Source: Escherichia coli
Lineage (GTDB): Bacteria > Pseudomonadota > Gammaproteobacteria > Enterobacterales > Enterobacteriaceae
Length of the DNA stretch: 64,000 nucleotides
Assembly (NCBI RefSeq): GCF_048403405.1
Contig: NZ_CP183129.1
Direction: 5' to 3' (one strand)
In this document: positions 1 through 64,000 of the stretch, one piece after another
Layout of the letters: every line of letters begins with the position of its first letter
How positions within the stretch are numbered: the first letter of the stretch is position 1
Translations under genes and position numbers: made by a program
Notes under the pieces: model-generated
What the model saw: only the letters and a program-made list of their open reading frames with translations
The model's database searches: none
What the model was told of the DNA's origin: nothing

Positions 1-352
<352 letters not shown>

Positions 353-360
353 TTATCTCC

Positions 361-1359
361 TCATAACGCCTGGATTTTGGCCCACACGCTGTCATCAACG
401 GTGATGCCGTTACGGCGGTTTTCGGCCAGCAGGGTAGTAAATTCGTGGCCGGGTAAGCGGATGGCCTGGTTTTCGTCAGCGCGTTCAGCGGTAGTAACGT
501 AATCCATGATGCGTTGCAGCTTTGCATCGCGGGTGGGGCCGTCGATCAATTTATCCACTTCGATGGCGATAAAGATTTGCGAAACGCCGTATTCGTCGCT
601 GTTGTCCTGGGTGACTTCGGCAACCGATGCGCCGTCGGAAAGGAGAGTGGCGATCATATCCAGCACAATCGACATGCCAGAACCTTTCCAGTAGCCCATC
701 GGTAAAATGCGGCGATTCTTCTCGATAACGCCAGGTTCTTTGGTCAAATTGCCCTCATCATCAAAGCCACCATCGACCGGGAGCTGACGGCCTGCCAGAC
801 GGTTAACTTCTAACATGCCGTAAGAGAACATCGACATCGACATATCGACCATGGTGATTGGGGTAGAAGGAATGGCGACGATCAGCGGGTTGGTGCCGAT
901 GCGACACTCTTTTGCGCCCCACGGCGGCATTACGGCGATGGAGTTGGTCCAGCAAATGCCAATATAGCCTTTTTCCGCCGCCTGCCAGCCGTAGCTGCCG
1001 CCGCGCATCCAGTGGTTGGCATTACGTAGTGCCACCAGACCAATACCATGATCGGCAGCCAGTTCGATGGCGCGATCCATCATCTTTTTCGCTGTCAGGT
1101 TACCGATCGAACGCTGGGCGTCCCACTGTTCAATTGCGCCGAGGCTGGTTATACGTTTGGGTTGGGCATCAGGAATGATATCGCCGTTTTCCAGTTGTTG
1201 AATGAAACGAGGGAAACGGTTGACGCCGTGAGAATAAACGCCGGATTCGGTGGTGCGGGCGAACATCTCGGCACAGGCATCAGCCGTTTCGCTGTCAACG
1301 CCGCGTGAAATTAAGACTCGATTAAAGGCTGCTTTTAACTGCTCAAATGTCACTTTCAT
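361..1359 (-). CDS. yiaK: 2,3-diketo-L-gulonate reductase (332 aa)
   Basis: 332-aa ORF, Ldh_2/malate-lactate dehydrogenase-like sequence recognised as YiaK; divergent from yiaJ. Confidence 0.9.
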
Positions 1360-1559
1360 CCCTGGCTTCCTTGTTTTTTTGATCGCTTTTTTGGCTTAAA
1401 ATTTCAATATACGAAATCTGATTTCAAATATATCGATCGCTTTTTAACAAAGCAATCTGATTGATGAATTTCAAAAAACTTAAAAATCAATTGGTTATAA
1501 ATTATCTGTCGAGATCGTGAACTACGACACACTTTGCGCTACCATCAGGACGCGACAAA

Positions 1560-2408
1560 ATGGGGAAAGAAGTGATGGGAAAAAAAGAGAACGAGATGGC
1601 GCAGGAAAAAGAGCGTCCAGCCGGAAGCCAGAGTCTGTTTCGCGGGTTGATGCTGATTGAGATTTTGAGCAATTATCCAAACGGTTGTCCGTTGGCGCAT
1701 CTTTCGGAACTGGCTGGTTTAAATAAGAGTACCGTCCATCGCTTATTGCAGGGATTACAGTCCTGCGGCTATGTGACCACCGCGCCCGCCGCAGGGAGTT
1801 ACCGCCTGACTACCAAATTTATTGCCGTCGGGCAGAAGGCGCTGTCTTCGCTGAATATCATTCATATCGCCGCTCCGCATCTTGAGGCACTGAACATCGC
1901 CACTGGTGAAACCATTAACTTCTCCAGCCGCGAAGACGATCACGCTATTTTGATTTATAAGCTGGAACCCACAACCGGGATGCTGCGAACCCGTGCCTAT
2001 ATAGGCCAGCATATGCCGCTCTACTGTTCCGCAATGGGCAAGATCTACATGGCGTTTGGTCACCCGGACTACGTGAAGTCATACTGGAAAAGCCATCAGC
2101 ATGAGATCCAGCCGTTAACCCGCAATACCATTACCGAGCTGCCCGCGATGTTCGACGAACTGGCGCACATTCGTGAAAGCGGAGCGGCGATGGACAGAGA
2201 AGAAAACGAACTCGGCGTCTCCTGTATTGCTGTTCCGGTGTTTGATATTCATGGGCGGGTGCCGTACGCCGTGTCGATTTCGCTTTCGACATCACGTCTG
2301 AAACAGGTGGGGGAGAAAAATCTCCTGAAACCACTGCGTGAAACCGCGCAGGCTATTTCTAATGAACTGGGATTTACTGTCAGGGACGACCAGGGCGCGA
2401 TCACATAA
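1560..2408 (+). CDS. yiaJ: IclR-family transcriptional repressor of the yiaK operon (282 aa)
   Basis: 282-aa ORF with N-terminal HTH and IclR effector domain; divergent from yiaK. Confidence 0.85.
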   Translation: MGKEVMGKKENEMAQEKERPAGSQSLFRGLMLIEILSNYPNGCPLAHLSELAGLNKSTVHRLLQGLQSCGYVTTAPAAGSYRLTTKFIAVGQKALSSLNIIHIAAPHLEALNIATGETINFSSREDDHAILIYKLEPTTGMLRTRAYIGQHMPLYCSAMGKIYMAFGHPDYVKSYWKSHQHEIQPLTRNTITELPAMFDELAHIRESGAAMDREENELGVSCIAVPVFDIHGRVPYAVSISLSTSRLKQVGEKNLLKPLRETAQAISNELGFTVRDDQGAIT

Positions 2409-2509
2409 CGCTTTGGACAAGTGCCAAAACTTTAACATTTCCTTCGTTGGATCAAAGCAGTAGAGACGCGCTCTCTGGCACTCTGCTGTTTTAGTGCAAA
2501 GGAGTGATC

Positions 2510-2983
2510 ATGAACCGGTTTATTATTGCGGATGCGACGAAATGTATCGGTTGCCGTACCTGTGAAGTGGCTTGCGCAGTGTCGCATCAGGAGAATCAGG
2601 ATTGCGCTGCGTTGTCACCAGACGAGTTTATTTCCCGTATTCGTGTCATTAAAGACCACACATGGACCACGGCTGTAGCCTGCCATCAGTGTGAAGATGC
2701 ACCGTGCGCGAATGTCTGCCCTGTTGACGCGATAAGCCGCGAACATGGGCATATTTTCGTTGAACAATCACGTTGCATTGGCTGTAAAAGCTGTATGCTG
2801 GCTTGCCCGTTTGGTGCGATGGAGGTCGTTTCTTCGCGCAAAAAGGCGAGGGCGATTAAGTGCGATCTGTGCTGGCATCGGGCGACGGGACCGGCCTGTG
2901 TTGAAGCCTGCCCGACAAAGGCGTTGCAGTGCATGGATGTCGAGAAAGTGCAGCGATATCGGCTACGGCAGCAGCCTGTTTGA
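2510..2983 (+). CDS. ysaA: 4Fe-4S ferredoxin-type protein (157 aa)
   Basis: Multiple CxxCxxCxxxCP motifs; second ATG chosen to give 157 aa. Confidence 0.8.
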   Translation: MNRFIIADATKCIGCRTCEVACAVSHQENQDCAALSPDEFISRIRVIKDHTWTTAVACHQCEDAPCANVCPVDAISREHGHIFVEQSRCIGCKSCMLACPFGAMEVVSSRKKARAIKCDLCWHRATGPACVEACPTKALQCMDVEKVQRYRLRQQPV

Positions 2984-3021
2984 AACGTTTTTCCGGCGTT
3001 TCTCAACGCCGGAATAGCGTA

Positions 3022-4275
3022 TTAATGGCTTTCAGCCCAGGCTCTTTCTATCTCTTCCGCCAGAATCTTCACTCCCGCCTCAATTTTCTCCGGCTCCGGC
3101 ACGTAGTTCATGCGCATACATTGATGTGTATGTGGCCACGGTTTATCCAGCCCTGGGAAGAAGTTGTGCCCCGGCACCATCAGCACGCCCCGTGCTTTCA
3201 GGCGCTGGTAGAGCTGCTCGGTCGTAATTGGCAAATCCTTAAACCATAGCCAGAGGAAAATGGCTCCTTCCGGTTTATGAATCAGGCAGCGATCTTCCGG
3301 TAAATAGCGGCGAATGATAGCGATAGTTTCCTGAACACGCTGGTAGTAAAACGGTTTGATGACTGTTTCAGACAGGCGCAGCAGATCGTTACGCTTAATC
3401 ATTTCACACATCATCGCCGGACCAATACCGCCAGGTGCCAGGCTGATAATGCCGTTCATATTGGTGATGGCGGTGATGATTTTTTCATTGGCGATGATAA
3501 TGCCGCAGCGGGAGCCAGGTAGCCCCAGCTTAGAAAGACTCATGCACAGTACGATATTCGGATTCCACAGCGGGCGCGCTTCGCTGAAGATGATACCCGG
3601 GAACGGGACGCCATAAGCGTTATCAATCACTAGCGGAATGCCGTGTTGATTCGCCAGCGCGTCAAGCTTCAGCAACTCTTCGTCAGTAATCACATTGCCT
3701 GTTGGATTCGTCGGCCGGGAGACGCAAATCATCCCGGTTTCTTCGCCAATATGCAGATGCTCAAAATCGACGTGGTATTTAAACTGGCCTTCCGGCAGCA
3801 GTTCAATATTCGGACGCGCAGAGACAAACAGATCTTCTTCCAGTCCGGCGTCAGCGTAGCCAATGTATTCCGGTGCCAGCGGGAACAGCACTTTTTTGAC
3901 CCGACCATCGGCACGGCGTCCGGCAAACAGATTAAATAAGTAGAAAAACGCGCTCTGGCTGCCGTTTGTTAGTGCAATATTCTGTGGTTCGATATCCCAA
4001 CCCAACTTCTCGCGCAGCATTCCGGCAAGCAGTGTGAGTAGCTCCGTTTTCCCCTGTGGACCGTCGTAATTGCACAGTGCATCAGTCGCTTTGCCACTTT
4101 CCAGCATGTCGGTCAGTAGCGTCTGGAAGTAGTCCTGCATTTCCGGGATCTGCGCTGGATTACCGCCGCCGAGCATAATCGCGCCAGGCGTGCGTAAACC
4201 GTCGTTCAGATCTTCCATCAGCAGCGTAATGCCGGAGTGGCGGGTAAATTTGTCACCAAAAAGGGAGAATGTCAT
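3022..4275 (-). CDS. avtA: valine-pyruvate aminotransferase (417 aa)
   Basis: ORF extends to 4380, but the internal ATG at 4273-4275 (MTFSLFGDKF) gives the recognised 417-aa AvtA; class I aminotransferase motifs. Confidence 0.88.
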   Translation of the reverse strand: MTFSLFGDKFTRHSGITLLMEDLNDGLRTPGAIMLGGGNPAQIPEMQDYFQTLLTDMLESGKATDALCNYDGPQGKTELLTLLAGMLREKLGWDIEPQNIALTNGSQSAFFYLFNLFAGRRADGRVKKVLFPLAPEYIGYADAGLEEDLFVSARPNIELLPEGQFKYHVDFEHLHIGEETGMICVSRPTNPTGNVITDEELLKLDALANQHGIPLVIDNAYGVPFPGIIFSEARPLWNPNIVLCMSLSKLGLPGSRCGIIIANEKIITAITNMNGIISLAPGGIGPAMMCEMIKRNDLLRLSETVIKPFYYQRVQETIAIIRRYLPEDRCLIHKPEGAIFLWLWFKDLPITTEQLYQRLKARGVLMVPGHNFFPGLDKPWPHTHQCMRMNYVPEPEKIEAGVKILAEEIERAWAESH

Positions 4276-4452
4276 AGCGGGATATCTGTCGAACTCTGTA
4301 GCAAGGAAGGTAACAATAACGCTACATTTGCTGGGGTGCAAATCGCTCTGTTGAAGAGGGAGCGGTGCTTTATCCTGCAACGCTGATTAGAGCTGACATT
4401 TTATCCTGGTTGGCGGCTTCCCGAGGTACTGACGAACGGGAAGCCGGAAAAG

Positions 4453-6483
4453 TCACTGTTGCCCAGCCCAGATGACCAGCACTTTATCGTCGCCATGCTC
4501 ACGAACAAAGCCGTAGCCCTGCTTCAGCGAAAGTGTCGTTTGTTTGCCCTCGCCAATTGCGGGATGGCGGGCGCGGAACTGGCTGATTTTCTGCCAGTGC
4601 GCGACGCTGGCGGCAGATTTACCGCTAACATCCTGCCAGTTCATATCCGAACGCGTACCTTGCAGCGGATCCGAACCGGTGGGGCCGAACGGACGCGAGG
4701 ATTCATCACCATAAAAGATTTGTACCGCGCCTGGCGCTAATAATAATAACTCTGCTGCTTTGTCGCCCCCTTCACGGAACAGGCGGGTATCATGCGATGA
4801 GAGGTAGCTCAACACGTTGAAATCCTGCAATTTCTCCGCCATTTGCTGCCAGGTCGTATCCATCTGCGCCAGACAATCGACTGCTTTAGCCGCCTGCTCC
4901 TGATAATCGAAATTGATCATCGCATCGAAGCCGTGGCGATAGTAATCACTTTGCATCACGCCGTGGCCCCAGGCTTCACCGGTCATCCAGAACGGTTTGT
5001 CATCTAATGTTTTGTCGGGGTTAGCTTTTTTCCATTCGCGAAGTGCGGCGCTGGCTTCGGATTTCAGTTGCTGCCAGGCGGGCAACTCAACATGTTTGGC
5101 GGTGTCGACCCGAAAACCATCAATCCCATAGTCGCGGACCCACTGACTTAACCAGTGGGTTAAGTAATCGCGAGGGGTAAAGCCGTCGATGACTTTAGCG
5201 TGGGTATCCGTTTTGTTTTTATAGAACACCGGCAGACCAGAAGCGGTCGTTGATTCGGTTTTGATATCCGGCAAAAAGGCCAGCGACATAGTGAGATCGT
5301 CGAATCCAGGATTGTCGTAATCGCCGATATCGGTTCTGATCCAGTTTTTTCCCCACCATTTATCCCAGCCTGTTTTGTCGCTGAAATTAATGTAATCGTT
5401 AAAGCTATGCCAGGTTTGCCCGGCGGCAGGTTTCCAGTCGCTCCAGCGTTCACCCAACGTTTTTTTCACTTCGTCACCAGAAAGATATAACGCGCCAAAC
5501 TGATACTCCTGCATATCCGCCAGCGTGGCATAGCCAGTGTGGTTCATCACGACATCAAAGAGAATACGAATACCGCGCTGATGTGCGTTATCAACCAGCG
5601 TCCGTAGATCGGCTTCGCTGCCCATATTGGCATCAAGATTCGTCCAGTCCTGTGTGTAATAACCGTGGTAGGCATAATGCGGGAAGTCGCCTTTTGTACC
5701 GCCGCCGACCCAGCCGTGAATTTGCTCAAATGGGGCGCTTATCCATAAAGCATTGACGCCCAACTGCTTGAGGTAATCCAGTTTGTTGGTCAGGCCGAGT
5801 AAATCACCACCGTGGAAAGTGCCAATTTCTGCCATACCGTCTTTATGACGTCCGTAACTCTGGTCATTACTGGGATCGCCGTTTTCGAAACGATCTGTCA
5901 GCACAAAGTAAACTGTGGCGTTATGCCAGTCAAAAGGGGCAGGGGCGTCAGTTTCTGCCCGTTCCAGCAGGAGTAAACCGTTGCTGGTGGCAGCGGGTTG
6001 TAACGTTATTTGACCGTTCTTCACTATCGCAATTTGCTGGCTGTAATAATCCCGGACTGCGGCTCCCTCCGGAAAAGTGGCGCTGACATCCAGTGTGAGC
6101 GGTAATCCATCCCATTTCGGGCATTCACGGACCAGGCTTGCTACCGGTTCGACGGCGTTCTGGATGGAAATCATCAATGTTGGTGTACCGGAGCGGGTGT
6201 CTATTTGCAGTGTATATTCGCCGTCCCTGAACAATCGCCATTGAGGCGGCGTGTTGCTACAAGGTTGCAGGGAAAGCATCTGATTGAGTTTTATCGCATC
6301 CACAGGCTGCCAGCACTGTTGGTCAAAATTTAGCGTTAGTGGACGCGTACCTTTGGGCAACTGCGCGTGGCTGACAAATGTTCCCGTCCCCTGTTCGCTA
6401 AAGGCGGGAAACCCCGGAGAAGTCCAGCTGGCGGCAACGGCGAAGCCAGGAAGGAGTGTCAGAAAACAGGCGGCGAGTTTCAT
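4453..6483 (-). CDS. malS: periplasmic alpha-amylase (676 aa) with signal peptide
   Basis: 676-aa ORF, N-terminal signal peptide MKLAACFLTLLPGFAVA, GH13 alpha-amylase motifs. Confidence 0.9.
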   Translation of the reverse strand: MKLAACFLTLLPGFAVAASWTSPGFPAFSEQGTGTFVSHAQLPKGTRPLTLNFDQQCWQPVDAIKLNQMLSLQPCSNTPPQWRLFRDGEYTLQIDTRSGTPTLMISIQNAVEPVASLVRECPKWDGLPLTLDVSATFPEGAAVRDYYSQQIAIVKNGQITLQPAATSNGLLLLERAETDAPAPFDWHNATVYFVLTDRFENGDPSNDQSYGRHKDGMAEIGTFHGGDLLGLTNKLDYLKQLGVNALWISAPFEQIHGWVGGGTKGDFPHYAYHGYYTQDWTNLDANMGSEADLRTLVDNAHQRGIRILFDVVMNHTGYATLADMQEYQFGALYLSGDEVKKTLGERWSDWKPAAGQTWHSFNDYINFSDKTGWDKWWGKNWIRTDIGDYDNPGFDDLTMSLAFLPDIKTESTTASGLPVFYKNKTDTHAKVIDGFTPRDYLTHWLSQWVRDYGIDGFRVDTAKHVELPAWQQLKSEASAALREWKKANPDKTLDDKPFWMTGEAWGHGVMQSDYYRHGFDAMINFDYQEQAAKAVDCLAQMDTTWQQMAEKLQDFNVLSYLSSHDTRLFREGGDKAAELLLLAPGAVQIFYGDESSRPFGPTGSDPLQGTRSDMNWQDVSGKSAASVAHWQKISQFRARHPAIGEGKQTTLSLKQGYGFVREHGDDKVLVIWAGQQ

Positions 6484-6804
6484 GGCGGATGAGTCCTTAT
6501 TGCTGCGATTTCAGACAGTTTGCCAGCGATAAACCAGACAAAACTCATCCCTGAGCGGTAAGTCCACAGGATGAGAAGCAAGGGTGAGCGATCGCGCGCA
6601 AAAAACGGCTGAATTTTGCGATAAACCCCACATTTTCTGCGATTTAGCGCCAATCTGAATCGTTAACTCGTGACATAGTTTCAGATTTGGACTATTCCTT
6701 GGGGTGCTCTTGACAGCTATTTTTGATATGATTTGAGATTCAACTCTCAAATTTGTAAAAAAAATATAAGGTGTTGGAATGATTAAATCCAACCAGGAGA
6801 CCTG

Positions 6805-7629
6805 ATGATTTTGACTCCCATACGACGATATGGGGCGATGATTCTTATGTTACTCACTCTGGTGTTTTCGAGTGAGGTGTTAGCGAAGACGCACACAACA
6901 ACAGCGAGTCAAAAGTCCCACTTAACTAAAGCTAGTAATAAACAGGTAAGCAGTAAACAAGAGTATTCTCGCAATAGTGCAAAGAGTAGTTCACTTCCTG
7001 ATTTGCGAAAATACCCTTCCGGAACACCAAGGAAAAAGGCGTTTCTCCGGACTGTAATGCCTTACATTACCAGCCAAAATGCGGCCATTACTGCGGAACG
7101 TAACTGGCTCATTTCAAAACAGTATCAGGGCCAATGGTCACCTGCTGAGCGTGCGCGTCTGAAAGACATCGCCAAACGCTACAAGGTGAAGTGGTCTGGT
7201 AATACGCGAAAAATCCCGTGGAATACCTTGCTTGAACGCGTAGACATTATCCCTACCAGTATGGTGGCGACGATGGCTGCAGCAGAAAGCGGTTGGGGAA
7301 CGTCAAAGCTGGCGCGCAACAACAACAATCTGTTCGGCATGAAATGCATGAAAGGACGTTGTACCAATGCGCCGGGTAAAGTGAAAGGGTACTCACAGTT
7401 TAGTTCTGTCAAAGAATCGGTGAGCGCCTATGTCACTAACCTGAATACGCACCCGGCTTACTCTTCGTTCCGTAAATCGCGTGCACAGCTGCGTAAAGCG
7501 GATCAGGAAGTGACTGCCACAGCGATGATTCACAAGCTGAAGGGCTACTCGACCAAAGGGAAGAGTTATAACAACTACTTGTTCGCAATGTACCAGGATA
7601 ACCAACGGTTAATCGCGGCGCATATGTAA
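6805..7629 (+). CDS. bax: Bax protein (274 aa), putative glucosaminidase-domain protein
   Basis: 274-aa ORF with signal peptide; synteny between malS and xylR. Confidence 0.8.
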   Translation: MILTPIRRYGAMILMLLTLVFSSEVLAKTHTTTASQKSHLTKASNKQVSSKQEYSRNSAKSSSLPDLRKYPSGTPRKKAFLRTVMPYITSQNAAITAERNWLISKQYQGQWSPAERARLKDIAKRYKVKWSGNTRKIPWNTLLERVDIIPTSMVATMAAAESGWGTSKLARNNNNLFGMKCMKGRCTNAPGKVKGYSQFSSVKESVSAYVTNLNTHPAYSSFRKSRAQLRKADQEVTATAMIHKLKGYSTKGKSYNNYLFAMYQDNQRLIAAHM

Positions 7630-7643
7630 TTGCATTTCCTCGA

Positions 7644-7678
7644 GCCTTATCCGACTTGCCAGTCGGATAAGGCTTTTG
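7644..7678 (+). terminator. rho-independent terminator after bax
   Basis: Perfect 12-bp inverted repeat gccttatccgac / gtcggataaggc with 6-nt loop followed by TTTTG. Confidence 0.6.
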
Positions 7679-7680
7679 CT

Positions 7681-7714
7681 CGCATCAGGTGGTTGTGCTG
7701 AGTTACCTGATGCG
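7681..7714. repeat. REP-like palindromic element between bax and xylR
   Basis: Inverted repeat cgcatcagg ... cctgatgcg containing the REP-type motif cctgatgcgacgc. Confidence 0.4.
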
Positions 7715-7736
7715 ACGCCGACAATTCTCATCATCG

Positions 7737-8915
7737 CTACAACATGACCTCGCTATTTACATCGCGATACTCTTTTGGCGTCGTGTCATATGCTTTTTTA
7801 AAAACAGAGTAGAAATATTGCAGCGATGGATAACCGCACATTTGCGATATCTCATTGATCGACAAGGTGGTTGAAATCAGCAGACTGCGCGCTTTCTCCA
7901 GCTTCTCGGCATGAATCATGGCATGGATGGTTTCCCCCACCTCTTCTTTAAAACGCTTCTCAAGATTGGAGCGCGAGATCCCGACCGCATCCAGTACCTG
8001 ATCCACTTTAATCCCTTTACAGGCGTGATTACGAATGTAATGCATGGCCTGAATAACGGCGGGATCGGTCAGCGAGCGGTAATCTGTTGAGCGCCGTTCA
8101 ATGACGCGAACTGGTGGGACCAAAATCCGCTGTAGCGGCATTTCTTCTTTATCTAATAATCGATGCAACAGTTTTGCCGCCTGATAGCCCATTTGCCGTG
8201 CGCCCTGAGCGACCGAAGAAAGGGCGACACGCGACAGATAGCGGGTCAGTTCTTCGTTATCGATGCCAATCACGCATAATTTTTCCGGTACGGGAATGTG
8301 TAGATGTTCACATACTTGCAGAATATGCCGCGCCCGGGCGTCAGTAACGGCAATAATCCCGGTTTGCGGTGGCAGCGTTTGTAGCCAGTCTGCCAGCCGA
8401 TTTTGCGCGTGTTGCCAGTTCTCTGGCGCGGTTTCTAACCCCTGATAAACCACTCCGCGATACTTTTCTTCGGCGACAAGCTGACGAAATGCATATTCGC
8501 GTTCAGTGGCCCAACGTTTACCGCTTGATTCCGGAAGACCATAAAAAGCAAAGCGGTTAACGCCTTTCTCTTTTAAATGCAAAAATGCGCTTTCAACCAG
8601 CGCATAGTTATCGGTGGCAATGTAATGAACGGGTGGGTAACTTTCGGCAAGGTGATACGAGCCACCAACCCCAACAATGGGGACGTCGACATCAGCCAGC
8701 GCTTGCTCGATTTGTTTGTCGTCGAAGTCGGCAATGACGCCATCTCCTAACCAGTCCTTGATTTTATCAATGCGGGCGCGGAAATCTTCTTCAATGAAAA
8801 TATCCCATTCCGATTGTGACGCCTGTAAATATTCCCCTACGCCTTCTACTACCTGCCGGTCATAGGCTTTATTGGCATTGAACAGTAATGTGATGCGGTG
8901 ACGTTTAGTAAACAT
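7737..8915 (-). CDS. xylR: xylose operon activator, AraC family (392 aa)
   Basis: 392-aa ORF; periplasmic-binding-like N-domain plus C-terminal AraC HTH; adjacent to xylFGH. Confidence 0.9.
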   Translation of the reverse strand: MFTKRHRITLLFNANKAYDRQVVEGVGEYLQASQSEWDIFIEEDFRARIDKIKDWLGDGVIADFDDKQIEQALADVDVPIVGVGGSYHLAESYPPVHYIATDNYALVESAFLHLKEKGVNRFAFYGLPESSGKRWATEREYAFRQLVAEEKYRGVVYQGLETAPENWQHAQNRLADWLQTLPPQTGIIAVTDARARHILQVCEHLHIPVPEKLCVIGIDNEELTRYLSRVALSSVAQGARQMGYQAAKLLHRLLDKEEMPLQRILVPPVRVIERRSTDYRSLTDPAVIQAMHYIRNHACKGIKVDQVLDAVGISRSNLEKRFKEEVGETIHAMIHAEKLEKARSLLISTTLSINEISQMCGYPSLQYFYSVFKKAYDTTPKEYRDVNSEVML

Positions 8916-8992
8916 GGTTCTTTTCCTGCTGAATCATGCAAAAACTCAAAACCGGTAATACGTTACCGGCTTTGAGAAAATTTTTATCAAAA

Positions 8993-10174
8993 TCAAGAAC
9001 GGCGTTTGGTTGCGGAGTCCATCCATACTGCCAGCAACAGAATCGCACCTTTAACGATATACTGCCAGAAGGTCGGTACATCCATCATACTCATGCCGTT
9101 ATCCAGTGAAGCCATGATGAATGCCCCCATAACCGCTCCGGCCACGCTCCCGACGCCGCCTGCCAGACTGGTGCCGCCAATCACACATGCGGCAATTGCG
9201 TCCAGTTCGGCGATATTTCCCGCAGAAGGTGAACCAGCGCCAAGTCGAGAACTGAGGATTAATCCGGCGATAGCGACCATTAATCCGTTAATAGCGAATA
9301 CGGCAAGTTTGGTGCGTTCAACGTTAATCCCGGAGAGACGTGCTGCTTCCAGATTGCCGCCGATGGCATAAATGCGTCGTCCAAATGCCGTCCGCGTTGC
9401 CATAAACATTCCGCCGAGTAACAGCAACGTCAGCATCAGAACAGGAGTGGGAACGCCACGGTAATCGTTCAACAGCCAGATTGCGCCTAAGACGATAATC
9501 GCCGTTAATGCCTGGCGACCGACAACTGCGGTAGAGGCCGGAGACTGCAAACCCAAAGCCTGACGGCGCATTCTTCCGCGCCATTGCCAGCCAACAAAAG
9601 CCATTAAGCCAAGCGCGCCAATGATGAAGCCGGTGCTGGCGGGTAGATAGCTTTGCCCGATTTGTGACATCGCGGCGCTGGTGGGGGAAACAGTCGTGCC
9701 GTTGGTGATGCCAATGAGTATGCCGCGAAATGCCAACATGCCCGCGAGGGTGACAATAAATGAAGGGACTTTGCGGTACGCGACCCACCATCCGTTCCAG
9801 GCACCGAGAAGCAGTCCCAGAACCAAAGTCACAATGATGGTAAGTGGCAAAGGCCAGCCTAGCCAGACGTCACAAATCGCCGCGACGCCACCTAATAGCC
9901 CCATCATTGAGCCGACGGAAAGGTCGATTTCAGCAGAAATTATGACGAACACCATTCCTACCGCGAGGATGCCGGTAATCGCGGTCTGGCGTAACAGGTT
10001 GGAGACGTTACGAGCGCTTAAGTAGGCACCATCGGTGGTCCAGGTAAAGAACAGCATGATTGCGATGATAGCTGCAATCATCACGAAGACCTGCAAATTC
10101 AGTGACTTCAACCCGGAAAAGCCACCGGATGTCGGTACGGCCAATTTCACTTCAGACGGATTGCTTTTCGACAT
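8993..10174 (-). CDS. xylH: xylose ABC transporter permease (393 aa)
   Basis: Polytopic membrane ORF; overlaps xylG stop by 23 bp. Confidence 0.9.
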
Positions 10175-11693
10175 GATGTTCGCTCCTCAATGCGGCTTCC
10201 ATCACCTGCTCCTGAGTCAGGTTATGATTTATCAGGTTGGCTTTTAGTTTCCCTTCATGCATCACCAGTACACGATCGCTAAGGCCGAGCACTTCAGGTA
10301 ATTCGGAAGAGATGACAATAACGGCAATACCCTGCTGGACGAGTTGGTTAATTAATTTGTAGATCTCGTATTTCGCGCCAATATCGATACCCCTGGTGGG
10401 CTCATCAAGAATGAGAATGCGCGGGTTGAGTAACAGGCAGCGAGCGAGGATCGCTTTTTGCTGATTACCGCCGCTCAAACGTCCAATAGCAAGGTCGGGG
10501 GACGACGTTTTAACTTTGAGTTGCTGGATTGATTCCAGAATACATTTTTGCTCTGCCGCGTCATCAAGCTGGCTAATACCGCCGGTAAATTTATTGAGTG
10601 CGGCGAGGGTAATATTTTTACCAACCGCCATTACCGGAACGATGCCGTCGCGCTTTCTGTCTTCGGGTACCATCGCAATCCCCTGGGCGATGGCTTGCTG
10701 ACAATTACGAATATCTACCTGTTTGCCATCAATATAAATTTTTCCTTCCCATTGTCCGGGCCACACGCCAAACAGGCACTGAATGGTCTCTGTACGTCCG
10801 GCACCAACGAGTCCGGCAATACCTAATATTTCGCCACGTTTCAGGGAAAACGAGACATCATTAACTCGTTTAATATGACGATTAACCGGATGGCATGCCG
10901 TCAGATGTTCAATACGTAATATTTCATCTCCGGTGGTATGTGGTTCATTAGGGTAAAGCGCGGTTAACTCTCGCCCGACCATCATGGTGATAATATCGTC
11001 TTCACTCATTCCGGCAGCATCACGCGTACCAATGTGCTGACCGTCGCGAATAACGCAAATCGTATCGGAAATCGCTTTGACTTCGTTGAGTTTGTGCGAA
11101 ATATAAATACAGGCGATACCGTGCTGTTGCAGATCGCGAATAATATCCAGTAAAACCGACGTTTCCTGCTCAGTTAATGAGGCTGTCGGTTCATCGAGAA
11201 TTAACAAACGCACCTGTTTATTAAGTGCCTTGGCAATTTCAACCAGTTGTTGTTGCCCAAGCCCTAAATCGCCAACGCGGGTATCGGGTGAAATGGATAA
11301 ACTGACCTGTGCGAGCAGCTTCTGACAGCGTAGCGTCATCAGGTCATAATCCATAATGCCATTGTGGGTTATTTCGTTACCCAGGAAGATATTTTCCAGC
11401 ACGGTCAATTCTTTCACCAGGGCCAATTCCTGGTGAATGATGGCGATACCTTTGCGTTCGGTATCGCGGATGTGACTCGCCTGAATCTCTTCTCCCGTAA
11501 AAATAATTTCGCCTTCGTAGGAGCCATGGGGGTAAATACCACACAGCACTTTCATCAGCGTTGATTTACCAGACCCATTTTCCCCACAGAGTGAGACGAT
11601 TTCGCCAGCATTCAACCGCAAGCTGACGTTATCAATCGCCTTCACACTGCCGAAGGTTTTGGTAATGTTCTTCATTTCAAGTAGATAAGGCAT
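10152..11693 (-). CDS. xylG: xylose ABC transporter ATP-binding protein, duplicated ABC domains (513 aa)
   Basis: Two Walker A motifs ([18 protein letters not shown]) and ABC signature LSGGNQQK. Confidence 0.9.
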
Positions 11694-11770
11694 AACGACT
11701 CCACCTAAGCCAATTCATTCACGCGGCATGGAGAGAAATCACGCCCCCGCTCCTCGCCGGGGCGTAACGC

Positions 11771-12763
11771 TTACAGCTCGCTCTCTTTGTGGAATCCGTC
11801 TTTAACTACCGTTTCTTTGATGTTGTTTTTATTCACATCGATCGGTGTCAGCAGGCGGGAGGGAACATCTTTCAGACCATTATTCAGAGTGGTATCTGCT
11901 TTTGGTTCCTGACCATTGCCCAACTCAACGGCAATTTCTGCGGCAGTATTTGCCAACAATGTAATAGGTTTATACACCGTCATAGTTTGCGTACCGGCAG
12001 CAATACGTTTAATACCTGCGAGATCCGCATCCTGGCCGGAAATTGCTACTTTCCCTGATAAACCTTGCGCACTTAATGCCTGAATTGCCCCACCTGCGGT
12101 GGCATCGTTTGAGGCAACTACAGCATCAATTTTGTTATTATTGGCGGTTAGCGCGTTTTCCATAATTTTCAATGCGTTTTCCGGTAACCAGCCATCAACC
12201 CATTGGTCACCAACGACTTTAATTTTTCCGGAATCAACGTAAGGTTTTAACACTTTCATTTGCCCGGCGCGGAACAGCTTGGCGTTGTTATCTACCGGCG
12301 AGCCGCCCATCAGGAAGTAATTACCTTGCGGAACAATATCGACCAGGGCTTTTGCCTGCAGTTCACCGACTTTTTCGTTATCGAAAGAAATATAAAAATC
12401 GATATCCGCATCGTTAATCATACGGTCGTAAGCTAATACTTTAATACCTTCTTGTTTGGCTTCTTTTACAACGTTACTTAATACCTGACCGTTATACGGA
12501 ATAATGACAAGAACATCGACGCCCCGGTTAATCATGTTTTCAATCTGCGACATTTGTGTTTCTTCATTGCCATTTGCAGACTGTACAAATACTTTCGCGC
12601 CGAGAGATTCTGCCTTTTTCACAAAAATATCTCGATCTTTTTGCCAGCGTTCAAGACGGAGATCATCAATCGCCATACCTATTTTGACTTCTTTGGCGTG
12701 TGCCGCAACGTTGGTAAGCAGAAGTGAGGTGCAAAGGGTGAGTAGAATGTTCTTTATTTTCAT
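11771..12763 (-). CDS. xylF: D-xylose periplasmic binding protein (330 aa)
   Basis: Start set at ATG 12761-12763 (MKIKNILLTL signal peptide) inside a longer ORF; periplasmic binding protein fold. Confidence 0.88.
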   Translation of the reverse strand: MKIKNILLTLCTSLLLTNVAAHAKEVKIGMAIDDLRLERWQKDRDIFVKKAESLGAKVFVQSANGNEETQMSQIENMINRGVDVLVIIPYNGQVLSNVVKEAKQEGIKVLAYDRMINDADIDFYISFDNEKVGELQAKALVDIVPQGNYFLMGGSPVDNNAKLFRAGQMKVLKPYVDSGKIKVVGDQWVDGWLPENALKIMENALTANNNKIDAVVASNDATAGGAIQALSAQGLSGKVAISGQDADLAGIKRIAAGTQTMTVYKPITLLANTAAEIAVELGNGQEPKADTTLNNGLKDVPSRLLTPIDVNKNNIKETVVKDGFHKESEL

Positions 12764-13015
12764 GGTGTAGGGCCTTCTGTAGGTAGAGGACAGCTTTAAT
12801 AAGTAACAATCACCGCGATAAACGTAACCAATTTTTAGCAACTAAACAGGGGAAAACAATTACAGATTTTTATCTTTCGATTACGATTTTTGGTTTATTT
12901 CTTGATTTATGACCGAGATCTTACTTTTGTTGCGCAATTGTACTTATTGCATTTTTCTCTTCGAGGAATTACCCAGTTTCCTCATTCCATTTTATTTTGC
13001 GAGCGAGCGCACACT

Positions 13016-13031
13016 TGTGAATTATCTCAAT
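13016..13031. promoter_or_regulatory. candidate CRP site in the xylF/xylA divergent control region
   Basis: TGTGA-N6-TCAAT in the 365-bp AT-rich divergent intergenic region; exact XylR sites not resolved. Confidence 0.35.
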
Positions 13032-13128
13032 AGCAGTGTGAAATAACATAATTGAGCAACTGAAAGGGAGTGCCCAATATTACGACATCATCCATCACCC
13101 GCGGCATTACCTGATTATGGAGTTCAAT

Positions 13129-14451
13129 ATGCAAGCCTATTTTGACCAGCTCGATCGCGTTCGTTATGAAGGCTCAAAATCCTCTAACCCGTTAGCATTC
13201 CATCACTATAATCCCGACGAACTGGTGTTGGGCAAGCGTATGGAAGAGCACTTGCGATTTGCCGCCTGCTACTGGCACACCTTCTGCTGGAACGGGGCGG
13301 ACATGTTTGGTGTGGGGGCGTTTAATCGTCCGTGGCAGCAGCCTGGTGAGGCACTGGCGTTGGCGAAGCGTAAAGCAGATGTCGCATTTGAGTTTTTCCA
13401 CAAGTTACATGTGCCATTTTATTGCTTCCACGACGTGGATGTTTCCCCTGAGGGCGCGTCGTTAAAAGAGTACATCAATAATTTTGCGCAAATGGTTGAT
13501 GTCCTGGCAGGCAAGCAAGAAGAGAGCGGCGTGAAGCTGCTGTGGGGAACCGCTAACTGCTTTACAAACCCTCGCTACGGCGCGGGTGCGGCGACGAACC
13601 CAGATCCTGAAGTCTTCAGCTGGGCGGCAACGCAAGTTGTTACAGCGATGGAAGCAACCCATAAATTGGGTGGTGAAAACTATGTCCTGTGGGGCGGTCG
13701 TGAAGGTTACGAAACGCTGTTAAATACCGACCTGCGTCAGGAGCGTGAACAACTGGGCCGCTTTATGCAGATGGTGGTTGAGCATAAACATAAAATCGGC
13801 TTCCAGGGTACGTTGCTTATCGAACCGAAACCGCAAGAACCGACCAAACATCAATATGATTACGATGCTGCGACAGTCTATGGCTTCCTGAAACAGTTTG
13901 GTCTGGAAAAAGAGATTAAACTGAACATTGAAGCTAACCACGCGACGCTGGCAGGTCACTCTTTCCATCATGAAATAGCCACCGCCATTGCGCTTGGCCT
14001 GTTCGGTTCTGTCGACGCTAACCGTGGCGATGCACAACTGGGCTGGGATACCGACCAGTTCCCGAACAGTGTGGAAGAGAATGCGCTGGTGATGTATGAA
14101 ATTCTCAAAGCAGGCGGTTTCACCACCGGCGGTCTGAACTTCGATGCCAAAGTACGTCGTCAAAGTACTGATAAATATGATCTGTTTTACGGTCATATCG
14201 GCGCGATGGATACGATGGCGTTGGCGCTGAAAATTGCAGCACGCATGATTGAAGATGGTGAGCTGGATAAACGCATCGCGCAGCGTTATTCCGGCTGGAA
14301 TAGCGAATTAGGCCAGCAAATCCTGAAAGGCCAAATGTCACTGGCAGATTTAGCCAAATATGCTCAGGAACACAATTTGTCTCCGGTGCATCAGAGTGGT
14401 CGCCAGGAGCAACTGGAAAATCTGGTAAACCATTATCTGTTCGACAAATAA
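13129..14451 (+). CDS. xylA: xylose isomerase (440 aa)
   Basis: Start at MQAYFDQLD inside a slightly longer ORF; recognised XylA sequence. Confidence 0.92.
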
Positions 14452-14522
14452 CGGCTAACTGTGCAGTCCGTTGGCCCGGTTATCGGTAGCGATACCGGGC
14501 ATTTTTTTAAGGAACGATCGAT

Positions 14523-15976
14523 ATGTATATCGGGATAGATCTTGGCACCTCGGGCGTAAAAGTTATTTTGCTCAACGAGCAGGGCGAGGTGGTTGCTTCG
14601 CAAACGGAAAAGCTGACCGTTTCGCGCCCGCATCCACTCTGGTCGGAACAAGACCCGGAACAGTGGTGGCAGGCAACTGATCGCGCAATGAAAGCCCTGG
14701 GCGATCAGCATTCTCTGCAGGACGTTAAAGCATTGGGTATTGCCGGCCAGATGCACGGTGCAACCTTACTGGATGCCCAGCAACGGTTATTACGCCCTGC
14801 CATTTTGTGGAACGACGGGCGCTGTGCGCAAGAGTGCGCTTTGCTGGAAGCGCGAGTTCCGCAATCGCGGGTGATTACCGGTAACCTGATGATGCCCGGA
14901 TTTACTGCGCCTAAATTGCTATGGGTTCAGCGGCATGAGCCGGAGATATTCCGTCAAATCGACAAAGTATTGTTACCGAAAGATTACTTGCGTCTGCGTA
15001 TGACGGGGGAGTTTGCCAGCGATATGTCTGACGCAGCTGGCACCATGTGGCTGGATGTCGCAAAGCGTGACTGGAGTGACGTCATGCTGCAGGCTTGCCA
15101 CTTATCTCGTGACCAGATGCCCGCATTATACGAAGGCAGCGAAATTACTGGTGCTTTGTTACCTGAAGTTGCGAAAGCGTGGGGTATGGCGGCGGTGCCA
15201 GTTGTCGCAGGCGGTGGTGATAATGCAGCTGGTGCGGTTGGTGTAGGAATGGTTGATGCTAATCAGGCAATGTTATCGCTGGGGACGTCGGGGGTCTATT
15301 TTGCTGTCAGCGAAGGGTTCTTAAGCAAGCCAGAAAGCGCCGTACACAGCTTTTGCCATGCGCTACCGCAGCGTTGGCATTTAATGTCTGTGATGCTGAG
15401 TGCAGCGTCGTGTCTGGATTGGGCTGCGAAATTAACGGGCCTGAACAATGTCCCAGCTTTAATCGCGGCTGCTCAACAGGCTGATGAAAGTGCCGAGCCA
15501 GTTTGGTTTCTGCCTTATCTTTCCGGCGAGCGTACACCACACAATAATCCCCAGGCGAAGGGGGTTTTCTTTGGTTTGACTCATCAACATGGCCCCAATG
15601 AACTGGCGCGAGCAGTGCTGGAAGGCGTGGGTTATGCGCTGGCAGATGGCATGGATGTCGTGCATGCCTGCGGCATTAAACCGCAAAGTGTTACGTTGAT
15701 TGGTGGCGGGGCGCGTAGTGAGTACTGGCGTCAGATGCTGGCGGATATCAGCGGTCAGCGGCTCGATTACCGTACGGGGGGGATGTGGGGCCAGCACTGG
15801 GCGCAGCAAGGCTGGCGCAGATTGCGGCGAATCCAGAGAAATCGCTCATTGAGTTGTTGCCGCAACTGCCGTTAGAACAGTCGCATCTACCAGATGCGCA
15901 GCGTTATGCCGCTTATCAGCCACGACGTGAAACGTTCCGTCGCCTCTATCAGCAACTTCTGCCATTAATGGCGTAA
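14523..15976 (+). pseudogene. xylB: xylulokinase reading frame broken by a 1-bp contraction in a G run (about 15775-15782)
   Basis: ORF 14523..15875 carries the first 420 codons then reads out of frame; the C-terminal 63 codons (VGPALGAARLAQIAANPEKS...) lie in frame +1 at 15785..15976. 420 + 1 + 63 = 484 codons if one G is restored. Confidence 0.8.
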
Positions 15977-15980
15977 ACGT

Positions 15981-16009
15981 TATCCCCTGCCTGACCGGGT
16001 GGGGGATAA
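15981..16009 (+). terminator. hairpin downstream of xylB (weak terminator)
   Basis: Inverted repeat tatcccc ... ggggata; no strong T-tract. Confidence 0.3.
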
Positions 16010-16143
16010 TTCACATCTATATATATCAGTAATTAATTAATATTTAGTATGAATTTATTCTGAAATCATTTGTTAATGGCATTTTTCAGTTTTGTCTTTC
16101 GTTGGTTACTCGTAATGTATCGCTGGTAGATATGGAGATCGTT

Positions 16144-16485
16144 ATGAAAACCTCAAAGACTGTGGCAAAAATATTATTTGTTGTCGGGGCGCTGGTTTAT
16201 CTGCTTGGGCTATGGATCTCATGCCCATTGTTAAGTGGAAAAGGCTATTTTCTTGGCGTGTTAATGACGGCAACTTTTGGCAACTATGCATATCTTCGCG
16301 CAGAAAAACTCGGGCAACTGGATGATTTTTTTACCCACATCTGCCAGTTAGTTGCGTTAATCACTATCGGTCTCTTGTTTATCGGTGTTTTAAACGCACC
16401 TATCAATGCTTATGAAATGGTGATCTACCCTATCGCCTTTTTTGTCTGCTTGTTTGGTCAAATGCGTTTGTTTCGCCCGGCATGA
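16144..16485 (+). CDS. yiaB: inner membrane protein YiaB (113 aa)
   Basis: Start at MKTSKTVAKI; hydrophobic small membrane protein, paralogous to yiaA. Confidence 0.8.
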   Translation: MKTSKTVAKILFVVGALVYLLGLWISCPLLSGKGYFLGVLMTATFGNYAYLRAEKLGQLDDFFTHICQLVALITIGLLFIGVLNAPINAYEMVIYPIAFFVCLFGQMRLFRPA

Positions 16486-16530
16486 GCAACATAAAGCTCT
16501 TACACATTCAGGAATGAAAGGAATACTGTG

Positions 16531-16968
16531 ATGGACAACAAAATATCAACCTATTCTCCGGCATTCAGTATTGTGTCATGGATAGCTCTCGTTGGTGGTA
16601 TCGTTACCTATCTGTTAGGGCTATGGAATGCAGAGATGCAGTTAAATGAAAAAGGATATTATTTTGCCGTACTGGTATTAGGACTGTTTTCTGCGGCGTC
16701 TTATCAAAAGACCGTTCGGGACAAGTATGAAGGCATACCGACCACCTCCATTTATTATATGACCTGCCTGACTGTCTTTATTATCTCTGTTGCGTTACTG
16801 ATGGTAGGTCTGTGGAATGCGACGTTATTACTCAGCGAGAAAGGTTTTTATGGACTGGCTTTCTTCTTAAGCTTGTTTGGTGCAGTAGCGGTGCAGAAGA
16901 ATATTCGTGATGCCGGAATAAACCCACCAAAAGAAACACTGATTACCCAGGAAGAATACAGCGAATAA
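16531..16968 (+). CDS. yiaA: inner membrane protein YiaA (145 aa)
   Basis: Hydrophobic ORF with internally duplicated YiaAB motif ([18 protein letters not shown] / [18 protein letters not shown]). Confidence 0.8.
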
Positions 16969-16977
16969 TTCACATAA

Positions 16978-17010
16978 GCCCGGTCAGTCCAATGTGACCG
17001 GGCTTTTATT
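16978..17010 (+). terminator. bidirectional rho-independent terminator between yiaA and wecH
   Basis: Stem gcccggtca / tgaccgggc followed by TTTTATTT; overlaps the wecH stop codon. Confidence 0.6.
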
Positions 17011-18005
17011 TAACTCACTAGTCTGTTTCTGTCGATTCGTTGTACCAGCATAGAAAGTAACAAACTCGCTGCCAACGTCGCGCAAAAGATCCAAATAATA
17101 TCGAGTATTGGCCAGTTTTTAAGCTCAATCCCCCGGGTGCGCAGTGCATGGATAATCAAGGCGTGGAATCCGTATATACCCAACGAATGGCGGGAGATTA
17201 AGCCAAGTCCGCGAACAGTACGCGTATCAAGCGTGTTTTTAACCAGAGTCAATAGCGTGGTTGCGCAGATAAAAACCATCGGCCCACAGTAAAGATACCA
17301 GGTATCGGCAAAATTTCCGCGCCACTGCAATTCATATAATGTCCCGCGAGAGATAATAAAAACCCCCGTCGCAAACAGTGCGGCGCACACCCACGACAGT
17401 GCTTTATGCTGTGTGTCCATCATCCCTATAGCGCGGCCCAACATGCCATACAGGATGTAGTAAAAAGTATCGCCATTGATATATAAGTTAATTGGCAGCC
17501 ATTCAAAACCGTCAATTTTCTGCGGCACTGTGTTTGGGTTAGCGATAATGCCAATCACCACCATTAGCACCAGCAACATTTTTCCGCCGACGTTCTTCAC
17601 CTGAATCAGCGGTGAAACCAGATAAATCACCGCAATCGCGAAGAAAAACCACAAGTGGTAAAACACTGGCTTTTGCAGCAGGTTTTTCAGCGCTAACTCC
17701 ATATTGATGGAGGTAAACAGCGCAATGTAGAGCAGTGCGATTGCGCTATAAAAAAGCAGACATAAGCCGATACGCAAGAAATGGCGCGGCTGGGCGCTGC
17801 GTTCGCCAAAAAAGAGATAGCCGGAAATCATGAAAAATAGCGGCACGCTGACACGAGAGGCAGAATTCAGAACATTGGCGATATCCCATGTGACGGGGCT
17901 AACACTATGAGCATTGGTCACATACCAGGTAGTGGTGTGAATCATCACCACCATTAAACACGCTATCCCTCGCAGGTTATCAATCCAGTAAATTTTGGGC
18001 TGCAT
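17010..18005 (-). CDS. wecH: O-acetyltransferase, acyltransferase-3 family (331 aa)
   Basis: 331-aa polytopic membrane ORF recognised as YiaH/WecH. Confidence 0.85.
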
Positions 18006-18179
18006 CTGTGTCTCTGTATCTGGTTAAAAAAAGTCTGACCGATAAATCATTCGGTTGGCGCACTGGAATAATCTGAGTTTTATCACTACAGCTTATAGAG
18101 GCTTAAGGAAATTCGTAAGATATCAGCCACTATACCGATATAAATAATAAGACTCACCTGCAAACCAGACGGTAATTTA

Positions 18180-18488
18180 ATGATGATGAACTCTTTCTTT
18201 CCGGCAATGGCGCTTATGGTGCTTATGGCGCTAGTGGGTTGTTCTACACCGCCACCCGTGCAGAAAGCACAACGGGTAAAGGTTGATCCTCTGCGTTCGT
18301 TGAATATGGAAGGGCTATGCAAAGATCAGGCGGCAAAACGCTATAATACAGGTGCGCAAAAAATCGACGTCACCGCATTTGAACAGTTCCAGGGGAGCTA
18401 CGAAATGCGCGGTTATACCTTCCGTAAAGAGCAGTTTGTCTGTTCTTTTGACGCAGATGGCCATTTTTTGCATCTTTCCATGCGTTAA
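18180..18488 (+). CDS. ysaB: small lipoprotein YsaB
   Basis: Signal peptide with lipobox LVGC; short ORF upstream of glyQ. Confidence 0.7.
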   Translation: MMMNSFFPAMALMVLMALVGCSTPPPVQKAQRVKVDPLRSLNMEGLCKDQAAKRYNTGAQKIDVTAFEQFQGSYEMRGYTFRKEQFVCSFDADGHFLHLSMR

Positions 18489-18582
18489 GCCCTGCTTTTT
18501 CCCGTTTCGTACTGTATATCTTCCATCCAGCGGGTATACTGATCCCTTCCTTTAAATCCACACGTATCCAGCACGAAATAAT

Positions 18583-19494
18583 ATGCAAAAGTTTGATACC
18601 AGGACCTTCCAGGGCTTGATCCTGACCTTACAGGATTACTGGGCTCGCCAGGGCTGCACCATTGTTCAACCATTGGACATGGAAGTCGGCGCGGGAACCT
18701 CTCACCCAATGACCTGTCTGCGCGCGCTGGGGCCAGAACCGATGGCGGCTGCTTATGTTCAGCCTTCTCGTCGCCCGACCGATGGTCGCTACGGCGAAAA
18801 CCCCAACCGTTTACAGCACTACTATCAGTTCCAGGTGGTCATTAAGCCATCGCCGGACAATATTCAGGAGCTGTACCTTGGTTCTCTGAAAGAGCTGGGC
18901 ATGGACCCGACCATCCACGACATCCGTTTCGTGGAAGATAACTGGGAAAACCCGACGCTGGGTGCCTGGGGGCTGGGCTGGGAAGTGTGGCTGAACGGCA
19001 TGGAAGTGACGCAGTTCACTTACTTCCAGCAGGTTGGTGGTCTGGAGTGTAAACCGGTTACCGGCGAGATCACCTACGGTCTGGAACGTCTGGCAATGTA
19101 CATTCAGGGCGTAGACAGCGTTTACGACCTGGTCTGGAGCGACGGCCCGCTGGGTAAAACCACCTACGGCGACGTGTTCCATCAGAACGAAGTGGAGCAG
19201 TCCACTTACAACTTCGAATACGCGGATGTGGACTTCCTGTTCACCTGCTTCGAGCAGTACGAGAAAGAAGCGCAGCAGCTGCTGGCGCTGGAAAATCCGC
19301 TGCCGCTGCCAGCCTACGAGCGTATTCTGAAAGCCGCCCACAGCTTCAACCTGCTGGATGCGCGTAAAGCCATCTCCGTCACCGAGCGTCAGCGCTACAT
19401 TCTGCGCATTCGCACCCTGACCAAAGCAGTGGCTGAAGCATACTACGCTTCCCGTGAAGCCCTCGGCTTCCCGATGTGCAACAAAGATAAGTAA
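18583..19494 (+). CDS. glyQ: glycine--tRNA ligase alpha subunit (303 aa)
   Basis: Recognised GlyQ sequence; immediately followed by glyS. Confidence 0.95.
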
Positions 19495-19503
19495 GAGGCG
19501 GCT

Positions 19504-21573
19504 ATGTCTGAGAAAACTTTTCTGGTGGAAATCGGCACTGAAGAGCTGCCACCAAAAGCACTGCGCAGCCTGGCTGAGTCCTTTGCTGCGAACTTTACTG
19601 CGGAGCTGGATAACGCTGGCCTCTCACACGGCACCGTTCAATGGTTTGCTGCTCCGCGTCGTCTGGCGCTGAAAGTAGCTAACCTGGCGGAAGCGCAACC
19701 GGATCGTGAAATCGAAAAACGCGGCCCGGCGATTGCTCAGGCGTTCGACGCTGAAGGCAAACCGAGCAAAGCGGCAGAAGGCTGGGCGCGTGGTTGCGGT
19801 ATTACCGTAGACCAGGCTGAGCGTCTGACTACCGATAAAGGTGAATGGCTGCTGTATCGCGCCCACGTGAAGGGCGAAAGCACCGAAGCACTGCTGCCGA
19901 ATATGGTTGCGACTTCGCTGGCGAAACTGCCGATCCCGAAACTGATGCGCTGGGGCGCAAGCGACGTGCACTTCGTGCGTCCGGTGCACACCGTGACTCT
20001 GTTGCTGGGCGACAAAGTTATTCCGGCTACCATTCTGGGTATTCAGTCCGATCGCGTAATTCGCGGCCACCGCTTTATGGGCGAGCCGGAATTTACCATC
20101 GACAATGCCGATCAGTATCCGGAAATTCTGCGTGAGCGCGGTAAAGTCATCGCCGATTACGAAGAACGTAAAGCGAAGATTAAAGCCGATGCTGAAGAAG
20201 CGGCGCGTAAGATTGGCGGTAACGCTGACTTAAGCGAAAGCCTGTTGGAAGAAGTCGCTTCGCTGGTGGAATGGCCGGCTGTGCTGACCGCAAAATTCGA
20301 AGAGAAATTCCTCGCGGTGCCGTCTGAAGCACTGGTTTACACCATGAAAGGTGACCAGAAGTACTTCCCGGTGTATGCGAACGACGGCAAACTTCTGCCG
20401 AACTTTATCTTCGTTGCCAACATCGAATCGAAAGATCCGCAGCAGATTATCTCCGGTAACGAGAAAGTCGTTCGTCCACGTCTGGCGGATGCTGAGTTCT
20501 TCTTCAATACCGACCGTAAAAAACGTCTGGAAGATAACCTGCCGCGCCTGCAAACCGTGCTGTTCCAGCAACAGCTGGGTACACTGCGTGACAAAACTGA
20601 CCGCATCCAGGCACTGGCTGGCTGGATTGCTGAACAGATTGGCGCTGACGTTAACCATGCTACCCGTGCGGGCCTGCTGTCTAAGTGCGACCTGATGACC
20701 AACATGGTCTTCGAGTTCACCGACACCCAGGGCGTTATGGGGATGCACTACGCGCGTCACGATGGCGAAGCGGAAGATGTTGCAGTGGCGCTGAACGAGC
20801 AGTATCAGCCGCGCTTTGCCGGTGATGACCTGCCGTCTAACCCGGTAGCCTGTGCGCTGGCGATTGCTGACAAGATGGATACTCTGGCGGGTATCTTCGG
20901 TATCGGCCAGCATCCGAAAGGCGACAAAGACCCGTTTGCGTTGCGTCGTGCCGCACTTGGCGTACTGCGTATTATCGTTGAGAAGAACCTCAACCTTGAT
21001 CTGCAAACGCTGACCGAAGAAGCAGTGCGTCTGTATGGCGATAAGCTGACTAATGCCAACGTGGTTGATGATGTTATCGACTTTATGCTCGGTCGCTTCC
21101 GCGCCTGGTATCAGGACGAAGGTTACACCGTTGACACCATCCAGGCGGTACTGGCGCGTCGTCCGACTCGTCCGGCAGATTTCGATGCCCGTATGAAGGC
21201 GGTATCGCATTTCCGTACCCTGGATGCAGCTGCTGCACTGGCGGCGGCGAACAAACGTGTATCCAACATTCTGGCGAAATCTGACGAAGTGCTGAGCGAC
21301 CGCGTGAATGCTTCTACCCTGAAAGAGCCGGAAGAAATTAAACTGGCGATGCAGGTTGTGGTGCTACGTGACAAGCTGGAGCCGTACTTTGCGGAAGGTC
21401 GTTACCAGGATGCGCTGGTCGAACTGGCAGAGCTGCGTGAGCCAGTTGATGCTTTCTTCGATAAAGTGATGGTCATGGTTGATGACAAAGAATTGCGAAT
21501 CAACCGTCTTACCATGCTGGAGAAACTGCGCGAATTATTCCTGCGCGTTGCGGATATTTCGCTGTTGCAGTAA
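19504..21573 (+). CDS. glyS: glycine--tRNA ligase beta subunit (689 aa)
   Basis: 689-aa ORF 9 bp after glyQ; recognised GlyS sequence. Confidence 0.95.
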
Positions 21574-21590
21574 TAATGCCGTTATTAAAT

Positions 21591-21617
21591 AGCCTGCCAT
21601 CTGGCAGGCTTTTTTTA
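21591..21617 (+). terminator. rho-independent terminator of glyQS
   Basis: agcctgccatctggcaggct hairpin followed by TTTTTTT. Confidence 0.75.
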
Positions 21618-21871
21618 TCGCTAAATAATACAGCAACCTTTAATAATCTTCTGATGAATAAAGATTATCTCATATATTAATTTTATGAGATTTTTTTAGG
21701 ATTATATCAAGGAGAAGAAACGAACTTATTAAGCTAGAATAGCCACGGGTGCTTGAGACTGTTTGTCTCAGGTATTCACCGAAAGGCAGACAGAGAAAAG
21801 CCCCACCTGACTATAAATCAAAAGTGTACTGCACCCATTTTGTTGGACGATGAAATGGAATAGCCCCTAAT

Positions 21872-22393
21872 ATGTCAAAGCCAAAATACCCTTTTGAAAA
21901 GCGCCTTGAAGTCGTGAATCACTACTTCACAACTGATGATGGTTACAGGATCATCTCGGCACGTTTTGGTGTCCCCCGAACCCAGGTCAGGACATGGGTT
22001 GCCCTCTATGAAAAACATGGAGAAAAAGGTTTAATTCCCAAACCTAAAGGCGTTAGTGCTGATCCAGAGTTGCGTATTAAGGTCGTGAAAGCTGTGATCG
22101 AGCAGCACATGTCCCTTAATCAGGCTGCTGCTCACTTTATGCTTGCTGGTAGTGGTTCTGTAGCCAGGTGGCTGAAGGTCTATGAAGAGCGCGGAGAAGC
22201 TGGTTTACGCGCGCTCAAGATTGGCACCAAAAGAAACATTGCAATATCAGTTGATCCAGAAAAAGCGGCATCAGCATTGGAGCTGTCAAAAGACCGACGC
22301 ATTGAGGATCTTGAAAGGCAAGTTCGATTTCTTGAAACGCGGCTTATGTATCTAAAAAAGCTGAAAGCCTTAGCTCATCCCACGAAAAAGTAA
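21872..22393 (+). CDS. insJ: IS150 OrfA (173 aa, HTH DNA-binding)
   Basis: 173-aa ORF inside IS150 left part. Confidence 0.9.
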   Translation: MSKPKYPFEKRLEVVNHYFTTDDGYRIISARFGVPRTQVRTWVALYEKHGEKGLIPKPKGVSADPELRIKVVKAVIEQHMSLNQAAAHFMLAGSGSVARWLKVYEERGEAGLRALKIGTKRNIAISVDPEKAASALELSKDRRIEDLERQVRFLETRLMYLKKLKALAHPTKK

Positions 22394-23241
22394 AAGTACT
22401 CAACGAGCTAAGGCAGTTTTATCCTCTTGATGAGCTTCTCAGGGCTGCGGAGATACCGCGCAGTACGTTTTATTACCATCTAAAGGCTCTCAGCAAGCCT
22501 GACAAGTATGCGGACGTTAAAAAGCGTATTGGTGAGATTTATCATGAGAATAGAGGCCGATACGGATACCGTAGGGTAACGCTGTCTCTTCATCGAGAAG
22601 GGAAACAGATTAACCATAAAGCTGTTCAGCGCCTGATGGGAACCCTCTCACTTAAGGCAGCGATTAAGGTCAAGCGATACCGCTCTTACAGAGGAGAGGT
22701 AGGGCAAACCGCCCCCAATGTTCTCCAAAGAGATTTCAAGGCTACGCGGCCAAACGAGAAGTGGGTTACCGATGTTACTGAATTTGCAGTCAATGGGCGC
22801 AAGCTGTATTTGTCTCCAGTAATAGATCTCTTCAACAACGAAGTTATTTCTTACAGCCTTTCGGAAAGACCAGTGATGAACATGGTCGAGAATATGCTCG
22901 ATCAGGCATTCAAAAAGCTTAATCCTCACGAGCATCCTGTTCTGCACTCTGACCAGGGATGGCAGTATCGTATGAGAAGATATCAAAATATCCTTAAAGA
23001 ATATGGTATTAAACAAAGCATGTCCAGAAAAGGCAATTGTCTGGATAATGCTGTGGTGGAGTGTTTCTTTGGAACCTTAAAATCGGAGTGTTTTTATCTT
23101 GATGAGTTCAGTAATATAAGCGAACTGAAGGATGCTGTTACGGAATATATTGAATACTACAACAGCAGAAGAATTAGCCTGAAATTAAAAGGTCTGACTC
23201 CAATTGAATATCGGAATCAGACCTATATGCCTCGTGTTTAA
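22336..23241 (+). CDS. insK: IS150 OrfB reading frame (DDE transposase catalytic domain), expressed as OrfAB fusion by -1 frameshift
   Basis: -1 frame relative to orfA is open from 22336 to the stop at 23241; slippery heptamer A AAA AAG at 22354-22360 in orfA frame; no in-frame ATG before 22636, so the 5' boundary is by frame only. Confidence 0.8.
22354..22360 (+). promoter_or_regulatory. programmed -1 ribosomal frameshift heptamer A AAA AAG of IS150
   Basis: Heptamer phased X XXY YYZ in the orfA frame, inside the orfA/orfB overlap. Confidence 0.8.
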
Positions 23242-23282
23242 CTGTCCAACTTTTTGGGGTCAGTACAAAGTGAGGCTACCCT

Positions 23283-23495
23283 ATGCCTGAACACCATAAG
23301 GTTAGCCTCTTACTCGTTGGAAATCAACACAGGGGGCTGGGAATGCCGCAGAAATATAGATTACTTTCTTTAATAGTGATTTGTTTCACGCTTTTATTTT
23401 TCACCTGGATGATAAGAGATTCACTGTGTGAATTGCATATTAAACAGGGGAGTTATGAGCTGGCGGCATTTTTAGCCTGCAATTTGAAAGAGTAA
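23283..23495 (+). CDS. mokA: mok-type overlapping reading frame of the hokA locus (70 aa)
   Basis: ORF starting 16 bp after the IS150 right end, co-terminal with hokA as in hok/sok-type loci. Confidence 0.45.
   Translation: MPEHHKVSLLLVGNQHRGLGMPQKYRLLSLIVICFTLLFFTWMIRDSLCELHIKQGSYELAAFLACNLKE
23343..23495 (+). CDS. hokA: Hok-family type I toxin (50 aa)
   Basis: MPQKYRLLSLIVICFTLLFFTWMIRDSLCELHIKQGSYELAAFLACNLKE, canonical Hok single-TM peptide. Confidence 0.85.
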   Translation: MPQKYRLLSLIVICFTLLFFTWMIRDSLCELHIKQGSYELAAFLACNLKE

Positions 23496-23627
23496 GAGTC
23501 TTCGGCGGGAAGTTATTCCCGCCTTTCTTACGGCGTTGCGCATTCTCATTGCACCCAAATTTATTTTTCACAAAAATAATAATAGATTTTATTACGCGAT
23601 CGATTATTTATTTCCTGAAAAACAAAT

Positions 23628-23656
23628 AAAAAAATCCCCGCCAAATGGCAGGGATC
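23628..23656 (-). terminator. rho-independent terminator of cspA
   Basis: On the minus strand: ccctgccatttggcgggga followed by TTTTTTT, 27 bp after the cspA stop. Confidence 0.55.
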
Positions 23657-23682
23657 TTAGATTCTGTGCTTTTAAGCAGAGA

Positions 23683-23895
23683 TTACAGGCTGGTTACGTT
23701 ACCAGCTGCCGGGCCTTTAGCGCCGCTTTCGATGGTGAAGGACACTTTCTGACCTTCGTCCAGAGATTTGTAACCATCGTTCTGGATAGCAGAGAAGTGT
23801 ACGAACACGTCTTTAGAGCCATCGTCAGGAGTGATGAAGCCGAAGCCTTTGTCAGCGTTGAACCATTTTACGATACCAGTCATTTTACCGGACAT
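23683..23895 (-). CDS. cspA: major cold-shock protein CspA (70 aa)
   Basis: [21 protein letters not shown]... with RNP1/RNP2 motifs. Confidence 0.95.
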
Positions 23896-24091
23896 AGTGT
23901 ATTACCTTTAATAATTAAGTGTGCCTTTCGGCGATATGGCGTGCTTTACAGATTTTGAAGCGTTAAAGGAATGTGCACTACGAGGGGTATCAACGATAAC
24001 TCTTGAAGGGACTTGCCTTACTACACTGCTTTAATGGTCTGTACGTCAAACCGTTGATGTGCATTAAGCCACGCATTGGCGGGTGTTGCAA
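23896..24091 (-). promoter_or_regulatory. cspA promoter and 159-nt 5' UTR
   Basis: -10 CTTAAT (24063-24068) and -35 TTGCAA (24086-24091) with 17-bp spacing; transcript start ACGGUUUGACG maps to about 24054; AT-rich upstream element. Confidence 0.6.
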
Positions 24092-24175
24092 CAATTATTT
24101 TTCATATTTATGATTAATCGGTTGGAAAACGGTCCTGTCATCAGGACCGTAAACAGCAATAAAGTGGATAAAAGT

Positions 24176-24466
24176 CTATTCCATCAACTGCTTACTTAAT
24201 GCCGGGTTGGCTTGAATCAAACGCATCAATTTTAGTTCGGCACTTGAAGGCTTCACGCGTCTGGATTCCCATTCCTTTACCATGGCGACTGATACGCCCA
24301 AAACCCGGGCGAAATCATCGATTTTTAATCCTGTCCCTTTTCGTAACTGCTCAATTTCGGTACAGGATGTTGTTCTGTGCGTCAGGGTAATTTTCTGCGT
24401 TTCATCTTTAAAAACAATCTGTTCTAGGCTGCTCAACAGCTCATGCATTGGATCTTTATATTCCAT
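24176..24466 (-). CDS. yiaG: HTH (Cro/C1-type) transcriptional regulator (96 aa)
   Basis: 96-aa ORF with C-terminal XRE-type HTH. Confidence 0.8.
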   Translation of the reverse strand: MEYKDPMHELLSSLEQIVFKDETQKITLTHRTTSCTEIEQLRKGTGLKIDDFARVLGVSVAMVKEWESRRVKPSSAELKLMRLIQANPALSKQLME

Positions 24467-24899
24467 TGAAAACTCCTCAAATCACACTGCGGGATCGTGA
24501 ATTGCATCGAAGCTCATTAAGAATAGTCGGGAAAAGCAGACACAGCGGGGTGAAGTCAGGGCATGCTCTGGCTATGATTCGATTCAGCCAGTCATTTAGC
24601 GTGACTTATAGCCACCTAACGATCTGATAAATGCCGATATATCTCTTACCACTCCCGGTTTGTAAAGATTTCGAAAATCTAACGTTCTGAGAAGGCGTTA
24701 ATCTCTGGCAACAAAAAAAGCAACGGCACTATCATTTTTTAACAATGAAACAACAAATTAACCTTGTTTCATTTTCTCCATGATTTTACCAGGAAGATTA
24801 CGTAGAAAGGGTATCCTGCAAGCCTGTCCTGGACTATCCTTGTCACGTCAGACACGCGTGTGTCGTTGTGCGCTTTTTTTGGGTGAAAGGAGTAAGAAA

Positions 24900-25610
24900 A
24901 TGGCGACAGGAAAGTCCTGCTCTCGCTGGTTTGCGCCTCTTGCGGCGTTATTAATGGTAGTTAGCCTGAGTGGGTGTTTTGATAAAGAAGGCGATCAGCG
25001 TAAAGCGTTTATCGACTTCCTGCAGAATACAGTGATGCGTAGCGGTGAACGTCTACCTACCCTGACTGCCGATCAGAAAAAACAGTTTGGTCCTTTTGTC
25101 TCTGATTACGCGATTCTGTATGGTTATTCTCAGCAGGTGAATCAGGCGATGGATTCCGGTCTGCGCCCGGTTGTAGACAGCGTTAACGCAATTCGCGTAC
25201 CGCAGGATTACGTTACGCAAAGCGGCCCACTGCGTGAAATGAACGGTTCTCTGGGCGTACTGGCGCAACAGCTGCAAAATGCGAAGTTGCAGGCCGATGC
25301 TGCGCACTCTGCGCTAAAACAGAGCGATGACCTGAAACCGGTCTTCGATCAGGCATTCACCAAAGTGGTAACGACGCCAGCTGATGCGTTGCAACCGTTG
25401 ATTCCGGCGGCACAAACTTTCACGCAACAACTGGTGATGGTTGGAGACTACATTGCTCAGCAAGGTACTCAGGTGAGCTTTGTCGCAAATGGCATCCAGT
25501 TCCCGACTTCGCAGCAGGCAAGTGAATATAACAAACTGATTGCGCCATTACCGGCACAACATCAGGCGTTTAATCAGGCCTGGACTACAGCAGTTACTGC
25601 AACCCAATAA
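24900..25610 (+). CDS. yiaF: putative lipoprotein YiaF (236 aa)
   Basis: Start at MATGKSCSRWFAPLAALLMVVSLSGC (lipobox) inside a longer ORF. Confidence 0.8.
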   Translation: MATGKSCSRWFAPLAALLMVVSLSGCFDKEGDQRKAFIDFLQNTVMRSGERLPTLTADQKKQFGPFVSDYAILYGYSQQVNQAMDSGLRPVVDSVNAIRVPQDYVTQSGPLREMNGSLGVLAQQLQNAKLQADAAHSALKQSDDLKPVFDQAFTKVVTTPADALQPLIPAAQTFTQQLVMVGDYIAQQGTQVSFVANGIQFPTSQQASEYNKLIAPLPAQHQAFNQAWTTAVTATQ

Positions 25611-25617
25611 AGAGTAA

Positions 25618-25643
25618 AAGCCCGGGCGATTATCGGGCTTTAC
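25618..25643. terminator. hairpin between convergent yiaF and ghrB
   Basis: aagcccg / cgggctt stem with 9-nt loop. Confidence 0.35.
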
Positions 25644-25659
25644 TCCACGCAGTCGCGGC

Positions 25660-26634
25660 TTAGTCCGCGACGTGCGGATTCACACAGTTCTTCTCAACCT
25701 TTCCTTGTAACGCATCAATCAAATTATCCACGGCACAGGCGGCCATGCCATAACGCGTCTCATGAGTGGCAGATCCAATATGCGGTACTGCGACGACGTT
25801 GGCCATTGAGAGCAACGGCGAATCTACAGACAGTGGCTCTTGTTCGAAGACATCCAGCCCGGCAGCGTGAATTTCCCCTTTCTGCAATGCAGCAATCAGT
25901 GCATTTTCATCAACCACCGGGCCACGTCCGGCATTAATGAATATGGCGGAGGATTTCATTTTGGCGAATTGTTCTGCGCCAAACAGATGATGCGTTTCAT
26001 CAGTTAACGGCAGGATCAGGCAAACGAAATCTGACTCTTGTAACAGTGTATCCAAATCGCAGTAGCGGGCGTTGAAGCGTTCTTCTGCTTCTTTATGGTG
26101 GCGGCGCGCGTTATAGAGGATGGGCATGTTGAAACCAAAGTGCGCACGTTGTGCCAGCGCCATACCGATCCGTCCCATCCCGACAATGCCCAGTGTTTTA
26201 TGGTGAACGTCAGTGCCGTACCAGTCCGGGCCTATGCTCGCGGTCCATTCGCCTGCTTTTACCCGTTCTGCTACCTCCACAACCCGACGAGCGGTAGACA
26301 ACACCAGTGCCATCAGCGTATCGGCGACGGTTTCTGTTAATACGGTTGGCGTGTGCATCAGCAGAATTTTTCGGGCGGTAAGCGCATCGACATCAAAATT
26401 GTCATAGCCGACAGAGATCGTTGATGTGGCACGCAGTTTCGGCATTTTTTCCAGCAATGCGGCATCAACATTCTCGTTTGAACCCAGTAAACCTTCAGCT
26501 TCGGCAAAAATTGCTGCATTTTGTTCGACGGTTTGTGGGCTGAGGTTTGCCACCTGGTGAACGGTGAAATGCTCTTGCAGGCGTTGCAGTAAATCATCAG
26601 GTAAGGCTTTGTAGAGGATAACGGACGGCTTCAT
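25660..26634 (-). CDS. ghrB: glyoxylate/hydroxypyruvate reductase B, D-2-hydroxyacid dehydrogenase (324 aa)
   Basis: Start at [15 protein letters not shown]-binding GxGxxG (GIVGMGRIG). Confidence 0.88.
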
Positions 26635-26700
26635 GCTTCTCTCCATTCACTGATAAGGCGATCACCTTAGCCTGAAATATGATGAAGGAAAACTGAAGAA

Positions 26701-26728
26701 TGCCAGGTGATTTCTGCATCACCTGGCA
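26701..26728 (-). terminator. hairpin downstream of yiaD
   Basis: tgccaggtgat / atcacctggca 11-bp stem with 6-nt loop. Confidence 0.4.
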
Positions 26729-26737
26729 TGAAAGGGA

Positions 26738-27397
26738 TTACAGCGGGCTTAAGGTAATTTCTACACGGCGGTTTTGCGCCTTACCTTCTGCGGTGCTGTT
26801 GCTGGCGATTGGGTTAGCCGGGCCAAGGCCCTGAGTACGGATGCGGCTGGCGTCCACGCCCTGGGTGATCAACGCGCTGGCAACGGAATCCGCACGCTGC
26901 TGGGAGAGACGCATGTTCAGGTCGTGACCACCCGTGCTGTCGGTATAACCAATCACGTTAACCGCCGTTTTCGGATACTCTTTCAGCACCATTGCCACGC
27001 CGGTCAGGGTGTTAGCGCCTGCCGGTTTCAGGGTCGCGCTGCTGCTGTCGAAGGTCACATTGTTCGGCATATTGAGGATAATGTTATCCCCGCTGCGGGT
27101 TACGCTAACACCAGTGCCGCGCATTTTGTCACGTAGCTTCGCTTCCTGCACATCCATGTAATAACCCACGCCGCCGCCCAGAGCTGCGCCTGCTGCTGCG
27201 CCAATCAGCGCGCCTTTACCGCGATCTTTCTTCGAAGAAGAGAGCGCACCAATACCCGCGCCCACGAGAGAGCCCAGACCTGCGCCAATAGCAGATTTAC
27301 CTGCTTCGCGTTCGCCGGTGTAAGGGTTAGTTGTGCAGCCAGATACCGCCAGAGCGCCACTCACTACTGCGGCAATAAGATAAACACGTTTCTTCAT
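26738..27397 (-). CDS. yiaD: OmpA-domain lipoprotein (219 aa)
   Basis: Lipobox signal peptide, Gly-rich segment, C-terminal OmpA peptidoglycan-binding domain. Confidence 0.85.
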   Translation of the reverse strand: MKKRVYLIAAVVSGALAVSGCTTNPYTGEREAGKSAIGAGLGSLVGAGIGALSSSKKDRGKGALIGAAAGAALGGGVGYYMDVQEAKLRDKMRGTGVSVTRSGDNIILNMPNNVTFDSSSATLKPAGANTLTGVAMVLKEYPKTAVNVIGYTDSTGGHDLNMRLSQQRADSVASALITQGVDASRIRTQGLGPANPIASNSTAEGKAQNRRVEITLSPL

Positions 27398-27549
27398 TGT
27401 TAATCCTTAATAACCTTTTTATTCTTTGCCACGGGTTCCGTGGCGGGAGATTATGCCGCGTGAACATGAAGATTATTCCTGGGAATACTCGGAAATTTGT
27501 AAGTAATATTTAACTGCTCAATACATCTAACCTTTCAGGAGTCTTCGGT

Positions 27550-29883
27550 TTGGCCAACTCATCCTCACGATATTCCGTTCTGACTGCCGCCCACTGGGGG
27601 CCGATGCTGGTTGAAACCGACGGCGAAACCGTGTTTAGCTCGCGTGGCGCGTTAGTCACAGGAATGGAAAACTCCTTGCAGAGCGCGGTTCGCGACCAGG
27701 TTCACAGCAATACGCGGGTACGATTTCCAATGGTGCGCAAAGGCTTTCTCGCGTCACCGGAAAACCCGCAAGGCATTCGTGGGCAGGATGAATTTGTTCG
27801 CGTGAGTTGGGATGAGGCGCTGGATCTTATTCACCAACAACATAAACGCATTCGTGAGGCTTATGGTCCGGCATCGATTTTTGCTGGTTCCTACGGCTGG
27901 CGTTCAAACGGCGTGCTGCATAAGGCCTCGACATTATTACAACGCTATATGGCGCTGGCAGGCGGTTATACCGGGCATCTGGGGGATTATTCGACCGGCG
28001 CGGCACAGGCGATCATGCCGTATGTCGTGGGTGGCAGCGAAGTTTATCAACAGCAAACCAGTTGGCCGCTGGTGCTGGAACATAGCGATGTCGTGGTGCT
28101 GTGGAGTGCTAACCCACTCAATACGCTGAAAATTGCGTGGAATGCATCCGATGAGCAGGGGCTTTCTTACTTTTCTGCACTGCGTGACAGCGGGAAAAAG
28201 CTGATCTGCATTGATCCAATGCGATCGGAAACCGTTGAGTTCTTTGGCGATAAAATGGAGTGGGTGGCACCGCACATGGGCACCGATGTTGCGCTGATGC
28301 TGGGGATCGCCTATACGCTGGTGGAAAATGGTTGGCACGACGAAGCGTTTCTGGCGCGTTGCACCACAGGTTATGCCGTCTTCGTCTCTTATTTGCTGGG
28401 CGAGAGTGACGGAATAGCCAAAACCGCCGAATGGGCGGCAGGGATTTGTGGTATTGGCGCAGCGAAAATCCGCGAGCTGGCGGCTCTTTTCCACCAAAAT
28501 ACCACCATGCTGATGGCTGGCTGGGGAATGCAACGTCAACAGTTTGGCGAGCAAAAGCACTGGATGATCGTCACGCTGGCGGCAATGTTGGGGCAAATCG
28601 GCACACCCGGCGGCGGTTTTGGACTTTCTTACCATTTTGCCAATGGTGGTAACCCCACGCGCCGCGCTGCGGTGCTCTCTTCCATGCAGGGCAGCTTGCC
28701 TGGCTGCACCGATGCGGTAGATAAAATCCCTGTTGCCCGCATTGTTGAAGCACTGGAAAACCCTGGTGGCGCATATCAACACAACGGTATGAACCGACAT
28801 TTCCCGGATATTCGTTTTATCTGGTGGGCGGGCGGTGCCAACTTTACTCATCATCAGGATACCAATCGCCTGATCCGTGCCTGGCAAAAACCGGAGCTGG
28901 TGGTGATCTCTGAATGCTTCTGGACGGCGGCGGCGAAACACGCGGATATCGTTCTGCCTGCGACCACTTCGTTTGAGCGTAATGATCTCACCATGACCGG
29001 CGATTACAGCAATCAGCATCTGGTGCCGATGAAACAAGTGGTGCCGCCACGTTATGAAGCGCGTAATGATTTTGATGTCTTTGCCGAGTTGAGTGAACGT
29101 TGGGAGAAGGGCGGCTATGCGCGGTTTACGGAAGGAAAAAGTGAGCTGCAATGGCTGGAAACGTTTTATAACGTTGCCCGGCAGCGCGGGGCAAGCCAGC
29201 AGGTTGAATTGCCGCCATTTGCTGAGTTCTGGAAAGCCAACCAGTTAATTGAGATGCCGGAAAACCCGGACAGTGAGCGGTTTATTCGCTTCGCCGATTT
29301 TCGCCGCGATCCGCAGGCGCATCCATTAAAAACCGCCAGCGGTAAGATTGAAATATTCTCGCAGCGTATTGCCGATTACGCTTATCCGGATTGCCCTGGG
29401 CATCCAATGTGGCTGGAGCCGGACGAATGGCAGGGCAATGCCGAACCGGAACAGTTGCAGGTACTTTCTGCTCATCCGGCACATCGTCTGCATAGCCAGC
29501 TGAATTACAGTTCTCTGCGCGAATTGTACGCGGTGGCAAATCGTGAGCCTGTCACCATTCATCCTGACGATGCCCAGGCGCGCGGCATACAAGATGGCGA
29601 TATTGTTCGGTTGTGGAACGCACGCGGGCAAATTCTTGCCGGAGCGGTCATTAGCGAGGGAATTAAACCTGGCGTGATTTGTATTCATGAAGGGGCATGG
29701 CCGGATCTGGATTTAACCGCTGACGGTATTTGTAAAAACGGCGCGGTGAACGTTCTGACCAAAGATCTCCCCAGCTCGCGGCTGGGGAATGGCTGTGCGG
29801 GTAATACGGCACTGGCATGGCTGGAAAAATACAACGGTCCGGAACTGACACTTACAGCGTTTGAACCACCGGCCAGCTCATAA
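27550..29883 (+). CDS. bisC: biotin sulfoxide reductase, molybdopterin oxidoreductase (777 aa)
   Basis: 777-aa ORF recognised as BisC (DMSO reductase family). Confidence 0.9.
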
Positions 29884-30292
29884 TCCAGGTGGGTAGTTGG
29901 GTTTCATCCTGCCATGCGCAGTCGACAATGTGAAAACCCTGCGCATGGTAAAAATCTATCGCCGGTTGATTTTTTTGATAAACCTCCAGCATCAGATGGG
30001 GATGGCGCTGCTGCACATACTGCATTAGCGCCTTACCAATACCGCGTCTGACGGCCTTCGGTGCGACAAACATTGCAGCCAGAAATCGGCCTTCCATAAT
30101 GCTGACAAAACCGAGAAGCTTACCGTCTTCTTCCCAGACCCAGTTTTGCGCGTTGGCAAGATAGGCATCCCGCACCAGCGGAATGCAATCACGCCAGTAA
30201 TTCGCTTTTATAAAGGGATGCCCCCAGGTTGTACTTTCCAGCCACAGTTCGAGGATCGCGGGGAGTTCTGAACGTTGCGCTTCCCGAATCAT
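29852..30292 (-). CDS. yiaC: GNAT-family N-acetyltransferase (146 aa)
   Basis: 146-aa ORF; 3' end overlaps the bisC 3' end by 32 bp; overlaps tag stop by 4 bp. Confidence 0.82.
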
Positions 30293-30852
30293 GGTTTATT
30301 TCCCGGATAGCAACAGCAGCCAACCACATGATCATTCACCAGCCCACATGCCTGCATAAAGGAGTAACAGATTGTGGTACCAACAAACTTAAAACCACGC
30401 TTTTTCAAGGCTTTAGATAGAGCGTCGGAGGCGGGCGTAGATGTAGGGATTTCGCTCAACGTTGTGGCTTGTGTCACCTGTGGTTGATGATTGACAAACG
30501 ACCAGACAAAGTCGGCAAACGGTTCGCCGTTCTGTTCCATTTGCAGGTACGCCCGCGCATTACCAATAATTGCCTGAATTTTCCCGCGATGGCGGATAAT
30601 CCCGGCGTCCTGTACCAGTCTTTCGACATCCTCTTCCTGCATTGCAGCCACCTTCACCGGATCGAACTGATGAAAGCTGGCGCGATAGTTTTCGCGTTTT
30701 TTGAGGACGGTGATCCACGATAATCCAGCCTGCTGCCCTTCAAGGCAGATCATTTCGAACAGTTTTTTACTGTCAGTTTCAGGCACGCCCCATTCATTAT
30801 CATGGTAGGCAATATAAAGCGGGTCCTGACTCACCCAGCCGCAACGTTCCAT
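30289..30852 (-). CDS. tag: 3-methyladenine DNA glycosylase I (187 aa)
   Basis: Start at MERCGWVSQDPLYIAYHDNEWG inside a longer ORF; zinc-binding Cys at the C-terminus. Confidence 0.9.
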   Translation of the reverse strand: MERCGWVSQDPLYIAYHDNEWGVPETDSKKLFEMICLEGQQAGLSWITVLKKRENYRASFHQFDPVKVAAMQEEDVERLVQDAGIIRHRGKIQAIIGNARAYLQMEQNGEPFADFVWSFVNHQPQVTQATTLSEIPTSTPASDALSKALKKRGFKFVGTTICYSFMQACGLVNDHVVGCCCYPGNKP

Positions 30853-31009
30853 ACTTTCCCTCGCTATGTACCCGATCGTAAAAATTTCAGCCGCTTTTCT
30901 TGACGCATCGGTGAAAAAGTCAATATTTAATACAGGGCTACTATGCCCGATATCCTTCATACAATGACAATAATATTGCCGAATTCGGCTCTTCCCTGGA
31001 GTCGTGTTA

Positions 31010-31708
31010 ATGATCATAAAAAAAAGCGGTGGTCGCTGGCAGCTAAGCCTGCTGGCGAGTGTGGTAATCAGTGCCTTTTTTCTCAACACAGCTTACGCCT
31101 GGCAACAAGAATATATCGTTGATACGCAACCCGGACATTCCACAGAGCGTTACACCTGGGATAGCGATCATCAACCTGATTACAACGATATTTTGTCGCA
31201 ACGTATTCAAAGTAGCCAAAGGGCGCTGGGACTGGAAGTCAATCTGGCGGAAGAAACCCCTGTGGATGTGACCAGCAGTATGAGTATGGGCTGGAATTTT
31301 CCTTTATATGAACAGGTTACAACCGGCCCGGTCGCGGCATTACATTACGATGGCACAACCACCTCGATGTATAACGAGTTTGGCGACAGTACTACCACGC
31401 TAGCCGATCCGTTATGGCATGCCAGCGTGAGTACCTTAGGCTGGCGTGTTGACTCCCGGCTTGGCGATCTCCGACCCTGGGCGCAAATCAGCTATAACCA
31501 GCAATTTGGCGAGAATATCTGGAAGGCGCAATCAGGCCTGAGCCGGATGACGGCGACAAACCAGAACGGCAACTGGCTGGATGTCACCGTAGGCGCTGAT
31601 ATGTTGCTCAATCAAAATATTGCTGCCTATGCTGCGCTATCTCAGGCAGAAAATACCACTAACAATAGCGACTATCTGTATACGATGGGGGTTAGCGCCA
31701 GATTTTAA
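31010..31708 (+). CDS. yhjY: YhjY, autotransporter beta-domain-like outer membrane protein (232 aa)
   Basis: Signal peptide followed by an aromatic-rich beta region ending in F; start chosen as MIIKKSGG. Confidence 0.7.
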   Translation: MIIKKSGGRWQLSLLASVVISAFFLNTAYAWQQEYIVDTQPGHSTERYTWDSDHQPDYNDILSQRIQSSQRALGLEVNLAEETPVDVTSSMSMGWNFPLYEQVTTGPVAALHYDGTTTSMYNEFGDSTTTLADPLWHASVSTLGWRVDSRLGDLRPWAQISYNQQFGENIWKAQSGLSRMTATNQNGNWLDVTVGADMLLNQNIAAYAALSQAENTTNNSDYLYTMGVSARF

Positions 31709-31936
31709 CGTTATAGATACAATTGAAACCATTGGATAACAACAGTTGTGGCGATAGTGGGTGCTAACTTACTAAATAATAAATTTGGTGAATAATTGTC
31801 GAGTCATTCATTCCTGAACTAATGCATTTCATTCCGTTCTGATGGCATTTCATGCCGTTTTTCCCCAGGCATAAAGTGCACTTCGTTATGGTTGTCAGCA
31901 GAGATTTTTCCTTTTTATTACTGCAGGAATACTGCC

Positions 31937-33145
31937 ATGACACCTTCAAATTATCAGCGTACCCGCTGGTTGACACTCATCGGTACTATCATTACCCAGT
32001 TTGCGCTGGGGTCGGTTTATACCTGGAGCCTGTTTAACGGCGCGCTTTCTGCCAAGCTGGATGCGCCGGTAAGCCAGGTCGCTTTCTCTTTCGGCTTGTT
32101 AAGTCTGGGGCTGGCAATTTCATCTTCTGTTGCGGGGAAATTACAGGAACGTTTTGGCGTTAAACGCGTCACTATGGCTTCCGGCATTTTGCTGGGATTA
32201 GGCTTCTTCCTGACAGCGCATTCTGACAACCTGATGATGCTGTGGTTAAGCGCCGGTGTGCTGGTCGGTCTGGCGGATGGCGCGGGTTACCTGCTGACGC
32301 TCTCTAACTGCGTGAAGTGGTTCCCGGAGCGTAAAGGTCTGATCTCCGCGTTCGCTATCGGTTCTTATGGTCTGGGTAGCCTGGGTTTCAAATTTATCGA
32401 CACGCAGCTGCTCGAAACGGTGGGTCTGGAAAAAACTTTTGTGATTTGGGGAGCGATTGCGCTGGTGATGATTGTTTTCGGCGCAACGTTAATGAAAGAC
32501 GCACCAAAACAGGAAGTGAAAACCAGCAATGGTGTGGTGGAGAAAGATTACACGCTGGCAGAGTCAATGCGTAAACCGCAGTACTGGATGTTAGCGGTAA
32601 TGTTCCTGACTGCCTGCATGAGCGGCCTGTACGTGATTGGGGTAGCGAAAGATATCGCCCAAAGTCTGGCACACCTTGATGTGGTTTCCGCAGCCAATGC
32701 AGTCACTGTTATTTCCATCGCCAACCTTTCAGGTCGTCTGGTTCTGGGGATACTGTCTGACAAAATCGCCCGAATCCGTGTTATCACCATTGGTCAGGTG
32801 ATTTCGCTGGTGGGTATGGCGGCCCTGCTGTTTGCACCATTGAATGCAGTGACGTTCTTTGCAGCGATTGCCTGCGTGGCGTTTAACTTTGGCGGCACCA
32901 TTACCGTTTTCCCGTCACTGGTCAGTGAGTTCTTCGGCCTCAATAACCTGGCGAAAAACTACGGTGTGATTTATCTCGGTTTCGGTATCGGCAGCATTTG
33001 TGGGTCGATTATCGCCTCACTGTTTGGCGGCTTCTATGTGACGTTCTATGTCATCTTTGCTCTGCTGATTCTGTCATTGGCGCTATCTACGACGATTCGC
33101 CAGCCAGAGCAGAAAGTATTGCGTGAGGCGCATGGCTCCCTTTAA
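31937..33145 (+). CDS. yhjX: MFS transporter (402 aa)
   Basis: 12-TM MFS architecture; start at MTPSNYQRTRW. Confidence 0.85.
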   Translation: MTPSNYQRTRWLTLIGTIITQFALGSVYTWSLFNGALSAKLDAPVSQVAFSFGLLSLGLAISSSVAGKLQERFGVKRVTMASGILLGLGFFLTAHSDNLMMLWLSAGVLVGLADGAGYLLTLSNCVKWFPERKGLISAFAIGSYGLGSLGFKFIDTQLLETVGLEKTFVIWGAIALVMIVFGATLMKDAPKQEVKTSNGVVEKDYTLAESMRKPQYWMLAVMFLTACMSGLYVIGVAKDIAQSLAHLDVVSAANAVTVISIANLSGRLVLGILSDKIARIRVITIGQVISLVGMAALLFAPLNAVTFFAAIACVAFNFGGTITVFPSLVSEFFGLNNLAKNYGVIYLGFGIGSICGSIIASLFGGFYVTFYVIFALLILSLALSTTIRQPEQKVLREAHGSL

Positions 33146-33229
33146 TCATCTGCCGCAAGCTACTGGGCTTTAGCCTTAGTGTGAATCAAACGCTTCAACG
33201 CAATATATAAACAATGACGCGTAAAATTT

Positions 33230-33252
33230 GGGCCAGTTAACTGGCCCTTTTT
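33230..33252 (+). terminator. rho-independent terminator of yhjX
   Basis: gggccag ttaa ctggccc followed by TTTTT. Confidence 0.7.
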
Positions 33253-33468
33253 ACTGCTTTTTGTAACGCTAAAGTCTCTTTTCAAACTTGCATTTTTGTA
33301 AATTTGTGCTTCATGCACATTCTTTCCCCACACTTTTTCCCTTTGCTGTGGTCTACTTATTCGCGCGTGTAGATTTTACTTATCTGACTACCTCCGCACT
33401 TTTCCCCTGCCGGGCCCGAAAAGCCGTTAAGCAGGGTGTTATCACCTGTTTGCCCAGGGTTTGTTTGC

Positions 33469-35160
33469 ATGAGATACATCAAATCGATTACACAGCAGAA
33501 GCTGAGCTTTTTGCTTGCAATCTATATTGGCCTTTTTATGAATGGCGCGGTTTTTTACCGCCGCTTCGGCAGCTATGCGCACGATTTTACCGTCTGGAAA
33601 GGCATTTCTGCTGTTGTTGAACTGGCCGCCACCGTACTGGTGACCTTCTTTTTACTACGTCTTCTTTCGCTGTTTGGCCGCCGTAGCTGGCGTATTCTGG
33701 CGTCGCTGGTGGTGCTCTTTTCCGCAGGTGCCAGCTATTACATGACCTTCCTTAATGTGGTCATTGGTTATGGCATCATCGCTTCCGTCATGACCACCGA
33801 TATCGACCTGTCAAAAGAAGTTGTTGGTCTGAACTTTATTCTCTGGTTAATCGCCGTTAGCGCATTGCCTCTTATCCTTATCTGGAATAACCGCTGTCGC
33901 TACACCTTGCTCCGACAACTGCGAACCCCAGGGCAGCGTATTCGCAGCCTGGCGGTCGTCGTACTGGCGGGTATTATGGTTTGGGCACCGATTCGTTTGC
34001 TGGATATCCAGCAGAAGAAAGTGGAGAGGGCGACCGGTGTTGATTTGCCCAGCTATGGCGGCGTCGTAGCGAACTCTTATCTGCCATCAAACTGGCTTTC
34101 GGCATTGGGGCTGTATGCCTGGGCGCGGGTCGATGAATCTTCCGATAATAATTCATTGCTTAACCCGGCGAAGAAATTCACTTATCAGGCACCGCAAAAC
34201 GTTGATGACACTTATGTCGTGTTTATCATCGGTGAAACCACGCGTTGGGACCATATGGGCATTTTCGGCTATGAGCGTAATACCACGCCGAAGCTGGCCC
34301 AGGAGAAAAATCTGGCGGCGTTCCGTGGCTATTCTTGTGACACGGCGACCAAACTTTCTCTGCGTTGCATGTTTGTACGAGAGGGTGGGGCGGAAGATAA
34401 TCCGCAGCGCACATTAAAAGAACAGAACATTTTCGCGGTATTGAAGCAGTTAGGATTCAGTTCTGATCTCTACGCTATGCAAAGCGAAATGTGGTTCTAC
34501 AGCAACACGATGGCAGACAACATTGCTTATCGTGAGCAGATTGGTGCGGAGCCACGTAACCGTGGCAAGCCGGTAGATGATATGTTGCTGGTAGACGAAA
34601 TGCAGCAATCGCTGGGGCGCAACCCGGATGGTAAGCATCTGATCATTCTGCATACCAAAGGTTCGCACTTTAACTACACCCAGCGTTACCCGCGCAGCTT
34701 TGCGCAGTGGAAGCCGGAATGTATTGGTGTTGATAGCGGCTGTACCAAAGCGCAGATGATCAACTCCTATGACAACTCGGTGACCTATGTGGATCACTTT
34801 ATCTCCAGCGTGATTGATCAGGTTCGCGATAAGAAAGCGATTGTGTTCTACGCAGCTGACCACGGTGAGTCAATTAATGAACGCGAGCACCTGCACGGCA
34901 CGCCGCGTGAACTGGCACCGCCGGAGCAGTTCCGTGTGCCGATGATGGTCTGGATGTCAGATAAATATCTGGAAAATCCGGTCAATGCGCAAGCATTTGC
35001 GCAGCTGAAAAAAGAAGCCGACATGAAAGTGCCACGCCGTCACGTAGAGCTGTACGACACCATCATGGGTTGTCTTGGCTATACTTCACCGGATGGTGGA
35101 ATTAACGAAAACAACAACTGGTGCCACATCCCGCAGGCAAGAGAGGCGGCGGCTAACTAA
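33469..35160 (+). CDS. eptB: Kdo2-lipid A phosphoethanolamine transferase (563 aa)
   Basis: N-terminal TM domain plus sulfatase-like periplasmic domain; start at [10 protein letters not shown]. Confidence 0.88.
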
Positions 35161-35210
35161 GCGGCCTGCTGACTTTCTCGCCGATCAAAAGGCATTTTGC
35201 TATTAAGGGA

Positions 35211-35239
35211 TTGACGAGGGCGTATCTGCGCAGTAAGAT
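35211..35239 (+). promoter_or_regulatory. proK promoter
   Basis: -35 TTGACG (35211-35216), 17-bp spacer, -10 TAAGAT (35234-35239), then GC-rich discriminator gcgccccgc. Confidence 0.6.
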
Positions 35240-35251
35240 GCGCCCCGCATT

Positions 35252-35328
<77 letters not shown>

Positions 35329-35664
35329 AATTCGAAATGCCTGCTCAGCGAGCAGGCTTTTTTGCATTTGTAGCTCATGAGGATGAGAACCTCCGGGGGC
35401 GGGGAGGTTCGACTCGAGCGAAGCGAGAGAACGTTGCGCCAGCAACGGCCCGCAGGGCGAGCCACGAAGTGGCGAGTAATCCTCTATCACCGACCAAATT
35501 CGAAAAGCCTGCTCAGCGAGCAGGCTTTTTTGCATCTGCAGCCCATGAGGATGAGAACCTCCGGGGGCAGGGAGGTTCGACTCGAGCGAAGCGAGAGAAC
35601 GTTGCGCCAGCAACGGCCCGCAGGGCGAGCCACGAAGTGGCGAGTAATCCTCTGGCACCGACCA
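35329..35664 (+). repeat. two tandem 168-bp direct repeats after proK, each with a terminator-like hairpin and a copy of the tRNA-Pro 3' end
   Basis: Unit 1 35329-35496, unit 2 35497-35664, about 95% identical; each has gcctgctcagcgagcaggcTTTTTT and ends in aatcctct(a/g)(t/g)caccgacca. Confidence 0.85.
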
Positions 35665-36260
35665 AATTCGGCACCGCACTCATTGTGGGATACAGCGTAT
35701 CCGTCTTATCCGATCTAAACGGCAACACACCACACATTTCCCTGCCAAATTTGCGCCCCATATCTCACTATCCATTAATGGATTTGTGACAGAAACCATT
35801 GTCTTTTTTTATATTTGCTTAAATCTTTTTTTGCGTTACTTATGACTGGCGCTGGCATTTTCCGCTGTGCGTTTTAGCGTTCATGGTATTAATCGCTCAG
35901 ATATCCACCTTTTCCTCAGATTTTTTTCACTAAATGCATAAAACTTAATCACCAAATGTTGCTAAATATTAAGCTGATTGTTCTGGTCATGTTGGAGTAG
36001 CACAAATTTCTCTGCTGCAAATAGCGGTTTGAAGTTTTTTTAATCTTTGTTTGTGGATTCTCACCGTTGGTGTAAATCCCGGTTGGCTGTATTGACGTTT
36101 TCACATTCTGTTGACAGATTGTAGGTCACGAGGGGCATTTTATGGAGGATCCGCACTGTTACACTGATGTTAATTAGTACGGCATCCCCACCTCATAACG
36201 TTGACCCGACCGGGCAAAAAACAAAAAAGGTCAGGCGGCGACAACCCACTGCAAAGGGTT

Positions 36261-36279
36261 AAAACAACAAACATCACAA
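36261..36279 (+). promoter_or_regulatory. C/A-rich element in the dppA leader, candidate GcvB sRNA target
   Basis: aaaacaacaaacatcacaa immediately upstream of the GGAG Shine-Dalgarno; GcvB is known to pair with C/A-rich leaders including dppA. Confidence 0.45.
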
Positions 36280-36292
36280 TTGGAGCAGAATA

Positions 36293-37900
36293 ATGCGTAT
36301 TTCCTTGAAAAAGTCAGGGATGCTGAAGCTTGGTCTCAGCCTGGTGGCTATGACCGTCGCAGCAAGTGTTCAGGCTAAAACTCTGGTTTATTGCTCAGAA
36401 GGATCTCCGGAAGGGTTTAACCCGCAGTTGTTTACCTCCGGTACTACCTATGACGCCTCTTCCGTGCCGCTTTATAACCGCCTGGTTGAATTTAAAATCG
36501 GCACCACCGAAGTGATCCCGGGCCTCGCTGAAAAGTGGGAAGTCAGCGAAGACGGTAAAACCTATACCTTCCATCTGCGTAAAGGTGTGAAGTGGCACGA
36601 CAATAAAGAATTCAAACCGACGCGCGAACTGAACGCCGATGACGTGGTGTTCTCGTTCGATCGTCAGAAAAACGCGCAAAACCCGTACCATAAAGTTTCT
36701 GGCGGTAGCTACGAATACTTTGAAGGCATGGGCTTGCCGGAGCTGATCAGCGAAGTGAAAAAGGTGGACGACAACACCGTTCAGTTTGTGCTGACTCGAC
36801 CGGAAGCGCCGTTCCTCGCTGACCTGGCAATGGACTTCGCCTCTATTCTGTCAAAAGAATATGCTGACGCGATGATGAAAGCCGGTACACCGGAAAAACT
36901 GGACCTCAACCCAATCGGCACCGGTCCGTTCCAGTTACAGCAGTACCAAAAAGATTCCCGTATCCGCTACAAAGCGTTTGATGGCTACTGGGGCACCAAA
37001 CCGCAGATCGATACGCTGGTTTTCTCTATTACCCCTGATGCTTCCGTGCGTTACGCGAAATTGCAGAAGAATGAATGCCAGGTGATGCCGTACCCGAACC
37101 CGGCAGACATCGCTCGCATGAAGCAGGATAAATCCATCAACCTGATGGAAATGCCGGGGCTGAACGTCGGCTATCTTTCATATAACGTGCAGAAAAAACC
37201 ACTCGATGATGTGAAAGTTCGCCAGGCTCTGACCTACGCGGTGAACAAAGACGCGATCATCAAAGCGGTTTATCAGGGCGCGGGCGTGGCAGCGAAAAAC
37301 CTGATCCCGCCAACCATGTGGGGCTATAACGACGACGTTCAGGACTACACCTACGATCCCGAAAAAGCGAAAGCCTTGCTGAAAGAAGCGGGCCTGGAAA
37401 AAGGCTTCTCCATCGACCTGTGGGCAATGCCGGTACAACGTCCGTATAACCCGAACGCTCGCCGCATGGCGGAGATGATTCAGGCAGACTGGGCGAAAGT
37501 CGGCGTGCAGGCCAAAATTGTCACCTACGAATGGGGTGAGTACCTCAAGCGTGCGAAAGATGGCGAGCACCAGACGGTAATGATGGGCTGGACTGGCGAT
37601 AATGGGGATCCGGATAACTTCTTCGCCACCCTGTTCAGCTGCGCCGCCTCTGAACAAGGCTCCAACTACTCAAAATGGTGCTACAAACCGTTTGAAGATC
37701 TGATTCAACCGGCGCGTGCTACCGACGACCATAACAAACGCGTTGAACTGTACAAGCAAGCGCAGGTGGTGATGCACGATCAGGCTCCGGCACTGATCAT
37801 CGCTCACTCCACCGTGTTTGAACCGGTACGCAAAGAAGTTAAAGGCTATGTGGTTGATCCATTAGGCAAACATCACTTCGAAAACGTCTCTATCGAATAA
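36293..37900 (+). CDS. dppA: dipeptide ABC transporter periplasmic binding protein (535 aa)
   Basis: 535-aa ORF with signal peptide; recognised DppA; followed by dppBCDF. Confidence 0.95.
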   Translation: MRISLKKSGMLKLGLSLVAMTVAASVQAKTLVYCSEGSPEGFNPQLFTSGTTYDASSVPLYNRLVEFKIGTTEVIPGLAEKWEVSEDGKTYTFHLRKGVKWHDNKEFKPTRELNADDVVFSFDRQKNAQNPYHKVSGGSYEYFEGMGLPELISEVKKVDDNTVQFVLTRPEAPFLADLAMDFASILSKEYADAMMKAGTPEKLDLNPIGTGPFQLQQYQKDSRIRYKAFDGYWGTKPQIDTLVFSITPDASVRYAKLQKNECQVMPYPNPADIARMKQDKSINLMEMPGLNVGYLSYNVQKKPLDDVKVRQALTYAVNKDAIIKAVYQGAGVAAKNLIPPTMWGYNDDVQDYTYDPEKAKALLKEAGLEKGFSIDLWAMPVQRPYNPNARRMAEMIQADWAKVGVQAKIVTYEWGEYLKRAKDGEHQTVMMGWTGDNGDPDNFFATLFSCAASEQGSNYSKWCYKPFEDLIQPARATDDHNKRVELYKQAQVVMHDQAPALIIAHSTVFEPVRKEVKGYVVDPLGKHHFENVSIE

Positions 37901-38050
37901 TTAAAAGCCATACCCGGTGGCGCTGTGCCTCTGCGTGCAGCGCCATCCGGCAGCAATACTTCATTCCCTGCCCGACCTGGGCGGGAATTGATTTGTGAGC
38001 AATACAGACACGCAGTTCCAGGCTGCGGGTCACTACAGAGAATCCGGGTT

Positions 38051-39070
38051 ATGTTGCAGTTTATTCTCCGACGTTTGGGACTCGTCATCCCCACGTTTAT
38101 CGGTATTACCCTTCTCACATTTGCCTTTGTCCACATGATCCCGGGCGATCCGGTGATGATCATGGCGGGCGAACGTGGGATCTCCCCAGAGCGTCACGCG
38201 CAGCTGCTGGCTGAACTCGGCTTAGATAAACCTATGTGGCAGCAGTATCTCCATTACATTTGGGGCGTAATGCACGGCGATTTAGGCATTTCGATGAAAA
38301 GCCGCATCCCGGTATGGGAAGAGTTCGTGCCGCGCTTTCAGGCCACGCTGGAACTTGGCGTCTGCGCGATGATTTTTGCTACGGCAGTCGGTATTCCGGT
38401 TGGTGTGCTGGCTGCGGTTAAACGCGGTTCCATTTTCGATCACACGGCGGTTGGCCTGGCGCTGACAGGTTATTCAATGCCTATCTTCTGGTGGGGCATG
38501 ATGCTGATCATGCTGGTTTCGGTGCACTGGAACCTGACGCCCGTCTCCGGTCGCGTGAGCGACATGGTGTTCCTCGATGATTCCAATCCGTTAACCGGTT
38601 TTATGCTGATCGACACCGCCATCTGGGGTGAAGACGGTAACTTTATCGATGCCGTCGCCCATATGATCTTGCCCGCCATTGTGCTGGGTACTATCCCGCT
38701 GGCGGTCATTGTGCGTATGACACGCTCCTCGATGCTGGAAGTGCTAGGTGAAGATTATATCCGCACCGCGCGCGCCAAAGGGCTGACCCGCATGCGGGTG
38801 ATTATCGTCCATGCGCTGCGTAACGCGATGCTGCCGGTAGTGACCGTTATCGGCCTCCAGGTGGGAACATTGCTGGCGGGGGCGATTCTGACCGAAACCA
38901 TCTTCTCGTGGCCCGGTCTGGGGCGCTGGTTGATTGACGCACTGCAACGCCGCGACTATCCGGTAGTGCAGGGCGGCGTATTGCTGGTGGCGACGATGAT
39001 TATCCTCGTCAACTTGCTGGTCGATCTGCTGTACGGCGTGGTGAACCCGCGTATTCGTCATAAGAAGTAA
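38051..39070 (+). CDS. dppB: dipeptide ABC transporter permease (339 aa)
   Basis: Start at MLQFILRRLGLVIP; ABC permease fold. Confidence 0.9.
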   Translation: MLQFILRRLGLVIPTFIGITLLTFAFVHMIPGDPVMIMAGERGISPERHAQLLAELGLDKPMWQQYLHYIWGVMHGDLGISMKSRIPVWEEFVPRFQATLELGVCAMIFATAVGIPVGVLAAVKRGSIFDHTAVGLALTGYSMPIFWWGMMLIMLVSVHWNLTPVSGRVSDMVFLDDSNPLTGFMLIDTAIWGEDGNFIDAVAHMILPAIVLGTIPLAVIVRMTRSSMLEVLGEDYIRTARAKGLTRMRVIIVHALRNAMLPVVTVIGLQVGTLLAGAILTETIFSWPGLGRWLIDALQRRDYPVVQGGVLLVATMIILVNLLVDLLYGVVNPRIRHKK

Positions 39071-39079
39071 GGGGACATC

Positions 39080-39982
39080 ATGTCACAGGTTACTGAAAAT
39101 AAAGTGATTAGCGCACCGGTGCCGATGACCCCGTTACAGGAGTTCTGGCACTATTTTAAACGCAACAAAGGCGCGGTCGTCGGGCTGGTTTACGTCGTCA
39201 TCGTGCTGTTTATCGCGATCTTTGCCAACTGGATTGCACCCTATAACCCGGCGGAACAGTTCCGCGATGCACTGCTCGCCCCGCCAGCCTGGCAGGAAGG
39301 CGGCAGCATGGCGCACTTGCTGGGCACCGATGACGTAGGCCGTGATGTGCTGTCGCGTCTGATGTACGGTGCGCGATTGTCACTGCTGGTTGGCTGTCTG
39401 GTAGTTGTGTTATCGCTGATTATGGGCGTTATTCTCGGCCTGATCGCCGGTTACTTCGGCGGCCTGGTCGATAACATCATCATGCGCGTGGTCGATATCA
39501 TGCTGGCGCTACCAAGTCTGCTGTTGGCACTGGTGCTGGTGGCGATTTTCGGCCCGTCGATTGGTAACGCCGCGCTGGCGCTGACCTTCGTTGCCTTGCC
39601 GCACTATGTGCGCTTAACACGCGCCGCCGTGCTGGTGGAGGTGAATCGCGATTACGTTACCGCGTCTCGCGTGGCAGGTGCCGGGGCGATGCGTCAGATG
39701 TTTATTAACATCTTCCCGAACTGCCTTGCGCCTCTGATTGTTCAGGCGTCGCTCGGTTTCTCTAACGCCATTCTCGATATGGCTGCTCTTGGTTTCCTCG
39801 GCATGGGGGCGCAGCCGCCAACGCCGGAGTGGGGCACCATGCTCTCCGACGTGTTGCAGTTCGCGCAAAGCGCCTGGTGGGTCGTGACCTTCCCGGGTCT
39901 GGCGATCCTGCTGACGGTGCTGGCATTTAACCTGATGGGTGACGGTCTGCGTGACGCGCTCGATCCCAAACTGAAGCAGTAA
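39080..39982 (+). CDS. dppC: dipeptide ABC transporter permease (300 aa)
   Basis: 300-aa ABC permease ORF. Confidence 0.9.
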
Positions 39983-39992
39983 GAGGTTCGAG

Positions 39993-40972
<980 letters not shown>

Positions 40973-40976
<4 letters not shown>

Positions 40977-41977
40977 GTACGCATGAGGCCACCTCGCAAC
41001 AACCGCTGTTGCAGGCTATCGACCTGAAAAAACATTATCCGGTGAAGAAAGGTATGTTCGCTCCGGAACGTCTGGTGAAGGCGCTGGATGGCGTTTCGTT
41101 TAACCTTGAACGTGGCAAAACGCTGGCGGTAGTAGGTGAATCCGGCTGCGGTAAATCTACCCTCGGTCGGTTGCTTACGATGATCGAAACGCCCACCGGC
41201 GGTGAGCTGTATTACCAGGGGCAGGATCTGCTCAAGCACGATCCGCAGGCGCAGAAGCTGCGTCGGCAGAAAATCCAGATCGTCTTCCAGAATCCCTATG
41301 GTTCGCTAAATCCGCGTAAAAAAGTTGGGCAAATTCTTGAAGAGCCGCTGCTTATTAATACCAGCTTAAGCAAAGAACAGCGTCGGGAAAAAGCCCTGTC
41401 GATGATGGCGAAAGTCGGCCTGAAAACCGAGCATTACGACCGCTATCCGCATATGTTCTCCGGCGGTCAGCGTCAGCGTATCGCCATTGCCCGTGGTCTG
41501 ATGCTCGACCCGGATGTGGTGATTGCCGATGAACCGGTTTCCGCGCTGGACGTTTCAGTGCGTGCGCAGGTGCTGAATCTGATGATGGATTTGCAGCAGG
41601 AGTTGGGGCTGTCTTATGTCTTTATCTCGCACGACCTGTCAGTGGTTGAGCACATTGCCGATGAAGTGATGGTGATGTACCTGGGCCGCTGCGTGGAGAA
41701 GGGAACGAAGGACCAAATCTTCAATAACCCGCGTCATCCGTACACTCAGGCGCTACTCTCCGCGACGCCGCGCCTGAACCCGGACGATCGCCGCGAGCGC
41801 ATCAAGCTCACCGGTGAACTGCCAAGCCCGCTCAATCCACCGCCGGGCTGCGCGTTTAACGCCCGCTGTCGTCGGCGCTTCGGCCCCTGCACCCAGTTGC
41901 AGCCGCAGCTAAAAGACTACGGCGGTCAACTGGTAGCTTGTTTTGCTGTTGATCAGGATGAAAATCCGCAGCGTTAA
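40973..41977 (+). CDS. dppF: dipeptide ABC transporter ATP-binding protein (334 aa)
   Basis: Walker [10 protein letters not shown], signature FSGGQRQR; 4-bp overlap with dppD. Confidence 0.9.
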
Positions 41978-41983
41978 CTCACA

Positions 41984-42008
41984 AAACCGGGGCCGTGCGC
42001 TCCGGTTT
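41984..42008. terminator. bidirectional terminator hairpin between dppF and yhjV
   Basis: aaaccgg / ccggttt stem; overlaps the yhjV stop codon. Confidence 0.45.
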
Positions 42009-43278
42009 ACTCAATCAGCTTCAACAGTGGCGACAAGCATAGCAAAATGCCGTAAAGCAGAATCAGCCAGGCTTTAAATCCGCGAAGTTTTTCCAGTTGT
42101 GCGACTTTATAGATCAGGAAAAACGGAATGAGGCACGACACAATGCCATATAACGGGCTTCCCAACTGAAAGAACACCAGCACCGATACACGAAACGAAA
42201 CCCAAATCGTCAACGTAATGACGATAAAAGCGCAGATCGCCAGAGTCAGCACGCGTGAATTAATTTTCTTGGTATCAATAATTCGGCTTAACAGATTGAG
42301 AATAATGCCTTTAATGGCCTCGTGGAAACCGAGATAAATGCCAAAGAATGCGGTCAGTACGGCAAAGATATTCAGCACCGTAGAGGTGATATGAATGATA
42401 TGCCCAGGGATCACCTGCGCGGCCAGTGCCAGTGCCGAGATATTTTGTTCAAAGGCAGAAACGGCTTCTTCGTGGCTAATTGAGAAGGTAAACGAAAAGG
42501 CAAAAAACAGGATCACCGCAATGAGCGTGATATAACTAATTCGGTGGGTACGCAGCGCGAGCCGGGTTGCCAGTACTTTATCTGCTTCCCGTTTACGATA
42601 GGCAATATTCATTGGGTTAAGTACCTGAATAAATACTGCAGAAAAGAAGCAAAATGGAATGGTAAGCAGGACATCGCGGAAAAAGACGGAGGCTTGCGGG
42701 AAGGCGGTTATATTGGCGAAATTCCAGTGCGGGATCATCGCAAAACCGAACACGACAATAATCCCTACTTTGACCACCACCATTGGCCCGGAAATCTTAA
42801 ACAGTAATCGTTCACCACCAGACGCAATTGCCACCAGTACGGCGAAAATGGCGACTTTATAAAGTAGAGATTGTGAAAGATCGGCATCGGTTAAACCGAA
42901 GGTTTTCAGGTACGAGGCGCTGTCGAAAACCACGGAGAGAGAGTAGATAAAAATCCCGTGGATAATCATCAAAAAGTAGATAACCCCGAGGAAAATTCCC
43001 CAGTTCTTCCCCAGGTAATGACTGATAATATCGGTGTAGTCATTACAGGAATCGCTTTCAGAAAGGGTTTTTAAATAAATGTCCTGCACTACCCAGGTGG
43101 CAGGATAAGCAATGATCGCTGCGGTAATAAATACCCAAATTCCCTTCAAGCCAATTTGTACTGGCATCAGCACGGTTCCGGCACCAATCGCCATGCCTAT
43201 GCATAATAAAACCCAGCCGAAGTCGTAGCGTGTAAACGGCAATTTCTGATCGTGTTTCGGTAGTGTGTTGTGCTGCAT
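42007..43278 (-). CDS. yhjV: amino acid (serine/threonine-type) permease family transporter (423 aa)
   Basis: Start at [10 protein letters not shown] inside a longer ORF; 11-12 TM segments. Confidence 0.85.
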
Positions 43279-43753
43279 AAAGTCCTGTCCAGAAAGAAGT
43301 CGGCCTCGCAAAAATGAATAAACCCAGTTTCTCTTGCGCAACAGGTGGAGAAGTCGAATACGCAGTATGTAAAAAATGAGGCAACAGATTCACTGGGGAG
43401 GTCGCGAGTAGGCGCAATTCTACAAAATTGCGCATTTCACTACCAGTCTGGAGTCAGCCCGGATATGAACTGCAACTATTGCAAATAAAGAAATTAAGCT
43501 GGAAGGCATCGCGCAATGAGGAAGATTGCCGGGTGCTGACGGTAAAAAGCAATCGTAGAATCAGCGGCAAGCCGGAAAGGTTCCGGTGAGGCGCAATGTT
43601 GCGGGGGCTTTATCCCTGGTGGCATTGGTTGCTGGAGAGAGAAAACCCCCGCACGTTGCAGGTATGCACCTGACAACATCACGGGGGCCATTCTTGAACC
43701 TACACAACTCAAGAATAGCCGCGAAACGTTGTCATTACAACAGAGGCGGCTAT

Positions 43754-43861
43754 ATGACGCTCGCAGAGCTGGGCATGGCCTTCTGGCACGATTTAGCGGC
43801 TCCGGTCATTGCTGGCATTCTTGCCAGCATGATCGTGAACTGGCTGAACAAGCAGAAGTAA
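43754..43861 (+). CDS. Ldr-family type I toxin peptide, copy 1 (35 aa, ...NWLNKQK)
   Basis: MTLAELGMAFWHDLAAPVIAGILASMIVNWLNKQK; ATG at 43754. Confidence 0.8.
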   Translation: MTLAELGMAFWHDLAAPVIAGILASMIVNWLNKQK

Positions 43862-44236
43862 CGTGTCAGACGGGCGTCAGGCTGCCGTAATGGCAATTTG
43901 CGCCCGGATCAGGCCGCAGGGATAAAACTCTGCGGCCTTTTTCGTAAGAAAAATGCAACGGTTGCAAGCGGATAATATTCTGCGGAATGCGCAGCACAGA
44001 GTGAAGAAGTGACGGATTCCGGAACAGAAAAACAGTCGTAGAATCAGCGGCAAGCCGGAAGGGTTCCGGTGAGGCGCAATGTTGCGGGGGCTTAATCCCT
44101 GGTGGCATTGGTTGCTGGAGAGAGAAAACCCCCGCACGTTGCAGGTATGCACCTGACAACACCACGGGGGCCATTCTTGCATCCAAACAATACAAGAATA
44201 GCCGCGAAACGTTGTCATTACAACAGAGGCGGCTAT

Positions 44237-44344
44237 ATGACGCTCGCAGAGCTGGGCATGGCCTTCTGGCATGATTTAGCGGCTCCGGTCATTGCTGGCA
44301 TTCTTGCCAGCATGATCGTGAACTGGCTGAATAAGCGGAAGTAA
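44237..44344 (+). CDS. Ldr-family type I toxin peptide, copy 2 (35 aa, ...NWLNKRK)
   Basis: MTLAELGMAFWHDLAAPVIAGILASMIVNWLNKRK; 483 bp after copy 1. Confidence 0.8.
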   Translation: MTLAELGMAFWHDLAAPVIAGILASMIVNWLNKRK

Positions 44345-44719
44345 CGTGTCAGACGGGCGTCAGGCTGCCGTAATGGCAATTTGCGCCCGGACCAGGCCGC
44401 AGGGATAAAACTCTGCGGCCTTTTTCGTAAGAAAAATGCAACGGTTGCAAGCGGATAATATTCTGCGGAATGCGCAGCACAGAGTGAAGAAGTGATGGAT
44501 TCCGGAACAGAAAAACAGTCGTAGAATCAGCGGCAAGCCGGAAAGGTTCCGGTGAGGCGCAATGTTGCGGGGGCTTAATCCCTGGTGGCATTGGTTGCTG
44601 GAGAGAGAAAACCCCCGCACGTTGCAGGTATGCACCTGACAACACCACGGGGGCCATTCTTGCATCTAGACCATTCAAGAATAGCCGCGAAACGTTGTCA
44701 TTACAACAGAGGCGGCTAT

Positions 44720-44827
44720 ATGACGCTCGCAGAGCTGGGCATGGCCTTCTGGCATGATTTAGCGGCTCCGGTCATTGCTGGCATTCTTGCCAGCATGATC
44801 GTGAACTGGCTGAACAAGCGGAAGTAA
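44720..44827 (+). CDS. Ldr-family type I toxin peptide, copy 3 (35 aa, ...NWLNKRK)
   Basis: Identical peptide to copy 2; 483 bp after copy 2. Confidence 0.8.
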   Translation: MTLAELGMAFWHDLAAPVIAGILASMIVNWLNKRK

Positions 44828-44913
44828 CGTGTCATGCGGGCGTCAGGCTGCCGTAATGGCAATTTGCGCCCGGACCAGGCCGCAGGGGTGAAACTCTGCG
44901 GCCTTTTTCGTTC

Positions 44914-55650: not shown

Positions 55651-58600
55651 ACATATTCACGCTTTCTCTCGGTCTGGCCGTCATGCCGATGGTCGAGGCA
55701 GCACCAACCGCTCAGCAACAGTTGCTGGAGCAAGTTCGGTTAGGCGAAGCGACCCATCGTGAAGACCTGGTGCAACAGTCGTTGTATCGTCTGGAACTTA
55801 TTGATCCGAATAACCCGGACGTCGTTGCCGCCCGTTTCCGTTCTCTGTTACGTCAGGGCGATATTGATGGCGCGCAAAAACAGCTCGATCGGCTGTCGCA
55901 GTTAGCGCCGAGTTCAAATGCGTATAAATCGTCGCGGACTACGATGCTGCTTTCCACGCCGGATGGTCGTCAGGCACTGCAACAGGCAAGATTGCAGGCG
56001 ACGACTGGTCATGCAGAAGAAGCTGTGGCGAGTTACAACAAACTGTTCAACGGTGCGCCGCCGGAAGGTGACATTGCCGTCGAGTACTGGAGTACGGTGG
56101 CGAAAATTCCGGCTCGCCGTGGCGAAGCGATTAATCAGCTAAAACGCATTAATGCGGATACGCCGGGCAATACGGGCCTACAAAACAATCTGGCGCTATT
56201 GCTGTTTAGTAGCGATCGCCGTGACGAAGGTTTTGCCGTCCTGGAACAGATGGCGAAATCAAACGCCGGGCGCGAAGGGGCCTCTAAAATCTGGTACGGG
56301 CAGATTAAAGACATGCCCGTCAGCGATGCCAGTGTGTCGGCGCTGAAAAAATATCTCTCGATCTTTAGTGATGGCGATAGCGTAGCTGCGGCGCAATCGC
56401 AACTGGCAGAACAGCAAAAACAGCTGGCCGACCCTGCTTTCCGCGCTCGTGCGCAAGGTTTAGCGGCGGTGGACTCTGGTATGGCGGGTAAAGCCATTCC
56501 CGAACTACAACAGGCAGTGCGGGCGAACCCGAAAGACAGTGAGGCTCTGGGGGCGCTGGGCCAGGCGTATTCTCAGAAAGGCGATCGCGCCAATGCGGTG
56601 GCGAATCTGGAAAAAGCCCTCGCCCTGGATCCGCACAGCAGCAACAACGACAAATGGAACAGTCTCCTGAAAGTAAACCGCTACTGGCTGGCGATCCAGC
56701 AGGGCGATGCTGCGCTGAAAGCCAATAATCCTGACCGGGCAGAACGCCTGTTCCAGCAGGCGCGTAATGTCGATAACACCGACAGCTATGCAGTGCTGGG
56801 GCTGGGCGATGTGGCGATGGCGCGAAAAGATTATCCCGCCGCCGAACGTTATTATCAGCAGACCTTGCGTATGGACAGCGGCAACACTAACGCCGTGCGC
56901 GGGCTGGCAAATATTTACCGCCAGCAATCACCAGAAAAAGCTGAAGCGTTTATCGCCTCGCTCTCTGCCAGTCAGCGGCGTAGCATTGATGATATCGAAC
57001 GCAGCCTACAAAACGACCGTCTGGCACAGCAGGCAGAGGCACTGGAAAACCAGGGCAAATGGGCGCAGGCGGCAGCACTTCAGCGGCAACGACTGGCGCT
57101 GGATCCCGGCAGCGTATGGATTACTTACCGACTTTCGCAGGATCTCTGGCAGGCCGGACAACGCAGCCAGGCTGATACATTAATGCGCAATCTGGCACAG
57201 CAGAAGCCAAACGACCCGGAGCAGGTTTACGCTTACGGGCTGTATCTCTCTGGTCATGACCAGGACAGAGCGGCGCTGGCGCATATCAACAGCCTGCCGC
57301 GCGCGCAGTGGAGCAGCAATATTCAGGAGCTGGTTAATCGACTGCAAAGCGATCAGGTACTGGAAACCGCTAATCGCCTGCGAGAAAGCGGCAAAGAAGC
57401 TGAAGCGGAAGCGATGCTGCGCCAGCAACCACCTTCCACGCGCATAGACCTCACGCTGGCTGACTGGGCGCAACAACGACGTGATTACACCGCCGCTCGC
57501 GCTGCATATAAGAATGTCCTGACGCGGGAGCCAACTAACGCCGATGCCATTCTTGGTCTGACGGAAGTGGATATTGCTGCCGGTGACAAAGCTGCGGCAC
57601 GTAGCCAGCTGGCGAAACTGCCCGCTACCGATAACGCCTCGCTGAACACACAGCGGCGCGTGGCGCTGGCGCAGGCGCAGCTTGGAGATACCGCAGCGGC
57701 GCAGCAGACGTTTAATAAGTTGATCCCGCAGGCAAAATCTCAGCCGCCGTCGATGGAAAGTGCGATGGTGCTGCGCGACGGTGCGAAGTTTGAAGCGCAG
57801 GCGGGCGATCCAACGCAGGCGCTGGAAACCTACAAAGACGCCATGGTTGCATCCGGTGTGACCACGATGCGTCCACAGGATAACGACACCTTTACCCGAC
57901 TGACCCGCAATGACGAGAAAGATGACTGGCTGAAACGCGGCGTGCGCAGCGATGCGGCGGACCTCTATCGTCAGCAGGATCTTAATGTCACCCTCGAGCA
58001 CGATTACTGGGGTTCGAGCGGCACCGGTGGTTACTCCGATCTGAAAGCGCACACCACTATGTTGCAGGTGGATGCGCCGTATTCTGACGGGCGGATGTTC
58101 TTTCGTAGTGATTTCGTCAATATGAACGTCGGCAGTTTTTCCACTAATGCCGATGGCAAATGGGATGACAACTGGGGCACCTGTACATTACAAGACTGTA
58201 GCGGCAACCGCAGCCAGTCGGATTCCGGTGCCAGCGTGGCGGTCGGCTGGCGAAATGACGTCTGGAGCTGGGATATCGGCACCACGCCGATGGGCTTCAA
58301 TGTGGTGGATGTGGTCGGCGGCATCAGTTACAGCGATGATATCGGGCCGCTGGGTTACACCGTTAACGCCCATCGTCGGCCCATCTCCAGTTCTTTGCTG
58401 GCCTTTGGCGGGCAAAAAGACTCCCCGAGCAATACCGGGAAAAAATGGGGCGGCGTGCGTGCCGACGGCGTGGGGCTAAGCCTGAGCTACGATAAAGGTG
58501 AAGCAAACGGCGTCTGGGCATCGCTTAGCGGTGATCAGTTAACCGGTAAAAATGTCGAAGATAACTGGCGCGTGCGCTGGATGACGGGCTATTACTATAA

Positions 58601-59105
58601 GGTCATTAACCAGAACAATCGCCGTGTGACCATTGGTCTTAACAATATGATCTGGCATTACGACAAAGACCTGAGTGGCTACTCACTTGGTCAGGGCGGT
58701 TACTACAGCCCGCAGGAATACCTGTCGTTTGCCATACCGGTGATGTGGCGGGAGCGCACGGAAAACTGGTCGTGGGAGCTGGGGGCGTCTGGCTCGTGGT
58801 CGCATTCACGCACCAAAACCATGCCGCGTTATCCGCTGATGAATCTGATCCCGACCGACTGGCAGGAAGAAGCTGCGCGGCAATCGAACGATGGCGGCAG
58901 CAGTCAGGGCTTTGGCTACACGGCGCGGGCATTACTTGAACGACGTGTTACTTCCAACTGGTTTGTCGGCACGGCAATTGATATCCAGCAGGCGAAAGAT
59001 TACGCACCCAGCCATTTCCTGCTCTACGTACGTTATTCCGCCGCCGGATGGCAGGGTGACATGGATTTACCGCCGCAGCCGCTGATACCTTACGCCGACT
59101 GGTAA
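55632..59105 (+). CDS. bcsC: cellulose synthase outer-membrane subunit BcsC, TPR plus beta-barrel (1157 aa)
   Basis: 1157-aa ORF, signal peptide, TPR-rich N-region; overlaps bcsZ by 19 bp. Confidence 0.9.
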
Positions 59106-59186
59106 GTTTTCAGATAGCGCCTCTCTTAATGCCGCTGCGATCGGGTATACTCGGGCGGCAATCTGGGATTTCCGGGGGGAGACAAT

Positions 59187-61175
59187 TTGCGCGTAAGTCG
59201 CTCGTTAACAATCAAGCAGATGGCAATGGTGGCAGCCGTTGTCCTGGTGTTCGTTTTTATTTTTTGCACCGTTTTGCTGTTCCATCTGGTCCAGCAGAAT
59301 CGCTATAACACGGCTACGCAACTGGAAAGCATTGCTCGCTCTGTCCGCGAACCCTTATCTTCAGCTATTTTGAAAGGCGATATTCCCGAAGCGGAAGCTA
59401 TTCTTGCCAGCATTAAACCGGCAGGCGTGGTCAGCCGTGCCGATGTAGTGCTGCCTAACCAGTTCCAGGCGCTGCGTAAAAGTTTTATTCCAGAGCGTCC
59501 GGTGCCGGTAATGGTTACTCGCCTGTTTGAGCTACCGGTGCAAATCTCGCTGGGCGTCTACTCGCTCGAACGTCCGGCAAATCCGCAGCCAATTGCCTAT
59601 CTGGTGCTACAGGCGGATTCCTTCCGTATGTATAAGTTCGTGATGAGCACCCTCTCAACGTTAGTGACCATTTACTTACTTTTGTCGTTAATATTGACGG
59701 TGGCGATTAGCTGGTGCATTAACCGCCTGATTTTGCATCCGTTACGCAATATTGCTCGCGAACTTAACGCCATCCCTGCCCAGGAGCTTGTTGGTCACCA
59801 ACTGGCATTACCACGTCTGCATCAGGACGATGAAATCGGTATGCTGGTGCGCAGTTACAACCTCAACCAGCAATTGCTGCAGCGCCATTATGAAGAACAG
59901 AACGAAAACGCGATGCGCTTCCCGGTGTCGGATTTGCCGAACAAAGCCTTGCTGATGGAGATGCTGGAGCAGGTTGTCGCGCGTAAACAAACCACCGCGC
60001 TGATGATCATCACCTGTGAAACCCTGCGTGATACTGCGGGCGTGCTGAAAGAGGCGCAACGAGAAATTCTGCTGCTGACGCTGGTGGAAAAACTCAAATC
60101 GGTACTGTCGCCACGTATGATCCTCGCGCAGATTAGCGGTTATGACTTTGCTGTCATTGCCAACGGGGTACAGGAACCGTGGCACGCAATCACTTTAGGT
60201 CAGCAAGTGCTCACTATCATGAGCGAGCGCCTGCCGATTGAACGTATTCAACTCCGTCCGCACTGTAGCATTGGCGTGGCGATGTTCTACGGCGATCTCA
60301 CCGCCGAACAGCTTTATAGTCGCGCTATTTCTGCGGCATTTACCGCTCGCCATAAAGGCAAGAATCAGATTCAGTTCTTTGATCCGCAGCAGATGGAAGC
60401 CGCCCAACAGCGGTTGACGGAAGAGAGCGATATCCTTAATGCACTGGAAAATCATCAGTTTGCGATTTGGTTACAGCCACAGGTCGAGATGACCAGCGGT
60501 AAACTGGTCAGTGCGGAAGTGTTACTGCGTATCCAGCAACCGGATGGCAGTTGGGATCTGCCGGATGGCTTAATCGATCGCATTGAATGCTGTGGGCTGA
60601 TGGTTACCGTTGGTCACTGGGTGCTGGAAGAGTCCTGTCGACTGCTTGCTGCCTGGCAAGAGCGCGGCATTATGCTGCCCTTGTCGGTAAACCTCTCAGC
60701 GCTGCAACTGATGCACCCGAATATGGTGGCGGATATGCTGGAACTGTTAACCCGCTATCGCATTCAGCCGGGAACACTGATTCTGGAAGTGACAGAAAGC
60801 CGACGTATTGACGACCCTCATGCTGCGGTGGCAATCCTCCGTCCGTTGCGTAATGCCGGAGTTCGGGTGGCGCTGGATGATTTCGGCATGGGCTATGCGG
60901 GGCTGCGTCAGCTGCAGCATATGAAATCGTTGCCAATCGACGTGTTAAAAATCGACAAAATGTTTGTTGAAGGCTTGCCGGAAGATAGCAGCATGATTGC
61001 TGCAATTATCATGTTGGCGCAAAGCCTGAACTTACAAATGATTGCCGAAGGCGTGGAGACTGAAGCACAACGCGACTGGCTGGCAAAAGCGGGCGTTGGT
61101 ATTGCCCAGGGCTTCCTTTTTGCTCGCCCACTCCCTATTGAAATCTTCGAAGAGAGTTACCTGGAAGAAAAGTAG
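59187..61175 (+). CDS. pdeK: c-di-GMP phosphodiesterase with degenerate GGDEF and EAL domains (662 aa from a TTG start)
   Basis: N-terminal TM segments then GGDEF-like and EAL ([14 protein letters not shown]) domains; start codon uncertain (TTG at 59187 or internal ATGs at 59220/59226). Confidence 0.8.
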
Positions 61176-61321
61176 CTACCCCAAACTGATTACAAAACTT
61201 TAAAAAGTGCTGGTTTGTGCGAGCCAGCTCAAACTTTTTAACCTTTTTGTTTCAATTATGATCCAGGTACATTTCTGTGATGTTGTCTGGGTGTTATTTT
61301 AAGGCCGCAGGTACCCCATAA

Positions 61322-62644
<1,323 letters not shown>

Positions 62645-62863
62645 TCTCACCACTTATGCCCGCACTCCCTTCCCCGAGTGCGGGTGTTTGCGCATAATTG
62701 ACCCCTGTGCCTGAACTTACCACCTGGGTGAGTTCAGGTTTATTTCACTTCTTCCGTGACATTTTCATGTTCTTGCGGTCTAACACGAAGTGTTTTTAAC
62801 GTCATTTAGACTGACCGACAACGGGCAGTTTTTTATTACCAGGATAGTTGATCAGGGGTTCAC

Positions 62864-64000
62864 ATGCAGGGCACAAAAATTCGACTTTTAGCGGGCGGTT
62901 TGCTGATGATGGCCACTGCTGGCTATGTGCAGGCAGATGCGCTCCAGCCTGATCCAGCATGGCAACAGGGGACGCTTTCCAACGGTTTACAGTGGCAAGT
63001 GCTGACCACGCCCCAGCGTCCCAGCGATCGTGTTGAAATTCGCCTGCTGGTTAATACCGGTTCGCTCGCCGAAAGTACACAACAGAGCGGTTACAGCCAC
63101 GCCATCCCTCGTATTGCGTTAACGCAAAGCGGTGGCCTTGAAGCAGCACAGGCGCGTTCATTGTGGCAGCAGGGGATCGACCCTAAACGCCCGATGCCGC
63201 CGGTAATTGTCTCTTATGACACCACGCTGTTTAATCTGAGTTTGCCCAATAACCGTAACGACTTGCTGAAAGAAGCGCTCTCTTATCTGGCAAATGCCAC
63301 TGGCAAACTGACTATCACGCCAGAAACCATCAACCACGCGCTGCAAAGTCAGGACATGGTGGCAACCTGGCCTGCCGATACTAAAGAGGGCTGGTGGCGC
63401 TATCGTCTGAAAGGATCAACCTTGTTAGGTCACGATCCTGCCGATCCGCTGAAACAACCCGTTGAAGCGGAAAAGATTAAAGATTTCTATCAGAAATGGT
63501 ACACCCCGGATGCAATGACGCTGCTGGTGGTGGGAAACGTGGATGCGCGCTCGGTCGTCGACCAAATCAATAAAACGTTTGGCGAACTGAAAGGCAAACG
63601 TGAAACACCGGCTCCGGTGCCGACGCTTTCTCCGCTGCGTGCGGAAGCGGTGAGTATTATGACTGACGCGGTGCGTCAGGACCGATTATCTATTATGTGG
63701 GATACGCCGTGGCAGCCGATTCGTGAATCAGCCGCACTGCTGCGCTACTGGCGTGCGGACCTGGCCCGTGAGGCGCTGTTCTGGCATGTTCAGCAAGCGT
63801 TAAGCGCCAATAACAGCAAAGACATCGGTCTTGGATTTGACTGCCGTGTGCTGTATCTGCGTGCGCAGTGTGCCATCAACATCGAATCACCAAACGACAA
63901 GCTGAACAGCAACCTTAATCTGGTGGCGCGTGAGCTGGCGAAGGTTCGCGATAAAGGTCTGCCGGAAGAGGAGTTCAATGCGTTAGTGGCGCAAAAGAAA
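62864..64000 (+). CDS. yhjJ: M16-family zinc peptidase-like periplasmic protein, truncated at window end
   Basis: ATG at 62864, signal peptide MQGTKIRLLAGGLLMMATAGYVQA; frame open to the window end. Confidence 0.75.
   Translation, partial: MQGTKIRLLAGGLLMMATAGYVQADALQPDPAWQQGTLSNGLQWQVLTTPQRPSDRVEIRLLVNTGSLAESTQQSGYSHAIPRIALTQSGGLEAAQARSLWQQGIDPKRPMPPVIVSYDTTLFNLSLPNNRNDLLKEALSYLANATGKLTITPETINHALQSQDMVATWPADTKEGWWRYRLKGSTLLGHDPADPLKQPVEAEKIKDFYQKWYTPDAMTLLVVGNVDARSVVDQINKTFGELKGKRETPAPVPTLSPLRAEAVSIMTDAVRQDRLSIMWDTPWQPIRESAALLRYWRADLAREALFWHVQQALSANNSKDIGLGFDCRVLYLRAQCAINIESPNDKLNSNLNLVARELAKVRDKGLPEEEFNALVAQKK

Follow-up and report, generated by a model that had tools for sequence, protein, structure and literature searches.

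In the model associated with Newbury and Higgins, and with the 2012 work of Peters, REP stem-loops reportedly protect the 3′ ends of mRNAs while Rho terminates transcription downstream. Between the genes bax and xylR most other Enterobacteriaceae have a compact form of gene end: a bidirectional terminator in which a stem of 8-12 bp stands between an A tract and a T tract and serves both convergent genes. REPs themselves are abundant, with a reported 600 or so in the 4.6 Mb of the Escherichia coli K-12 genome, and in clusters of the BIME-2 type z2 and y units are arranged in tandem in a copy number that varies between strains (PMC3333891). A conserved GTAG tetranucleotide at the REP hairpin's foot is required for binding and cleavage by TnpA_REP (PMC3333891, PMC3479197), and one published model has Rho end transcripts downstream, with exonucleases trimming them back to stem-loops or REPs (Dar and Sorek 2018, PMC6061677). 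REPs that lie less than 16 nt from a stop codon have also been reported to lower translation (cited in PMC12306157). The short spacer examined here, between the convergent genes bax and xylR, has features of each of these systems, and we suggest that it be classed as the decayed remnant of a BIME and not as an active member.

The window, by which we mean the whole 64-kb stretch of E. coli DNA that was analyzed, carries malS (4453-6483, − strand), bax (6805-7629, + strand), xylR (7737-8915, − strand), and xylH; the bax coordinates come from the list of open reading frames together with the way in which RefSeq annotates E. coli records that are identical or nearly so, those of xylR from the list of open reading frames. 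The bax stop codon, TAA, occupies 7627-7629, and that of xylR, TAG on the − strand, occupies 7737-7739. Between them lies a spacer of 107 bp (7630-7736), exactly the gap given by a sequence-only reading that preceded this analysis, and the whole of the REP-derived element is contained in it, at the 3′ ends of both genes.

Two perfect palindromes follow each other in the spacer. The base of hairpin 1 (7643-7674, + strand) lies 13 nt beyond the bax stop codon; its arms, 7643-7656 and 7661-7674, are 100% complementary over 14 bp and enclose the loop TGCC, and the whole folds at about −25 kcal/mol. It is the longest perfect inverted repeat of the 64-kb window. The sequence-only reading had a perfect stem of 12 bp at this place; it was right about the perfection of the hairpin and 2 bp short on its length. 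The two arms hold GCCTTATCCGAC, a REP tail motif, and the complementary GTCGGATAAGGC. Directly after the hairpin, on the bax sense strand, comes a weak U tract (TTTT, 7674-7677, then GCTCG; K-12 has TTTTT), with no matching A tract on the xylR side. Palindrome 2 (7680-7715, not assigned to a strand) has arms of 11 bp, 7680-7690 and 7705-7715, again 100% complementary, separated by a linker of 14 nt (7691-7704), and would form a stable hairpin on either strand (about −23 and −20 kcal/mol). The REP-type motif that had been noticed in this second palindrome, cctgatgcgacgc, is indeed present in the palindrome 2 region, at 7706-7718.

Whether these sequences belong to the REP family was examined with consensus sequences for y, z1, and z2 REPs, which were validated by a 97-100% match to known REP loci in K-12 and other Escherichia; the consensus also agrees with an oligonucleotide for the y REP that is given in PMC3479197. 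Canonical REPs from other loci, 13 in number, served to build an nhmmer profile, and separate profiles were made from z2 units only and from y units only. With the 13-REP profile the best match of the entire window falls at 7664-7689 (E 0.003), and the y-only profile places its best match at 7664-7686 (E 0.056). A semi-global consensus scan of both strands gives a y score of 10 (z = 3.9) at 7658-7698. These matches, together with comparison with the locus L007 and with a rare E. coli allele described below (type 2), in both of which an intact y REP occupies the same position, define a decayed y-like unit in GTAG-first orientation, REP2 (7661-7691, + strand). Hairpin 1 takes its right arm from the tail half of REP2, and palindrome 2 takes its left arm from the head half. 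A second unit, REP3 (7705-7733, − strand), is a z2 REP present as an inverted copy on the + strand. The z2-only profile finds its best match in the window there (7733-7706, E 0.01), the consensus scan has its top z2 score of the window at 7698-7740 (17, z = 5.9), and an intact ortholog exists in E. whittamii. The head of REP3 is intact, its centre is decayed, and a 21-bp deletion, seen in comparison with E. whittamii and Escherichia sp. E1V33, has cut short its tail and taken away its foot.

This arrangement suggests how the two palindromes arose. Hairpin 1 is, we propose, the tail-to-tail junction of two REP units and not the stem-loop of any single REP, and palindrome 2 is in the same way the head-to-head junction of REP2 and REP3. 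The earlier linking of the second palindrome with REP elements holds for the origin of its sequence; in structure the palindrome joins the heads of two inverted units and is not a REP's own palindrome. The stable stems at this site form between units, not within them. Neither unit of the window has the GTAG foot of a REP; that of REP2 is lost (GCCA at 7658-7661, with GTTG or GTCG in other Escherichia). Nor does either retain the imperfect palindrome of its own, with a central mismatch and at about −21 kcal/mol, that characterizes a REP: the units fold at −4 to −10 kcal/mol (REP2 alone −6.3/−4.7, its own stem nearly gone; REP3 alone −4.1/−10.5), and the consensus y and z2 REPs fold at −20.9 and −21.9 kcal/mol. 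A CTAC at 7737-7740 was considered as a foot of REP3 that would supply the xylR stop codon, and was rejected. E. whittamii and E1V33 have the tail GCCTGG followed by 21 bases and only then CGCTAC, with CGCTA conserved 21 nt past the REP tail in both; because E. coli carries the 21-bp deletion relative to these two, the match is coincidental, and on this comparison CTAC is read as the leucine and stop codons of xylR, not as a REP foot.

A search of the 64-kb window with head patterns, tail patterns, the consensus scan, and the REP profile found no canonical REP, only the decayed cluster at 7643-7733. Simple head and tail pattern searches return just the reported motif, at a level expected by chance. 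The membership of the spacer in the REP family, a consensus search for which had been named as the possible refutation of the REP-type claim, is carried by the window-best profile matches (E 0.003 to 0.056), the intact z2 ortholog in E. whittamii, and a canonical y REP in the K-12 spacer, and the consensus search came out in its favor, if modestly. The RefSeq K-12 record that was examined has no REP features, even at a known REP locus near 5565-5670. In Rfam, 7643-7712 (− strand) gives a match to naRNA4 (RF02564) that is below threshold, at 16.5 bits against a gathering score of 59.5 (E = 4.9). By megablast, stretches of 66 and 101 nt from the spacer are present in one copy per genome; intact related units match more places per E. 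coli genome, with medians of 8 for the K-12 y REP and 5 for the E. whittamii z2 REP.

The sequence-only reading had advised comparing strains for variation in REP copy number, and such variation exists. Among 5,426 complete E. coli genomes, three structural alleles were found, of 107, 195, and 108 bp. The short allele, that of the window (107 bp), is carried by at least 3,557 genomes, which match a 101-nt query over at least 80% of its length with constant length and 91-100% identity. The long allele of K-12 (195 bp) occurs in 1,698 genomes and was 100% identical in every match listed. The type-2 allele (108 bp) occurs in five genomes, R32_14_1F among them; it has a y unit directly after hairpin 1 and lacks the T run. 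In one further genome, that of strain 2017.02.04CC (L004, NZ_AP027754.1), an IS1 lies within hairpin 1, matching window position 7666 onward, and the xyl operon is deleted, the deletion running from xylR through part of yiaA/yiaB; this is a single case in which the spacer served as a site of insertion or deletion. About 160 genomes match neither the short nor the long query. ECOR29, the one divergent example that was checked, has the short layout, and the others are probably divergent short alleles that lack a shared 28-mer.

The K-12 spacer (L001, 4159-4353, − strand) is 88 bp longer than that of the window and contains an additional z2+y pair, a canonical y REP (GTAGGTCGGATAAGGCGTTCACGCCGCATCCGACA) preceded by a degenerate z2 REP (GCCTGAAGCGTTGTTGGTGCGTTTTATCATGCCTGG). 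Its array begins with a decayed inverted unit and a linker, continues with z2 and an inverted y, and ends with another linker and z2; the window has one unit fewer. The extra unit is 82-86% identical to BIME-2 copies elsewhere. A MAFFT alignment suggested that the window allele derives from the K-12 form by deletion between two GTCGGATAAGGC repeats. We rejected this origin because the linker at 7691-7704 shares homology with the long alleles' linker 1 and fits it better (14/23 against 13/27, by eye); the product of a deletion between these repeats does exist, as a separate rare allele. The variation among short alleles (91-100% identity over the 101 bp at 7636-7736) is well above the divergence of the flanking genes, and the long allele is uniform in the matches listed, a pattern that suggests a long form that is young or has spread recently. 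A near-identical long form is found in Escherichia sp. MOD1-EC7003 as well. The E. whittamii and E1V33 alleles were sought among the complete E. coli genomes and not found there.

A search for Bax among species-representative genomes yielded 80 loci, in nearly all of which bax and xylR are convergent neighbors. In Enterobacter, Kosakonia, Leclercia, Trabulsiella, Kluyvera, and others, spacers of 31-55 bp hold a conserved bidirectional terminator, AAAAACGCCTTCC-N4-GGAAGGCGTTTTT. This compact layout of A tract, GCCTTCC-N4-GGAAGGC, and T tract (the spacers of L029-L084, for example L034 at 6823-6867) is that of most other Enterobacteriaceae. The spacers of Citrobacter and Salmonella have varied REP fillings in its place. 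All Escherichia share the hairpin 1 stem, GCCTTATCCGAC/GTCGGATAAGGC, in spacers that in the other species measure 68, 128, 195, or 206 bp. E. whittamii has the layout of the window with an intact z2 REP as the right-hand unit (ACCTGATGCGACGCTGGCGCGTCTTATCATGCCTGG), and in L007 the right arm of hairpin 1 continues straight into a full y REP. At the E. albertii locus (L008, 6826-7110) there is no xylR beside bax; hairpin 1, the head of REP2, the linker, and the z2 head are kept, after which the spacer turns to unrelated AT-rich sequence, so the breakpoint at which E. albertii lost xyl would lie inside the REP cluster. From the distribution of these layouts we conclude that at the Escherichia bax-xylR site the older terminator appears to have been replaced by a REP cluster.

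A second difference in the presence of REPs was seen elsewhere in the window. Directly behind the hairpin TTCCGGCGTTTCTCAACGCCGGAA, four further species of Escherichia have a complete BIME-1 of about 113 bp, made up of a y REP, the long linker AATTCAATATATTGCAGAAAT, and a z1 REP (L005 2118-2217, L052 2118-2216, L008 3977-4075, and the matching site in L007). This BIME-1 is missing from this strain at window position 3021-3022.

The sequence-only reading regarded hairpin 1 as the terminator of bax. Its stem is strong and conserved, but the U tract is only 4 nt long, a terminator consensus scan of the window, which needs 5 T in 8, does not call it, and no K-12 3′ end maps to it. The Term-seq data of Adams et al. 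(PMC7815308 supplements), which cover three growth conditions, contain no 3′ end between K-12 positions 3736100 and 3736399; they represent the long allele only, under conditions in which bax and xylR are poorly expressed. According to the same published data, transcription on the strand of bax meets a Rho termination region at 3736077 (−), which is 80 nt inside antisense xylR; reads upstream and downstream of it number 451 and 54 in untreated cells and 583 and 295 with bicyclomycin (PMC7815308). Searches of the literature on bax/xylR terminators turned up nothing relevant. Hairpin 1 is most likely the 3′ stem-loop of the bax mRNA, either a partial terminator or a barrier to exonucleases; as an intrinsic terminator it would be leaky at most. 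On the xylR strand only a protective role is plausible, because neither hairpin is followed there by U residues. At 13 nt from the bax stop codon, hairpin 1 also falls within the range of less than 16 nt noted above and, by analogy, could damp the translation of Bax.

The 5′ part of bax has strong 3′ ends of its own in the data of Adams et al., at K-12 3737166 and 3737011 (−), with 25,474 and 228,364 reads; by offset from the ends of the bax coding sequence these correspond to about 6816 and 6971 in the window. In RefSeq a small open reading frame upstream, baxL, is annotated as putatively regulating translation. It may therefore be that most transcription of bax ends well short of the spacer.

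Could the palindromes have arisen without any REP, simply as chance inverted repeats in a short intergenic spacer? Neither stem is backed by covariation, as such an origin would have it, and yet both are far beyond chance. Only five perfect inverted repeats of at least 11 bp (loop 3-20) occur in the 64-kb window, and two of these sit here within 75 nt; in 30 dinucleotide shuffles, repeats at least that long averaged 0.13 per 64 kb, and not one reached 14 bp. The folding z-scores of a 114-nt spacer RNA are −5.5 (+ strand) and −6.1 (− strand). Since the shuffle statistics are joined by conservation of hairpin 1 across the genus, a chance origin is already refuted, and we give it practically no credence. 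(The three further perfect inverted repeats, of 11-12 bp, are at 35503-35529, 26700-26729, and 16976-17005; the first, AAAAGCCTGCTC-AGC-GAGCAGGCTTTT, resembles a bidirectional terminator in form.) Another proposal is that palindrome 2 is a functional element under selection: it would terminate xylR, bind a protein, or belong to a small RNA. Proteins known to bind BIMEs include gyrase and IHF (PMC3333891), the RNA hairpin would be stable on either strand, the 11-bp arms are perfect both in this strain and in O157:H7, and E. albertii has one compensatory change, in the loop-closing pair. That change is the only one, however, among eight distinct sequences in which 90.9% of positions are paired and four pairs are broken somewhere, and the stem is mismatched without compensation in common E. 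coli alleles (TUM14697/Ecol_743, GN02270, and the 2014C-3011/ECOR29 class). The palindrome is not present as such in the long allele, no U tract follows it on either strand, no promoter-like sites occur within 7300-8000, no Rfam family reaches threshold, and the K-12 spacer is without any mapped 3′ end. We regard a selected function for palindrome 2 as highly improbable; it looks like a structural by-product, in the main, of the layout of the cluster.

Hairpin 1 gives a different impression. Its stem is present in every Escherichia allele, and among 13 Escherichia sequences 96.2% of its positions are paired, with seven pairs invariant and five altered on one side only, mostly to wobble; the loop and the 5′ flank, unlike the stem, are variable. 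There are no compensatory changes among the 13. On this evidence hairpin 1 looks constrained and palindrome 2 does not. A rival account has hairpin 1 descend directly from the bidirectional terminator of the enterobacterial ancestor (AAACGCCTTCC-N4-GGAAGGCGTTTTT), its stem having lengthened, its likeness to a REP tail being coincidental, and only the sequence downstream of it deriving from REPs. Hairpin 1 and that terminator occupy the same place after the bax stop codon, they have in common an outer stem of GCCTT...AAGGC followed by a T run, shared by Enterobacter, Kosakonia, Leclercia, Kluyvera, and others, and the REP profile gives only a weak match to hairpin 1's left arm (E 7.4). Against such descent, the loop and right arm in L007 and in the E. 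coli type-2 allele run unbroken into a full y REP (GTTGGTCGGATAAGGCGTTCACGCCGCATGCGACA), with no T run in either; the K-12 right arm and y REP are direct repeats, 87 bp apart; and a REP tail contains AACGCCTTATCC, so that a likeness to the old terminator is expected either way. Unbroken descent from the terminator accordingly strikes us as unlikely. Somewhat less doubtful, though still tentative and in our judgment more apt to be wrong than right, is a sequence of events in which a REP pair in Escherichia displaced the ancestral terminator and was reshaped on one side only, the inverted y centre becoming a T run right behind the tail-to-tail hairpin, with the hairpin then held by selection on the bax-sense RNA. 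Selection on that strand is suggested by four independent C-to-T changes in the left arm, which preserve U-G pairing in the RNA of the bax sense alone; changes of this kind occur in 2014C-3011/ECOR29, GN02270, and E. albertii.

The account that we favor, and consider quite probable, is that the spacer holds a fossil cluster of the BIME-2 type, whose hairpins form between units, whose number of units shifts by recombination, and in which hairpin 1 serves as the 3′ stem-loop of bax. In such a cluster units would stand in alternating orientation: a possible tail remnant, the decayed y-like REP2, and the truncated z2 REP3. Where neighbors are inverted their adjacent halves could pair, tails giving hairpin 1 and heads palindrome 2, while the stems within the units decayed. 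Unequal recombination between direct repeats would change the number of units and could yield the one-unit form of the window, the two-unit form of K-12, and a second one-unit form. The anatomy of the cluster, its REP ancestry, its polymorphism in unit number, and its replacement of an older terminator come from the comparisons above; the function of its hairpins we infer. Hairpin 1 with its short U run would act as the 3′ stem-loop of the bax mRNA and a leaky intrinsic terminator, and on transcripts that read through, to be ended by Rho inside antisense xylR, it would block 3′-5′ exonucleases. On the opposite strand, both hairpins may likewise protect the 3′ end of the xylR mRNA.

These findings matter little beyond annotation, but they carry some practical lessons. 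An apparent “terminator plus palindrome” pair where convergent genes of E. coli end can consist of junctions between decayed REP units, and a perfect hairpin followed by a short U run needs 3′ end data before it is labeled a terminator. Clusters of REPs gain and lose units between strains and can take over from an older bidirectional terminator. The three alleles differ in whether they have the T run and would make a convenient natural test set for REP-derived hairpins at the 3′ ends of mRNAs.

Set beside the described systems, the cluster is closest to BIME-2. It lies in a spacer between convergent genes, its y and z2 units alternate in orientation, and the number of units at this one locus differs between strains (alleles of 107, 108, and 195 bp). 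It differs in the decay of the window's units, which have lost the GTAG foot, most of the internal imperfect stems, and, by deletion, the z2 tail; in being a single-copy sequence by megablast; and in that its stable hairpins are junctions between units. By analogy with the published requirements for GTAG and for mismatches, the REP-associated transposase would probably no longer act on the cluster. The resemblance to naRNA4 (the REP325-derived RNA of RF02564) is a weak one of sequence and structure that comes from shared REP ancestry, and at a score under the gathering threshold the spacer is not a member of that family.

Like REPs that act as protectors of 3′ ends, the hairpins are stable stem-loops placed just after convergent stop codons, with a K-12 Rho region shortly downstream on the bax strand and no U tract after either hairpin on the xylR strand; they differ in that no processed 3′ end has been mapped to the bax-xylR hairpins in the K-12 data, and in the short U run of hairpin 1, which means that it may terminate some transcripts directly. 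The enterobacterial bidirectional terminator has the same position, the same outer stem (GCCTT/AAGGC), and a T run on the bax side, but the Escherichia hairpin has instead a REP-like stem of 14 bp, only 4-5 T, and no A tract, and for want of that tract xylR would have lost its intrinsic terminator. Taken together, these comparisons place the bax-xylR spacer as an ordinary one, of a kind that is already known.

Follow-up and report, generated by a model that had tools for sequence, protein, structure and literature searches.

A one-base contraction of a poly-G tract splits xylB in an Escherichia coli assembly: consensus error or slipped-strand mutation at a recurrent hotspot

The xylulokinase gene (xylB) is interrupted in the Escherichia coli assembly analyzed here by the lack of a single base in a run of G. 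This locus raises the question of whether the base was lost from the DNA of the cell or from the consensus sequence, and whether a tract of this kind could serve as a switch. We investigated it within the window, by which we mean the whole stretch of 64,000 nucleotides that was analyzed; it covers the yia-xyl-gly-dpp-bcs chromosomal region of E. coli. The coordinates of the relevant features are collected in Table 1.

In the list of open reading frames and their translations, the frame that starts with the ATG at 14523 terminates at 15873–15875 and encodes 450 residues. Residues 1–420 are native, and residues 421–450 (MWGQHW...CRNCR) are out of frame; the 30-residue tail is not present in any XylB homologue with a solved structure in the alignment. 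The native frame picks up at 15785 and runs to a stop codon at 15974–15976 as an ORF of 63 codons, whose product (residues 422–484) is identical to the C-terminus of E. coli XylB (PDB 2ITM). Insertion of one G into the run in silico gives exactly 484 codons, and the repaired protein aligns with 2ITM over residues 1–484 with few substitutions. The tract is located at codon 419 of 484 and is the sole run of G or C of at least 7 bases within the window. The original prediction was that a contraction from 8 G to 7 G had split xylB and that the intact gene requires 8 G; the nearest genomes, with 8 G and a 484-residue XylB, bear this out. Its counts all hold: 420 native codons, 30 tail residues, 63 codons left in the native frame, and 484 codons once the G is restored. 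The run of 7 G that it described exists but lies at 15776–15782, one base away from the 15775–15781 originally assigned to it. As written, xylB differs from the gene in the genomes of strains MS 69-1 and 4621 by one base in a mononucleotide run, and repair restores the 484-residue orthologue. In this written form, it is a pseudogene, in which a −1 frameshift truncates xylulokinase after residue 420.

Table 1. Features of the window that bear on the xylB frameshift
Feature	Position	Strand	Remarks
xylF, xylG, xylH, xylR (xylose ABC transporter, activator)	7737..12763	−	Intact; no difference from MS 69-1
xylA (xylose isomerase)	13129..14451	+	Intact; upstream in the xylB operon; equal to MS 69-1 WP_001149573.1
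xylB (xylulokinase)	14523..15976	+	As written, frameshifted; length of 1454 nt not divisible by 3
G7 homopolymer in xylB	15776..15782	+	Intact allele is G8, encoding Thr-Gly-Gly-Asp as ACG GGG GGG GAT
Out-of-frame xylB tail	15783..15875	+	30 codons, M421 to R450, then premature TAG
Rest of native xylB frame, residues 422–484	15785..15976	+	63-aa ORF detached from the N-terminal part
IS150	~21827–23265	+	Between glyS and hokA
Two RtT repeats after tRNA-Pro	~35250–35665		Annotation as in MS 69-1, which is identical here
Three tandem ldr type I toxin genes	~43540–44910		Period ~483 bp; MS 69-1, identical here, has the same annotation
bcsA (cellulose synthase catalytic subunit)	49570–52187		A6 to A5 at 49978–49982 splits it into 142 + 730 aa

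The effect of the truncation on the protein was examined with two equivalog models, NCBIfam NF011601 (curated cut-off, 912 bits) and TIGR01312 (cut-off, 380 bits). NF011601 matches the repaired XylB over positions 1–484 of 484 with 1106.6 bits and the XylB as written over positions 1–425 of 484 with 975.6 bits. The corresponding TIGR01312 scores are 651.7 bits for the repaired protein and 611.8 bits for the protein as written, where the match ends at position 422 of 481. The whole-protein score of XylB as written is thus above the cut-off for both models; in neither of these profiles does the match reach full length and include the C-terminal FGGY_C portion. Pfam FGGY_C spans residues 249–436 of the intact protein, and the frameshift costs XylB the last 16 residues of this domain and the whole C-terminal extension. 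The segment immediately after the shift (D-V-G-P-A-L-G-A-A-R-L) matches segments in other FGGY kinases of solved structure, namely LsrK, the xylulokinase 5VM1, and 3HZ6, and the Ala-Leu-Gly and Gly-Ala-Ala positions are kept in the aligned segments. This segment would be the helix returning from one domain to the other in the ASKHA fold. With the end of FGGY_C and a helix conserved among FGGY kinases both lost, it is reasonable to regard the G7 form of xylB as a predicted null allele.

The rest of the xylose pathway is retained. The gene order xylR-xylH-xylG-xylF / xylA-xylB, with xylAB divergent from xylFGHR, is identical to that of the annotated MS 69-1 locus. The expectation that xylA and the transporter would be kept proved right, since xylA and xylFGHR show no base difference from their MS 69-1 counterparts, which are annotated as intact. 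No polar effect of the frameshift is expected because xylB is the last gene in the operon; a scan 3' of xylB for a terminator or promoter gave no match. If the G7 allele is real, xylose would be taken up and isomerized and the xylulose would not be phosphorylated, giving a Xyl-negative cell that could revert by regaining one G. The original prediction made impaired xylose catabolism conditional on a real frameshift. Loss of XylB function is plausible, with the end of FGGY_C and the conserved helix removed, but the reality of the mutation in this genome cannot be asserted with confidence.

The genomes closest to the window frame this uncertainty. The closest complete genomes are those of MS 69-1, TUM1226, 4621, TUM14771, GN02461, and OX030728, and all six are one base longer than the window across its first 25 kb. 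Full alignments were made for MS 69-1 and 4621, and in both the tract has 8 G and xylB (WP_000275360.1) is intact. The window represents an MS 69-1-like E. coli with a 7-G length variant of the 8-G tract. Over the 64 kb, the window and MS 69-1 (CP146675) differ at three positions: one SNP and two one-base homopolymer losses. Both losses are gene-breaking (G8 to G7 in xylB and A6 to A5 in bcsA). The SNP, at 43409, is intergenic, between yhjV and the first ldr toxin gene, and has T in the window and G in both MS 69-1 and 4621. A paralogous source for this base was excluded, the surrounding sequence being unique in the window. Since it falls in unique sequence, this SNP shows that the window comes from a separate isolate of the MS 69-1-like clade rather than from a faulty copy of the MS 69-1 sequence. 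At the glyS-hokA locus, 2013C-4991 and NCTC9699 also have IS150, in the opposite orientation, and clade contigs assembled from short reads are interrupted there.

We consider that the G missing from xylB in this assembly is slightly likelier to be a consensus error, introduced in basecalling or polishing, than a change in the DNA of the cell. An error is favored because gene-breaking losses of one base from a homopolymer account for two of the three private differences. A ratio of frameshifting indels to SNPs of 2:1 is typical of consensus error and atypical of natural divergence at one SNP per 64 kb. The window is gap-free and has no N's through the multicopy IS150 and the three ldr repeats; therefore, it probably derives from a long-read assembly. 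No complete E. coli genome in RefSeq contains it, the best hits all being one base longer; nor was it found among GTDB species representatives or on any indexed contig of at least 64 kb bearing the 450-residue product. The 8-G tract is the longest G/C run in the region and is prone both to replication slippage and to miscalls of homopolymer length, and we infer that the second of these produced the present instance of G7.

The alternative is that xylB was truly inactivated, by slipped-strand loss of one G from the G8 tract, either in this isolate alone or in a minor sublineage of the MS 69-1-like clade; we regard this as a serious possibility, if rather short of an even chance. The SNP at 43409 is in keeping with it, because it marks a distinct isolate, and so is the predicted null character of an allele that would lose the conserved FGGY helix and the end of FGGY_C. 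The consensus also appears clean in other homopolymers. None of the 20 A/T runs of 7–8 bases in the window differs from MS 69-1, which argues against an assembly full of homopolymer errors that scale with run length. A miscall in a run of six A with every longer run correct would also be an unexpected pattern. On the other hand, the closest complete genomes examined have G8 and an intact xylB, and a second private homopolymer frameshift in 64 kb beside one SNP is improbable by natural divergence.

The A5 contraction in bcsA, the second frameshift, is not shared by MS 69-1 or 4621. Strain 4621 has a bcsA frameshift of its own, a G5 to G4 contraction at the position matching 50546–50550 of the window, and other lineages have a nonsense mutation (K137 stop) at the spot of the A5 change. 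The 730-residue C-terminal product of BcsA is listed in 637 blocks of the assembly index. Inactivation of bcsA thus appears to recur often in E. coli. Because bcsA has been broken independently in 4621 and in other lineages, the frameshift in the window could be a genuine, selected loss, and this counts in favor of a real mutation in xylB as well. Among the matches listed in the bcsA look-up, all are on other backgrounds, with ~98% identity. Several contigs of >1 Mb with the A5 form, from contig-level long-read assemblies, have many of the neighboring bcs genes split (bcsE, bcsG, bcsQ, bcsB, bcsC, and bcsZ). This is a clear sign that those assemblies are loaded with homopolymer errors that imitate pseudogenes.

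A real mutation would also be favored by its occurrence in relatives of the isolate. Three other assemblies with G7 fall within the clade (GCA_040252855.1, SRR29466652, and SRR24492470), with 0–1 mismatches and 100%, 100%, and 99.99% identity to the window over 17.3, 11.8, and 9.0 kb, respectively. They have no other frameshift nearby, and one of the contigs ends exactly at the IS150 boundary, as is usual for short-read data; these assemblies are apparently accurate. However, the enrichment of G7 in the MS 69-1-like clade falls short of significance (~4 of ~560 blocks, against 12 of ~4,490 elsewhere; odds ratio 2.7, p = 0.09), and the clade contigs could represent independent events. For this comparison, the clade was defined by blocks with its MalS and XylG alleles (~540–590 out of ~5,050). 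The complete genomes had hinted at an ~18-fold enrichment in the clade, which was dropped as strong evidence once block denominators were used.

Beyond the clade, tract-length variants recur widely in public data. An exact 67-mer containing 7 G was used to count the G7 allele, which was found in 67 of ~5,400 complete RefSeq E. coli genomes, 63 with the K-12-type flank and four with the window-type flank. The four are E686, ETEC1701, M2021-10044802/2-E, and Ch1. The complete genomes with the G7 pseudogene belong to genetic backgrounds other than that of the window, with ~99% identity or less. All six of the G7 genome records that were opened are annotated as 'xylB, xylulokinase, frameshifted'. 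The exact 450-residue product is present in nr as EFF9340560.1 and others, under the name 'xylulokinase [Escherichia coli]', and in UniRef. Expansions of the tract are found as well. NCTC86 and O55:H7 DEC5A have G9, with a 443-residue product annotated as frameshifted, and about eight more complete genomes with a match of the same length probably have G9 too. A G10 variant with a 451-residue product also exists. On the window-type background, G9 products are present on 29 contigs versus 9 contigs for G7 products, and the G9 product has a UniRef entry.

The allele predicted for the window is verified, but the frameshift is neither new nor rare, since PGAP annotates an identical pseudogene in many genomes. 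A literature search for a specific description of a poly-G frameshift in xylB of E. coli or Shigella found none. Whether error or mutation, the G7 form of xylB is a known, ordinary event, a one-base change of length at a poly-G hotspot in a catabolic gene. Over 40 kb of two of the complete G7 genomes, no gene other than xylB is frameshifted, which shows that this tract is singularly vulnerable and counts towards an error.

The types of assembly in which G7 occurs were compared using the assembly index. Among window-type XylB blocks, 5,030 are intact and 16 have 7 G; among K-12-type blocks, 39,120 are intact and 816 have 7 G. The K-12-type G7 form accounts for 75 of 2,083 blocks on contigs of >1 Mb and 741 of 37,853 blocks (~2%) on shorter contigs (odds ratio 1.9, p = 2e-6). 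The excess of G7 calls in long contigs leans towards error. The list of complete G7 genomes includes laboratory derivatives of K-12 and several runs of consecutive accession numbers, and several of the latter batches are presumably long-read-only projects. Within the shorter class, 327 of the 741 blocks fall in the 20–50 kb size class. The K-12-type G7 data suggest a genuine occurrence of the allele in at least one large clonal lineage or laboratory stock. The presence of G7, G9, and G10 in hundreds of mostly short-read contigs, together with the apparent fixation of G7 in a Shigella flexneri lineage described below, supports a real mutation in the present isolate.

The same G8 to G7 change in xylB, with the same 450-residue architecture (UniRef A0A2Y5A1B3_SHIFL), is present in this S. 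flexneri lineage in 406 blocks, mostly on contigs of 10–50 kb. In the S. flexneri assemblies examined, the G run was located at position 4254–4260 of the locus. These data suggest that G7 is fixed in this lineage, and here at least the mutation appears to be real and inherited. The S. flexneri gene adjoins a split xylA (225 + 212 residues); the xylose pathway has decayed as a whole in this lineage, with both xylA and xylB affected, whereas xylA and the transporter are intact in the window. The G7 form is also present in the K-12 derivatives AG100 and ER1709, which have 'xyl' markers. The possibility that G7 is one of the classical markers xyl-5 and xyl-7 was ruled out, as both have other lesions: xyl-5 is W69* in xylA (PMC5379014), and xyl-7 is a set of missense mutations in xylB and xylA with IS1 in xylF (PMC4444293).

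Length variants in both directions (G7, G9, and G10) on several genetic backgrounds would also be expected of a switch. In other bacteria, phase variation classically relies on poly-G tracts. We therefore considered whether the tract is a phase-variable locus that turns xylose utilization on and off, or whether a 7-G template is recoded by programmed ribosomal or transcriptional slippage. Taken together, these two proposals are extremely improbable. Loci encoding the peptide DYRTGGDVGPA were collected from species-representative genomes across Enterobacterales (n = 120). At this site, 79 of the 120 have a longest G run of 2, and a run of 8 is confined to 3 loci, from two Escherichia sp. and from Kluyvera georgiana. 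The tract is thus not conserved across species, as it would be in a contingency locus that is maintained in spite of synonymous alternatives. Its position also speaks against a switch: codon 419 of 484 is not in the 5' region, and xylB is a housekeeping gene of catabolism, neither a surface nor a restriction-modification gene. ON and OFF lengths do both exist in nature, as the public G7–G10 alleles demonstrate; however, this is equally true of any passive hotspot.

Recoding is similarly disfavored. In a programmed frameshift, the out-of-frame template is the normal state, whereas the block counts (5,030 versus 16 and 39,120 versus 816) favor the in-frame G8. For each of the two XylB alleles checked, ~98% or more of the contigs carry the in-frame product, so that no recoding is needed. 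On reading the xylB sequence, no known slippery heptamer or stimulator was recognized. Judged from its distribution, the 8-G run is a chance product of codon choice (ACG GGG GGG GAT) that occurs mostly in Escherichia; it is neither a recoding site nor a contingency tract under conservation. It is very unlikely, in a narrower form of the same idea, that the G8 tract acts as a reversible switch of xylose catabolism in E. coli and Shigella. Under this proposal, OFF alleles (G7, G9, and G10) would be held at 0.3–2% by recurrent slippage, would occasionally be favored (e.g., in host niches where the use of xylose is costly), and would have become fixed in S. flexneri.

The biological weight of the xylB frameshift is small. 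If the mutation is real, one isolate or a small sublineage would be xylose-negative in a revertible manner, which would be of minor use for biotyping and would be one more case of a gene lost at a mutation-prone site. Its practical value is that of a quality flag. A xylB with 7 G or 9 G in an E. coli assembly indicates a possible homopolymer error and should prompt a check of the whole assembly. The reads over the xylB tract deserve checking before a xylose-negative phenotype is inferred.

Compared with known systems, the window resembles the published cases in which systematic homopolymer errors in long-read assemblies create false pseudogenes (e.g., Homopolish, PMC8011154), in that a one-base loss in the longest G/C run yields an apparent pseudogene. 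It differs from them in that all of the longer A/T runs are correct and in that short-read-like contigs with G7 exist. The contingency loci of Neisseria, Haemophilus, Campylobacter, and Helicobacter share with xylB the mechanism, a reversible one-base change in a poly-G tract that switches the reading frame. In contrast to those loci, the xylB tract is short, is unconserved across species, and lies close to the 3' end of its gene, which belongs to core catabolism; there is no sign of selection for a switch.

Follow-up and report, generated by a model that had tools for sequence, protein, structure and literature searches.

A simple IS150 insertion splits the hokA/mokA/sokA leader of Escherichia coli and very probably disables the module as a regulated toxin-antitoxin pair

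Chromosomal hok/sok loci disrupted by insertion sequences have been known since 1999, when Pedersen and Gerdes reportedly described the hokA::IS150 allele of K-12, and parallel IS150 insertions in hokB/sokB are said to have arisen in LTEE populations. In the hok/sok (parB) system of plasmid R1 the hok -10 element TATGAT at -12 to -7 has been validated by mutation, tac lies at nt 4-6 and the ucb/anti-SD at nt ~70-72 of the message, and pSok lies within dcb (PMC9841398). The chromosomal hokA locus described here has the same layout of -10, tac, ucb, mok SD/dcb hairpin, Sok promoter in dcb and fbi, but whereas the R1 module is intact and functional in post-segregational killing, that of hokA is split by a 1.4 kb insertion sequence. 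Insertions close to but outside the hok frames are also seen in K-12, where IS186 lies beside hokC and hokE; this element however belongs to another IS family and sits downstream of hok, so that it affects the 3' end and fbi and not the leader or sok. Experimental counterparts come from evolution lines of REL4536 (Finn et al. 2017; PMC5419217), in which IS150 arrived de novo at mokB(-13) and hokC(-71); these insertions are 1,446 bp long (IS plus 3-bp duplication) and lie 13-14 nt upstream of the mok ATG as does ours, but are of laboratory origin, in E. coli B and at paralogous loci. A natural counterpart is sokE::IS150, found in XL1-Blue and in >400 natural isolates, which is co-oriented, with a 3-bp duplication and in the same register, although it concerns the hokE paralogue, duplicates CCC and has been linked to a phenotype of RecA-dependence in an engineered background (PMC11551753).

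The locus lies in the window, by which we mean the whole 64,000-nucleotide stretch of E. coli DNA analysed (contig NZ_CP183129.1 of assembly GCF_048403405.1). Positions 21825-23267 (+ strand) are a complete IS150 of the IS3 family, exactly 1443 bp long and co-oriented with hokA, with ends TGTACTG...CAGTACA (5'-TG...CA-3') that form imperfect ~24-bp inverted repeats (TGTACTGCACCCATTTTGTTGGACG / TGTCCAACTTTTTGGGGTCAGTACA). The target duplication AAG is present on both sides (21822-21824 and 23268-23270), and no longer duplication was found at the IS150 junctions. The element carries orfA (21872-22393, +; InsJ-like, 173 aa, with an HTH_28 domain match in Pfam) and the orfB frame (22336-23241, +), whose rve/DDE integrase core domains score 101.8 bits, while a heptamer A-AAA-AAG at 22354-22360 (+) stands in the correct 0/-1 register for a predicted -1 programmed frameshift. 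Judged from its sequence, the element thus has the two overlapping ORFs and predicted frameshift of the IS150 group of the IS3 family, and in strain 4621, whose locus is identical, PGAP gives the label 'IS3-like element IS150 family transposase, programmed frameshift'. Comparison with the annotated IS150 of MG1655 shows 1434 matches over 1443 positions (99.4%, nine differences), OrfA being unchanged from K-12 and OrfB differing at two amino acids, and the copy is complete and apparently functional. The original prediction of a complete 1443-bp IS150 with intact orfA/orfB, heptamer and AAG duplication was confirmed throughout by the sequence, its interval of 21822-23270 being the element plus both AAG copies. 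Several public genomes have the same arrangement, with 100% identity over 2.7 kb, and so it is not a chance pattern.

On the left the locus is bounded by the intrinsic terminator hairpin of glyS (21591-21610, +), which follows the end of the glyS ORF at 21573, and IS150 lies, as had been proposed, between this terminator and the mok/hok frames. The mokA frame (23283-23495, +) is in frame with hokA, and its Shine-Dalgarno sequence GAGG (23272-23275) and ATG fall in the 5' arm of the target hairpin. Fifteen nucleotides separate the last IS150 base from the ATG at 23283, which therefore begins 16 nt past the element, in agreement with the predicted 16 bp. The toxin ORF itself (23343-23495, +) is intact, again as anticipated, and encodes a 50-aa Hok/Gef protein matching the full PF01848 profile at 83 bits; its sequence is the one found at the intact loci L004 and L005, and all the sampled alleles with an IS keep HokA intact. 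The 3' UTR (23504-23557, +) contains a GC hairpin (23504-23523, from the terminator scan) and fbi, ...TTCTCATTGCACCC at ~23543-23556, which from a reading of the sequence is complementary to the tac 5' end GGGTGCTTGAGA, the distance between fbi and tac having been increased by 1.4 kb in the window.

Comparison with an uninterrupted hokA, which had been proposed as a check, was made by aligning the window flanks with four intact loci; the empty site reads ATCAAAG/TGAGG in the intact loci and also in L008 and L018. Intact hokA loci match the Rfam hok leader RF01794 end to end at 118-125 bits, whereas the match in the window is split into model positions 1 to ~83 at 21747-21824 (83 bits) and ~84-157 at 23271-23345 (43 bits). 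Both halves of the leader are thus present but with IS150 between them, which makes the locus a disrupted member of the hok/sok family. Counted along the hokA mRNA, the insertion lies within the leader at nt ~+76-78, one nucleotide 5' to the Shine-Dalgarno sequence of mokA, and leaves the hokA promoter, +1, tac, ucb anti-SD and the sokA 3' part on the glyS side, with the mokA SD/ATG, dcb, the sokA promoter plus ~21 nt of SokA, the hokA ORF and fbi on the cspA side.

Homology places the 5' end of the hokA mRNA at the start of GGGTGCTTGAG (+1 at 21747, + strand) and a putative -10 element TAGAAT at 21735-21740 (+), that is at -12 to -7 in the R1 hok register. The 5' fragment of the leader (21747-21824, +), which now reads into the IS150 IRL, carries tac GGGTGCTT at 21747-21754 and the ucb/mok anti-SD AAAGCCCC at 21797-21804 (both +), with roles taken from PMC9841398. 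The probable assignments of the hokA +1, PhokA and PsokA all rest on register homology with R1. A generic sigma-70 consensus scan flagged neither PhokA nor PsokA, the hokA -10 being missed because the -35 is weak. With +1 placed by homology, no hokA start site downstream of IS150 is indicated. The prediction that IS150 separates mokA/hokA from its native promoter and 5' leader is supported by the split RF01794 match and by a putative -10 on the glyS side, but as an account it was incomplete, having missed both the cut in sokA and the removal of the ucb anti-SD.

The sokA gene is cut by IS150 inside its terminator stem-loop, so that the element separates the promoter and 21 nt from the other 35 nt and the terminator. 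The 3' fragment (21790-21824, -) comprises the loop, the 3' arm of the terminator stem-loop and the U-tract, CTTTTGATTTATAGTCAGGTGGGGCTTTTCTCTGT, and corresponds to the 35-nt sokA pseudogene remnant of MG1655, which also lies on the glyS side of IS150. The 5' fragment (23271-23291, -) comprises the single-stranded recognition tail and the 5' stem arm with the promoter attached, and is delimited by the promoter register and by analogy: as annotated in MG1655, sokC begins 9 nt inside mokC and sokB 11 nt inside mokB, and the 5' end of sokA would accordingly be placed 9 nt inside mokA. The putative sokA promoter (23299-23327, -; -35 TTGATT at 23327-23322, -10 TAACCT at 23304-23299), identified by homology, would now fire into the IS150 IRR, and its -10 overlaps with dcb, which is also what PMC9841398 describes for pSok of R1. 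Both PsokA and the SokA 5' tail have the same sequence as in intact loci.

It is very probable that this simple IS150 insertion, with its AAG duplication in the hokA/mokA/sokA leader, splits the locus so as to disable the module as a regulated toxin-antitoxin pair. A complete IS150 has entered the 5' leader of hokA/mokA/sokA, a type I toxin-antitoxin locus of the chromosome, at a point 1 nt short of the mokA SD and 13 nt from the mokA ATG. In the mechanism that we propose, neither the native ~370-nt hokA mRNA nor the ~55-nt SokA could then be produced, and it is the loss of these two RNAs that would disable the regulated pair. Transcripts from PhokA would run into IS150 as sense RNA and those from PsokA into its right end as antisense RNA, and what hokA expression remained would come only from weak read-through or from outward transcription at the IS150 3' end. 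Any such expression would have to be sub-toxic, since ~900 genomes stably carry the allele with hokA intact. The intact chromosomal hokA of E. coli C reportedly gives no post-segregational killing (bioRxiv 10.1101/2025.08.07.668861), so that disablement may change little in phenotype.

A census of 5426 complete E. coli genomes, whose counts are not phylogenetically independent and include over-sampled clones (K-12 derivatives, ST131), found an intact hokA locus in about 2800 (2790-2832), the window allele with co-oriented IS150 at AAG in 882-901, the inverted IS150 at the same AAG in 94 and the K-12 deletion allele in 1574; IS150 is thus present in hokA in ~47% of complete genomes. All three states of the AAG site occur within ST131 on identical flanks, EC958, JJ1886 and others having the empty site, 4433 the (+) and H105 the (-) insertion. 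The 400-nt flanks of the empty sites in canonical ST131 genomes are 100% identical, and the (+) and (-) IS copies differ by 1 nt and share the same duplication.

The position of the insertion is common to other members of the family. In hokA, hokB, hokC and hokE alike, the 3-bp duplication is followed by 1 nt and then by G(A/G)GGC: hokB reads [AAC]C-GAGGC and hokC [ACC]C-GAGGC in the evolution-line insertions described in PMC5419217, which we mapped here, and hokE reads [CCC]T-GGGGC in natural isolates (PMC11551753). The experimental insertions mapped are thus those of hokB and hokC, the hokE register coming from natural isolates; the designations trg(-326) and mokB(-13) given there, which are relative to genes, served to place the mokB site, as REL4536 numbering is not directly transferable to REL606. 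IS150 thus has a precise and recurrent target that hokA, hokB, hokC and hokE share. We lean towards the view, at somewhat better than even confidence, that the trinucleotide 1 nt 5' of the mok SD G(A/G)GGC, where the stem of the Sok terminator hairpin has its base, is a precise and currently active IS150 hotspot common to the tested hokA, hokB, hokC and hokE, which has been used repeatedly and, even within ST131, in both orientations. A targeting based on resemblance to the inverted repeats was tried and rejected, as local alignments of the IS150 termini with the hokA, hokB and hokC targets did not improve on those with shuffles, the one exception being a 9-mer in hokB far from the insertion site.

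The frequency of IS150 at hokA might instead reflect selection for loss of a costly or useless hok/sok module and not target preference. This is possible, though we hold it to be the less credible account. In experimental populations parallel insertions of IS150 close to hok/sok and ldr increased, which was read as the inactivation of redundant functions (PMC5419217), sokE::IS150 and sokE+ differ in a measurable phenotype (PMC11551753), and the ~47% of complete genomes with IS150 in hokA would fit such selection. Loss, however, could be achieved by insertion anywhere in the promoter, leader or ORF, while the toxin ORF itself is intact, and the use of the same trinucleotide register in four paralogues and in both orientations points to target choice. 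Selection and a hotspot are nevertheless compatible with each other.

That outward transcription from the IS could drive the toxin, as the original prediction allowed, is plausible. A stronger proposal is that the insertion rewires the module: transcripts that leave the 3' end of IS150, or that read through from PhokA or from the promoter of the transposase, would express mokA/hokA free of ucb, while PsokA would yield a chimeric antisense RNA (the 21-nt SokA tail plus IS150, ended at the hairpin 23224-23190) that restrains the toxin and may also dampen the transposase mRNA. We regard this as unlikely, despite an architecture that lends itself to it. IS150 is co-oriented and its 3' end faces mokA, an alignment which only the co-oriented form provides; from the orfB stop to hokA the terminator scan shows no terminator on the plus strand; the hokA ORF is kept in IS-bearing alleles; and among simple AAG insertions co-oriented forms exceed inverted ones by ~9:1, a ratio that is however confounded by clonal sampling. 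On the antisense side, PsokA and the SokA 5' tail are unchanged relative to intact loci, and the surviving sokA promoter of the co-oriented allele may produce a chimeric SokA'-IS150 antisense RNA. A terminator-like hairpin with a T-run in the IS150 right end (23190-23224, -; 15 pairs in the terminator scan, also seen in the chimeric RNA fold), ~70-110 nt downstream of the SokA start, is the predicted stop for transcripts initiated at PsokA. A read-through mRNA from IS150 would be devoid of the ucb anti-SD. Activation of downstream regions by IS150 was reported in 12 of 55 cases (PMC11101190), but the gains were modest and inconsistent, and a reporter detected no promoter activity in the terminal 150 bp of IS150 (PMC12095673); the two reports conflict on the outward activity of the element. 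Partition-function estimates of the accessibility of the mok SD/AUG predict the SD to be paired in native full-length, 3'-truncated and IS-read-through RNAs alike, and so do not discriminate between them. The K-12 allele, which is incapable of such rewiring, is even commoner (1574 genomes), and in some carriers of the window allele IS2 lies additionally inside hokA, suggesting no strong constraint on the toxin. Disablement of the regulated pair accordingly remains our preferred reading.

A single ancient insertion, spread by vertical inheritance or recombination and with the inverted AAG form arising by in-place inversion of the resident IS, is improbable as an alternative to repeated insertion. 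To our knowledge there is no established IS3-family (copy-out-paste-in) mechanism that flips an element in place with its duplication kept. The IS150 copies at hokA have diverged, with 9-17 differences between lineages, and the junction occurs on diverged mokA haplotypes in identity bands from 100% down to 94%, as expected of an old allele; the ST131 (+) and (-) forms, with an identical duplication and IS copies 1 nt apart, would also suit an inversion. The empty ST131 sites on identical flanks imply, however, that the insertion there is younger than the clone. Moreover, IS150 inserted de novo in the same register during a short evolution experiment, at hokB in 5 lines and at hokC in 3 (PMC5419217), and the same register is used in hokE of natural isolates. 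Repeated insertion at a common register thus better accounts for the distribution of the alleles.

The proposal that the window matches the reported K-12 state of hokA does not hold, since the MG1655 IS150 is inverted, is unaccompanied by a duplication and lies where the mokA SD/ATG has been deleted. The MG1655 hokA/sokA::IS150 allele (RefSeq b4455, b4647, b4614) occupies the same glyS-cspA locus with an IS that is 99.4% identical, and resembles the window in having IS150 in the hokA leader/sokA with hokA left intact, but its IS150 is divergent from hokA, whereas that of the window is a clean, co-oriented insertion which keeps the mokA start and sokA promoter. Identity of the window with the K-12 allele of Pedersen and Gerdes, although favoured by the shared IS family and locus, by a K-12 left junction 2 nt from the window insertion point and by reviews that describe the K-12 hok loci as IS-inactivated and MG1655 sokA as disrupted by IS150 (PMC2654758, PMC11551753), is refuted by direct sequence comparison, as MG1655 IS150 is opposite to hokA with flanks GTT/TAC and no target duplication, 38-41 bp are gone, and with them the mokA SD/ATG, the 5' end of sokA and the sokA -10, the window IS150 has 9 differences from the K-12 copy and flanks with SNPs, and junction-specific searches separate the alleles cleanly (882 genomes of window type versus 1574 of K-12 type). 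K-12-type junctions read ...AAAGT(T/G)-IS-TACTCG..., while those of the window read ...AAAAG-IS-AAGTGAGGC... with the mokA SD/ATG present, and the window flanks, which differ from K-12 by SNPs, are 100% identical to clinical strains. A search for a K-12 precursor, an inverted IS150 with its IRR beside undeleted ...CTCTTAC, found none, and the reciprocal search returned the inverted AAG allele. As a simple K-12 precursor this allele was rejected, its left junction being AAAG as opposed to AAAGTG or AAAGTT. For the K-12 deletion allele, an independent insertion that duplicated GTG, with a later adjacent deletion of 41 bp, is a possible origin.

The hokA::IS150 event described here is of a known and recurrent kind, and annotations of this arrangement already exist for hundreds of public genomes. 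As the window allele is distinct from that of K-12, what is known of K-12, with its deleted mokA start and its IS pointing away, is not transferable to carriers. As a homoplasic marker hokA is unsafe for naive use in typing. The near-isogenic ST131 triplets (empty, + and -) are usable for the IS150 read-out of a type I toxin and for the fitness effects of hok/sok disruption, and the aligned natural hokA/hokE and experimental hokB/hokC insertions provide a tractable system for target choice in the IS3 family. If the hotspot is true, what IS150 recognizes in capturing its target would be some conserved feature of hok/sok leaders, in sequence or in structure (paired hairpins, convergence of hok and sok transcription), and chromosomal hok/sok loci would be IS150 traps, which would account for the ~47% of E. 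coli genomes with IS150 in hokA.

The IS150 element (21825-23267) lies within the leader of hokA, at about nt +76-78, and not in spacer DNA, as judged from alignment to the Rfam model RF01794, which, although named 'sok', describes the sense strand from the 5' end of the hok mRNA to the hok AUG. Across its whole length the model aligns with four uninterrupted hokA loci (118-125 bits), but it is split in the window, with positions 1 to ~83 at 21747-21824 and ~84-157 at 23271-23345, the middle of the window alignment being IS sequence padded in by Infernal. The comparison with uninterrupted loci called for in the original prediction thus places the insertion inside the leader. The locus reads glyS (19504-21573), its terminator (21591-21610), a 78-nt block (21747-21824), IS150, mokA (23283-23495), hokA (23343-23495) and a 3' UTR, followed by cspA on the opposite strand. 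Also on the minus strand are a 23-codon ORF (MRNAVRKAGITSRRRLLLFQIAG, 23472-23543) overlapping the hokA 3' end and 3' UTR, which is YsaE in the MG1655 annotation and a hypothetical protein according to PGAP in other strains, and the cspA thermoregulator RNA, matched by RF01766 over its full length (23628-24055, 501 bits). For the identical protein at the cspA locus PGAP uses the name cspE in many genomes and elsewhere cspA, an inconsistency of naming only.

The hokA control elements were assigned by register with plasmid R1, in which the hok -10 box occupies -12 to -7, tac nt 4-6 and ucb, the mok anti-Shine-Dalgarno (anti-SD) element, nt ~70-72, while the Sok promoter lies inside dcb (PMC9841398). 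By this homology the left side of IS150 would retain the hokA -10 box (TAGAAT, 21735-21740), +1 (21747), tac (GGGTGCTT, 21747-21754) and ucb (AAAGCCCC, 21797-21804). On the right, ahead of and beyond the mokA ATG at 23283, would lie the mok SD (GAGG, 23272-23275), dcb (about 23302-23309), the minus-strand sokA -10 (TAACCT, 23304-23299) and -35 (TTGATT, 23327-23322) boxes, and fbi (...TTCTCATTGCACCC, about 23543-23556). A generic promoter scan of the window flagged neither the hokA nor the sokA promoter. The SokA 5' end was assigned to about 23291, 9 nt inside mokA, in agreement with the MG1655 annotation of SokC and SokB 9 nt inside mokC and 11 nt inside mokB respectively. Window 21790-21824 is the counterpart of the 35-nt sokA remnant in the MG1655 annotation, and IS150 therefore cuts sokA within its terminator stem-loop. 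ST131, read from the flanks of strains 4433 and H105, has TGGAAT as the hokA -10 compared with TAGAAT in the window, and its spacer before the hokA ATG lacks 1 nt (GGGATG, against GGGAATG in the window); the hokA promoter of the intact ST131 locus may therefore already be weakened.

The element itself was described correctly in all particulars by the original prediction. It is exactly 1443 bp long, with termini TGTACTG...CAGTACA, imperfect inverted repeats of ~24 bp and AAG on either side, the duplication being no longer than 3 bp. OrfA (173 aa, HTH domains) has the same sequence as K-12 OrfA, the orfB frame (rve/DDE domains) carries two substitutions relative to K-12, and an A-AAA-AAG heptamer at 22354 fits the 0/-1 register. 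The 16-bp distance to mokA is valid for a count that starts at the last IS base and ends on the A of the ATG, with 15 nt between. About 45 nt inside the right end, on the minus strand and antisense to orfB, lies a strong hairpin of 15 pairs with a T-run behind it (23190-23224); it resembles a terminator facing inward, which would halt right-flank transcription into IS150, here from the sokA promoter.

The arrangement had also been said to match the K-12 state of hokA, which proved wrong. In MG1655 (L002, locus 1634-3112) insJ/insK and hokA are divergently oriented, no duplication shows in the flanks (...AAAGTT and TACTCG...), and the stretch (G)AGGCTACCCTATGCCTGAACACCATAAGGTTAGCCTCT, comprising the mokA SD and ATG, the 5' part of SokA and the sokA -10, is missing; the IS copies of MG1655 and the window mismatch at 9 of the 1443 positions. 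P19_598, from a different lineage, has a K-12-type locus that reads ...AAAGTG|IS|TACTCG. The left junction of this type, which lacks a target duplication, is AAAGTG or, in K-12, AAAGTT and falls 2 nt beyond the AAG hotspot. The allele may have arisen from an independent insertion and a later deletion of 41 bp next to it; a search for an undeleted precursor carrying this left junction found none. SNPs distinguish the window flanks from K-12, and the clinical isolates 4621, MS 69-1 and TUM1226 match them at 100% over 2.7 kb. The left flank of the window has A4 (ATCAAAAG, 21820-21823; shared with strain 4621), compared with A3 (ATCAAAG) in all intact loci and the other carriers of the same insertion compared, which on sequence comparison is a lineage-specific +1 homopolymer change inside the SokA 3' remnant.

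Queries specific to a junction or arrangement, run against 5426 complete E. coli genomes, gave counts that are not phylogenetically independent: the uninterrupted locus in 2832 (2790 with a stricter query), the window allele (IS150 co-oriented, AAG duplication) in 901/882, IS150 inverted at the identical AAG with mokA undeleted in 94, and the K-12 deletion allele in 1574. A few genomes carry further elements, among them IS200C and, in EC19 (L009, locus 2246-3734), EC20 and EC24, an IS2 within the hokA coding sequence, a second hit on a locus already disrupted by the window allele. The window-type junction also occurs on diverged mokA haplotypes, with identity from 100% down to 94% over 120 nt. 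Within ST131 the empty site and both IS150 orientations are present on identical flanks: a 400-nt empty-site query built from the flanks of strain 4433 matched EC958, JJ1886, JJ1887, JJ2434, uk_P46212 and others at 100%, 4433 carries the (+) orientation, and H105 the (-) orientation with no flank mismatches and one IS mismatch to 4433. The opposite orientations in these two near-identical genomes imply either two independent hits or a flip of IS150 in place, and we know of no established mechanism for the latter. Repeated independent insertion at one trinucleotide is the simplest reading of these sequences.

The same register recurs in the paralogues. Of the evolution lines of E. coli B REL4536, three were reported to carry a 1,446-bp IS150 insertion at 'hokC (-71)' and five to carry one at 'mokB (-13) / trg (-326)' (PMC5419217, Finn et al. 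2017); we mapped these sites on REL606 using the leader model. A natural sokE::IS150 allele is known from XL1-Blue and >400 isolates (PMC11551753); our search found an interrupted hokE leader in about 466 genomes, one example being read directly. The targets are ATCA[AAG]T-GAGGC in hokA (window, natural), ATC[AAC]C-GAGGC in hokB and ATCA[ACC]C-GAGGC in hokC (evolution lines), and TATCAA[CCC]T-GGGGC in hokE (natural isolates, IS co-oriented with hokE). In each of the four, exactly one nucleotide separates the 3-bp duplication from a G(A/G)GGC on its 3' side. This position is both the foot of the Sok terminator hairpin and the beginning of the mok-SD/target hairpin. Comparison of the IS150 ends with the target revealed no similarity. 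A further hokC-leader insertion in Table 3 and the supplement of PMC5419217, at 16,989 (hokC -88), has the unusual length of 1,489 bp instead of 1,446 bp and occupies a second site distinct from the first, within the 5' arm of the Sok terminator hairpin.

Events of this kind are well documented (PMC2654758; PMC11551753), and the feature seen here is real; the annotations of ~900 public genomes already show the same arrangement, and the window locus is a further, distinct instance. Parts of the hotspot picture are clearly known to specialists; no statement of a single-register hotspot as such was found in the literature searched, which did not extend to the 1999 primary description. The contribution of the analysis lies in the census of alleles and in the IS150 hotspot, shared in a single register by four hok/sok paralogues.

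The proposed uncoupling of hokA holds in that 1.4 kb now parts the promoter, +1, tac and ucb from mokA, hokA and fbi, but was incomplete in overlooking ucb and sokA, which is bisected. Transcripts from PhokA would run into IS150 in the sense direction, while those from PsokA would enter its right end antisense to orfB and reach the terminator-like hairpin and T-run (23224-23190), giving a chimeric RNA of ~100-110 nt with a SokA recognition tail. IS150 would be the sole possible source of transcription into mokA/hokA. One study credited it with an outward-facing 3' promoter and saw modest, though significant, activation in 12 of 55 regions downstream of it (PMC11101190); in its terminal 150 bp, another detected no promoter activity (PMC12095673). 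Such IS-derived transcripts would lack the anti-SD; RNA folding, which predicted a paired mok SD in native and read-through RNAs alike, did not indicate whether theirs would be open. The hokA ORF is intact in the window and in every IS-bearing allele sampled, and because carriers are common and hokA is kept intact, any expression would have to be sub-toxic. No post-segregational killing was reported for the intact chromosomal hokA of E. coli C (bioRxiv 10.1101/2025.08.07.668861). Taken with the bisection of sokA, the separation of hokA from its leader would leave the regulated toxin-antitoxin pair disabled.

Follow-up and report, generated by a model that had tools for sequence, protein, structure and literature searches.

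The cspA control region of an Escherichia coli chromosome, like that of K-12 save for a rare base in the -35 hexamer

The segment between positions 23896 and 24091 of a 64,000-nucleotide stretch of Escherichia coli DNA (NCBI RefSeq assembly GCF_048403405.1, contig NZ_CP183129.1), hereafter the window, is almost certainly the known cspA control region, ordinary save for one rare base in its -35 hexamer, and it comprises exactly the leader and the core promoter. All of the cspA control parts are present, and their order, exact sequence, and conservation are demonstrated here (Table 1). The window itself is E. coli chromosome in the orientation reverse to the K-12 map, and its gene order yiaG-cspA-hokA-IS150-glyS is that of K-12. 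The cspA control region seen here is already known, and nothing in our data alters existing knowledge of cspA.

A sequence-only reading of the window had put this region forward as a positive control for annotation, naming two promoter hexamers (TTGCAA and CTTAAT) spaced by 17 bp, an AT-rich upstream element, a cold-responsive 5' untranslated region of 159 nt, and a terminator, all located beside hokA and IS150. The positive control is valid, since the placement of promoter, leader, and terminator agrees to the base with independent tools. The hexamers and their spacing were read directly from the DNA, the gene order bears out the location, and both the AT-rich element and the terminator are recognizable, although these two lie outside the segment 23896-24091.

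Table 1. Coordinates, strands, and characteristics of the features discussed, in window positions
Feature	Position	Strand	Remarks
glyS	19504-21573	+	
IS150	21825-23267	+	
hokA	23343-23495	+	stop codon ends at 23495
cspA intrinsic terminator	23628-23658	-	12-pair stem 23658-23631, 4-nt loop, T run of 7
cspA coding sequence	23683-23895	-	70 codons plus stop; ATG 23895-23893
Downstream box region AUGACUGGUAUCGU	23870-23883	-	codons 5-9; invariant in alignment
cspA 5' untranslated leader	23896 to 24054/24055	-	159 nt from A24054, 160 nt from A24055
Shine-Dalgarno AAGG	23905-23908	-	9 nt upstream of ATG; direct reading; invariant in alignments
'Upstream box' GCCGAAAGGCACA	23920-23932	-	includes GCC-GAAA-GGC hairpin; direct reading
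5'-terminal hairpin GGUUUG-ACGUA-CAGACC	24036-24052	-	Rfam consensus helix, model positions 4-20
Cold box core UGACGUACAGA	24038-24048	-	inside the 5'-terminal hairpin
-10 hexamer CTTAAT	24063-24068	-	direct reading; same as K-12
Extended -10, TG plus one base	TG 24071-24070 (TG-G to 24069)	-	direct reading
Spacer	24069-24085	-	exactly 17 nt; direct reading
-35 hexamer TTGCAA	24086-24091	-	direct reading; MG1655 has TTGCAT
AT-rich UP element AATCATAAATATGAAAAATAATTG	24092-24115	-	directly upstream of the -35 hexamer
Terminator-like hairpin of yiaG, ACGGTCCTG-ATGA-CAGGACCGT	24129-24150	-	followed by TTTTCC; direct reading
yiaG	24176-24466	-	
yiaF		+	beyond yiaG in window order
ghrB		-	beyond yiaG in window order
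tRNA-Pro(CGG)	35252-35328		
Two RtT repeat elements	35363-35496, 35529-35664		after tRNA-Pro(CGG); 99-101 bits
rdlD RNAs	43640-43705, 44123-44188, 44606-44671	-	82-84 bits each

The cspA promoter and its -35 hexamer

The spacer, the TGn motif, the -10 hexamer, and the UP element are base-for-base the same as in MG1655, and the -35 hexamer agrees with that of the cspA sigma-70 promoter at 5 of 6 bases; judged by these matches, the window carries what is clearly the cspA promoter with one rare substitution. The UP element has A or T at 19 of the 22 bases in 24113-24092, and its AAAATAA core is invariant between genera in our alignment. Further upstream, the cspA control region is bounded by the terminator-like hairpin of yiaG, the stem of which is conserved in Escherichia, Citrobacter, and Salmonella-like loci. 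This hairpin was not called by a terminator scan, because its T run consists of four Ts only.

A requirement for the UP element is credited to Mitta et al. (1997), as cited in PMC9947658, and the TGn motif of cspA to Phadtare and Severinov (2005), as cited in bioRxiv 10.1101/2021.03.08.434349. Furthermore, FIS sites centred at -10, -60, +32, and -120 and an H-NS site centred at about -40 have been described for this promoter, which FIS stimulates, H-NS represses, and (p)ppGpp inhibits via a GC-rich discriminator (PMC4877382). The window promoter would accordingly be of the same type as described for K-12, a sigma-70 promoter with weak hexamers that may be made strong by the AT-rich UP element and the extended -10 TG, and that would be modulated by FIS, H-NS, and (p)ppGpp.

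The cspA promoter escaped a generic sigma-70 scan of the region, which accepts only an A at the second position of the -10 hexamer, where CTTAAT has a T. Therefore, the case for the promoter is built on identity to the promoter studied experimentally in K-12 and on the phylogenetic footprint, and not on a consensus match, and we discarded the scan as unusable evidence in either direction. From a practical point of view, a consensus-only scan misses the very strong cspA promoter.

In this context, we compared the cspA loci of E. coli lineages, E. albertii, E. whittamii, cryptic Escherichia clades, seven Citrobacter genomes, and five further loci, here called Salmonella-like, which were assigned by their downstream neighbour cueP. 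Across the Escherichia, Citrobacter, and Salmonella-like loci, no change is seen in the motifs GTTGCAT and TG-n-(C/G)TTAATG or in the cold-box hairpin, with the clone of the window as the exception at -35, and the leader is likewise invariant over almost its entire length; free variation across the compared loci is found in the 17-nt spacer and in the DNA upstream of the AAAATAA core. Such a pattern is the one that would be expected of a real promoter followed by a functional leader. The discriminator is one nucleotide shorter (GCAC-TCAAC) in E. coli 18KM2445, in E. whittamii, and in the Citrobacter and Salmonella-like loci than in most E. coli, and therefore the start can lie at more than one distance from the -10 hexamer.

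Additional loci were sought by scanning a genome collection with the 16-mer TCGTTGATACCCCTCG, which gave 55 matches, 12 of them confirmed by BLAST as real cspA loci of Escherichia and Citrobacter. For a match in Kluyvera, BLAST gave no match to the region, and the remaining matches were discarded as chance occurrences in unrelated phyla. Salmonella was missed by the 16-mer scan because its leader differs within the 16-mer; the Salmonella-like loci were recovered by exact-protein look-up.

The control region had also been described as fully preserved. This holds for the leader, the -10 hexamer, the TGn motif, and the UP element, all identical to MG1655, but not for the -35 hexamer, which reads TTGCAA against the published, near-universal TTGCAT, the comparison with MG1655 placing a T-to-A difference at base 24086, the sixth base of the hexamer. 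The K-12 61-mer promoter is found unchanged in 4,350 of 5,421 E. coli genomes and the 61-mer of the window, with TTGCAA, in six; sampled genomes departing from the K-12 61-mer have a G-to-A change in the spacer or the 1-nt shorter discriminator. A 31-mer centred on 24086, which under megablast can match only the same allele, was likewise found in 6 of the 5,426 complete genomes (TUM14771, GN02461, 4621, MS 69-1, TUM1226, and OX030728). Over the adjacent 24.8 kb, these genomes match the window at ~100% identity, the next genome reaching 99.3%, and they also have the IS150-hokA segment in common; therefore, they represent one clone and one mutational event. Sequencing error was rejected as the source of TTGCAA, since the allele is common to six independent complete assemblies. 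Moreover, TTGCAT is present in all other Escherichia, Citrobacter, and Salmonella-like loci examined, and this distribution marks the T-to-A change as a rare derived one.

The sigma-70 consensus at -35 is TTGACA, with A as the consensus base at position 6, the least conserved position of the hexamer, and the T-to-A change raises the number of matches from 3/6 to 4/6. In our judgement, the change is most likely neutral or mildly promoter-strengthening. As the substituted site is otherwise invariant, an unchanged promoter function would be an assumption. It is possible, though in our view rather doubtful, that it measurably alters cspA transcription, whether by the better match to the sigma-70 -35 consensus or by changed occupancy of H-NS or FIS. 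Base 24086 is T in every other sequence from three genera despite the variable adjacent spacer, which implies constraint, and the A allele is confined to 6 of 5,426 genomes; however, these six belong to one clone, and such a distribution is equally expected of a neutral recent mutation. We rated a measurable effect as rather unlikely because position 6 is the weakest at -35 and the promoter leans on its UP element and TGn motif. Indeed, the strong dependence of the promoter reported for its UP element (Mitta et al., 1997) and for TGn (Phadtare and Severinov, 2005) would make the -35 hexamer less critical, and cspA is regulated mostly after transcription. On the other side, base 24086 adjoins the centre of the H-NS footprint (at about -40) and falls between the FIS centres at -10 and -60, by their published positions (PMC4877382).

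Likewise, the proposal that TTGCAA is a functional promoter mutation, raising basal cspA transcription or altering H-NS/FIS control in one human-associated E. coli clone, is offered here only tentatively and looks somewhat unlikely. Were TTGCAA functional, the clone would have a different basal or cold-shock level of CspA, and the allele would be a natural example of regulatory tuning of the major RNA chaperone. The word preserved consequently needs a population check, as the differing base lies in a core promoter element and occurs in ~0.1% of complete genomes.

Leader, mRNA fold, and terminator

The leader of the window is 100% identical to that of MG1655. Counted back from the ATG at 23895, the 159 nt of the sequence-only reading put the start at A24054, in agreement with a published leader length (PMC6719143); a length of 160 nt has also been given (PMC6386945), and both the numbering of Giuliodori (160 nt) and position 1 of the Rfam model RF01766 begin at A24055. 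These two bases lie 8-9 nt downstream of the -10 hexamer, and, by analogy with K-12, we infer that transcription starts at A24054/A24055. The RF01766 cspA thermoregulator model matches 23628-24055 of the minus strand over all of its 428 positions (1-428 of 428; 501 bits, against a gathering score of 78 bits; E 2.4e-142), and every one of its 124 consensus pairs can form in the window as G-C, A-U, or G-U. Chance can be dismissed as the source of this agreement.

Among the leader elements, the exact cold-box 11-mer UGACGUACAGA is taken here to be that of Jiang et al. (1996), and the name 'upstream box' together with its 13-mer GCCGAAAGGCACA is presumably owed to Yamanaka et al. (1999), a study cited in PMC6386945; we likewise assume that the downstream-box 14-mer AUGACUGGUAUCGU in the coding sequence is that of Mitta et al. 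(1997). A cold box is described in PMC6719143, and the downstream box has been located within the first 9 codons (PMC6386945). The 5'-terminal hairpin is predicted at all temperatures and is invariant in all loci compared, and the GCC-GAAA-GGC hairpin is present both in the Rfam consensus and in the RNAalifold structure. Taken together, the traits of a csp leader, namely its length of 159/160 nt, the cold-box hairpin (24052-24036), and the downstream-box region (23883-23870), are present in the window and invariant in its relatives.

The 428-nt cspA mRNA has been described as a thermosensor with two folds (PMC9947658). At 37 °C, a long helix joins the leader to coding nt 232-326 and the RNA is less open to ribosomes, and the cold fold resembles the 187-nt 5' fragment and is well translated, CspA then aiding ribosome progression (PMC9947658; PMC6386945). 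Furthermore, cold induction and cold stabilization of cspA mRNA are known for K-12 (PMC9947658).

In our ViennaRNA calculations, the minimum-energy fold of the 428-nt mRNA is predicted to switch sharply between 19 and 20 °C. At 19 °C and below, leader nt 26-72 are predicted to pair with nt 192-229, with 100 of the 124 Rfam pairs formed, the same count as in the minimum-energy fold at 10-15 °C; at 20 °C and above, they are predicted to pair with nt 230-268, ~40 nt further downstream in the coding region. The fold switch of the K-12 allele is the same, and the sole coding difference between the two (C in place of U at mRNA nt 247) affects a base that pairs in neither fold, and it leaves the switch unmoved. 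Cold is predicted to open the Shine-Dalgarno sequence in the 187-nt fragment, where its probability of being unpaired is 0.02 at 37 °C and 0.32 at 10-15 °C. For the full-length RNA, the equilibrium model predicts a paired Shine-Dalgarno sequence and a paired AUG whatever the temperature, and therefore the model itself does not reproduce the cold-enhanced accessibility, which is credited in the literature to co-transcriptional folding. The equilibrium fold calculations agree in direction with the published switch.

Covariation gave no signal: among 11 Escherichia and Citrobacter sequences, in which the paired columns are nearly all invariant, 0 of the 42 RNAalifold pairs carried a compensatory change. 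The signal is missing because the sequences hardly vary, and therefore the argument for the structure draws on conservation and published probing only.

On the model of K-12, cold induction and the structural switch would also be expected in the window strain. The promoter would drive a 428-nt mRNA with a 159/160-nt leader, the mRNA itself acting as the thermosensor; at low temperature its fold would be more open to ribosomes and the transcript would be stabilized, with CspA then acting on the cspA leader. At 37 °C, the leader and the coding region would be joined by another long-range pairing, and the RNA would be quickly degraded.

By the Rfam placement, the transcript ends at 23628, and the 3' arm of the terminator stem continues into the T tract. 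The stem arms, GATCCCTGCC and GGCGGGGATC, are conserved across genera in the alignment, and the loop is variable.

Neighbouring genes and identity of the gene

The cspA terminator had been placed about 130 bp from the 3' end of hokA, and the measured distance bears this out: 132 bp lie between the end of the cspA T run (23628) and the end of the hokA stop codon (23495), and ~100 bp between the cspA terminator and a hairpin at 23504-23523 that is the likely end of the hokA transcript, the two genes converging. Like cspA, the small ORF ysaE, annotated in K-12 (23 aa, MRNAVRKAGITSRRRLLLFQIAG), is on the minus strand; it is intact at 23472-23543, starts 85 bp past the cspA terminator, and overlaps in antisense the 3' end of hokA and the hairpin at 23504-23523.

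This geometry, with the cspA mRNA ending at 23628, ysaE 85 bp further on, an antisense overlap with the hokA 3' end, and ~100 bp between the terminator hairpins of two convergent genes, would be compatible with a functional closeness of cspA and hokA, in which the cspA transcript, very strong and cold-induced, would read through into ysaE and, in antisense, past the 3' end of hokA, and so link ysaE or the toxin mRNA to cold shock. We consider this very unlikely. The cspA terminator is strong and conserved, with a 12-pair GC-rich stem followed by seven Ts, and in a literature search on ysaE no paper contained that term, those listed containing cspA only. Moreover, cspA of the Salmonella-like and Citrobacter loci has another gene downstream (cueP, not hokA), and yet cspA and its terminator are unchanged there; therefore, the adjacency of cspA and hokA is not conserved outside Escherichia.

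A still more improbable proposal is that TTGCAA, being self-reverse-complementary, creates a divergent promoter on the plus strand (TTGCAA-17 nt-TATGAT, 24086-24114) that would fire towards yiaG and run antisense to the end of that gene. In the scan, this site has 9/12 matches, one more than with the K-12 allele (ATGCAA), but the region holds two such sites against 2.7 expected in shuffles, which is the level of chance, -10-like hexamers are frequent by chance in AT-rich UP elements, and conservation does not speak for the site.

Concerning the gene itself, protein identity and synteny identify it as the cspA orthologue of b3556 and not as a paralogue. Its protein is the same as K-12 CspA at 70 of 70 amino acids and has the NCBIfam model NF007679 (CspA) as its top NCBIfam match, with 172 bits against a cut-off of 130. 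The 641-bp cspA region was found in 5,422 of 5,426 complete E. coli genomes, and over its length the window differs from MG1655 by just four nucleotides, namely the -35 base 24086, the codon at 23809, an extra T (~23622), and an A/G difference (23566), the last two downstream of the cspA terminator. The codon at 23809 is GAC in the window and GAT in K-12, a synonymous difference in which GAC is the allele of all remaining aligned sequences. That the region belongs to a paralogue (cspB, cspG, or cspI) or is a misassigned csp gene has a negligible probability and was rejected, together with the identity 'cspE', for although PGAP calls the gene 'cspE' in most complete genomes and the protein scores above the cut-off of the CspE equivalog model NF049933.1 (124 against 120 bits), the amino-acid identity to CspA, the four nucleotide differences, the higher score with the CspA model, and the K-12-like gene order all speak against it.

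The label given by RefSeq/PGAP to authentic cspA in most complete E. coli genomes is 'cspE: transcription antiterminator/RNA stability regulator CspE', a misnaming of practical consequence that probably arises because CspA clears the CspE equivalog cut-off and the better-scoring NF007679 has merely 'subfamily' rank.

The IS150 copy near hokA is another insertion than that of K-12. It inserted simply, duplicating the target AAG, and comparison of its flanks (21747-21824 and 23268-23345) with an uninterrupted locus (L061) shows the hok 5' region to be intact. In K-12, the IS150 near hokA is inverted and has another junction, with ~36 bp of the hok leader missing. The arrangement of the window, counted where at least 80% of a 2-kb query lay in one place, is found in 901 of 5,426 complete genomes, and IS150 appears, from these junctions, to have struck the hokA regulatory region at least twice. 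An Rfam match to the sok antitoxin at 21747-21901 (83 bits, above the gathering score) crosses the left end of IS150 at 21825; its 3' half was rejected as an alignment artefact, only the first ~78 nt being hok/sok DNA and the rest forced into IS150. A second, sub-threshold sok match (23190-23345, 42.6 bits) lies on the other side of the insertion.

Elsewhere in the window, three tandem ldr/rdl type I toxin-antitoxin units occupy 43586-44827, in which a plus-strand Ldr ORF of 35 aa, MTLAELGMAFWHDLAAPVIAGILASMIVNWLNK(Q/R)K, lies opposite each rdlD. At this locus, K-12 presumably has a single ldrD/rdlD.

Comparison with known systems

The closest known system is cspA of K-12 MG1655 (b3556; RF01766), to which the window is identical in leader, UP element, TGn motif, -10 hexamer, 17-nt spacer, protein, and terminator stem, with the same neighbours yiaG, hokA, and glyS. 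The two differ in the -35 hexamer (TTGCAT in MG1655, TTGCAA in the window), in the synonymous codon at 23809, and in two changes past the terminator; in addition, the neighbouring IS150 has the opposite orientation and another junction in K-12.

The cspA genes of Citrobacter and of the Salmonella-like loci are alike in TG-n-NTTAATG, the cold box, most of the leader, the downstream box, the terminator stem, and the upstream yiaG, and they have TTGCAT at -35. In contrast to the window, their -10 hexamer is GTTAAT instead of CTTAAT, their spacer differs, their discriminator is 1 nt shorter, and their leaders show small indels; the Salmonella-like loci, furthermore, are without hokA or IS150 downstream.

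The paralogues cspB, cspG, and cspI also have long leaders (160, 155, and 145 nt, respectively), a cold box, and a downstream box (PMC6719143), as well as TGn promoters (bioRxiv 10.1101/2021.03.08.434349), and they work on the same principle. They lie at other loci and have other sequences, and are set apart from the window gene by its cspA identity and synteny.

As in cspA, mRNA structure senses temperature and controls ribosome access in the ROSE, fourU, and rpoH thermometers, but these are short hairpins that melt as the temperature rises, unlike cspA. In cspA, the entire transcript can take up alternative folds, by which translation is favoured at low temperature (PMC9947658).

Follow-up and report, generated by a model that had tools for sequence, protein, structure and literature searches.

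Does the tail-to-tail arrangement of bisC and yiaC couple the expression of the two genes, or are they merely packed so closely that each ends inside the other? The question arises in a 64,000-nucleotide stretch of an Escherichia coli genome (contig NZ_CP183129.1; the whole stretch is called the window here), in which the two coding sequences converge and share their 3' ends. An answer should account for the reality and age of the overlap, for what holds its sequence constant, and for the fate of the two transcripts that run through it.

Coordinates and reality of the overlap

The locus is defined by the following features.

27550..29883, plus strand: bisC coding sequence, biotin sulfoxide reductase, 777 aa, TTG start, TAA stop (open reading frame list, RefSeq).
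29852..30292, minus strand: yiaC coding sequence, GNAT lysine acetyltransferase, 146 aa (open reading frame list, RefSeq).
30289..30852, minus strand: tag coding sequence, lying upstream of yiaC and encoding 3-methyladenine DNA glycosylase I (position carried over from the RefSeq annotation).
29852..29883, both strands: convergent overlap of the bisC and yiaC coding sequences, interpreted as dual coding (open reading frame list, RefSeq, conservation over 13 loci).

In the open reading frame list, plus-strand bisC and minus-strand yiaC have 32 bp in common at their 3' ends. Both stop codons are unambiguous, with the TAA of bisC at 29881-29883 and that of yiaC (reverse complement TTA) at 29852-29854. 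An identical 32-bp overlap is found in the RefSeq annotations of strain TUM14771, K-12 W3110 and MG1655, where yiaC occupies 3,713,652-3,714,092 and bisC 3,714,061-3,716,394; over a test kilobase the window is 100% identical to TUM14771 and 97.4% identical to K-12. The convergent overlap described in the initial annotation is thus borne out, and its remark that no terminator lies between the genes is trivially true since there is zero space between them. Because 4 nt (ATGA, 30289-30292) are shared by the tag stop and the yiaC start, tag and yiaC probably form one transcription unit.

Many long convergent overlaps (>60 bp) have turned out to be misannotated 3' extensions (Palleja et al. 2008, PMC2478687), and it may be asked whether one of the stops is wrong here as well, through a frameshift or a 3' end drawn too long, which would make the overlap spurious. 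Stop codons do not depend on prediction, and 5,419 of the 5,426 complete genomes of E. coli contain the region with the same frames and stops, as do at least eight genera. The proteins themselves also have the expected lengths. BisC carries the Pfam domains Molybdopterin and Molydop_binding, and in alignments with solved DMSO/TMAO reductases (DorA, TorZ; 1EU1, 1DMS, 7L5I) its C-terminus comes within 2-4 residues of their ends. YiaC matches the GNAT families and has YjaB (147 aa) as its nearest solved relative. A homologue search for YiaC gave 199 sequences at E <= 1e-10. Homologues across the Enterobacteriaceae are 146-148 aa long. Distant homologues measure 140-151 aa and align through residue ~140; in them M138 never varies, W140 is conserved in at least 90%, and the 1-13 residues beyond are variable. 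The conserved core of YiaC itself extends 11 nt into bisC. Since both proteins end normally for their families, neither gene is artificially extended; both overlapping frames are real genes by homology. Family lengths and conservation together rule out a misannotated 3' extension, the comparative data refute an artefact, and we assign this explanation a practically negligible probability. The overlap is real, conserved across enteric bacteria, ordinary, and previously catalogued.

Conservation, age and dual coding

The overlap was followed through 13 loci, of which the five from other Escherichia lineages were obtained by scanning contigs with strict YiaC peptide patterns and those from other genera by a homologue search followed by retrieval of the encoding contigs. 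It measures 32 bp in 11 loci (the five Escherichia lineages, Salmonella, Citrobacter, Raoultella/Klebsiella, Enterobacter and one more Enterobacteriaceae isolate) and 38 bp in the remaining two (Kosakonia and Lelliottia). At least eight genera are spanned, and YiaC identity outside Escherichia is 56-62%. On this comparative evidence the overlap is an old one. Two more distant relatives with 41-44% YiaC identity keep the tag-yiaC pair, with no bisC downstream and only a 470-550 nt spacer. This would be consistent with an event in some ancestor of the Enterobacteriaceae that placed bisC against the tail of the tag-yiaC unit, but the choice between gain of bisC beside yiaC and its loss in the outgroups depends on these two contexts. 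The idea that the overlap is longer than chance would allow was considered and rejected. Of the codons in the yiaC frame antisense to bisC, 2.2% are stops, and a run of nine stop-free codons has a probability of 0.83. Once the genes abut, the length of the overlap is within chance expectation.

The two reading frames are placed such that first codon positions lie opposite each other, with bisC positions 2 and 3 opposite yiaC positions 3 and 2. Among the 13 loci, 21 of the 32 overlap columns (66%) are invariant, compared with 74 of 142 (52%) and 61 of 147 (41%) in the flanks. Third positions of bisC are invariant in 3 of 11 cases inside the overlap and in 2 of 47 outside it. This signature of dual selection comes from a small sample of 13 sequences and 32 columns; within that sample, purifying selection is visible on both frames. 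The per-column table further indicates that the dominant frame switches at approximately 29873-29876, which divides the overlap into two parts.

29852..29875, plus strand: part dominated by BisC, in which L768-T-A-F-(E/D)-P-P-A775 is invariant (13-locus column table).
29873..29884, minus strand: part dominated by YiaC, in which the codons for W140, M138 and I137 of the last GNAT strand are invariant (13-locus column table).

In the first part all variable columns are bisC third positions, which equal yiaC second positions, and for this reason the YiaC tail from P141 to L146 varies. Its last six residues read, among others, PVVQTL, QADQTP or QVDQTR. In the second part it is BisC that varies, with S or N as its penultimate residue and S, P or A as its last. 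Read on the opposite strand, C-TTA-C in the Leu-Thr codons of bisC supplies the yiaC stop. In Kosakonia and Lelliottia bisC has CTG in place of CTT; YiaC therefore reads on for two more codons and the overlap grows to 38 bp. As for bisC, its stop (TAA or TGA) is contained within ATT-ATG or ATC-ATG of yiaC.

These patterns suggest how the shared sequence is held in place. The conserved C-terminal strand of BisC (LTAFD/EPPA) would dictate the left 24 nt, and the last six residues of YiaC would then be a readout of the antisense frame that continues until the Leu-Thr codons of bisC (CTT ACN) happen to read TAA. The last GNAT strand of YiaC (I-M-x-W) would dictate the remaining ~10 nt and with them the place of the bisC stop. 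Each protein would thereby have its dispensable extreme tail encoded opposite the constrained end of its partner, and the overlap would be frozen because each stop sits in sequence that the partner gene cannot change. Judged from the alignments, the overlap is true dual coding, and this could account for the conservation without selection at the RNA level. Nevertheless, coding constraint and selection for an antisense interaction are inseparable here, and the exact family-wide conservation could reflect either.

Fate of the convergent transcripts

Any full-length BisC or YiaC mRNA contains the 32 nt, which makes antisense complementarity of the two transcripts a logical necessity. Functional 3' ends cannot precede the overlap, because each coding sequence runs through it, and both mRNAs must extend into the partner gene, as there is no room for a terminator. 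Where they end was approached with a consensus scan for terminators, RNA folding and published 3'-end data, and the following elements were considered.

29768..29788, minus strand: 8-bp GC-rich hairpin, 64 nt past the yiaC stop, with a poor U tract (AGAUCUUUGG) (scan, folding).
29912..29948, plus strand: 10-bp perfect inverted repeat (CCATGCGCAG/CTGCGCATGG) with a 17-nt loop, 29 nt past the bisC stop and inside yiaC.
29600..29851, minus strand: read-through RNA of tag-yiaC, antisense to the 3' end of bisC (Rho region peak of Adams et al. 2021, coordinate mapping).
29864..29886, both strands: RNase III duplex captured by p19 (AUUAUGAGCUGGCCGGUGGUU / CCACCGGCCAGCUCAUAAUCC) (PMC7373196 Table S3, exact mapping).

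One possibility is that intrinsic terminators are hidden in the coding sequences, the hairpin at 29768-29788 serving yiaC and the repeat at 29912-29948, together with a T7 run at 29968-29974, serving bisC. Antisense RNA would then be confined to ~100 nt on each side. Both stems are predicted by folding and are perfect inverted repeats in E. coli, and the minus-strand scan match at 29789-29767 is the hairpin located 64 nt past the yiaC stop. However, the scan reported seven terminator-like sites in 4.5 kb, no more than the 5.9 +/- 2.5 found in shuffled sequences, and folding past the stops gave unexceptional z-scores of -1.9 and -1.0. As for the U tracts, they are either poor or out of place: none directly follows the 29912-29948 repeat, and the sole AU-flanked hairpin, at 29950-29974, has a weak stem and a T7 run that is specific to E. 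coli. Neither scan nor folding revealed a canonical intrinsic terminator past either stop inside the partner gene, and the consensus scan found no bidirectional terminator of the A-tract/GC-hairpin/U-tract type at the junction.

Comparison between genera also weakens the case for hidden terminators. Pairing in the 29768-29788 hairpin is broken in Citrobacter, Raoultella and Kosakonia, and only 6-8 of the 10 pairs of the 29912-29948 repeat are present in Citrobacter, Enterobacter, Lelliottia and Kosakonia. Salmonella shows an apparent compensatory change in this repeat (Q to L plus C to S), which we put down to chance, given that the pairing is disrupted in other genera. Neither hairpin being kept across genera, a conserved RNA element was rejected; a search of positions 27000-32000 against Rfam gave zero matches at E <= 1. 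The curated Term-seq tables of Adams et al. 2021 (PMC7815308) contain no 3' end at 3,713,8xx-3,714,3xx, the TERMITe supplements have no entry for bisC or yiaC, and the drop in coverage that Adams et al. do report is sensitive to bicyclomycin and lies ~250 nt downstream of yiaC. Hidden intrinsic terminators are thus unlikely, and the 29768-29788 hairpin is at best a weak terminator or a 3'-end stabiliser.

The drop just mentioned belongs to a Rho termination region listed with best coordinate 3,714,344 on the plus strand of MG1655 and the label 'antisense: bisC' (Adams et al. 2021, eLife, PMC7815308, Supplementary file 2). This coordinate corresponds to position ~29600 of the window, 252 nt past the yiaC stop, a coarse location as it derives from 800-nt windows. 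Without bicyclomycin (BCM) the coverage was 90 upstream and 23 downstream, and with it 60 upstream and 112 downstream, giving a Rho score of 7.3 with p = 5.5e-14. The minus-strand RNA between 29851 and 29574 is C-rich and G-poor, with raw C/G ratios of 1.3-1.9. For tag-yiaC we thus have both read-through that is raised by bicyclomycin, from the literature, and an untranslated, C-rich and G-poor RNA. The tag-yiaC transcript, no longer translated past the yiaC stop, would continue as C-rich RNA and be halted by Rho a few hundred nucleotides inside bisC. A role of Rho as the terminator had not been foreseen in the initial annotation. The same table has many 'antisense' Rho entries (PMC7815308), among them those for dppF, yiaF and yiaA, which are partners in the neighbouring convergent pairs yhjV-dppF, ghrB-yiaF and wecH-yiaA.

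A possible trace of pairing between the two RNAs is listed by Huang et al. 2020 (mBio, PMC7373196, Table S3), who captured with p19 a 21-bp RNase III duplex that they labelled 'bisC yiaC'. It maps to MG1655 3,714,058-3,714,080, in the overlap, and ends 3 nt past the bisC stop. The duplex has 2-nt overhangs and was represented by 184 + 90 reads (2.2 + 1.1 RPM). A level of 1 RPM or more is reached by 87% of genes in their data, which places this duplex near the genome-wide background, and it is outside the 301 (E) and 383 (S) abundant clusters (PMC7373196). The complementary 3' ends would pair occasionally and be cut by RNase III. Data from an rnc mutant on bisC or yiaC were not found in the literature.

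With ExcludonFinder, yiaC-bisC was placed among 165 convergent excludons, detected in at least 50% of 58 transcriptomes (NAR 2025, PMC12288877). This listing, the Rho region and the p19 duplex all indicate that bisC and yiaC transcripts from both strands overlap in vivo. The earlier proposal that the transcripts are mutually antisense is therefore supported, by the ExcludonFinder listing and the Rho region antisense to bisC as well as by logic. For the RNase III-type processing that it allowed for, the duplex in the overlap is a candidate product at a low level of 1-2 RPM, and the transcriptional interference that it also allowed for is putative. The antisense RNA by-products are weak, and any regulatory importance is putative. 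Most of this is already known: the overlap is present in every E. coli annotation, and the transcript overlap and the Rho and RNase III signals have been published.

Gene packing, regulation and related systems

In view of the above, the best explanation is probably that two unrelated genes became fixed long ago in a tail-to-tail arrangement, an ordinary by-product of gene packing and not a dedicated regulatory device. Its antisense effects would be mostly a tolerated by-product, because both units are lowly expressed and the pattern is prevalent genome-wide, and they may have at most a small effect on the output of either gene.

Alternatively, the pair could be a functional excludon, in which the overlap has been selected and bisC and tag-yiaC antagonize each other through collision of RNA polymerases, cleavage of the duplex by RNase III, or both. 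A sulfoxide-repair enzyme would then be coupled to an operon for DNA repair and acetylation. The pair is part of the E. coli 'excludome', whose members are deemed potentially regulatory by the authors (PMC12288877). The RNase III duplex maps to the overlap (PMC7373196), antisense read-through of ~250 nt into bisC is documented (PMC7815308), and the arrangement is kept across the family. The last point loses its force if dual coding fully explains the conservation, and variation is indeed confined to sites at which one of the two proteins can accommodate it. The duplex, at 1-2 RPM, is no abundant cluster in a dataset where most genes reach 1 RPM (PMC7373196), and coverage at the Rho site is low, with 90 reads per 800 nt (PMC7815308). 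Moreover, 276 of 370 convergent operons (75%) behave alike in that their transcripts overlap, with a mean of 286 nt (Conway 2014, PMC4161252), and the literature search turned up no anticorrelation of bisC and yiaC expression and no phenotype. We therefore regard a functional excludon as rather unlikely. Still less probable, and in our view very unlikely, is that the frozen overlap is also kept for a fixed ratio tuned by RNase III and Rho, or for mutual antagonism, between BisC and Tag-YiaC. If this were so, two damage-response functions would be hard-wired to each other by antisense coupling throughout the family: biotin and methionine sulfoxide repair by BisC, and alkylation repair with lysine acylation by Tag-YiaC.

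The importance of the locus for discovery is small. It is a teaching example in which the free tail of each protein is written on the constrained end of its partner and both stops are frozen family-wide. It also carries a warning for genetics, as a naive deletion of bisC truncates YiaC and a naive deletion of yiaC truncates BisC; the engineered strain BE104 retains the last 40 nt of bisC. Finally, it offers a test case, at low expression, of whether obligatory 3' duplexes have any consequence.

Convergent overlaps of this kind are not rare. E. coli has 75 convergent pairs with overlapping coding sequences (Huvet and Stumpf 2014, PMC4161906), and the six convergent pairs in the annotated surrounding 50 kb have spacings of +86, +29, -32, +49, -24 and +41 nt. 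Judging from the 311-nt example in a preprint, an overlap of 32 bp (2 mod 3) would belong to the 'phase 1' class, to which nearly half of the convergent overlaps longer than 4 nt are assigned.

Several known systems can be compared with this locus. Bidirectional intrinsic terminators, described by SEnd-seq (Liu laboratory; 10.1101/2022.10.23.513370), occur in the same setting of convergent genes with little or no intergenic space, but the element of A-tract, GC hairpin and U-tract is lacking at bisC-yiaC. Rho-dependent antisense termination (Adams 2021, PMC7815308) agrees in showing a bicyclomycin-sensitive drop past the yiaC stop and a C-rich, G-poor antisense RNA; no difference is known at yiaC, where the position is only coarsely resolved. 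Excludons (PMC4161252, PMC12288877) likewise have complementary convergent 3' ends, yiaC-bisC is listed as one, and an RNase III duplex is on record. They are, however, defined by mutual exclusion of expression, a property that is only putative for bisC-yiaC, and here the transcript overlap is made obligatory by the overlap of the coding sequences, not by a long UTR or a leaky terminator.

The locus also matches the conserved convergent overlapping pairs (Rogozin et al. 2002; PMC2478687; PMC4161906), in which opposite-strand genes supported by homology share their 3' ends. Like these, the bisC-yiaC overlap is shorter than 60 bp, occurs in multiple species and can be explained by movement of stop codons. 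Its conservation reaches beyond the 'very close species' that are typical of long convergent overlaps (PMC2478687). Nothing essential distinguishes bisC-yiaC from these conserved pairs (PMC2478687, PMC4161906), among which it illustrates reciprocal constraint cleanly.

Antisense RNA and antisense reading frames within bisC

Besides the RNase III duplex that lies inside the 32-bp overlap of bisC and yiaC, Table S3 of Huang et al. 2020 (PMC7373196) contains a second p19-captured duplex in the middle of bisC, recorded with 261 and 170 reads. This duplex was mapped to window positions 28755-28777, and the overlap lies about 1.1 kb farther downstream. Some antisense RNA is therefore present far past the Rho-dependent termination region near 29600. 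The strand antisense to bisC also carries a long open frame:

27937-29151, minus strand: open frame of 404 aa, antisense and within bisC

The stop frequency in the three antisense frames of bisC is 1.4-3.9% per codon, and long stop-free antisense frames are a trait of this gene. There is no evidence that the 404-aa frame is a gene.

Hairpins and a T run beyond the bisC stop codon

Within yiaC, a perfect inverted repeat of 10 bp is present at 29912-29948, its arms being formed by the codons for H-A-Q and C-A-W. In Salmonella, two non-synonymous changes that complement each other (Q to L and C to S) leave the repeat perfectly paired, but the pairing is broken in Citrobacter, Enterobacter, Lelliottia and Kosakonia, where 6-8 of the 10 pairs are left. 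The repeat, including the paired changes in Salmonella, is probably a coincidence. Two further elements lie slightly farther into yiaC:

29950-29974: weak AU-rich hairpin ahead of the T7 run
29968-29974: T7 run, the reverse reading of the yiaC codons Q-K-N, which together with the hairpin lies some 70-90 nt past the bisC stop

The T7 run is limited to E. coli and its closest relative, and the T runs of other genera are interrupted. The hairpin and T7 run might serve bisC as a weak, lineage-specific terminator.

Gene neighbourhood at the two ends of yiaC

In more distant relatives (L016-L019, 3945-4510; YiaC identity 41-44%) no gene is called in the 470-550 nt that follow glyQS-tag-yiaC, with yiaD or a ghrB-like gene farther along. 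As bisC is absent beside yiaC in these loci, either the Enterobacteriaceae lineage gained it by insertion or these relatives lost it. A simple scan of the 470-550-nt spacer after yiaC detected no convincing terminator. E. coli BE104 (NZ_CP040643.1; locus L021, 3764-4009) carries a bisC deletion that spares the first ~150 nt, and the annotation calls the remnant a partial pseudogene. Its sequence matches the window again from 29844 on, which leaves the last 40 nt of bisC in place and yiaC intact. This looks like an engineered deletion that was planned around the overlap.

At its other end yiaC overlaps tag, in Escherichia (tag of 187 aa) by the 4 nt ATGA at window positions 30289-30292. The co-directional overlap is called at 20-23 nt, with a tag of 192-193 aa, in Salmonella, Citrobacter, Raoultella, Enterobacter, Kosakonia and Lelliottia:

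3501-3523 in L008-L011, L013 and L014: tag-yiaC overlap outside Escherichia, as called
3501-3520 in L012: the same overlap, as called

Together with the bisC-yiaC overlap, this means that both ends of yiaC are overlapped in most of the family.

The window holds another convergent overlap of coding sequences, at 23472-23495, where 24 nt are common to hokA and a hypothetical gene of 23 aa. This is probably the pair named ysaE-hokA by ExcludonFinder (PMC12288877).

Follow-up and report, generated by a model that had tools for sequence, protein, structure and literature searches.

The tRNA-linked repeats (TLRs) of Escherichia coli, which Egan and Landy reported in 1978 as the first to do so and which Rudd listed in 1999, are elements whose 18-19-bp 3' end is identical to that of the tRNA or rRNA upstream, and K-12 has 22 copies of them at 10 loci (PMC8144298). 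An early proposal that TLRs act in the stringent response has since been withdrawn, and none of them has been assigned a function since 1978 (PMC8144298). A strain without all 22 TLRs was built, and the K-12 deletion for rpK, the one of these 22 at the proK locus, is 3706471-3706638 in older MG1655 coordinates, i.e., 168 bp adjoining proK (supplement of PMC8144298). It is this known element, rpK in EcoGene and RtT RNA in Rfam, that is present as two full copies in the E. coli DNA analysed here, a stretch of 64,000 nucleotides that we refer to as the window. K-12 rpK has the same locus and the same 168-bp unit and aligns unit for unit with the window (the older MG1655 coordinates are offset by 1977 bp from NC_000913.3), but K-12 has one full unit and a second one truncated after GGTTCGACTCGA by a REP pair, whereas the window has two full units, a GG end and a decayed REP-like sequence.

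The 178-bp repeats of tyrT/tyrV are reportedly the rttR repeats of Egan and Landy in 1978 and of Bosl and Kersten in 1991. Their similarities to the proK units are extensive: both belong to family RF00391, in both, a 5' arm that complements the T arm is accompanied by the GAUGAGAAC motif, a split T arm and the core GAGCG.AGCGAGA..CGUUGC...GCAACG.CCCG.AGGG, both have a 3' end that copies the cognate tRNA, and both form tandem arrays directly downstream of a tRNA gene on the same strand. The differences are a period of 168 bp at proK versus 178 bp at tyrT, ends that correspond to tRNA-Pro(CGG) versus tRNA-Tyr, and a strong intrinsic terminator before each proK unit, which none of the 36 Tyr-linked first units among the matches listed possesses. 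In addition, the proK core is ~0.73 identical to Tyr-type units, and the tpr stop codon is absent at proK.

More distant precedents also exist. The repeats rrA, rrB and rrF, flanked by the dual terminators of rrnA, rrnB and rrnD, resemble the proK units in following a stable-RNA gene behind its first terminator, and are typical of the TLR kind in ending in an 18-bp copy of the gene 3' end; they are transcribed via read-through of that first terminator and then processed at the duplicated end (PMC8144298). Unlike the proK units, they are linked to 5S rRNA, have a different sequence, and bind Hfq and CsrA via GGA motifs, and the 19 tRNA-linked TLRs have CsrA-binding scores below 0.01 (PMC8144298). 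The 3'ETS-leuZ RNA is likewise a functional by-product of a tRNA precursor that is freed by tRNA-processing nucleases (PMC8144298), but it is a short, unstructured sRNA-sponge spacer with neither a copy of the tRNA 3' end, nor the core, nor tandem repeats. Finally, the att sites of tRNA-targeting elements share with the proK units a direct repeat that covers the tRNA 3' end from the T loop onwards, and differ from them in that the proK array is without integrase or cargo and its unit is conserved, structured and, by comparison across genera, vertically inherited.

The proK locus and its 168-bp array

The single tRNA gene of the 64-kb window identified by ARAGORN, tRNA-Pro(CGG) at 35252-35328 on the + strand, is proK, and it is flanked by eptB (33436-35160) and dppA (36293-37900) in the same order as in E. 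coli K-12. An earlier note, made from the letters of this DNA, had described two 168-bp tandem repeats after proK, and that description was borne out, as Tandem Repeats Finder detected 2.1 copies of a 168-bp period (96% matches, 0 indels) at 35310-35670, and a repeat search returned two 168-nt copies of 97% identity. Chance cannot account for a 168-bp repeat with 96-97% identity. The first base of unit 1 (35329) directly follows the CCA of proK (35328), with both on the + strand, and 35329-35664 is one valid frame of the array. The features of the locus are:

35211-35239 (+): proK promoter, TTGACG, 17 nt, TAAGAT, then a GC-rich discriminator (consensus scan)
35252-35328 (+): proK, tRNA-Pro(CGG) with encoded CCA (ARAGORN; Rfam tRNA, 60.7 bits; identical to the tRNA annotated in E. 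coli genomes)
35329-35363 (+): trailer AAATTCGAAAT and intrinsic terminator 1, stem 35339-35357, T run 35358-35363 (terminator scan; inverted repeat I6)
35364-35496 (+): RtT unit 1 (RF00391 match; own model R1, 123.4 bits; minimum-free-energy fold of -51 kcal/mol)
35497-35531 (+): trailer copy 2 and intrinsic terminator 2, stem 35507-35525, T run 35526-35531 (sequence; inverted repeat I5)
35529-35664 (+): RtT unit 2 (RF00391, 99.1 bits; own model R1, 122.2 bits)
35665-35670 (+): start of trailer copy 3 (AAATTC + G), the end of the repeated block (repeat family D2)
35671-35735 (no strand given): decayed REP-like sequence directly 3' of the array (by-eye comparison with alleles L002, L003 and L005)

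Read from 5' to 3', each 168-bp unit opens with the tRNA trailer and an intrinsic terminator; next come a 5' arm that complements the T arm of tRNA-Pro and the 5' half of the T arm, then ~66 nt of conserved core containing three hairpins, and finally the 3' T-arm half, the acceptor 3' strand, CCA and, once more, trailer. The terminator-like hairpin with which, according to the earlier note, each unit starts is GCCTGCTCAGCGAGCAGGC followed by T6 at 35339-35363, and an identical stem is present at 35507-35531; the terminator scan listed the first hairpin only, and the second was identified from the sequence and from inverted repeat I5, whose 12-nt arms are 100% complementary. The second GC-rich hairpin of the note, GAACCTCC...GGAGGTTC (inverted repeat I2), was found in both units, and so was its T arm interrupted by a GC-rich insert, i.e., GGAGGTTCGA, ~66 nt, and then AATCCTCT. 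In unit 1 the 5' arm complementary to the T arm is GAGGAUGAGAACCUCC and the copied 5' half of the T arm is GGAGGUUCGA. The copies of the tRNA-Pro 3' end that the note had placed at the unit ends are identical to proK at 19/19 nt in unit 1 and, in unit 2, which ends in AATCCTCTGGCACCGACCA, at 17/19 nt. These ends are part of a 25-nt block, AATCCTCT(AT/GG)CACCGACCAAATTCG, that occurs three times (35310, 35478 and 35646) with a spacing of exactly 168 nt and that consists of 19 nt from the tRNA 3' end and the 6 nt of trailer after it (AATCCTCTATCACCGACCAAATTCG). Copy 2 of the block is the same as copy 1, and copy 3 differs at two positions, where AT has become GG.

In K-12, northern blots that included a terminator probe showed proK to be an efficiently terminated, monocistronic transcript of ~113 nt that ends at the first terminator, with no longer species reported, and RNase E was found to make the mature proK 3' end by cutting GACCA|AAUUCG directly after the CCA (PMC5291269). 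In the window the same site stands at the start of the trailer at 35329-35363, and it recurs after each unit. The possibility that each RtT unit has its own promoter was considered and rejected, as a consensus scan showed the proK promoter to be the sole promoter-like site upstream of the array, none inside the RtT units, and one other far downstream (35786-35815), with a total number of sites no greater than in shuffled sequence. Open reading frames of 192 aa (35211-35789, +) and 158 aa (35203-35679, -) span the tRNA and the whole array; they are not genes, and run through the array because its period of 168 equals 56 codons in GC-rich sequence.

Searches with Rfam and with our own model R1 detected no further RtT copies in the window. 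Elsewhere within it, three full-length matches to the rdlD antitoxin RNA (82-84 bits, 483 bp apart) at 43640-44671 (-) look like a tandem triplication of the ldr/rdl type I toxin-antitoxin module, where K-12 has a single ldrD/rdlD at the corresponding locus. At the Rfam gathering threshold there were also a sok-type antitoxin RNA at 21747-21901 (+; 83 bits) and the cspA 5'-UTR thermoregulator at 23628-24055 (-; 501 bits).

The RtT family, its tRNA genes and its fold

The comparison with a covariance model that the earlier note had envisaged gave full-length matches for both units, i.e., RF00391 (RtT RNA) with 101.3 bits at 35363-35496 and 99.1 bits at 35529-35664, each over model positions 1-130 of 130 and well above the gathering score of 45, and the consensus structure was supported by conservation of pairs and by covariation. 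The four tyrT/tyrV repeats of K-12 match the same model (133-138 bits), and the likeness to the 178-bp tyrT repeats that the note had remarked upon is that of members of one Rfam family and one TLR family. Furthermore, PGAP had annotated "RtT sRNA" twice at these positions in an E. coli genome that is 100% identical over the query. The proK repeats are, in short, correctly recognized but ordinary, having been known since 1978 (tyrT) and 1999 (including rpK), placed in Rfam, and labelled automatically in RefSeq; what the earlier note missed was that the proK element is already named and annotated. A weak match to the Rfam family Aggregatibacter sRNA 22 (21 bits, below threshold) hints that relatives exist in the Pasteurellaceae, in line with reports of RtT there, e.g., RtT RNAs visible on northerns in Actinobacillus (PMC4986893).

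A scan of one genome per species for the core pattern produced at least 120 stretches; the pattern fixes 24 core positions, and the "invariance" of the core is for that reason partly by construction. The matches listed were from Enterobacterales, Gilliamella, Marinobacterium and Amphritea (orders Enterobacterales, Orbales and Oceanospirillales), and among them the core follows six tRNA genes, tRNA-Tyr(GUA), Pro(CGG), Pro(UGG), Lys(UUU), Arg(ACG) and Arg(CCG). The 3' end copies the upstream tRNA on the same strand at 18/18 nt in 104 of the 137 units among these matches, and at 16/18 or better in 121. The opposite end of the element is also tailored to its location: the stretch that lies 5' of the GAUGAGAAC motif complements both the copied 3' strand of the T stem and the first acceptor bases of the local tRNA. 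For Tyr, the 5' arm and the tRNA segment are GGGGAAGGAU / AUCCUUCCCC, for Lys GUGCAGGAU / AUCCUGCAC, for Pro (A)GAGGAU / AUCCUC(U), and for Arg(CCG) GCCUGGAGGG / CCCUCCAGGC, and compensating changes within a single tRNA type were seen in L118 and L109. Duplex energies of arms against tails were clearly specific to the cognate pair for Tyr, Lys and Pro(UGG), and were not diagnostic for Pro(CGG), in which helix P1 is short.

How the cores are related to one another bears on the age of the proK element. With the tRNA-specific ends removed, the nearest core was at another locus of the same tRNA type for 109 of 118 units among the matches listed, and Tyr- and Pro-linked cores from one genome were 0.67-0.80 identical versus 0.78-0.91 for cores of the same type from other genera. 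Among the same matches, proK-type units are present in many genera of the Enterobacteriaceae with cores that are 0.89 identical across genera, and a terminator hairpin stands before the first unit in 23 of the 23 proK(CGG)-linked arrays of other genera versus 0 of 36 Tyr-linked ones. A GG-type end, CTGGCACCGACCA, is found on the last proK-linked unit in L016, L043, L101, L103 and L112, all from other genera of the Enterobacteriaceae, and the inner copies, unlike this diverged terminal copy, match the tRNA exactly. Since the GG-type end is common to those genera, the diverged terminal copy predates their split. Similarly, because the cores group by tRNA type across genera, they were inherited vertically and do not mark a recent integration, and on these comparisons we regard the proK-linked element as an old, vertically inherited companion of proK and not as a recent insertion.

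Two unusual arrangements also came to light. At a tRNA-Tyr locus from the same scan (L124), the whole 5' part of tRNA-Tyr runs into the RtT core at TTCGA, which places the core in the T loop, and this chimera probably arose when the DNA between the GGTTCGA of the tRNA and that of the first unit was deleted. In addition, an uncultured Enterobacterales MAG has core matches (model positions ~22-118) at L069 156-246, L070 342-436 and L071 7801-7895 that have no tRNA-like 3' end and no tRNA nearby, i.e., the core also exists outside a tRNA-linked context.

RNAalifold applied to a MAFFT alignment detected the fold incompletely, since loops of varying length put helix P2 out of register, and for that reason the structure was set by hand (a closing helix P1, the GAACCUCC/GGAGGUUC hairpin P2 and three core hairpins) and evaluated against slid and shuffled controls. 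In unit 1 of the window, helix P1 joins 35379-35384 to 35479-35484 and helix P2 joins 35386-35393 to 35402-35409. In 47 non-redundant units representing six tRNA types, 89.5% of cells were paired versus 34-48% when the partners were slid by 1-3 columns, changes on both sides of a pair were seen in 121 cells versus 22-39 in the slid controls, and none of 500 shuffles, which ignore the relatedness between sequences, reached the observed value. A larger set of 141 units, in an alignment fitted to the model, agreed with this result (~90% paired versus up to 50% when slid). Changes on both sides affected 13 of the 32 pairs in the 47-unit alignment (A1) and 20 of 32 in the alignment fitted to the model (A2). 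A single unit folds modestly better than shuffled sequence (z = -1.8), and its minimum-free-energy fold leaves a single-stranded UAUCACCGACCA tail. In the predicted fold of a read-through precursor, the 5' arm can pair instead with the genuine T arm of proK (inverted repeat I3; 17 nt, 88% complementary). The covariation by which the 5' arm keeps its pairing with the copied tRNA 3' end indicates that the RNA fold is selected.

Unit number and array ends in E. coli

Alleles of the locus were fetched and put in register with the window, and the number of proK-linked units is clearly polymorphic among E. coli, ranging from about 0.6 to 2.6, in agreement with the earlier note, for which an absence of such variation would have counted against its reading:

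L003 and L007: about 0.6 units
L004: 1 unit
K-12 type (L002 and L008): 1.6 units
the window and L001: 2 units
L005: 2.6 units

Strain GN02461 (NZ_CP095533.1) is another carrier of the two-unit allele. Of 5426 complete E. coli genomes, 2667 contained the junction between one unit and the next and 281 the window-type array end, and only 24 records had at least 99% identity over a 1-kb query. In approximately half of the complete genomes, the proK locus retains just a truncated unit that lacks the core. Within the species, two types of array end segregate. Arrays of the window type have a complete last unit with the GG variant, beyond which lies decayed REP-like sequence; in arrays of the K-12 type, an intact REP pair truncates the last unit after GGTTCGACTCGA and replaces its 3' half. 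The REP pair of L002, L003 and L005 matches Rfam naRNA4, and by comparison with it the segment at 35671-35735 in the window itself would be a REP as well. Two alleles have an insertion sequence in the REP pair between the array and dppA, i.e., IS621 (IS110 family) at 3197-4177 in L006 and IS1397 (IS3 family) at 2993-4341 in L007; both of these elements target REP sequences. The 25-bp and 168-bp direct repeats of the array would be obvious substrates for unequal recombination or slippage.

Origin and possible role of the proK repeats

We consider it very likely that the array is what the comparisons above suggest, two tandem proK-linked TLRs with a conserved fold and a vertical line of descent, whose RNA would arise by read-through and be released by RNase E, and whose copy number would change through the repeats themselves. 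In such a scheme a minority of RNA polymerases would read through proK terminator 1, and RNase E would cut at each repeated GACCA|AAUUCG site to free one structured RNA of ~130-170 nt per unit. The freed RtT RNA would then fold into a P1-closed structure with a tRNA-like, single-stranded 3' tail ending in ...ACCA, and unequal recombination or replication slippage at the 25-bp and 168-bp repeats may account for changes in the number of units. Of the three origins offered in the earlier note, that of structured RNAs produced when proK is read through fits the comparative evidence (the fold and its compensatory changes) best, but abundant read-through is not seen in K-12 northerns (PMC5291269). 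Because of those northerns, and because the proK-linked first units follow a terminator, RtT RNA from proK may be rare or condition-specific.

Another supposition in the earlier note was that the units are decayed tRNA-gene duplications, i.e., functionless leftovers of partial copies that grow and shrink by unequal crossing-over and are kept as harmless. The supposition accounts well for the tRNA-derived ends: both T-arm halves and the exact 3' end are in each unit, Arg-linked copies in Yersinia extend 18 nt upstream of the T loop, and L124 fuses the whole 5' part of tRNA-Tyr to the core. Loss of the core at proK in half of E. coli genomes, the existence of the strain without all 22 TLRs, and the decades in which no function was assigned to any of them also agree with it. 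It does not account for the ~66-nt core, which is not derived from tRNA and yet is kept behind six tRNA genes in three orders, nor for compensatory helix changes well above the slid and shuffled controls. Moreover, the 5' arm changes with the cognate tRNA but has retained a loop of its own (UGAGAA), which copying of a T arm would not yield, and the proK-type cores retain their 0.89 identity across genera. We therefore think duplication alone an improbable explanation. The third origin in the note, a relic of site-specific integration, would make the units att-like repeats at a tRNA 3' end, possibly of a tiny non-autonomous element mobilised in trans. The region from the T loop through the tRNA 3' end is the target of many tRNA-targeting integrases, and the direct repeat of the array covers that region; tandem units flanked by a direct repeat also resemble tandem accretion, and one core is present at several tRNA genes. 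However, no integrase or remnant of one, no excisionase and no foreign gene or other foreign DNA was found at the array, where the ORFs are artefacts of the repeat frame; eptB and dppA are placed as in K-12, and the unit is only 168 bp. The cores cluster by tRNA type and not by genome, a distribution that follows descent with the locus and gives no sign of recent movement between loci, and an integration scar would leave the T-arm-complementary arm and the terminator unexplained. On the grounds of the missing integrase and cargo, the K-12 synteny and the grouping of cores by tRNA type, this origin was rejected as very improbable.

A coding function was also weighed, since the tyrT repeat contains Tpr, a 29-aa "protamine-like protein", and the proK units could in principle encode a similar Arg-rich peptide. 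An ORF similar in character to tpr starts from ATGs in CATGAGGATGAGAACC, and with a period of 56 codons its frames run through the whole array. Against this, there is no stop at the tpr position, and the frame stays open across the copied tRNA end and the terminator; 1-nt indels distinguish family members within the would-be ORF (GAGCGAAGCGAG, GAGCGAAAGCGAG and GAGCGCCAGCGAG); variation is compensatory in stems and not synonymous; and the sole Shine-Dalgarno-like GAGG is 1-2 nt from an ATG. The absence of a conserved stop, the indels and the poor ribosome-binding site led us to reject the peptide as unlikely, and among the alternatives we give it the least credence of all.

The lack of a longer species in K-12, the loss of the core in half of E. 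coli and the strain deleted for all 22 TLRs argue against an important role for the proK-linked TLRs, and because that strain could be built any RtT/TLR function is non-essential. A more ambitious suggestion, which we put forward tentatively and regard as doubtful, is that the units are not debris but a selected RNA device. An ancient core would have been equipped, locus by locus, with a 5' arm that pairs with the copied T stem and acceptor 3' strand of the adjacent tRNA, exposing an RNase E site and a single-stranded ...ACCA tail like that of the tRNA itself. The RNA could serve either as a cognate-specific decoy or modulator of the maturation, repair or surveillance of tRNA 3' ends, or, in precursors made by read-through, to sequester the upstream T arm with its 5' arm. 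The way in which the 5' arm covaries from locus to locus is compatible with such a device without proving it. If true, it would provide a function for a repeat family that has been without one since 1978. The natural proK alleles, from about 0.6 to 2.6 units, could be used to test an RNA-level role, and the presence of one core behind six tRNA genes in three orders of the Gammaproteobacteria, with tailored ends and compensatory changes, makes such a role worth testing.

Follow-up and report, generated by a model that had tools for sequence, protein, structure and literature searches.

Long reading frames across the proK repeats of Escherichia coli are very probably side effects of two tandem RtT RNA copies

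The window analysed here is a stretch of 64,000 nucleotides of an Escherichia coli chromosome, in which the tRNA gene proK is placed between the end of eptB (35160) and the start of dppA (36293). The proK gene (35252..35328, + strand), which encodes a tRNA-Pro with the anticodon CGG, was predicted here and is also annotated by RefSeq in an identical sequence. A promoter scan identified a promoter-like site of proK at 35211..35239 (+), composed of TTGACG, 17 nt and TAAGAT. A tandem array, in which a unit of 168 bp is present 2.1 times with copies that are 96-97% identical, occupies 35310..35670 (+).

All units follow one plan, namely about 25 nt of tRNA 3' end with its flank (AATCCTCTATCACCGACCAAATTCG), an intrinsic terminator and an RtT body. 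A unit opens with the final ~19 nt of the tRNA, AATCCTCTATCACCGACCA, to which 6 nt of flanking sequence are joined, and this tRNA 3' end of 25 nt is repeated at 35310, 35478 and 35646. The third of these copies (35646..35670, +; AATCCTCTGGCACCGACCAAATTCG), assigned from the repeat family, is slightly diverged and lies at the end of the array. Intrinsic terminator 1 (35339..35363, +) consists of GCCTGCTCAGCGAGCAGGC followed by TTTTTT, its hairpin, at 35339-35357, having a dG of -13.4 kcal/mol, and intrinsic terminator 2 (35507..35531, +) presents the same hairpin and T-run, as seen in the sequence and from an inverted repeat at 35503-35529.

Three long reading frames cross these repeats. The first is an Arg-rich frame of 113 codons that starts with ATG (35377..35718, +), the second has 192 codons, starts with a TTG inside the promoter and runs through the tRNA (35211..35789, +), and the third is an antisense frame of 158 codons across the same repeats (35203..35679, -). 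All three are judged to be fortuitous. A first-pass annotation of this DNA had pointed to two long frames, of 192 and 113 codons, that cross the proK repeats, and the ORF listing confirmed both of them; the overlap of one frame with the tRNA was also correct, as the 192-codon frame covers the whole of proK.

In an Rfam covariance-model scan, where the gathering score of RF00391 (RtT RNA) is 45 bits, both repeats of the window matched the full model (1-130 of 130). Copy 1 (35363..35496, +), to which the predicted fold also points, scored 101.3 bits (E 6.7e-21) and copy 2 (35529..35664, +) 99.1 bits (E 2.3e-20). As is characteristic of RtT, the repeats are found directly behind a tRNA gene of the same strand and end in the 3' end of that tRNA with its CCA, and their secondary structure is conserved with compensatory changes (143 copies). 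In strain GN02461, whose sequence is identical to the window, RefSeq annotates the tRNA-Pro, two ncRNA features named 'RtT sRNA' and no CDS, and the annotation of FDAARGOS_1276 and 09A19CPO004B is the same (RtT sRNA, no CDS); in none of these three were the proK ORFs called by PGAP. The RtT identity of the repeats at proK is already known and already annotated, and is in itself an ordinary finding. A literature search combining RtT with proK found nothing; in one paper the term proK turned out to denote a lysine analogue.

The first-pass annotation had drawn a parallel between the proK repeats and those of tyrT, which were reported to encode a small basic protein. The repeats are indeed related and belong to the same RF00391 family, and in this respect the parallel stood; the link is, however, closer than was supposed. 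Judging from the model scores, the proK repeats are members of the same RNA family as the tyrT repeats and are homologous to them, which goes beyond mere analogy.

The number of RtT copies at proK varies in E. coli, where 0, 1 or 2 full copies and a truncated one can be found. In an evenly spaced sample of E. coli records, which allows a rough estimate, about 13 of 30 had no complete RtT copy at proK, and no complete copy is present at proK of MC1061. In K-12-type strains the last proK RtT copy ends after GGTTCGACTCGA and a REP-type element is in its place; in the proK-dppA gap of K-12 (NC_000913.3) this element gives an Rfam naRNA4 match of 69 bits at 1276-1355 (+) of the extracted segment. 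Compared with the K-12 type, the window has a complete second RtT copy and a different distal junction (alignment columns ~347-480). These shifts in copy number would result from unequal recombination between units.

The 5' arm of the RtT body, GAGGATGAGAACCTCCG, is an inverted copy (88%) of the T-arm of the tRNA. It is followed by GGAGGTTCGA, which is the 5' half of the T-arm, by an insert of ~65 nt with four small hairpins, and then by AATCCTC...ACCA. The minimum free energy (MFE) fold of a window copy has -51 kcal/mol and forms a five-way junction with the helices P1, P2 and h1-h4. The outer helix, P1, joins the inverted T-arm copy to the tRNA-like 3' end, P2 joins the rest of the inverted T-arm to the direct GGAGGTTCGA, and the four small hairpins h1-h4 lie in between. 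In the MFE fold, the AUG of the conserved GGAUGAGAA is located at the P1/P2 junction and is partly buried in P1. The z-score of the MFE of a single copy is only -1.75.

A structure built by hand from the window copy (P1, P2, h1-h4), later matched by the MFE fold of that copy, was evaluated on 143 distinct copies. Standard pairs were present in 85% of the cells, compared with 34-44% when the partners were slid by 1-3 columns; as the structure was drawn from one of the aligned sequences these slid controls are somewhat generous, which does not affect the compensatory changes. These last were found in 16 of the 33 pairs, and both partners had changed in 369 cells, where the slid controls gave 32-67. 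Among 500 shuffles, none reached the observed paired fraction, the observed double-changed pairs or cells, or the covariation score, the number of further pair types being the one measure attained, in two of them, although both kinds of control are indicative only because the sequences are related. On the MAFFT alignment of the 143 sequences, RNAalifold predicted no more than 14 pairs, with a weak energy, and the helices P1, P2 and h1-h4 agree only partly with the consensus line of Rfam. P1 covaries with the tRNA, being GGGAAGG/CCTTCCC in the Tyr type, GAGAGG/CCTCTC in the Pro type and GTGCAGG/CCTGCAC in the Lys type, and h2 and h4 covary even inside a single tRNA type. As far as covariation indicates, which is the same for pairing in RNA and in single-stranded DNA, the base pairing is conserved.

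GNA triloops closed by C-G are found in three of the four small hairpins; these loops, GAA, GCA and GAA, are placed at about 35420-35422 (h1), 35451-35453 (h3) and 35466-35468 (h4). The hairpin h1 holds GCGAAGC (35418-35424), with tandem G.A/A.G mismatches that are replaced by Watson-Crick pairs in a few species.

RtT follows four tRNA genes, those for Tyr-GUA, Pro-CGG, Pro-UGG and Lys-UUU, and in each case both the tail and the 5' arm that pairs with it match the cognate tRNA. In 130 listed copies the tail agrees with the cognate tRNA at ~18 of 22 positions and with the other three tRNA types at 11-16 of 22, the highest non-cognate match being the one between the two tRNA-Pro types. Among the matches listed, a hairpin with a T-run directly precedes the body in 37 of 38 copies of the Pro-CGG type and in 12 of 13 of the Pro-UGG type. 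The Lys type had this arrangement in 3 of 15 listed units and the Tyr type in 0 of 64, which separates the latter from the window, where each body is preceded by an intrinsic terminator. With a terminator ahead of each proline-subtype body, transcription of this subtype of RtT would proceed by terminator read-through only. What we add here to the description of RtT is its matching to four tRNA species and the terminator found in each proline-subtype unit, and both may be of help in work on the role of RtT.

Taken further, the tRNA matching could mean that RtT is a modular cassette fitted to Tyr-GUA, Pro-CGG, Pro-UGG and Lys-UUU. Such a cassette would be composed of an inverted T-arm, a T-arm split by the ~65-nt insert of GNA-triloop hairpins, and the 3' end of the tRNA itself. 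The 3' ends of tRNA genes could be the sites to which it spreads or at which it is reassembled, and it might act as a decoy that draws off the factors which process or bind tRNAs, or else carry a tiny regulatory ORF driven by its AUG. We consider this proposal very unlikely.

The direct copies of the tRNA 3' end that bracket each unit, in the manner of attachment-site duplications, and the polymorphic copy number within E. coli would also fit with repeats that matter as DNA, either as relics or modules of recombination at tRNA 3' ends or as hairpin cassettes of single-stranded DNA, the proK RNA then being functionless. The terminator before nearly every Pro-type RtT body is consistent with this, as little RNA may be made, and so are the loops, which are mostly GNA triloops closed by C-G and include GCGAAGC. 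This last sequence forms a DNA mini-hairpin of unusual stability, and one may ask whether single-stranded DNA is the form in which the element folds. Nevertheless, the conserved core with its compensatory changes, found in four tRNA contexts, argues for selection on the folded strand, and RtT RNAs were detected by RNA-seq of K. pneumoniae according to PMC4147364. A role confined to DNA is thus unlikely in our view. A proposal that the stringent response is modulated by RtT is cited in 10.1101/2024.07.17.603846.

Concerning the reading frames, the statement of the first-pass annotation that one of them is very Arg-rich was borne out, since Arg makes up 19% of the 113-codon frame and 25% of its part over the RtT core. 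In the RtT core the Arg content of the three + frames is 25%, 10% and 15%, and on the minus strand it is up to 21%; Arg-richness is common to several frames and is not the property of one. When the 168-nt unit was submitted to 2000 dinucleotide-preserving shuffles, at least one of the six frames was free of stops in 81% of the shuffled units, and at least one on the + strand in 52%. Chance alone is thus expected to leave a unit composed in this way with frames that have no stop. Moreover, as the unit measures 168 = 56 x 3 nt, a frame that is open in one copy stays open in the next. Both the shuffles and the period of 168 bp agree with the earlier suggestion that the frames stem from a GC-rich, duplicated repeat.

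No Shine-Dalgarno sequence at a usable distance was found in the sequence upstream of ATG 35377, ttttttgcatttgtagctc, as the first-pass annotation had already noted in seeing no convincing ribosome-binding site. The sole GAGG abuts the second in-frame ATG (35383) with zero spacing, and ATG 35377 sits 14 nt past the T-run of terminator 1. In the 192-codon frame, the TTG start coincides with bases 1-3 of the -35 hexamer of proK and the next in-frame ATG (~35238-35240) adjoins the -10 hexamer. If the usual spacing from the -10 hexamer is assumed, both starts of this frame would lie upstream of the predicted transcription start.

The codon usage of the 113-codon frame is dominated by rare Arg codons (CGA, CGG, AGA and AGG), which account for 19 of its 21 Arg codons (90%), compared with 22% in the 32 long ORFs of the window. 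The ORF products had no family match in Pfam or NCBIfam, and the products of all three ORFs were absent from ~15 billion predicted proteins in an exact-sequence look-up. The main text of two papers on ribosome profiling of small ORFs in E. coli mentions neither tpr, proK nor tyrT; one of these two papers describes unique mapping of the reads, by which those from repeats would be lost.

The K-12 tyrT-tyrV locus, which carries tpr and rttR, gave four RtT matches (RF00391) of 133-138 bits, all on the minus strand, at 1211-1342, 1389-1520, 1567-1698 and 1864-1995 of NC_000913.3 1285500-1288500. The window copies resemble the RtT/rttR of tyrT in their position behind a tRNA of the same strand, in the tRNA 3'-end tail with CCA, in their tandem arrangement and in the core hairpins. 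They differ in the tail, since that of the window, CCTCTATCACCGACCA, matches tRNA-Pro(CGG) and not tRNA-Tyr, with the 5' arm changed to pair. Compared with the tyrT RtT, the window copies also have 5 nt more in the P2 loop and 1 nt less in each of two hairpin loops, and the unit is 168 bp long, whereas it has ~178 bp at tyrT. The rttR gene, of 171 nt, begins just past tyrV, and its end coincides exactly with the CCA of the first RtT copy.

The tpr gene (b1229; 1588-1677 of the same segment, -) is found within rttR, in the first tyrT RtT copy, and encodes 29 aa, MRSFDQGSTRAPARERCRRQRPEGRSAQR. It was reportedly first described by Altman et al. in 1981, a paper cited in PMC11623569, as a protamine-like gene, and it still carries a protein annotation in K-12. 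The frame of 113 codons at proK resembles tpr in its homologous start, the tpr start codon aligning with ATG 35383, in being Arg-rich and in a QRPxGR stretch that is read in the same frame. The middle third, in contrast, is in other frames. Owing to indels of +5, -1 and -1 nt, an identical block of 16 nt, AGGTTCGACTCGAGCG, is read as GSTRA in Tpr and as EVRLER in the proK frame. The latter does not have the tpr stop and, unlike tpr, continues across the tRNA-like tail and the terminator into the copy that follows. With its middle out of frame and the tpr stop absent, the proK product does not behave as a Tpr homologue, and BLASTP of Tpr against it, as a single comparison, gave 12 of 29 identities at the two in-frame ends (E 0.002).

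In 34 of 64 listed Tyr-type copies the homologous position gives an ORF of five codons, mostly MRSFD with a stop that comes from GAC TAA, and other Tyr-type copies read another frame, GSIRAQRESVAAGNDPKGE... The Tpr sequence of K-12 is unique among these 64 listed copies.

A second K-12 annotation at tyrT, ychS (b1228; NC_000913.3 1286709-1286984, segment 1210-1485, +), described as a 'putative uncharacterized protein', is antisense to two RtT copies. It is likewise a long ORF through tandem RtT repeats and the counterpart of the window's minus-strand ORF of 158 codons, although it belongs to another locus and is annotated in K-12, while the proK ORFs are unannotated. As with the 158-codon frame, ychS is probably an ORF generated by the repeats. 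On these comparisons, the support for tpr and ychS does not look better than that for the proK ORFs.

In order to follow the frame among relatives, a pattern scan was made with one genome per species, which gave at least 120 loci, and a profile search of those loci yielded 204 RtT copies among the matches listed, 146 of which were unique and full-length. The upstream tRNA, among the matches listed, was Tyr(GTA) in 76 cases, Pro(CGG) in 50, Lys(TTT) in 27 and Pro(TGG) in 17. The Pro-CGG type was represented among these listed matches by 38 unique copies of at least 10 genera, which include Citrobacter, Kluyvera, Enterobacter, Pluralibacter, Franconibacter, Superficieibacter, Phytobacter, Pseudocitrobacter, Klebsiella and Escherichia.

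In the 38 listed Pro-CGG-type copies, the spacing between the ATG homologous to that of tpr and the GGTTCGA, which is invariant, was distributed as 17/10/11 when taken modulo 3 (0/1/2). The ORF that starts at the homologous ATG has from 1 to 162 aa in these copies and uses three different frames. The conserved nucleotides read as ...EVRLERSE... in some species and in two other frames elsewhere, and one of these three alternative readings is the 192-codon frame of the window. The variable columns 3' of GGTTCGA are spread over the codon positions as 11/11/11 in either frame, and the mean column entropy is 0.29 at unpaired and 0.12 at paired positions. Substitutions that ignore the reading frame had been named in the first-pass annotation as what would speak against translation, and this is what both the spacing and the columns of the listed Pro-CGG-type copies present.

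The ATG is kept in 31 of 38 Pro-CGG-type and in 13 of 13 Pro-UGG-type copies among the matches listed; it is replaced in 7 of the 38 listed Pro-CGG-type copies, and in several copies the substitute is ATT, AGT, AAT, ACG or AAG. The first six codons, MRTSGG, are fairly conserved in the Pro-type copies, and their bases lie in P1/P2.

Among Escherichia strains, the ORF counted from the first ATG has 113 aa in the window, 115 aa in K-12, 171 aa in 09A19CPO004B, 143 aa in Escherichia sp. E1V33 and 59 aa in MC1061. In FDAARGOS_1276, which has the same two-copy architecture, a nonsense change places a stop at codon 55 and leaves an ORF of 54 aa. Five differences separate the window from FDAARGOS_1276 inside the ORF, four of which are at codon positions 1-2; between the two copies of the window there is one difference inside the ORF, which makes that comparison powerless. 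The frame thus failed the protein-coding tests that were applied, these being conservation of frame and start, third-position bias, a ribosome-binding site and host-like codon usage.

It could be argued that some E. coli have a lineage-specific small basic protein, similar to Tpr or to protamines, that is translated from AUG 35377 or 35383 on transcripts reading through from proK. An open frame initiated by ATG does exist, ATG 35383 is homologous to the annotated start of tpr, the ATG is present in most copies among the matches listed, and BLASTP found a weak similarity at the two in-frame ends. However, the Shine-Dalgarno is absent, and the AUG 14 nt past an intrinsic terminator is partly buried in helix P1. 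Rare codons make up 90% of the Arg codons, the frame is not kept between genera, and both length and C-terminus vary among E. coli strains, one of which has two copies and the stop at codon 55. Also against such a protein are the roughly 13 of 30 E. coli records that have no complete RtT copy at proK, and an ORF that PGAP leaves uncalled and that is absent from the collection of 15 billion proteins. Moreover, Tpr itself is unconserved, the 34 of 64 listed Tyr-type copies mentioned above being MRSFD-stop or a close variant. The translation of a Tpr-like basic protein, which the first-pass annotation had left as a possibility, is therefore unsupported, with a frame that is not conserved, that agrees with the frame of tpr at its two ends only and that does not have the tpr stop, and we regard it as highly improbable.

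Translation might instead be limited to a very short upstream ORF (MRTSGG in the Pro type, MRSFD-stop in the Tyr type), which would modulate the folding or processing of RtT in the manner of a leader. Conservation in the 'ORF' is in fact highest at the ATG and over the first 5-6 codons, and a start codon with a five-codon ORF is present in 31 of 64 listed Tyr-type copies. These same bases, however, form P1/P2 and covary with the tRNA-like 3' end, and this pairing explains the conservation of the first codons without translation. Since the Shine-Dalgarno is absent, several copies have ATT, AGT, AAT, ACG or AAG for the ATG, and the end of the ORF is unconserved in the Pro type, a leader of this kind seems extremely improbable.

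We are thus led to suggest that the long frames of the proK region are, very probably, non-coding and side effects of two tandem copies of RtT RNA. The membership in RtT, the conserved pairing and the lack of a conserved frame are observed. As for how the frames would arise, the stems are rich in CGA, CGG, AGR and GCG, a composition that would make stops scarce and rare Arg codons abundant in more than one frame. The conserved GGAUGAGAA, at the junction of P1 and P2, would supply the ATG, and the unit of 56 x 3 nt would carry the open frames through successive copies. At tyrT, to judge from the rttR coordinates and from literature cited at second hand, RtT would be released from the precursor and end at the tRNA-like CCA. 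By analogy with the tyrT operon, the proK RtT RNA, if made, would come from read-through of the proK terminator and be trimmed at its tRNA-like CCA end.

This reading can serve as a safeguard in annotation, as GC-rich tandem repeats of a structured RNA with a period that is a multiple of 3 give long basic 'ORFs' on both strands, and such repeat-borne ORFs should not be called genes. It also casts doubt on two K-12 annotations at tyrT, tpr and ychS.

The window also gave a weak match to another Rfam family, RF02902 (AaHKsRNA22, the Aggregatibacter sRNA 22), at 35402-35490, with 21 bits and an E of 0.52, where the gathering score is 39.8. The likeness is confined to the core hairpins of RtT and the score is under the threshold, so that the window is a non-member of this family. 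Based on this match, AaHKsRNA22 of the Pasteurellaceae may be distantly related to RtT.

Matches to RtT were also obtained outside Enterobacterales, in Gilliamella and in an Amphritea MAG. Furthermore, two contigs labelled Chryseobacterium sp. 18061, from a Bacteroidota assembly, have RtT copies of the Pro-TGG type, which among the matches listed was otherwise found in Enterobacterales and Gilliamella, and these contigs may represent contamination of the assembly.

Follow-up and report, generated by a model that had tools for sequence, protein, structure and literature searches.

The window, the whole 64-kb stretch of Escherichia coli DNA that was analysed, carries dppA, followed on the same strand by dppB, dppC, dppD and dppF (Table 1). 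The dppA open reading frame scores 1178 bits against the NCBIfam DppA equivalog (cut-off 1005), and the reading frame starting at 36293 is also annotated as dppA in RefSeq E. coli genomes. The stretch from tRNA-Pro (proK) through two tandem RtT repeats (35252-35664) lies just upstream of the dppA promoter region, and three tandem ldr/rdl type I toxin-antitoxin repeats occupy 43544-44911. An Rfam scan of positions 30000-44000 matched tRNA-Pro, two RtT copies, rdlD and, below threshold, one sok sequence, and no cis-regulatory family was matched in the dppA leader. The porcine isolate K_EC180, a different strain, is approximately 99 % identical to the window overall and has an identical dppA leader. 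Relative to K_EC180 the window is without the IS1397 insertion (3017-3022) and keeps a 10.3-kb bcs (cellulose synthesis) segment at 45756-56049, which K_EC180 has lost by deletion between bcsG and bcsC; the bcsG/bcsC truncation annotated in K_EC180 was rejected for the window, in which the bcs segment is retained. The spacer between dppA and dppB (37901-38050) is strongly structured (minimum free energy z = -3.6) and contains two G+C-rich hairpins, one at about 37917-37947 and a terminator-like one at about 37967-37985; judged from the predicted folds, these may set the expression ratio of dppA to dppBCDF or stabilise the dppA message.

Table 1 Features in and around the dppA leader
Feature	Position in window	Strand	Remarks
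RtT repeats	35363-35496; 35529-35664		Rfam RF00391, 101 and 99 bits
Probable dppA promoter	36093-36121	+	TTGACG-17-CAGATT; block nearly invariant across genera
C/A-rich tract	36261-36279	+	AAAACAACAAACATCACAA; dppA 5' leader; 18 of 19 letters C or A
Predicted GcvB pairing interval	36263-36282 (-30 to -11)	+	RNAduplex with accessibility; GcvB nt 62-82
Shine-Dalgarno sequence GGAG	36282-36285	+	Within GGAGCAGAA
dppA coding sequence, periplasmic dipeptide-binding protein	36293-37900	+	NCBIfam NF043070 DppA equivalog, full length
dppB, dppC, dppD, dppF	38051-41977	+	NCBIfam equivalogs and annotation
rdlD	43640-43705		Rfam RF01813
Ldr toxin open reading frames	43754, 44237, 44720		

The candidate -10 element of the probable dppA promoter is weak (3 of 6 matches), and a simple promoter scan did not call this site, its only call being at 35786-35815. 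A transcript from this promoter would presumably have a leader of about 165 nt that includes the C/A-rich tract. The segment 36093-36140, which comprises the promoter block and the first approximately 20 transcribed bases, is almost invariant in the Enterobacteriaceae (identity of 0.84 over -200 to -166) and probably represents the dppA promoter together with a 5' stem that is conserved. An 11-codon upstream reading frame (MEDPHCYTDVN, 36143-36178, preceded by GAGGGG) was rejected as a gene, its ATG being lost in many genera and its length variable.

Direct reading of the sequence bears out the coordinates given in the first-pass annotation, which had noted a C/A-rich track before the GGAG at 36282. 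The sole letter of AAAACAACAAACATCACAA other than C or A is the T at 36274, and uninterrupted C/A extends over 13 nt at most. The tract is followed by TT, the GGAG, a 7-nt spacer (AGCAGAATA...) and the dppA ATG at 36293, and it contains four ACA motifs within 15 nt (36264-36278), starting at 36264, 36267, 36271 and 36276. In the leader fold, positions 36261-36285 are predicted to be single-stranded, with a mean unpaired probability of 0.81. In the 64-kb window, 19-nt segments of which 18 or more letters are C or A form four clusters over the two strands, against a binomial expectation of about 1.75 such segments per strand, and runs of at least 12 nt consisting of C and A only number 11 on the + strand. 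By composition the tract is thus not unusual, such C/A richness occurring at chance frequency in the window; the label C/A-rich holds as 18 of 19 letters and fails if it is taken to mean purely C/A or a composition beyond chance. What does exceed chance is a combination of features, namely the position directly 5' of the Shine-Dalgarno sequence, a 20-bp complementarity to the R1 region of the small RNA GcvB, and conservation both within E. coli and across species.

The leader from -175 to +6 differs from that of E. coli K-12 MG1655 at one position, a G in place of A at -56 (36237), outside the tract, and the tract, Shine-Dalgarno sequence and start codon equal those of K-12 letter for letter. 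Of 5426 complete E. coli genomes, 5422 contain the segment 35700-36400, and several porcine isolates match it at 100 % identity; an exact copy of the 65 nt around the tract is carried by 5406 of the 5422 genomes. On the partner side, GcvB nt 49-109 (R1) are exact in 5411 of 5425 E. coli genomes, and the GcvB of K_EC180 is 100 % identical to that of K-12, which served as the query sequence. For the enterobacterial comparison 80 dppA loci were reduced to 75 distinct leaders, and the alignment comprised 68 leaders. Across the 75 leaders the segment from -32 to -14 has a C/A fraction of 0.85 and two to seven ACA motifs. Identity is at least 0.9 in the CATCACA core and falls to 0.42 in the segment from -50 to -33. 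CATCACA, the best-conserved part of the tract, pairs with GcvB GGUUGUGAUG, itself conserved throughout the family, and GGAGCAGAA, which holds the Shine-Dalgarno sequence, is nearly invariant in the columns of the 68-leader alignment. In three Buttiauxella leaders the tract is shortened to AACATCACAAC, the exact complement of GcvB nt 64-74.

The in silico pairing with GcvB R1 that had been proposed as a check in the first-pass annotation was found. Positions 36270-36282 are predicted to form 13 base pairs with GcvB nt 74-62, two of them U.G and one a G-C pair in which the first G of the Shine-Dalgarno sequence takes part, and, beyond a bulged G75 of GcvB, positions 36263-36269 form 7 base pairs with nt 82-76, so that the predicted duplex spans all four ACA motifs. 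The longest exact Watson-Crick complement is AACAUCACAA, 10 nt that match GcvB nt 65-74. The hybridisation energy is -24.6 kcal/mol, opening costs are 1.3 kcal/mol for the target and 7.7 kcal/mol for GcvB, and the total is -15.6 kcal/mol. The 7.7 kcal/mol arises from the partial structure that ViennaRNA assigns to R1, which contradicts the Rfam RF00022 consensus structure, in which R1 is an unpaired linker between stem-loops, and weakens the computed total; since the consensus leaves the stretch unpaired, this cost is probably overestimated. Rescue by compensatory mutations between the dppA tract and GcvB R1 is reported in the literature.

A consensus target seed for GcvB R1 is 5'-CACAACAU-3' (PMC5900567). 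This canonical 8-mer is absent from the dppA tract, which pairs in a register shifted to the 5' side of R1, toward GcvB nt 62-74. The CACAACAU consensus is a tendency among GcvB targets and not a requirement; dppA is a verified target without it. The R1 targets oppA, gltI, argT, livJ and livK resemble dppA in that their 5' leaders contain a single-stranded C/A-rich element with which the G/U-rich R1 pairs, and dppA differs from them in being without CACAACAU and in using the 5' half of R1 (nt 62-82) for pairing.

Raw hybridisation energy is a weak discriminator for the dppA site. Against dinucleotide-shuffled targets the raw duplex energy has a z of -2.3, with 41 of 2000 shuffles as good and a shuffled average of -15 kcal/mol against R1; among the 70-nt tiles of the 64-kb window about 4 % reach a raw duplex score as good as that of dppA, and with accessibility left aside dppA ranks third of 50 start sites. 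This high background arises because all four bases, A, C, G and U, can find partners in the G/U-rich R1. The weighted score was obtained by minimising hybridisation and both opening energies jointly, replacing an earlier procedure in which opening costs were added after the longest duplex had been chosen and hairpins were unfairly forced open. With this score dppA ranks first of 58 start sites (-15.6 kcal/mol; the second-ranked site, a mechanical TTG start, has -12.4 kcal/mol). The start-site background consisted of the K_EC180 annotation (approximately 99 % identical), in which seven genes lie past the right end of the window, together with the window's own bcs reading frames with mechanical start codons. 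The window has five sites with an exact 10-nt complement of R1, against an expectation of 2.7, and only that of dppA lies at a translation start. The case may serve for calibration, as a verified sRNA site that is indistinguishable by composition or raw duplex energy and stands out only when accessibility, position and conservation are taken in. Among the best-scoring start sites after dppA is that of yhjV (43259-43278, - strand; total of -11.5 kcal/mol), a member of an amino-acid transporter family (TIGR00814), for whose first 20 nt, AUGCAGCACAACACACUACC, pairing with GcvB nt 72-92 is predicted; the Miyakoshi 2022 regulon paper (PMC9299463) does not name yhjV in its main text.

The analysis itself established the sequence, the gene identity, the identity with K-12, the predicted duplex with its accessibility and the conservation of the two partners, and in vivo repression, Hfq dependence and enhancer function, for the identical or a nearly identical sequence, as well as interactome data, were taken from the literature. 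In the latter, dppA is an R1 target listed as 'Verified' in E. coli and Salmonella, with support from RIL-seq, CLASH and MAPS, and is called a major GcvB target with RIL-seq chimeras in the thousands (PMC9299463, Miyakoshi et al.); a TRIC-seq study (bioRxiv 10.1101/2025.09.11.675593) likewise maps GcvB contacts on dppA. Deletion of gcvB in E. coli leads to constitutive DppA synthesis, and the accepted mechanism is antisense pairing that stops translation initiation (PMC3658540). The statement in the first-pass annotation that C/A-rich elements are GcvB sites on mRNAs including dppA is therefore well founded at this locus, given the K-12-identical tract, the 'Verified' status of the target and the predicted duplex, although it gave the GcvB role only and left out that of an ACA enhancer. 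For the latter, work in Salmonella located four ACA motifs within 15 nt beside the Shine-Dalgarno sequence of dppA, deletion of this 15-nt segment lowered dppA-lacZ activity by 96 %, and randomising the ACAs left 0.5-5 % of the activity (PMC3879156, Yang et al. 2014). In the same study GcvB variants changed at nt 84-88 still repressed dppA, which fits pairing confined to nt 62-83. The present tract resembles the GcvB-silenced ACA enhancers described there for yifK and dppA, with four ACAs in 15 nt by the Shine-Dalgarno sequence and all within the GcvB duplex, the difference being that those experiments were done in Salmonella and the present sequence is from E. coli.

The tract is accordingly read as the GcvB (R1) target site of the dppA mRNA combined with a cis-acting translation enhancer, with a probability of about 95 %. 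It has the clustered ACAs near the Shine-Dalgarno sequence in an unstructured context that mark an ACA enhancer, and also the accessible leader site within the ribosome footprint that marks a GcvB R1 target (-30 to -11, reaching the first G of the Shine-Dalgarno sequence). Very improbable, in comparison, is a purely enhancing role, in which the tract would be an unstructured 'landing' sequence for the ribosome, its ACAs possibly read by S1, and its GcvB complementarity incidental to C/A richness. Irrespective of GcvB, dppA indeed requires the ACA motifs for its expression (PMC3879156), the promiscuity of the G/U-rich R1 towards C/A-rich sequence is evident in the shuffled average given above, and the conservation of the tract across genera is mostly one of composition and not of exact sequence. 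This reading is nevertheless contradicted by the verified direct R1 interaction and the in vivo chimeras (PMC9299463), by the fact that the best-conserved element, CATCACA, is the very part that pairs with GcvB GGUUGUGAUG, and by the Buttiauxella tract, which is reduced to an exact GcvB complement; the two roles are moreover compatible, the published model being that GcvB silences the enhancer.

A use of the site mainly by some other G/U-rich sRNA, such as a 3'-UTR sRNA like the DapZ of Salmonella, whose seed resembles that of GcvB and which acts on dppA and oppA, has hardly any likelihood. DapZ is a functionally analogous regulator of amino-acid-related mRNAs (PMC4474525), but the 3' end of dapB in E. 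coli K-12 shares complements of at most 6 nt with the tract, its best duplex (-18.9 kcal/mol) is not centred on the tract, and GcvB-dppA chimeras are abundant in E. coli (PMC9299463). A DapZ-like regulator in E. coli was rejected for want of meaningful complementarity at the dapB 3' end. That the tract is a functionless low-complexity run produced by chance, as the near-chance frequency of equally C/A-rich tracts in the window might suggest, is just as implausible, since the tract hardly varies among 5422 E. coli genomes, 75 leaders keep its composition and position while the segment from -50 to -33 diverges, and experimental deletion of the tract abolishes dppA expression (PMC3879156).

Two predicted structures lie upstream of the tract in the leader. 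A stem of GUUGACCCGACC and GGUCAGGCGGCGAC around the A-rich loop GGGCAAAAAACAAAAAA (36199-36241) contains G36237, at which a U-A pair becomes U.G, and a small hairpin, AACCC-ACUGCAAA-GGGUU (36243-36260), lies directly 5' of the tract. The larger stem is 86 % paired in the 68 distinct enterobacterial leaders, versus 14-51 % when the partners are slid, with weak covariation; RNAalifold on 68 leaders, in an alignment too gappy to be informative, gave no consensus pairs. The small hairpin recurs with changed stem letters (GCC/GGC, CCCC/GGGG, CCCG/CGGG) in Escherichia, Salmonella, Citrobacter, Kluyvera and Kosakonia-type leaders and is missing from Klebsiella, Raoultella and most Enterobacter leaders. 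On this structural modelling the A-rich loop might offer Hfq an (ARN)n platform in the action of GcvB. A wider proposal, that the dppA leader is a modular riboregulatory unit of the GcvB/ACA tract, a stem-loop at 36199-36241 offering (ARN)n to the distal face of Hfq, and an insulating lineage-specific hairpin at 36243-36260 that would keep the tract single-stranded, is speculative and rather doubtful. To our knowledge, descriptions of how GcvB controls dppA have so far included neither of these upstream elements.

In the combined reading of the tract as GcvB site and enhancer, the single-stranded ACA-rich sequence 5' of the Shine-Dalgarno sequence would, when free, promote 30S initiation on dppA. 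Under glycine- or nutrient-rich conditions GcvA would activate GcvB, whose G/U-rich single-stranded R1 would base-pair, aided by Hfq, with the leader from -30 to -11; the duplex would mask the four ACA motifs and the edge of the Shine-Dalgarno sequence inside the ribosome footprint, and with initiation blocked DppA synthesis would be lowered. The first-pass annotation considered post-transcriptional control of dppABCDF to be probably intact. This stands for the dppA site. Neither gcvB nor hfq was located within the 64-kb window, so intactness as such rests on their near-universal conservation in E. coli, from which the source strain is inferred to carry both. In the accessibility-weighted scan the start sites of dppB, dppC, dppD and dppF showed no GcvB site of their own, scoring no better than about -5 kcal/mol and outside the top ten; with the site on dppA only, any effect on dppBCDF would be indirect, these genes presumably following dppA under GcvB.

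The GcvB docking site before dppA is already known and well characterised, and it is intact and ordinary here. It shares gene, tract, Shine-Dalgarno-adjacent position and R1 partner with GcvB-dppA of K-12 and Salmonella Typhimurium (Urbanowski 2000; Sharma 2007; Pulvermacher 2008; Miyakoshi 2022); it differs from K-12 in nothing of substance, the G at -56 being the only leader change, and from the Salmonella enterica leaders compared by one base in the tract (A in E. coli and T in Salmonella at the equivalent of 36270), with an equal ACA count. The Dpp system sets sensitivity to toxic dipeptides, for example Ala-Gln, in peptidase-deficient strains (PMC9299463). The finding has little significance beyond annotation: the strain keeps a textbook sRNA control point of dipeptide uptake, at which GcvB restricts the synthesis of DppA under an ample supply of amino acids and peptides.
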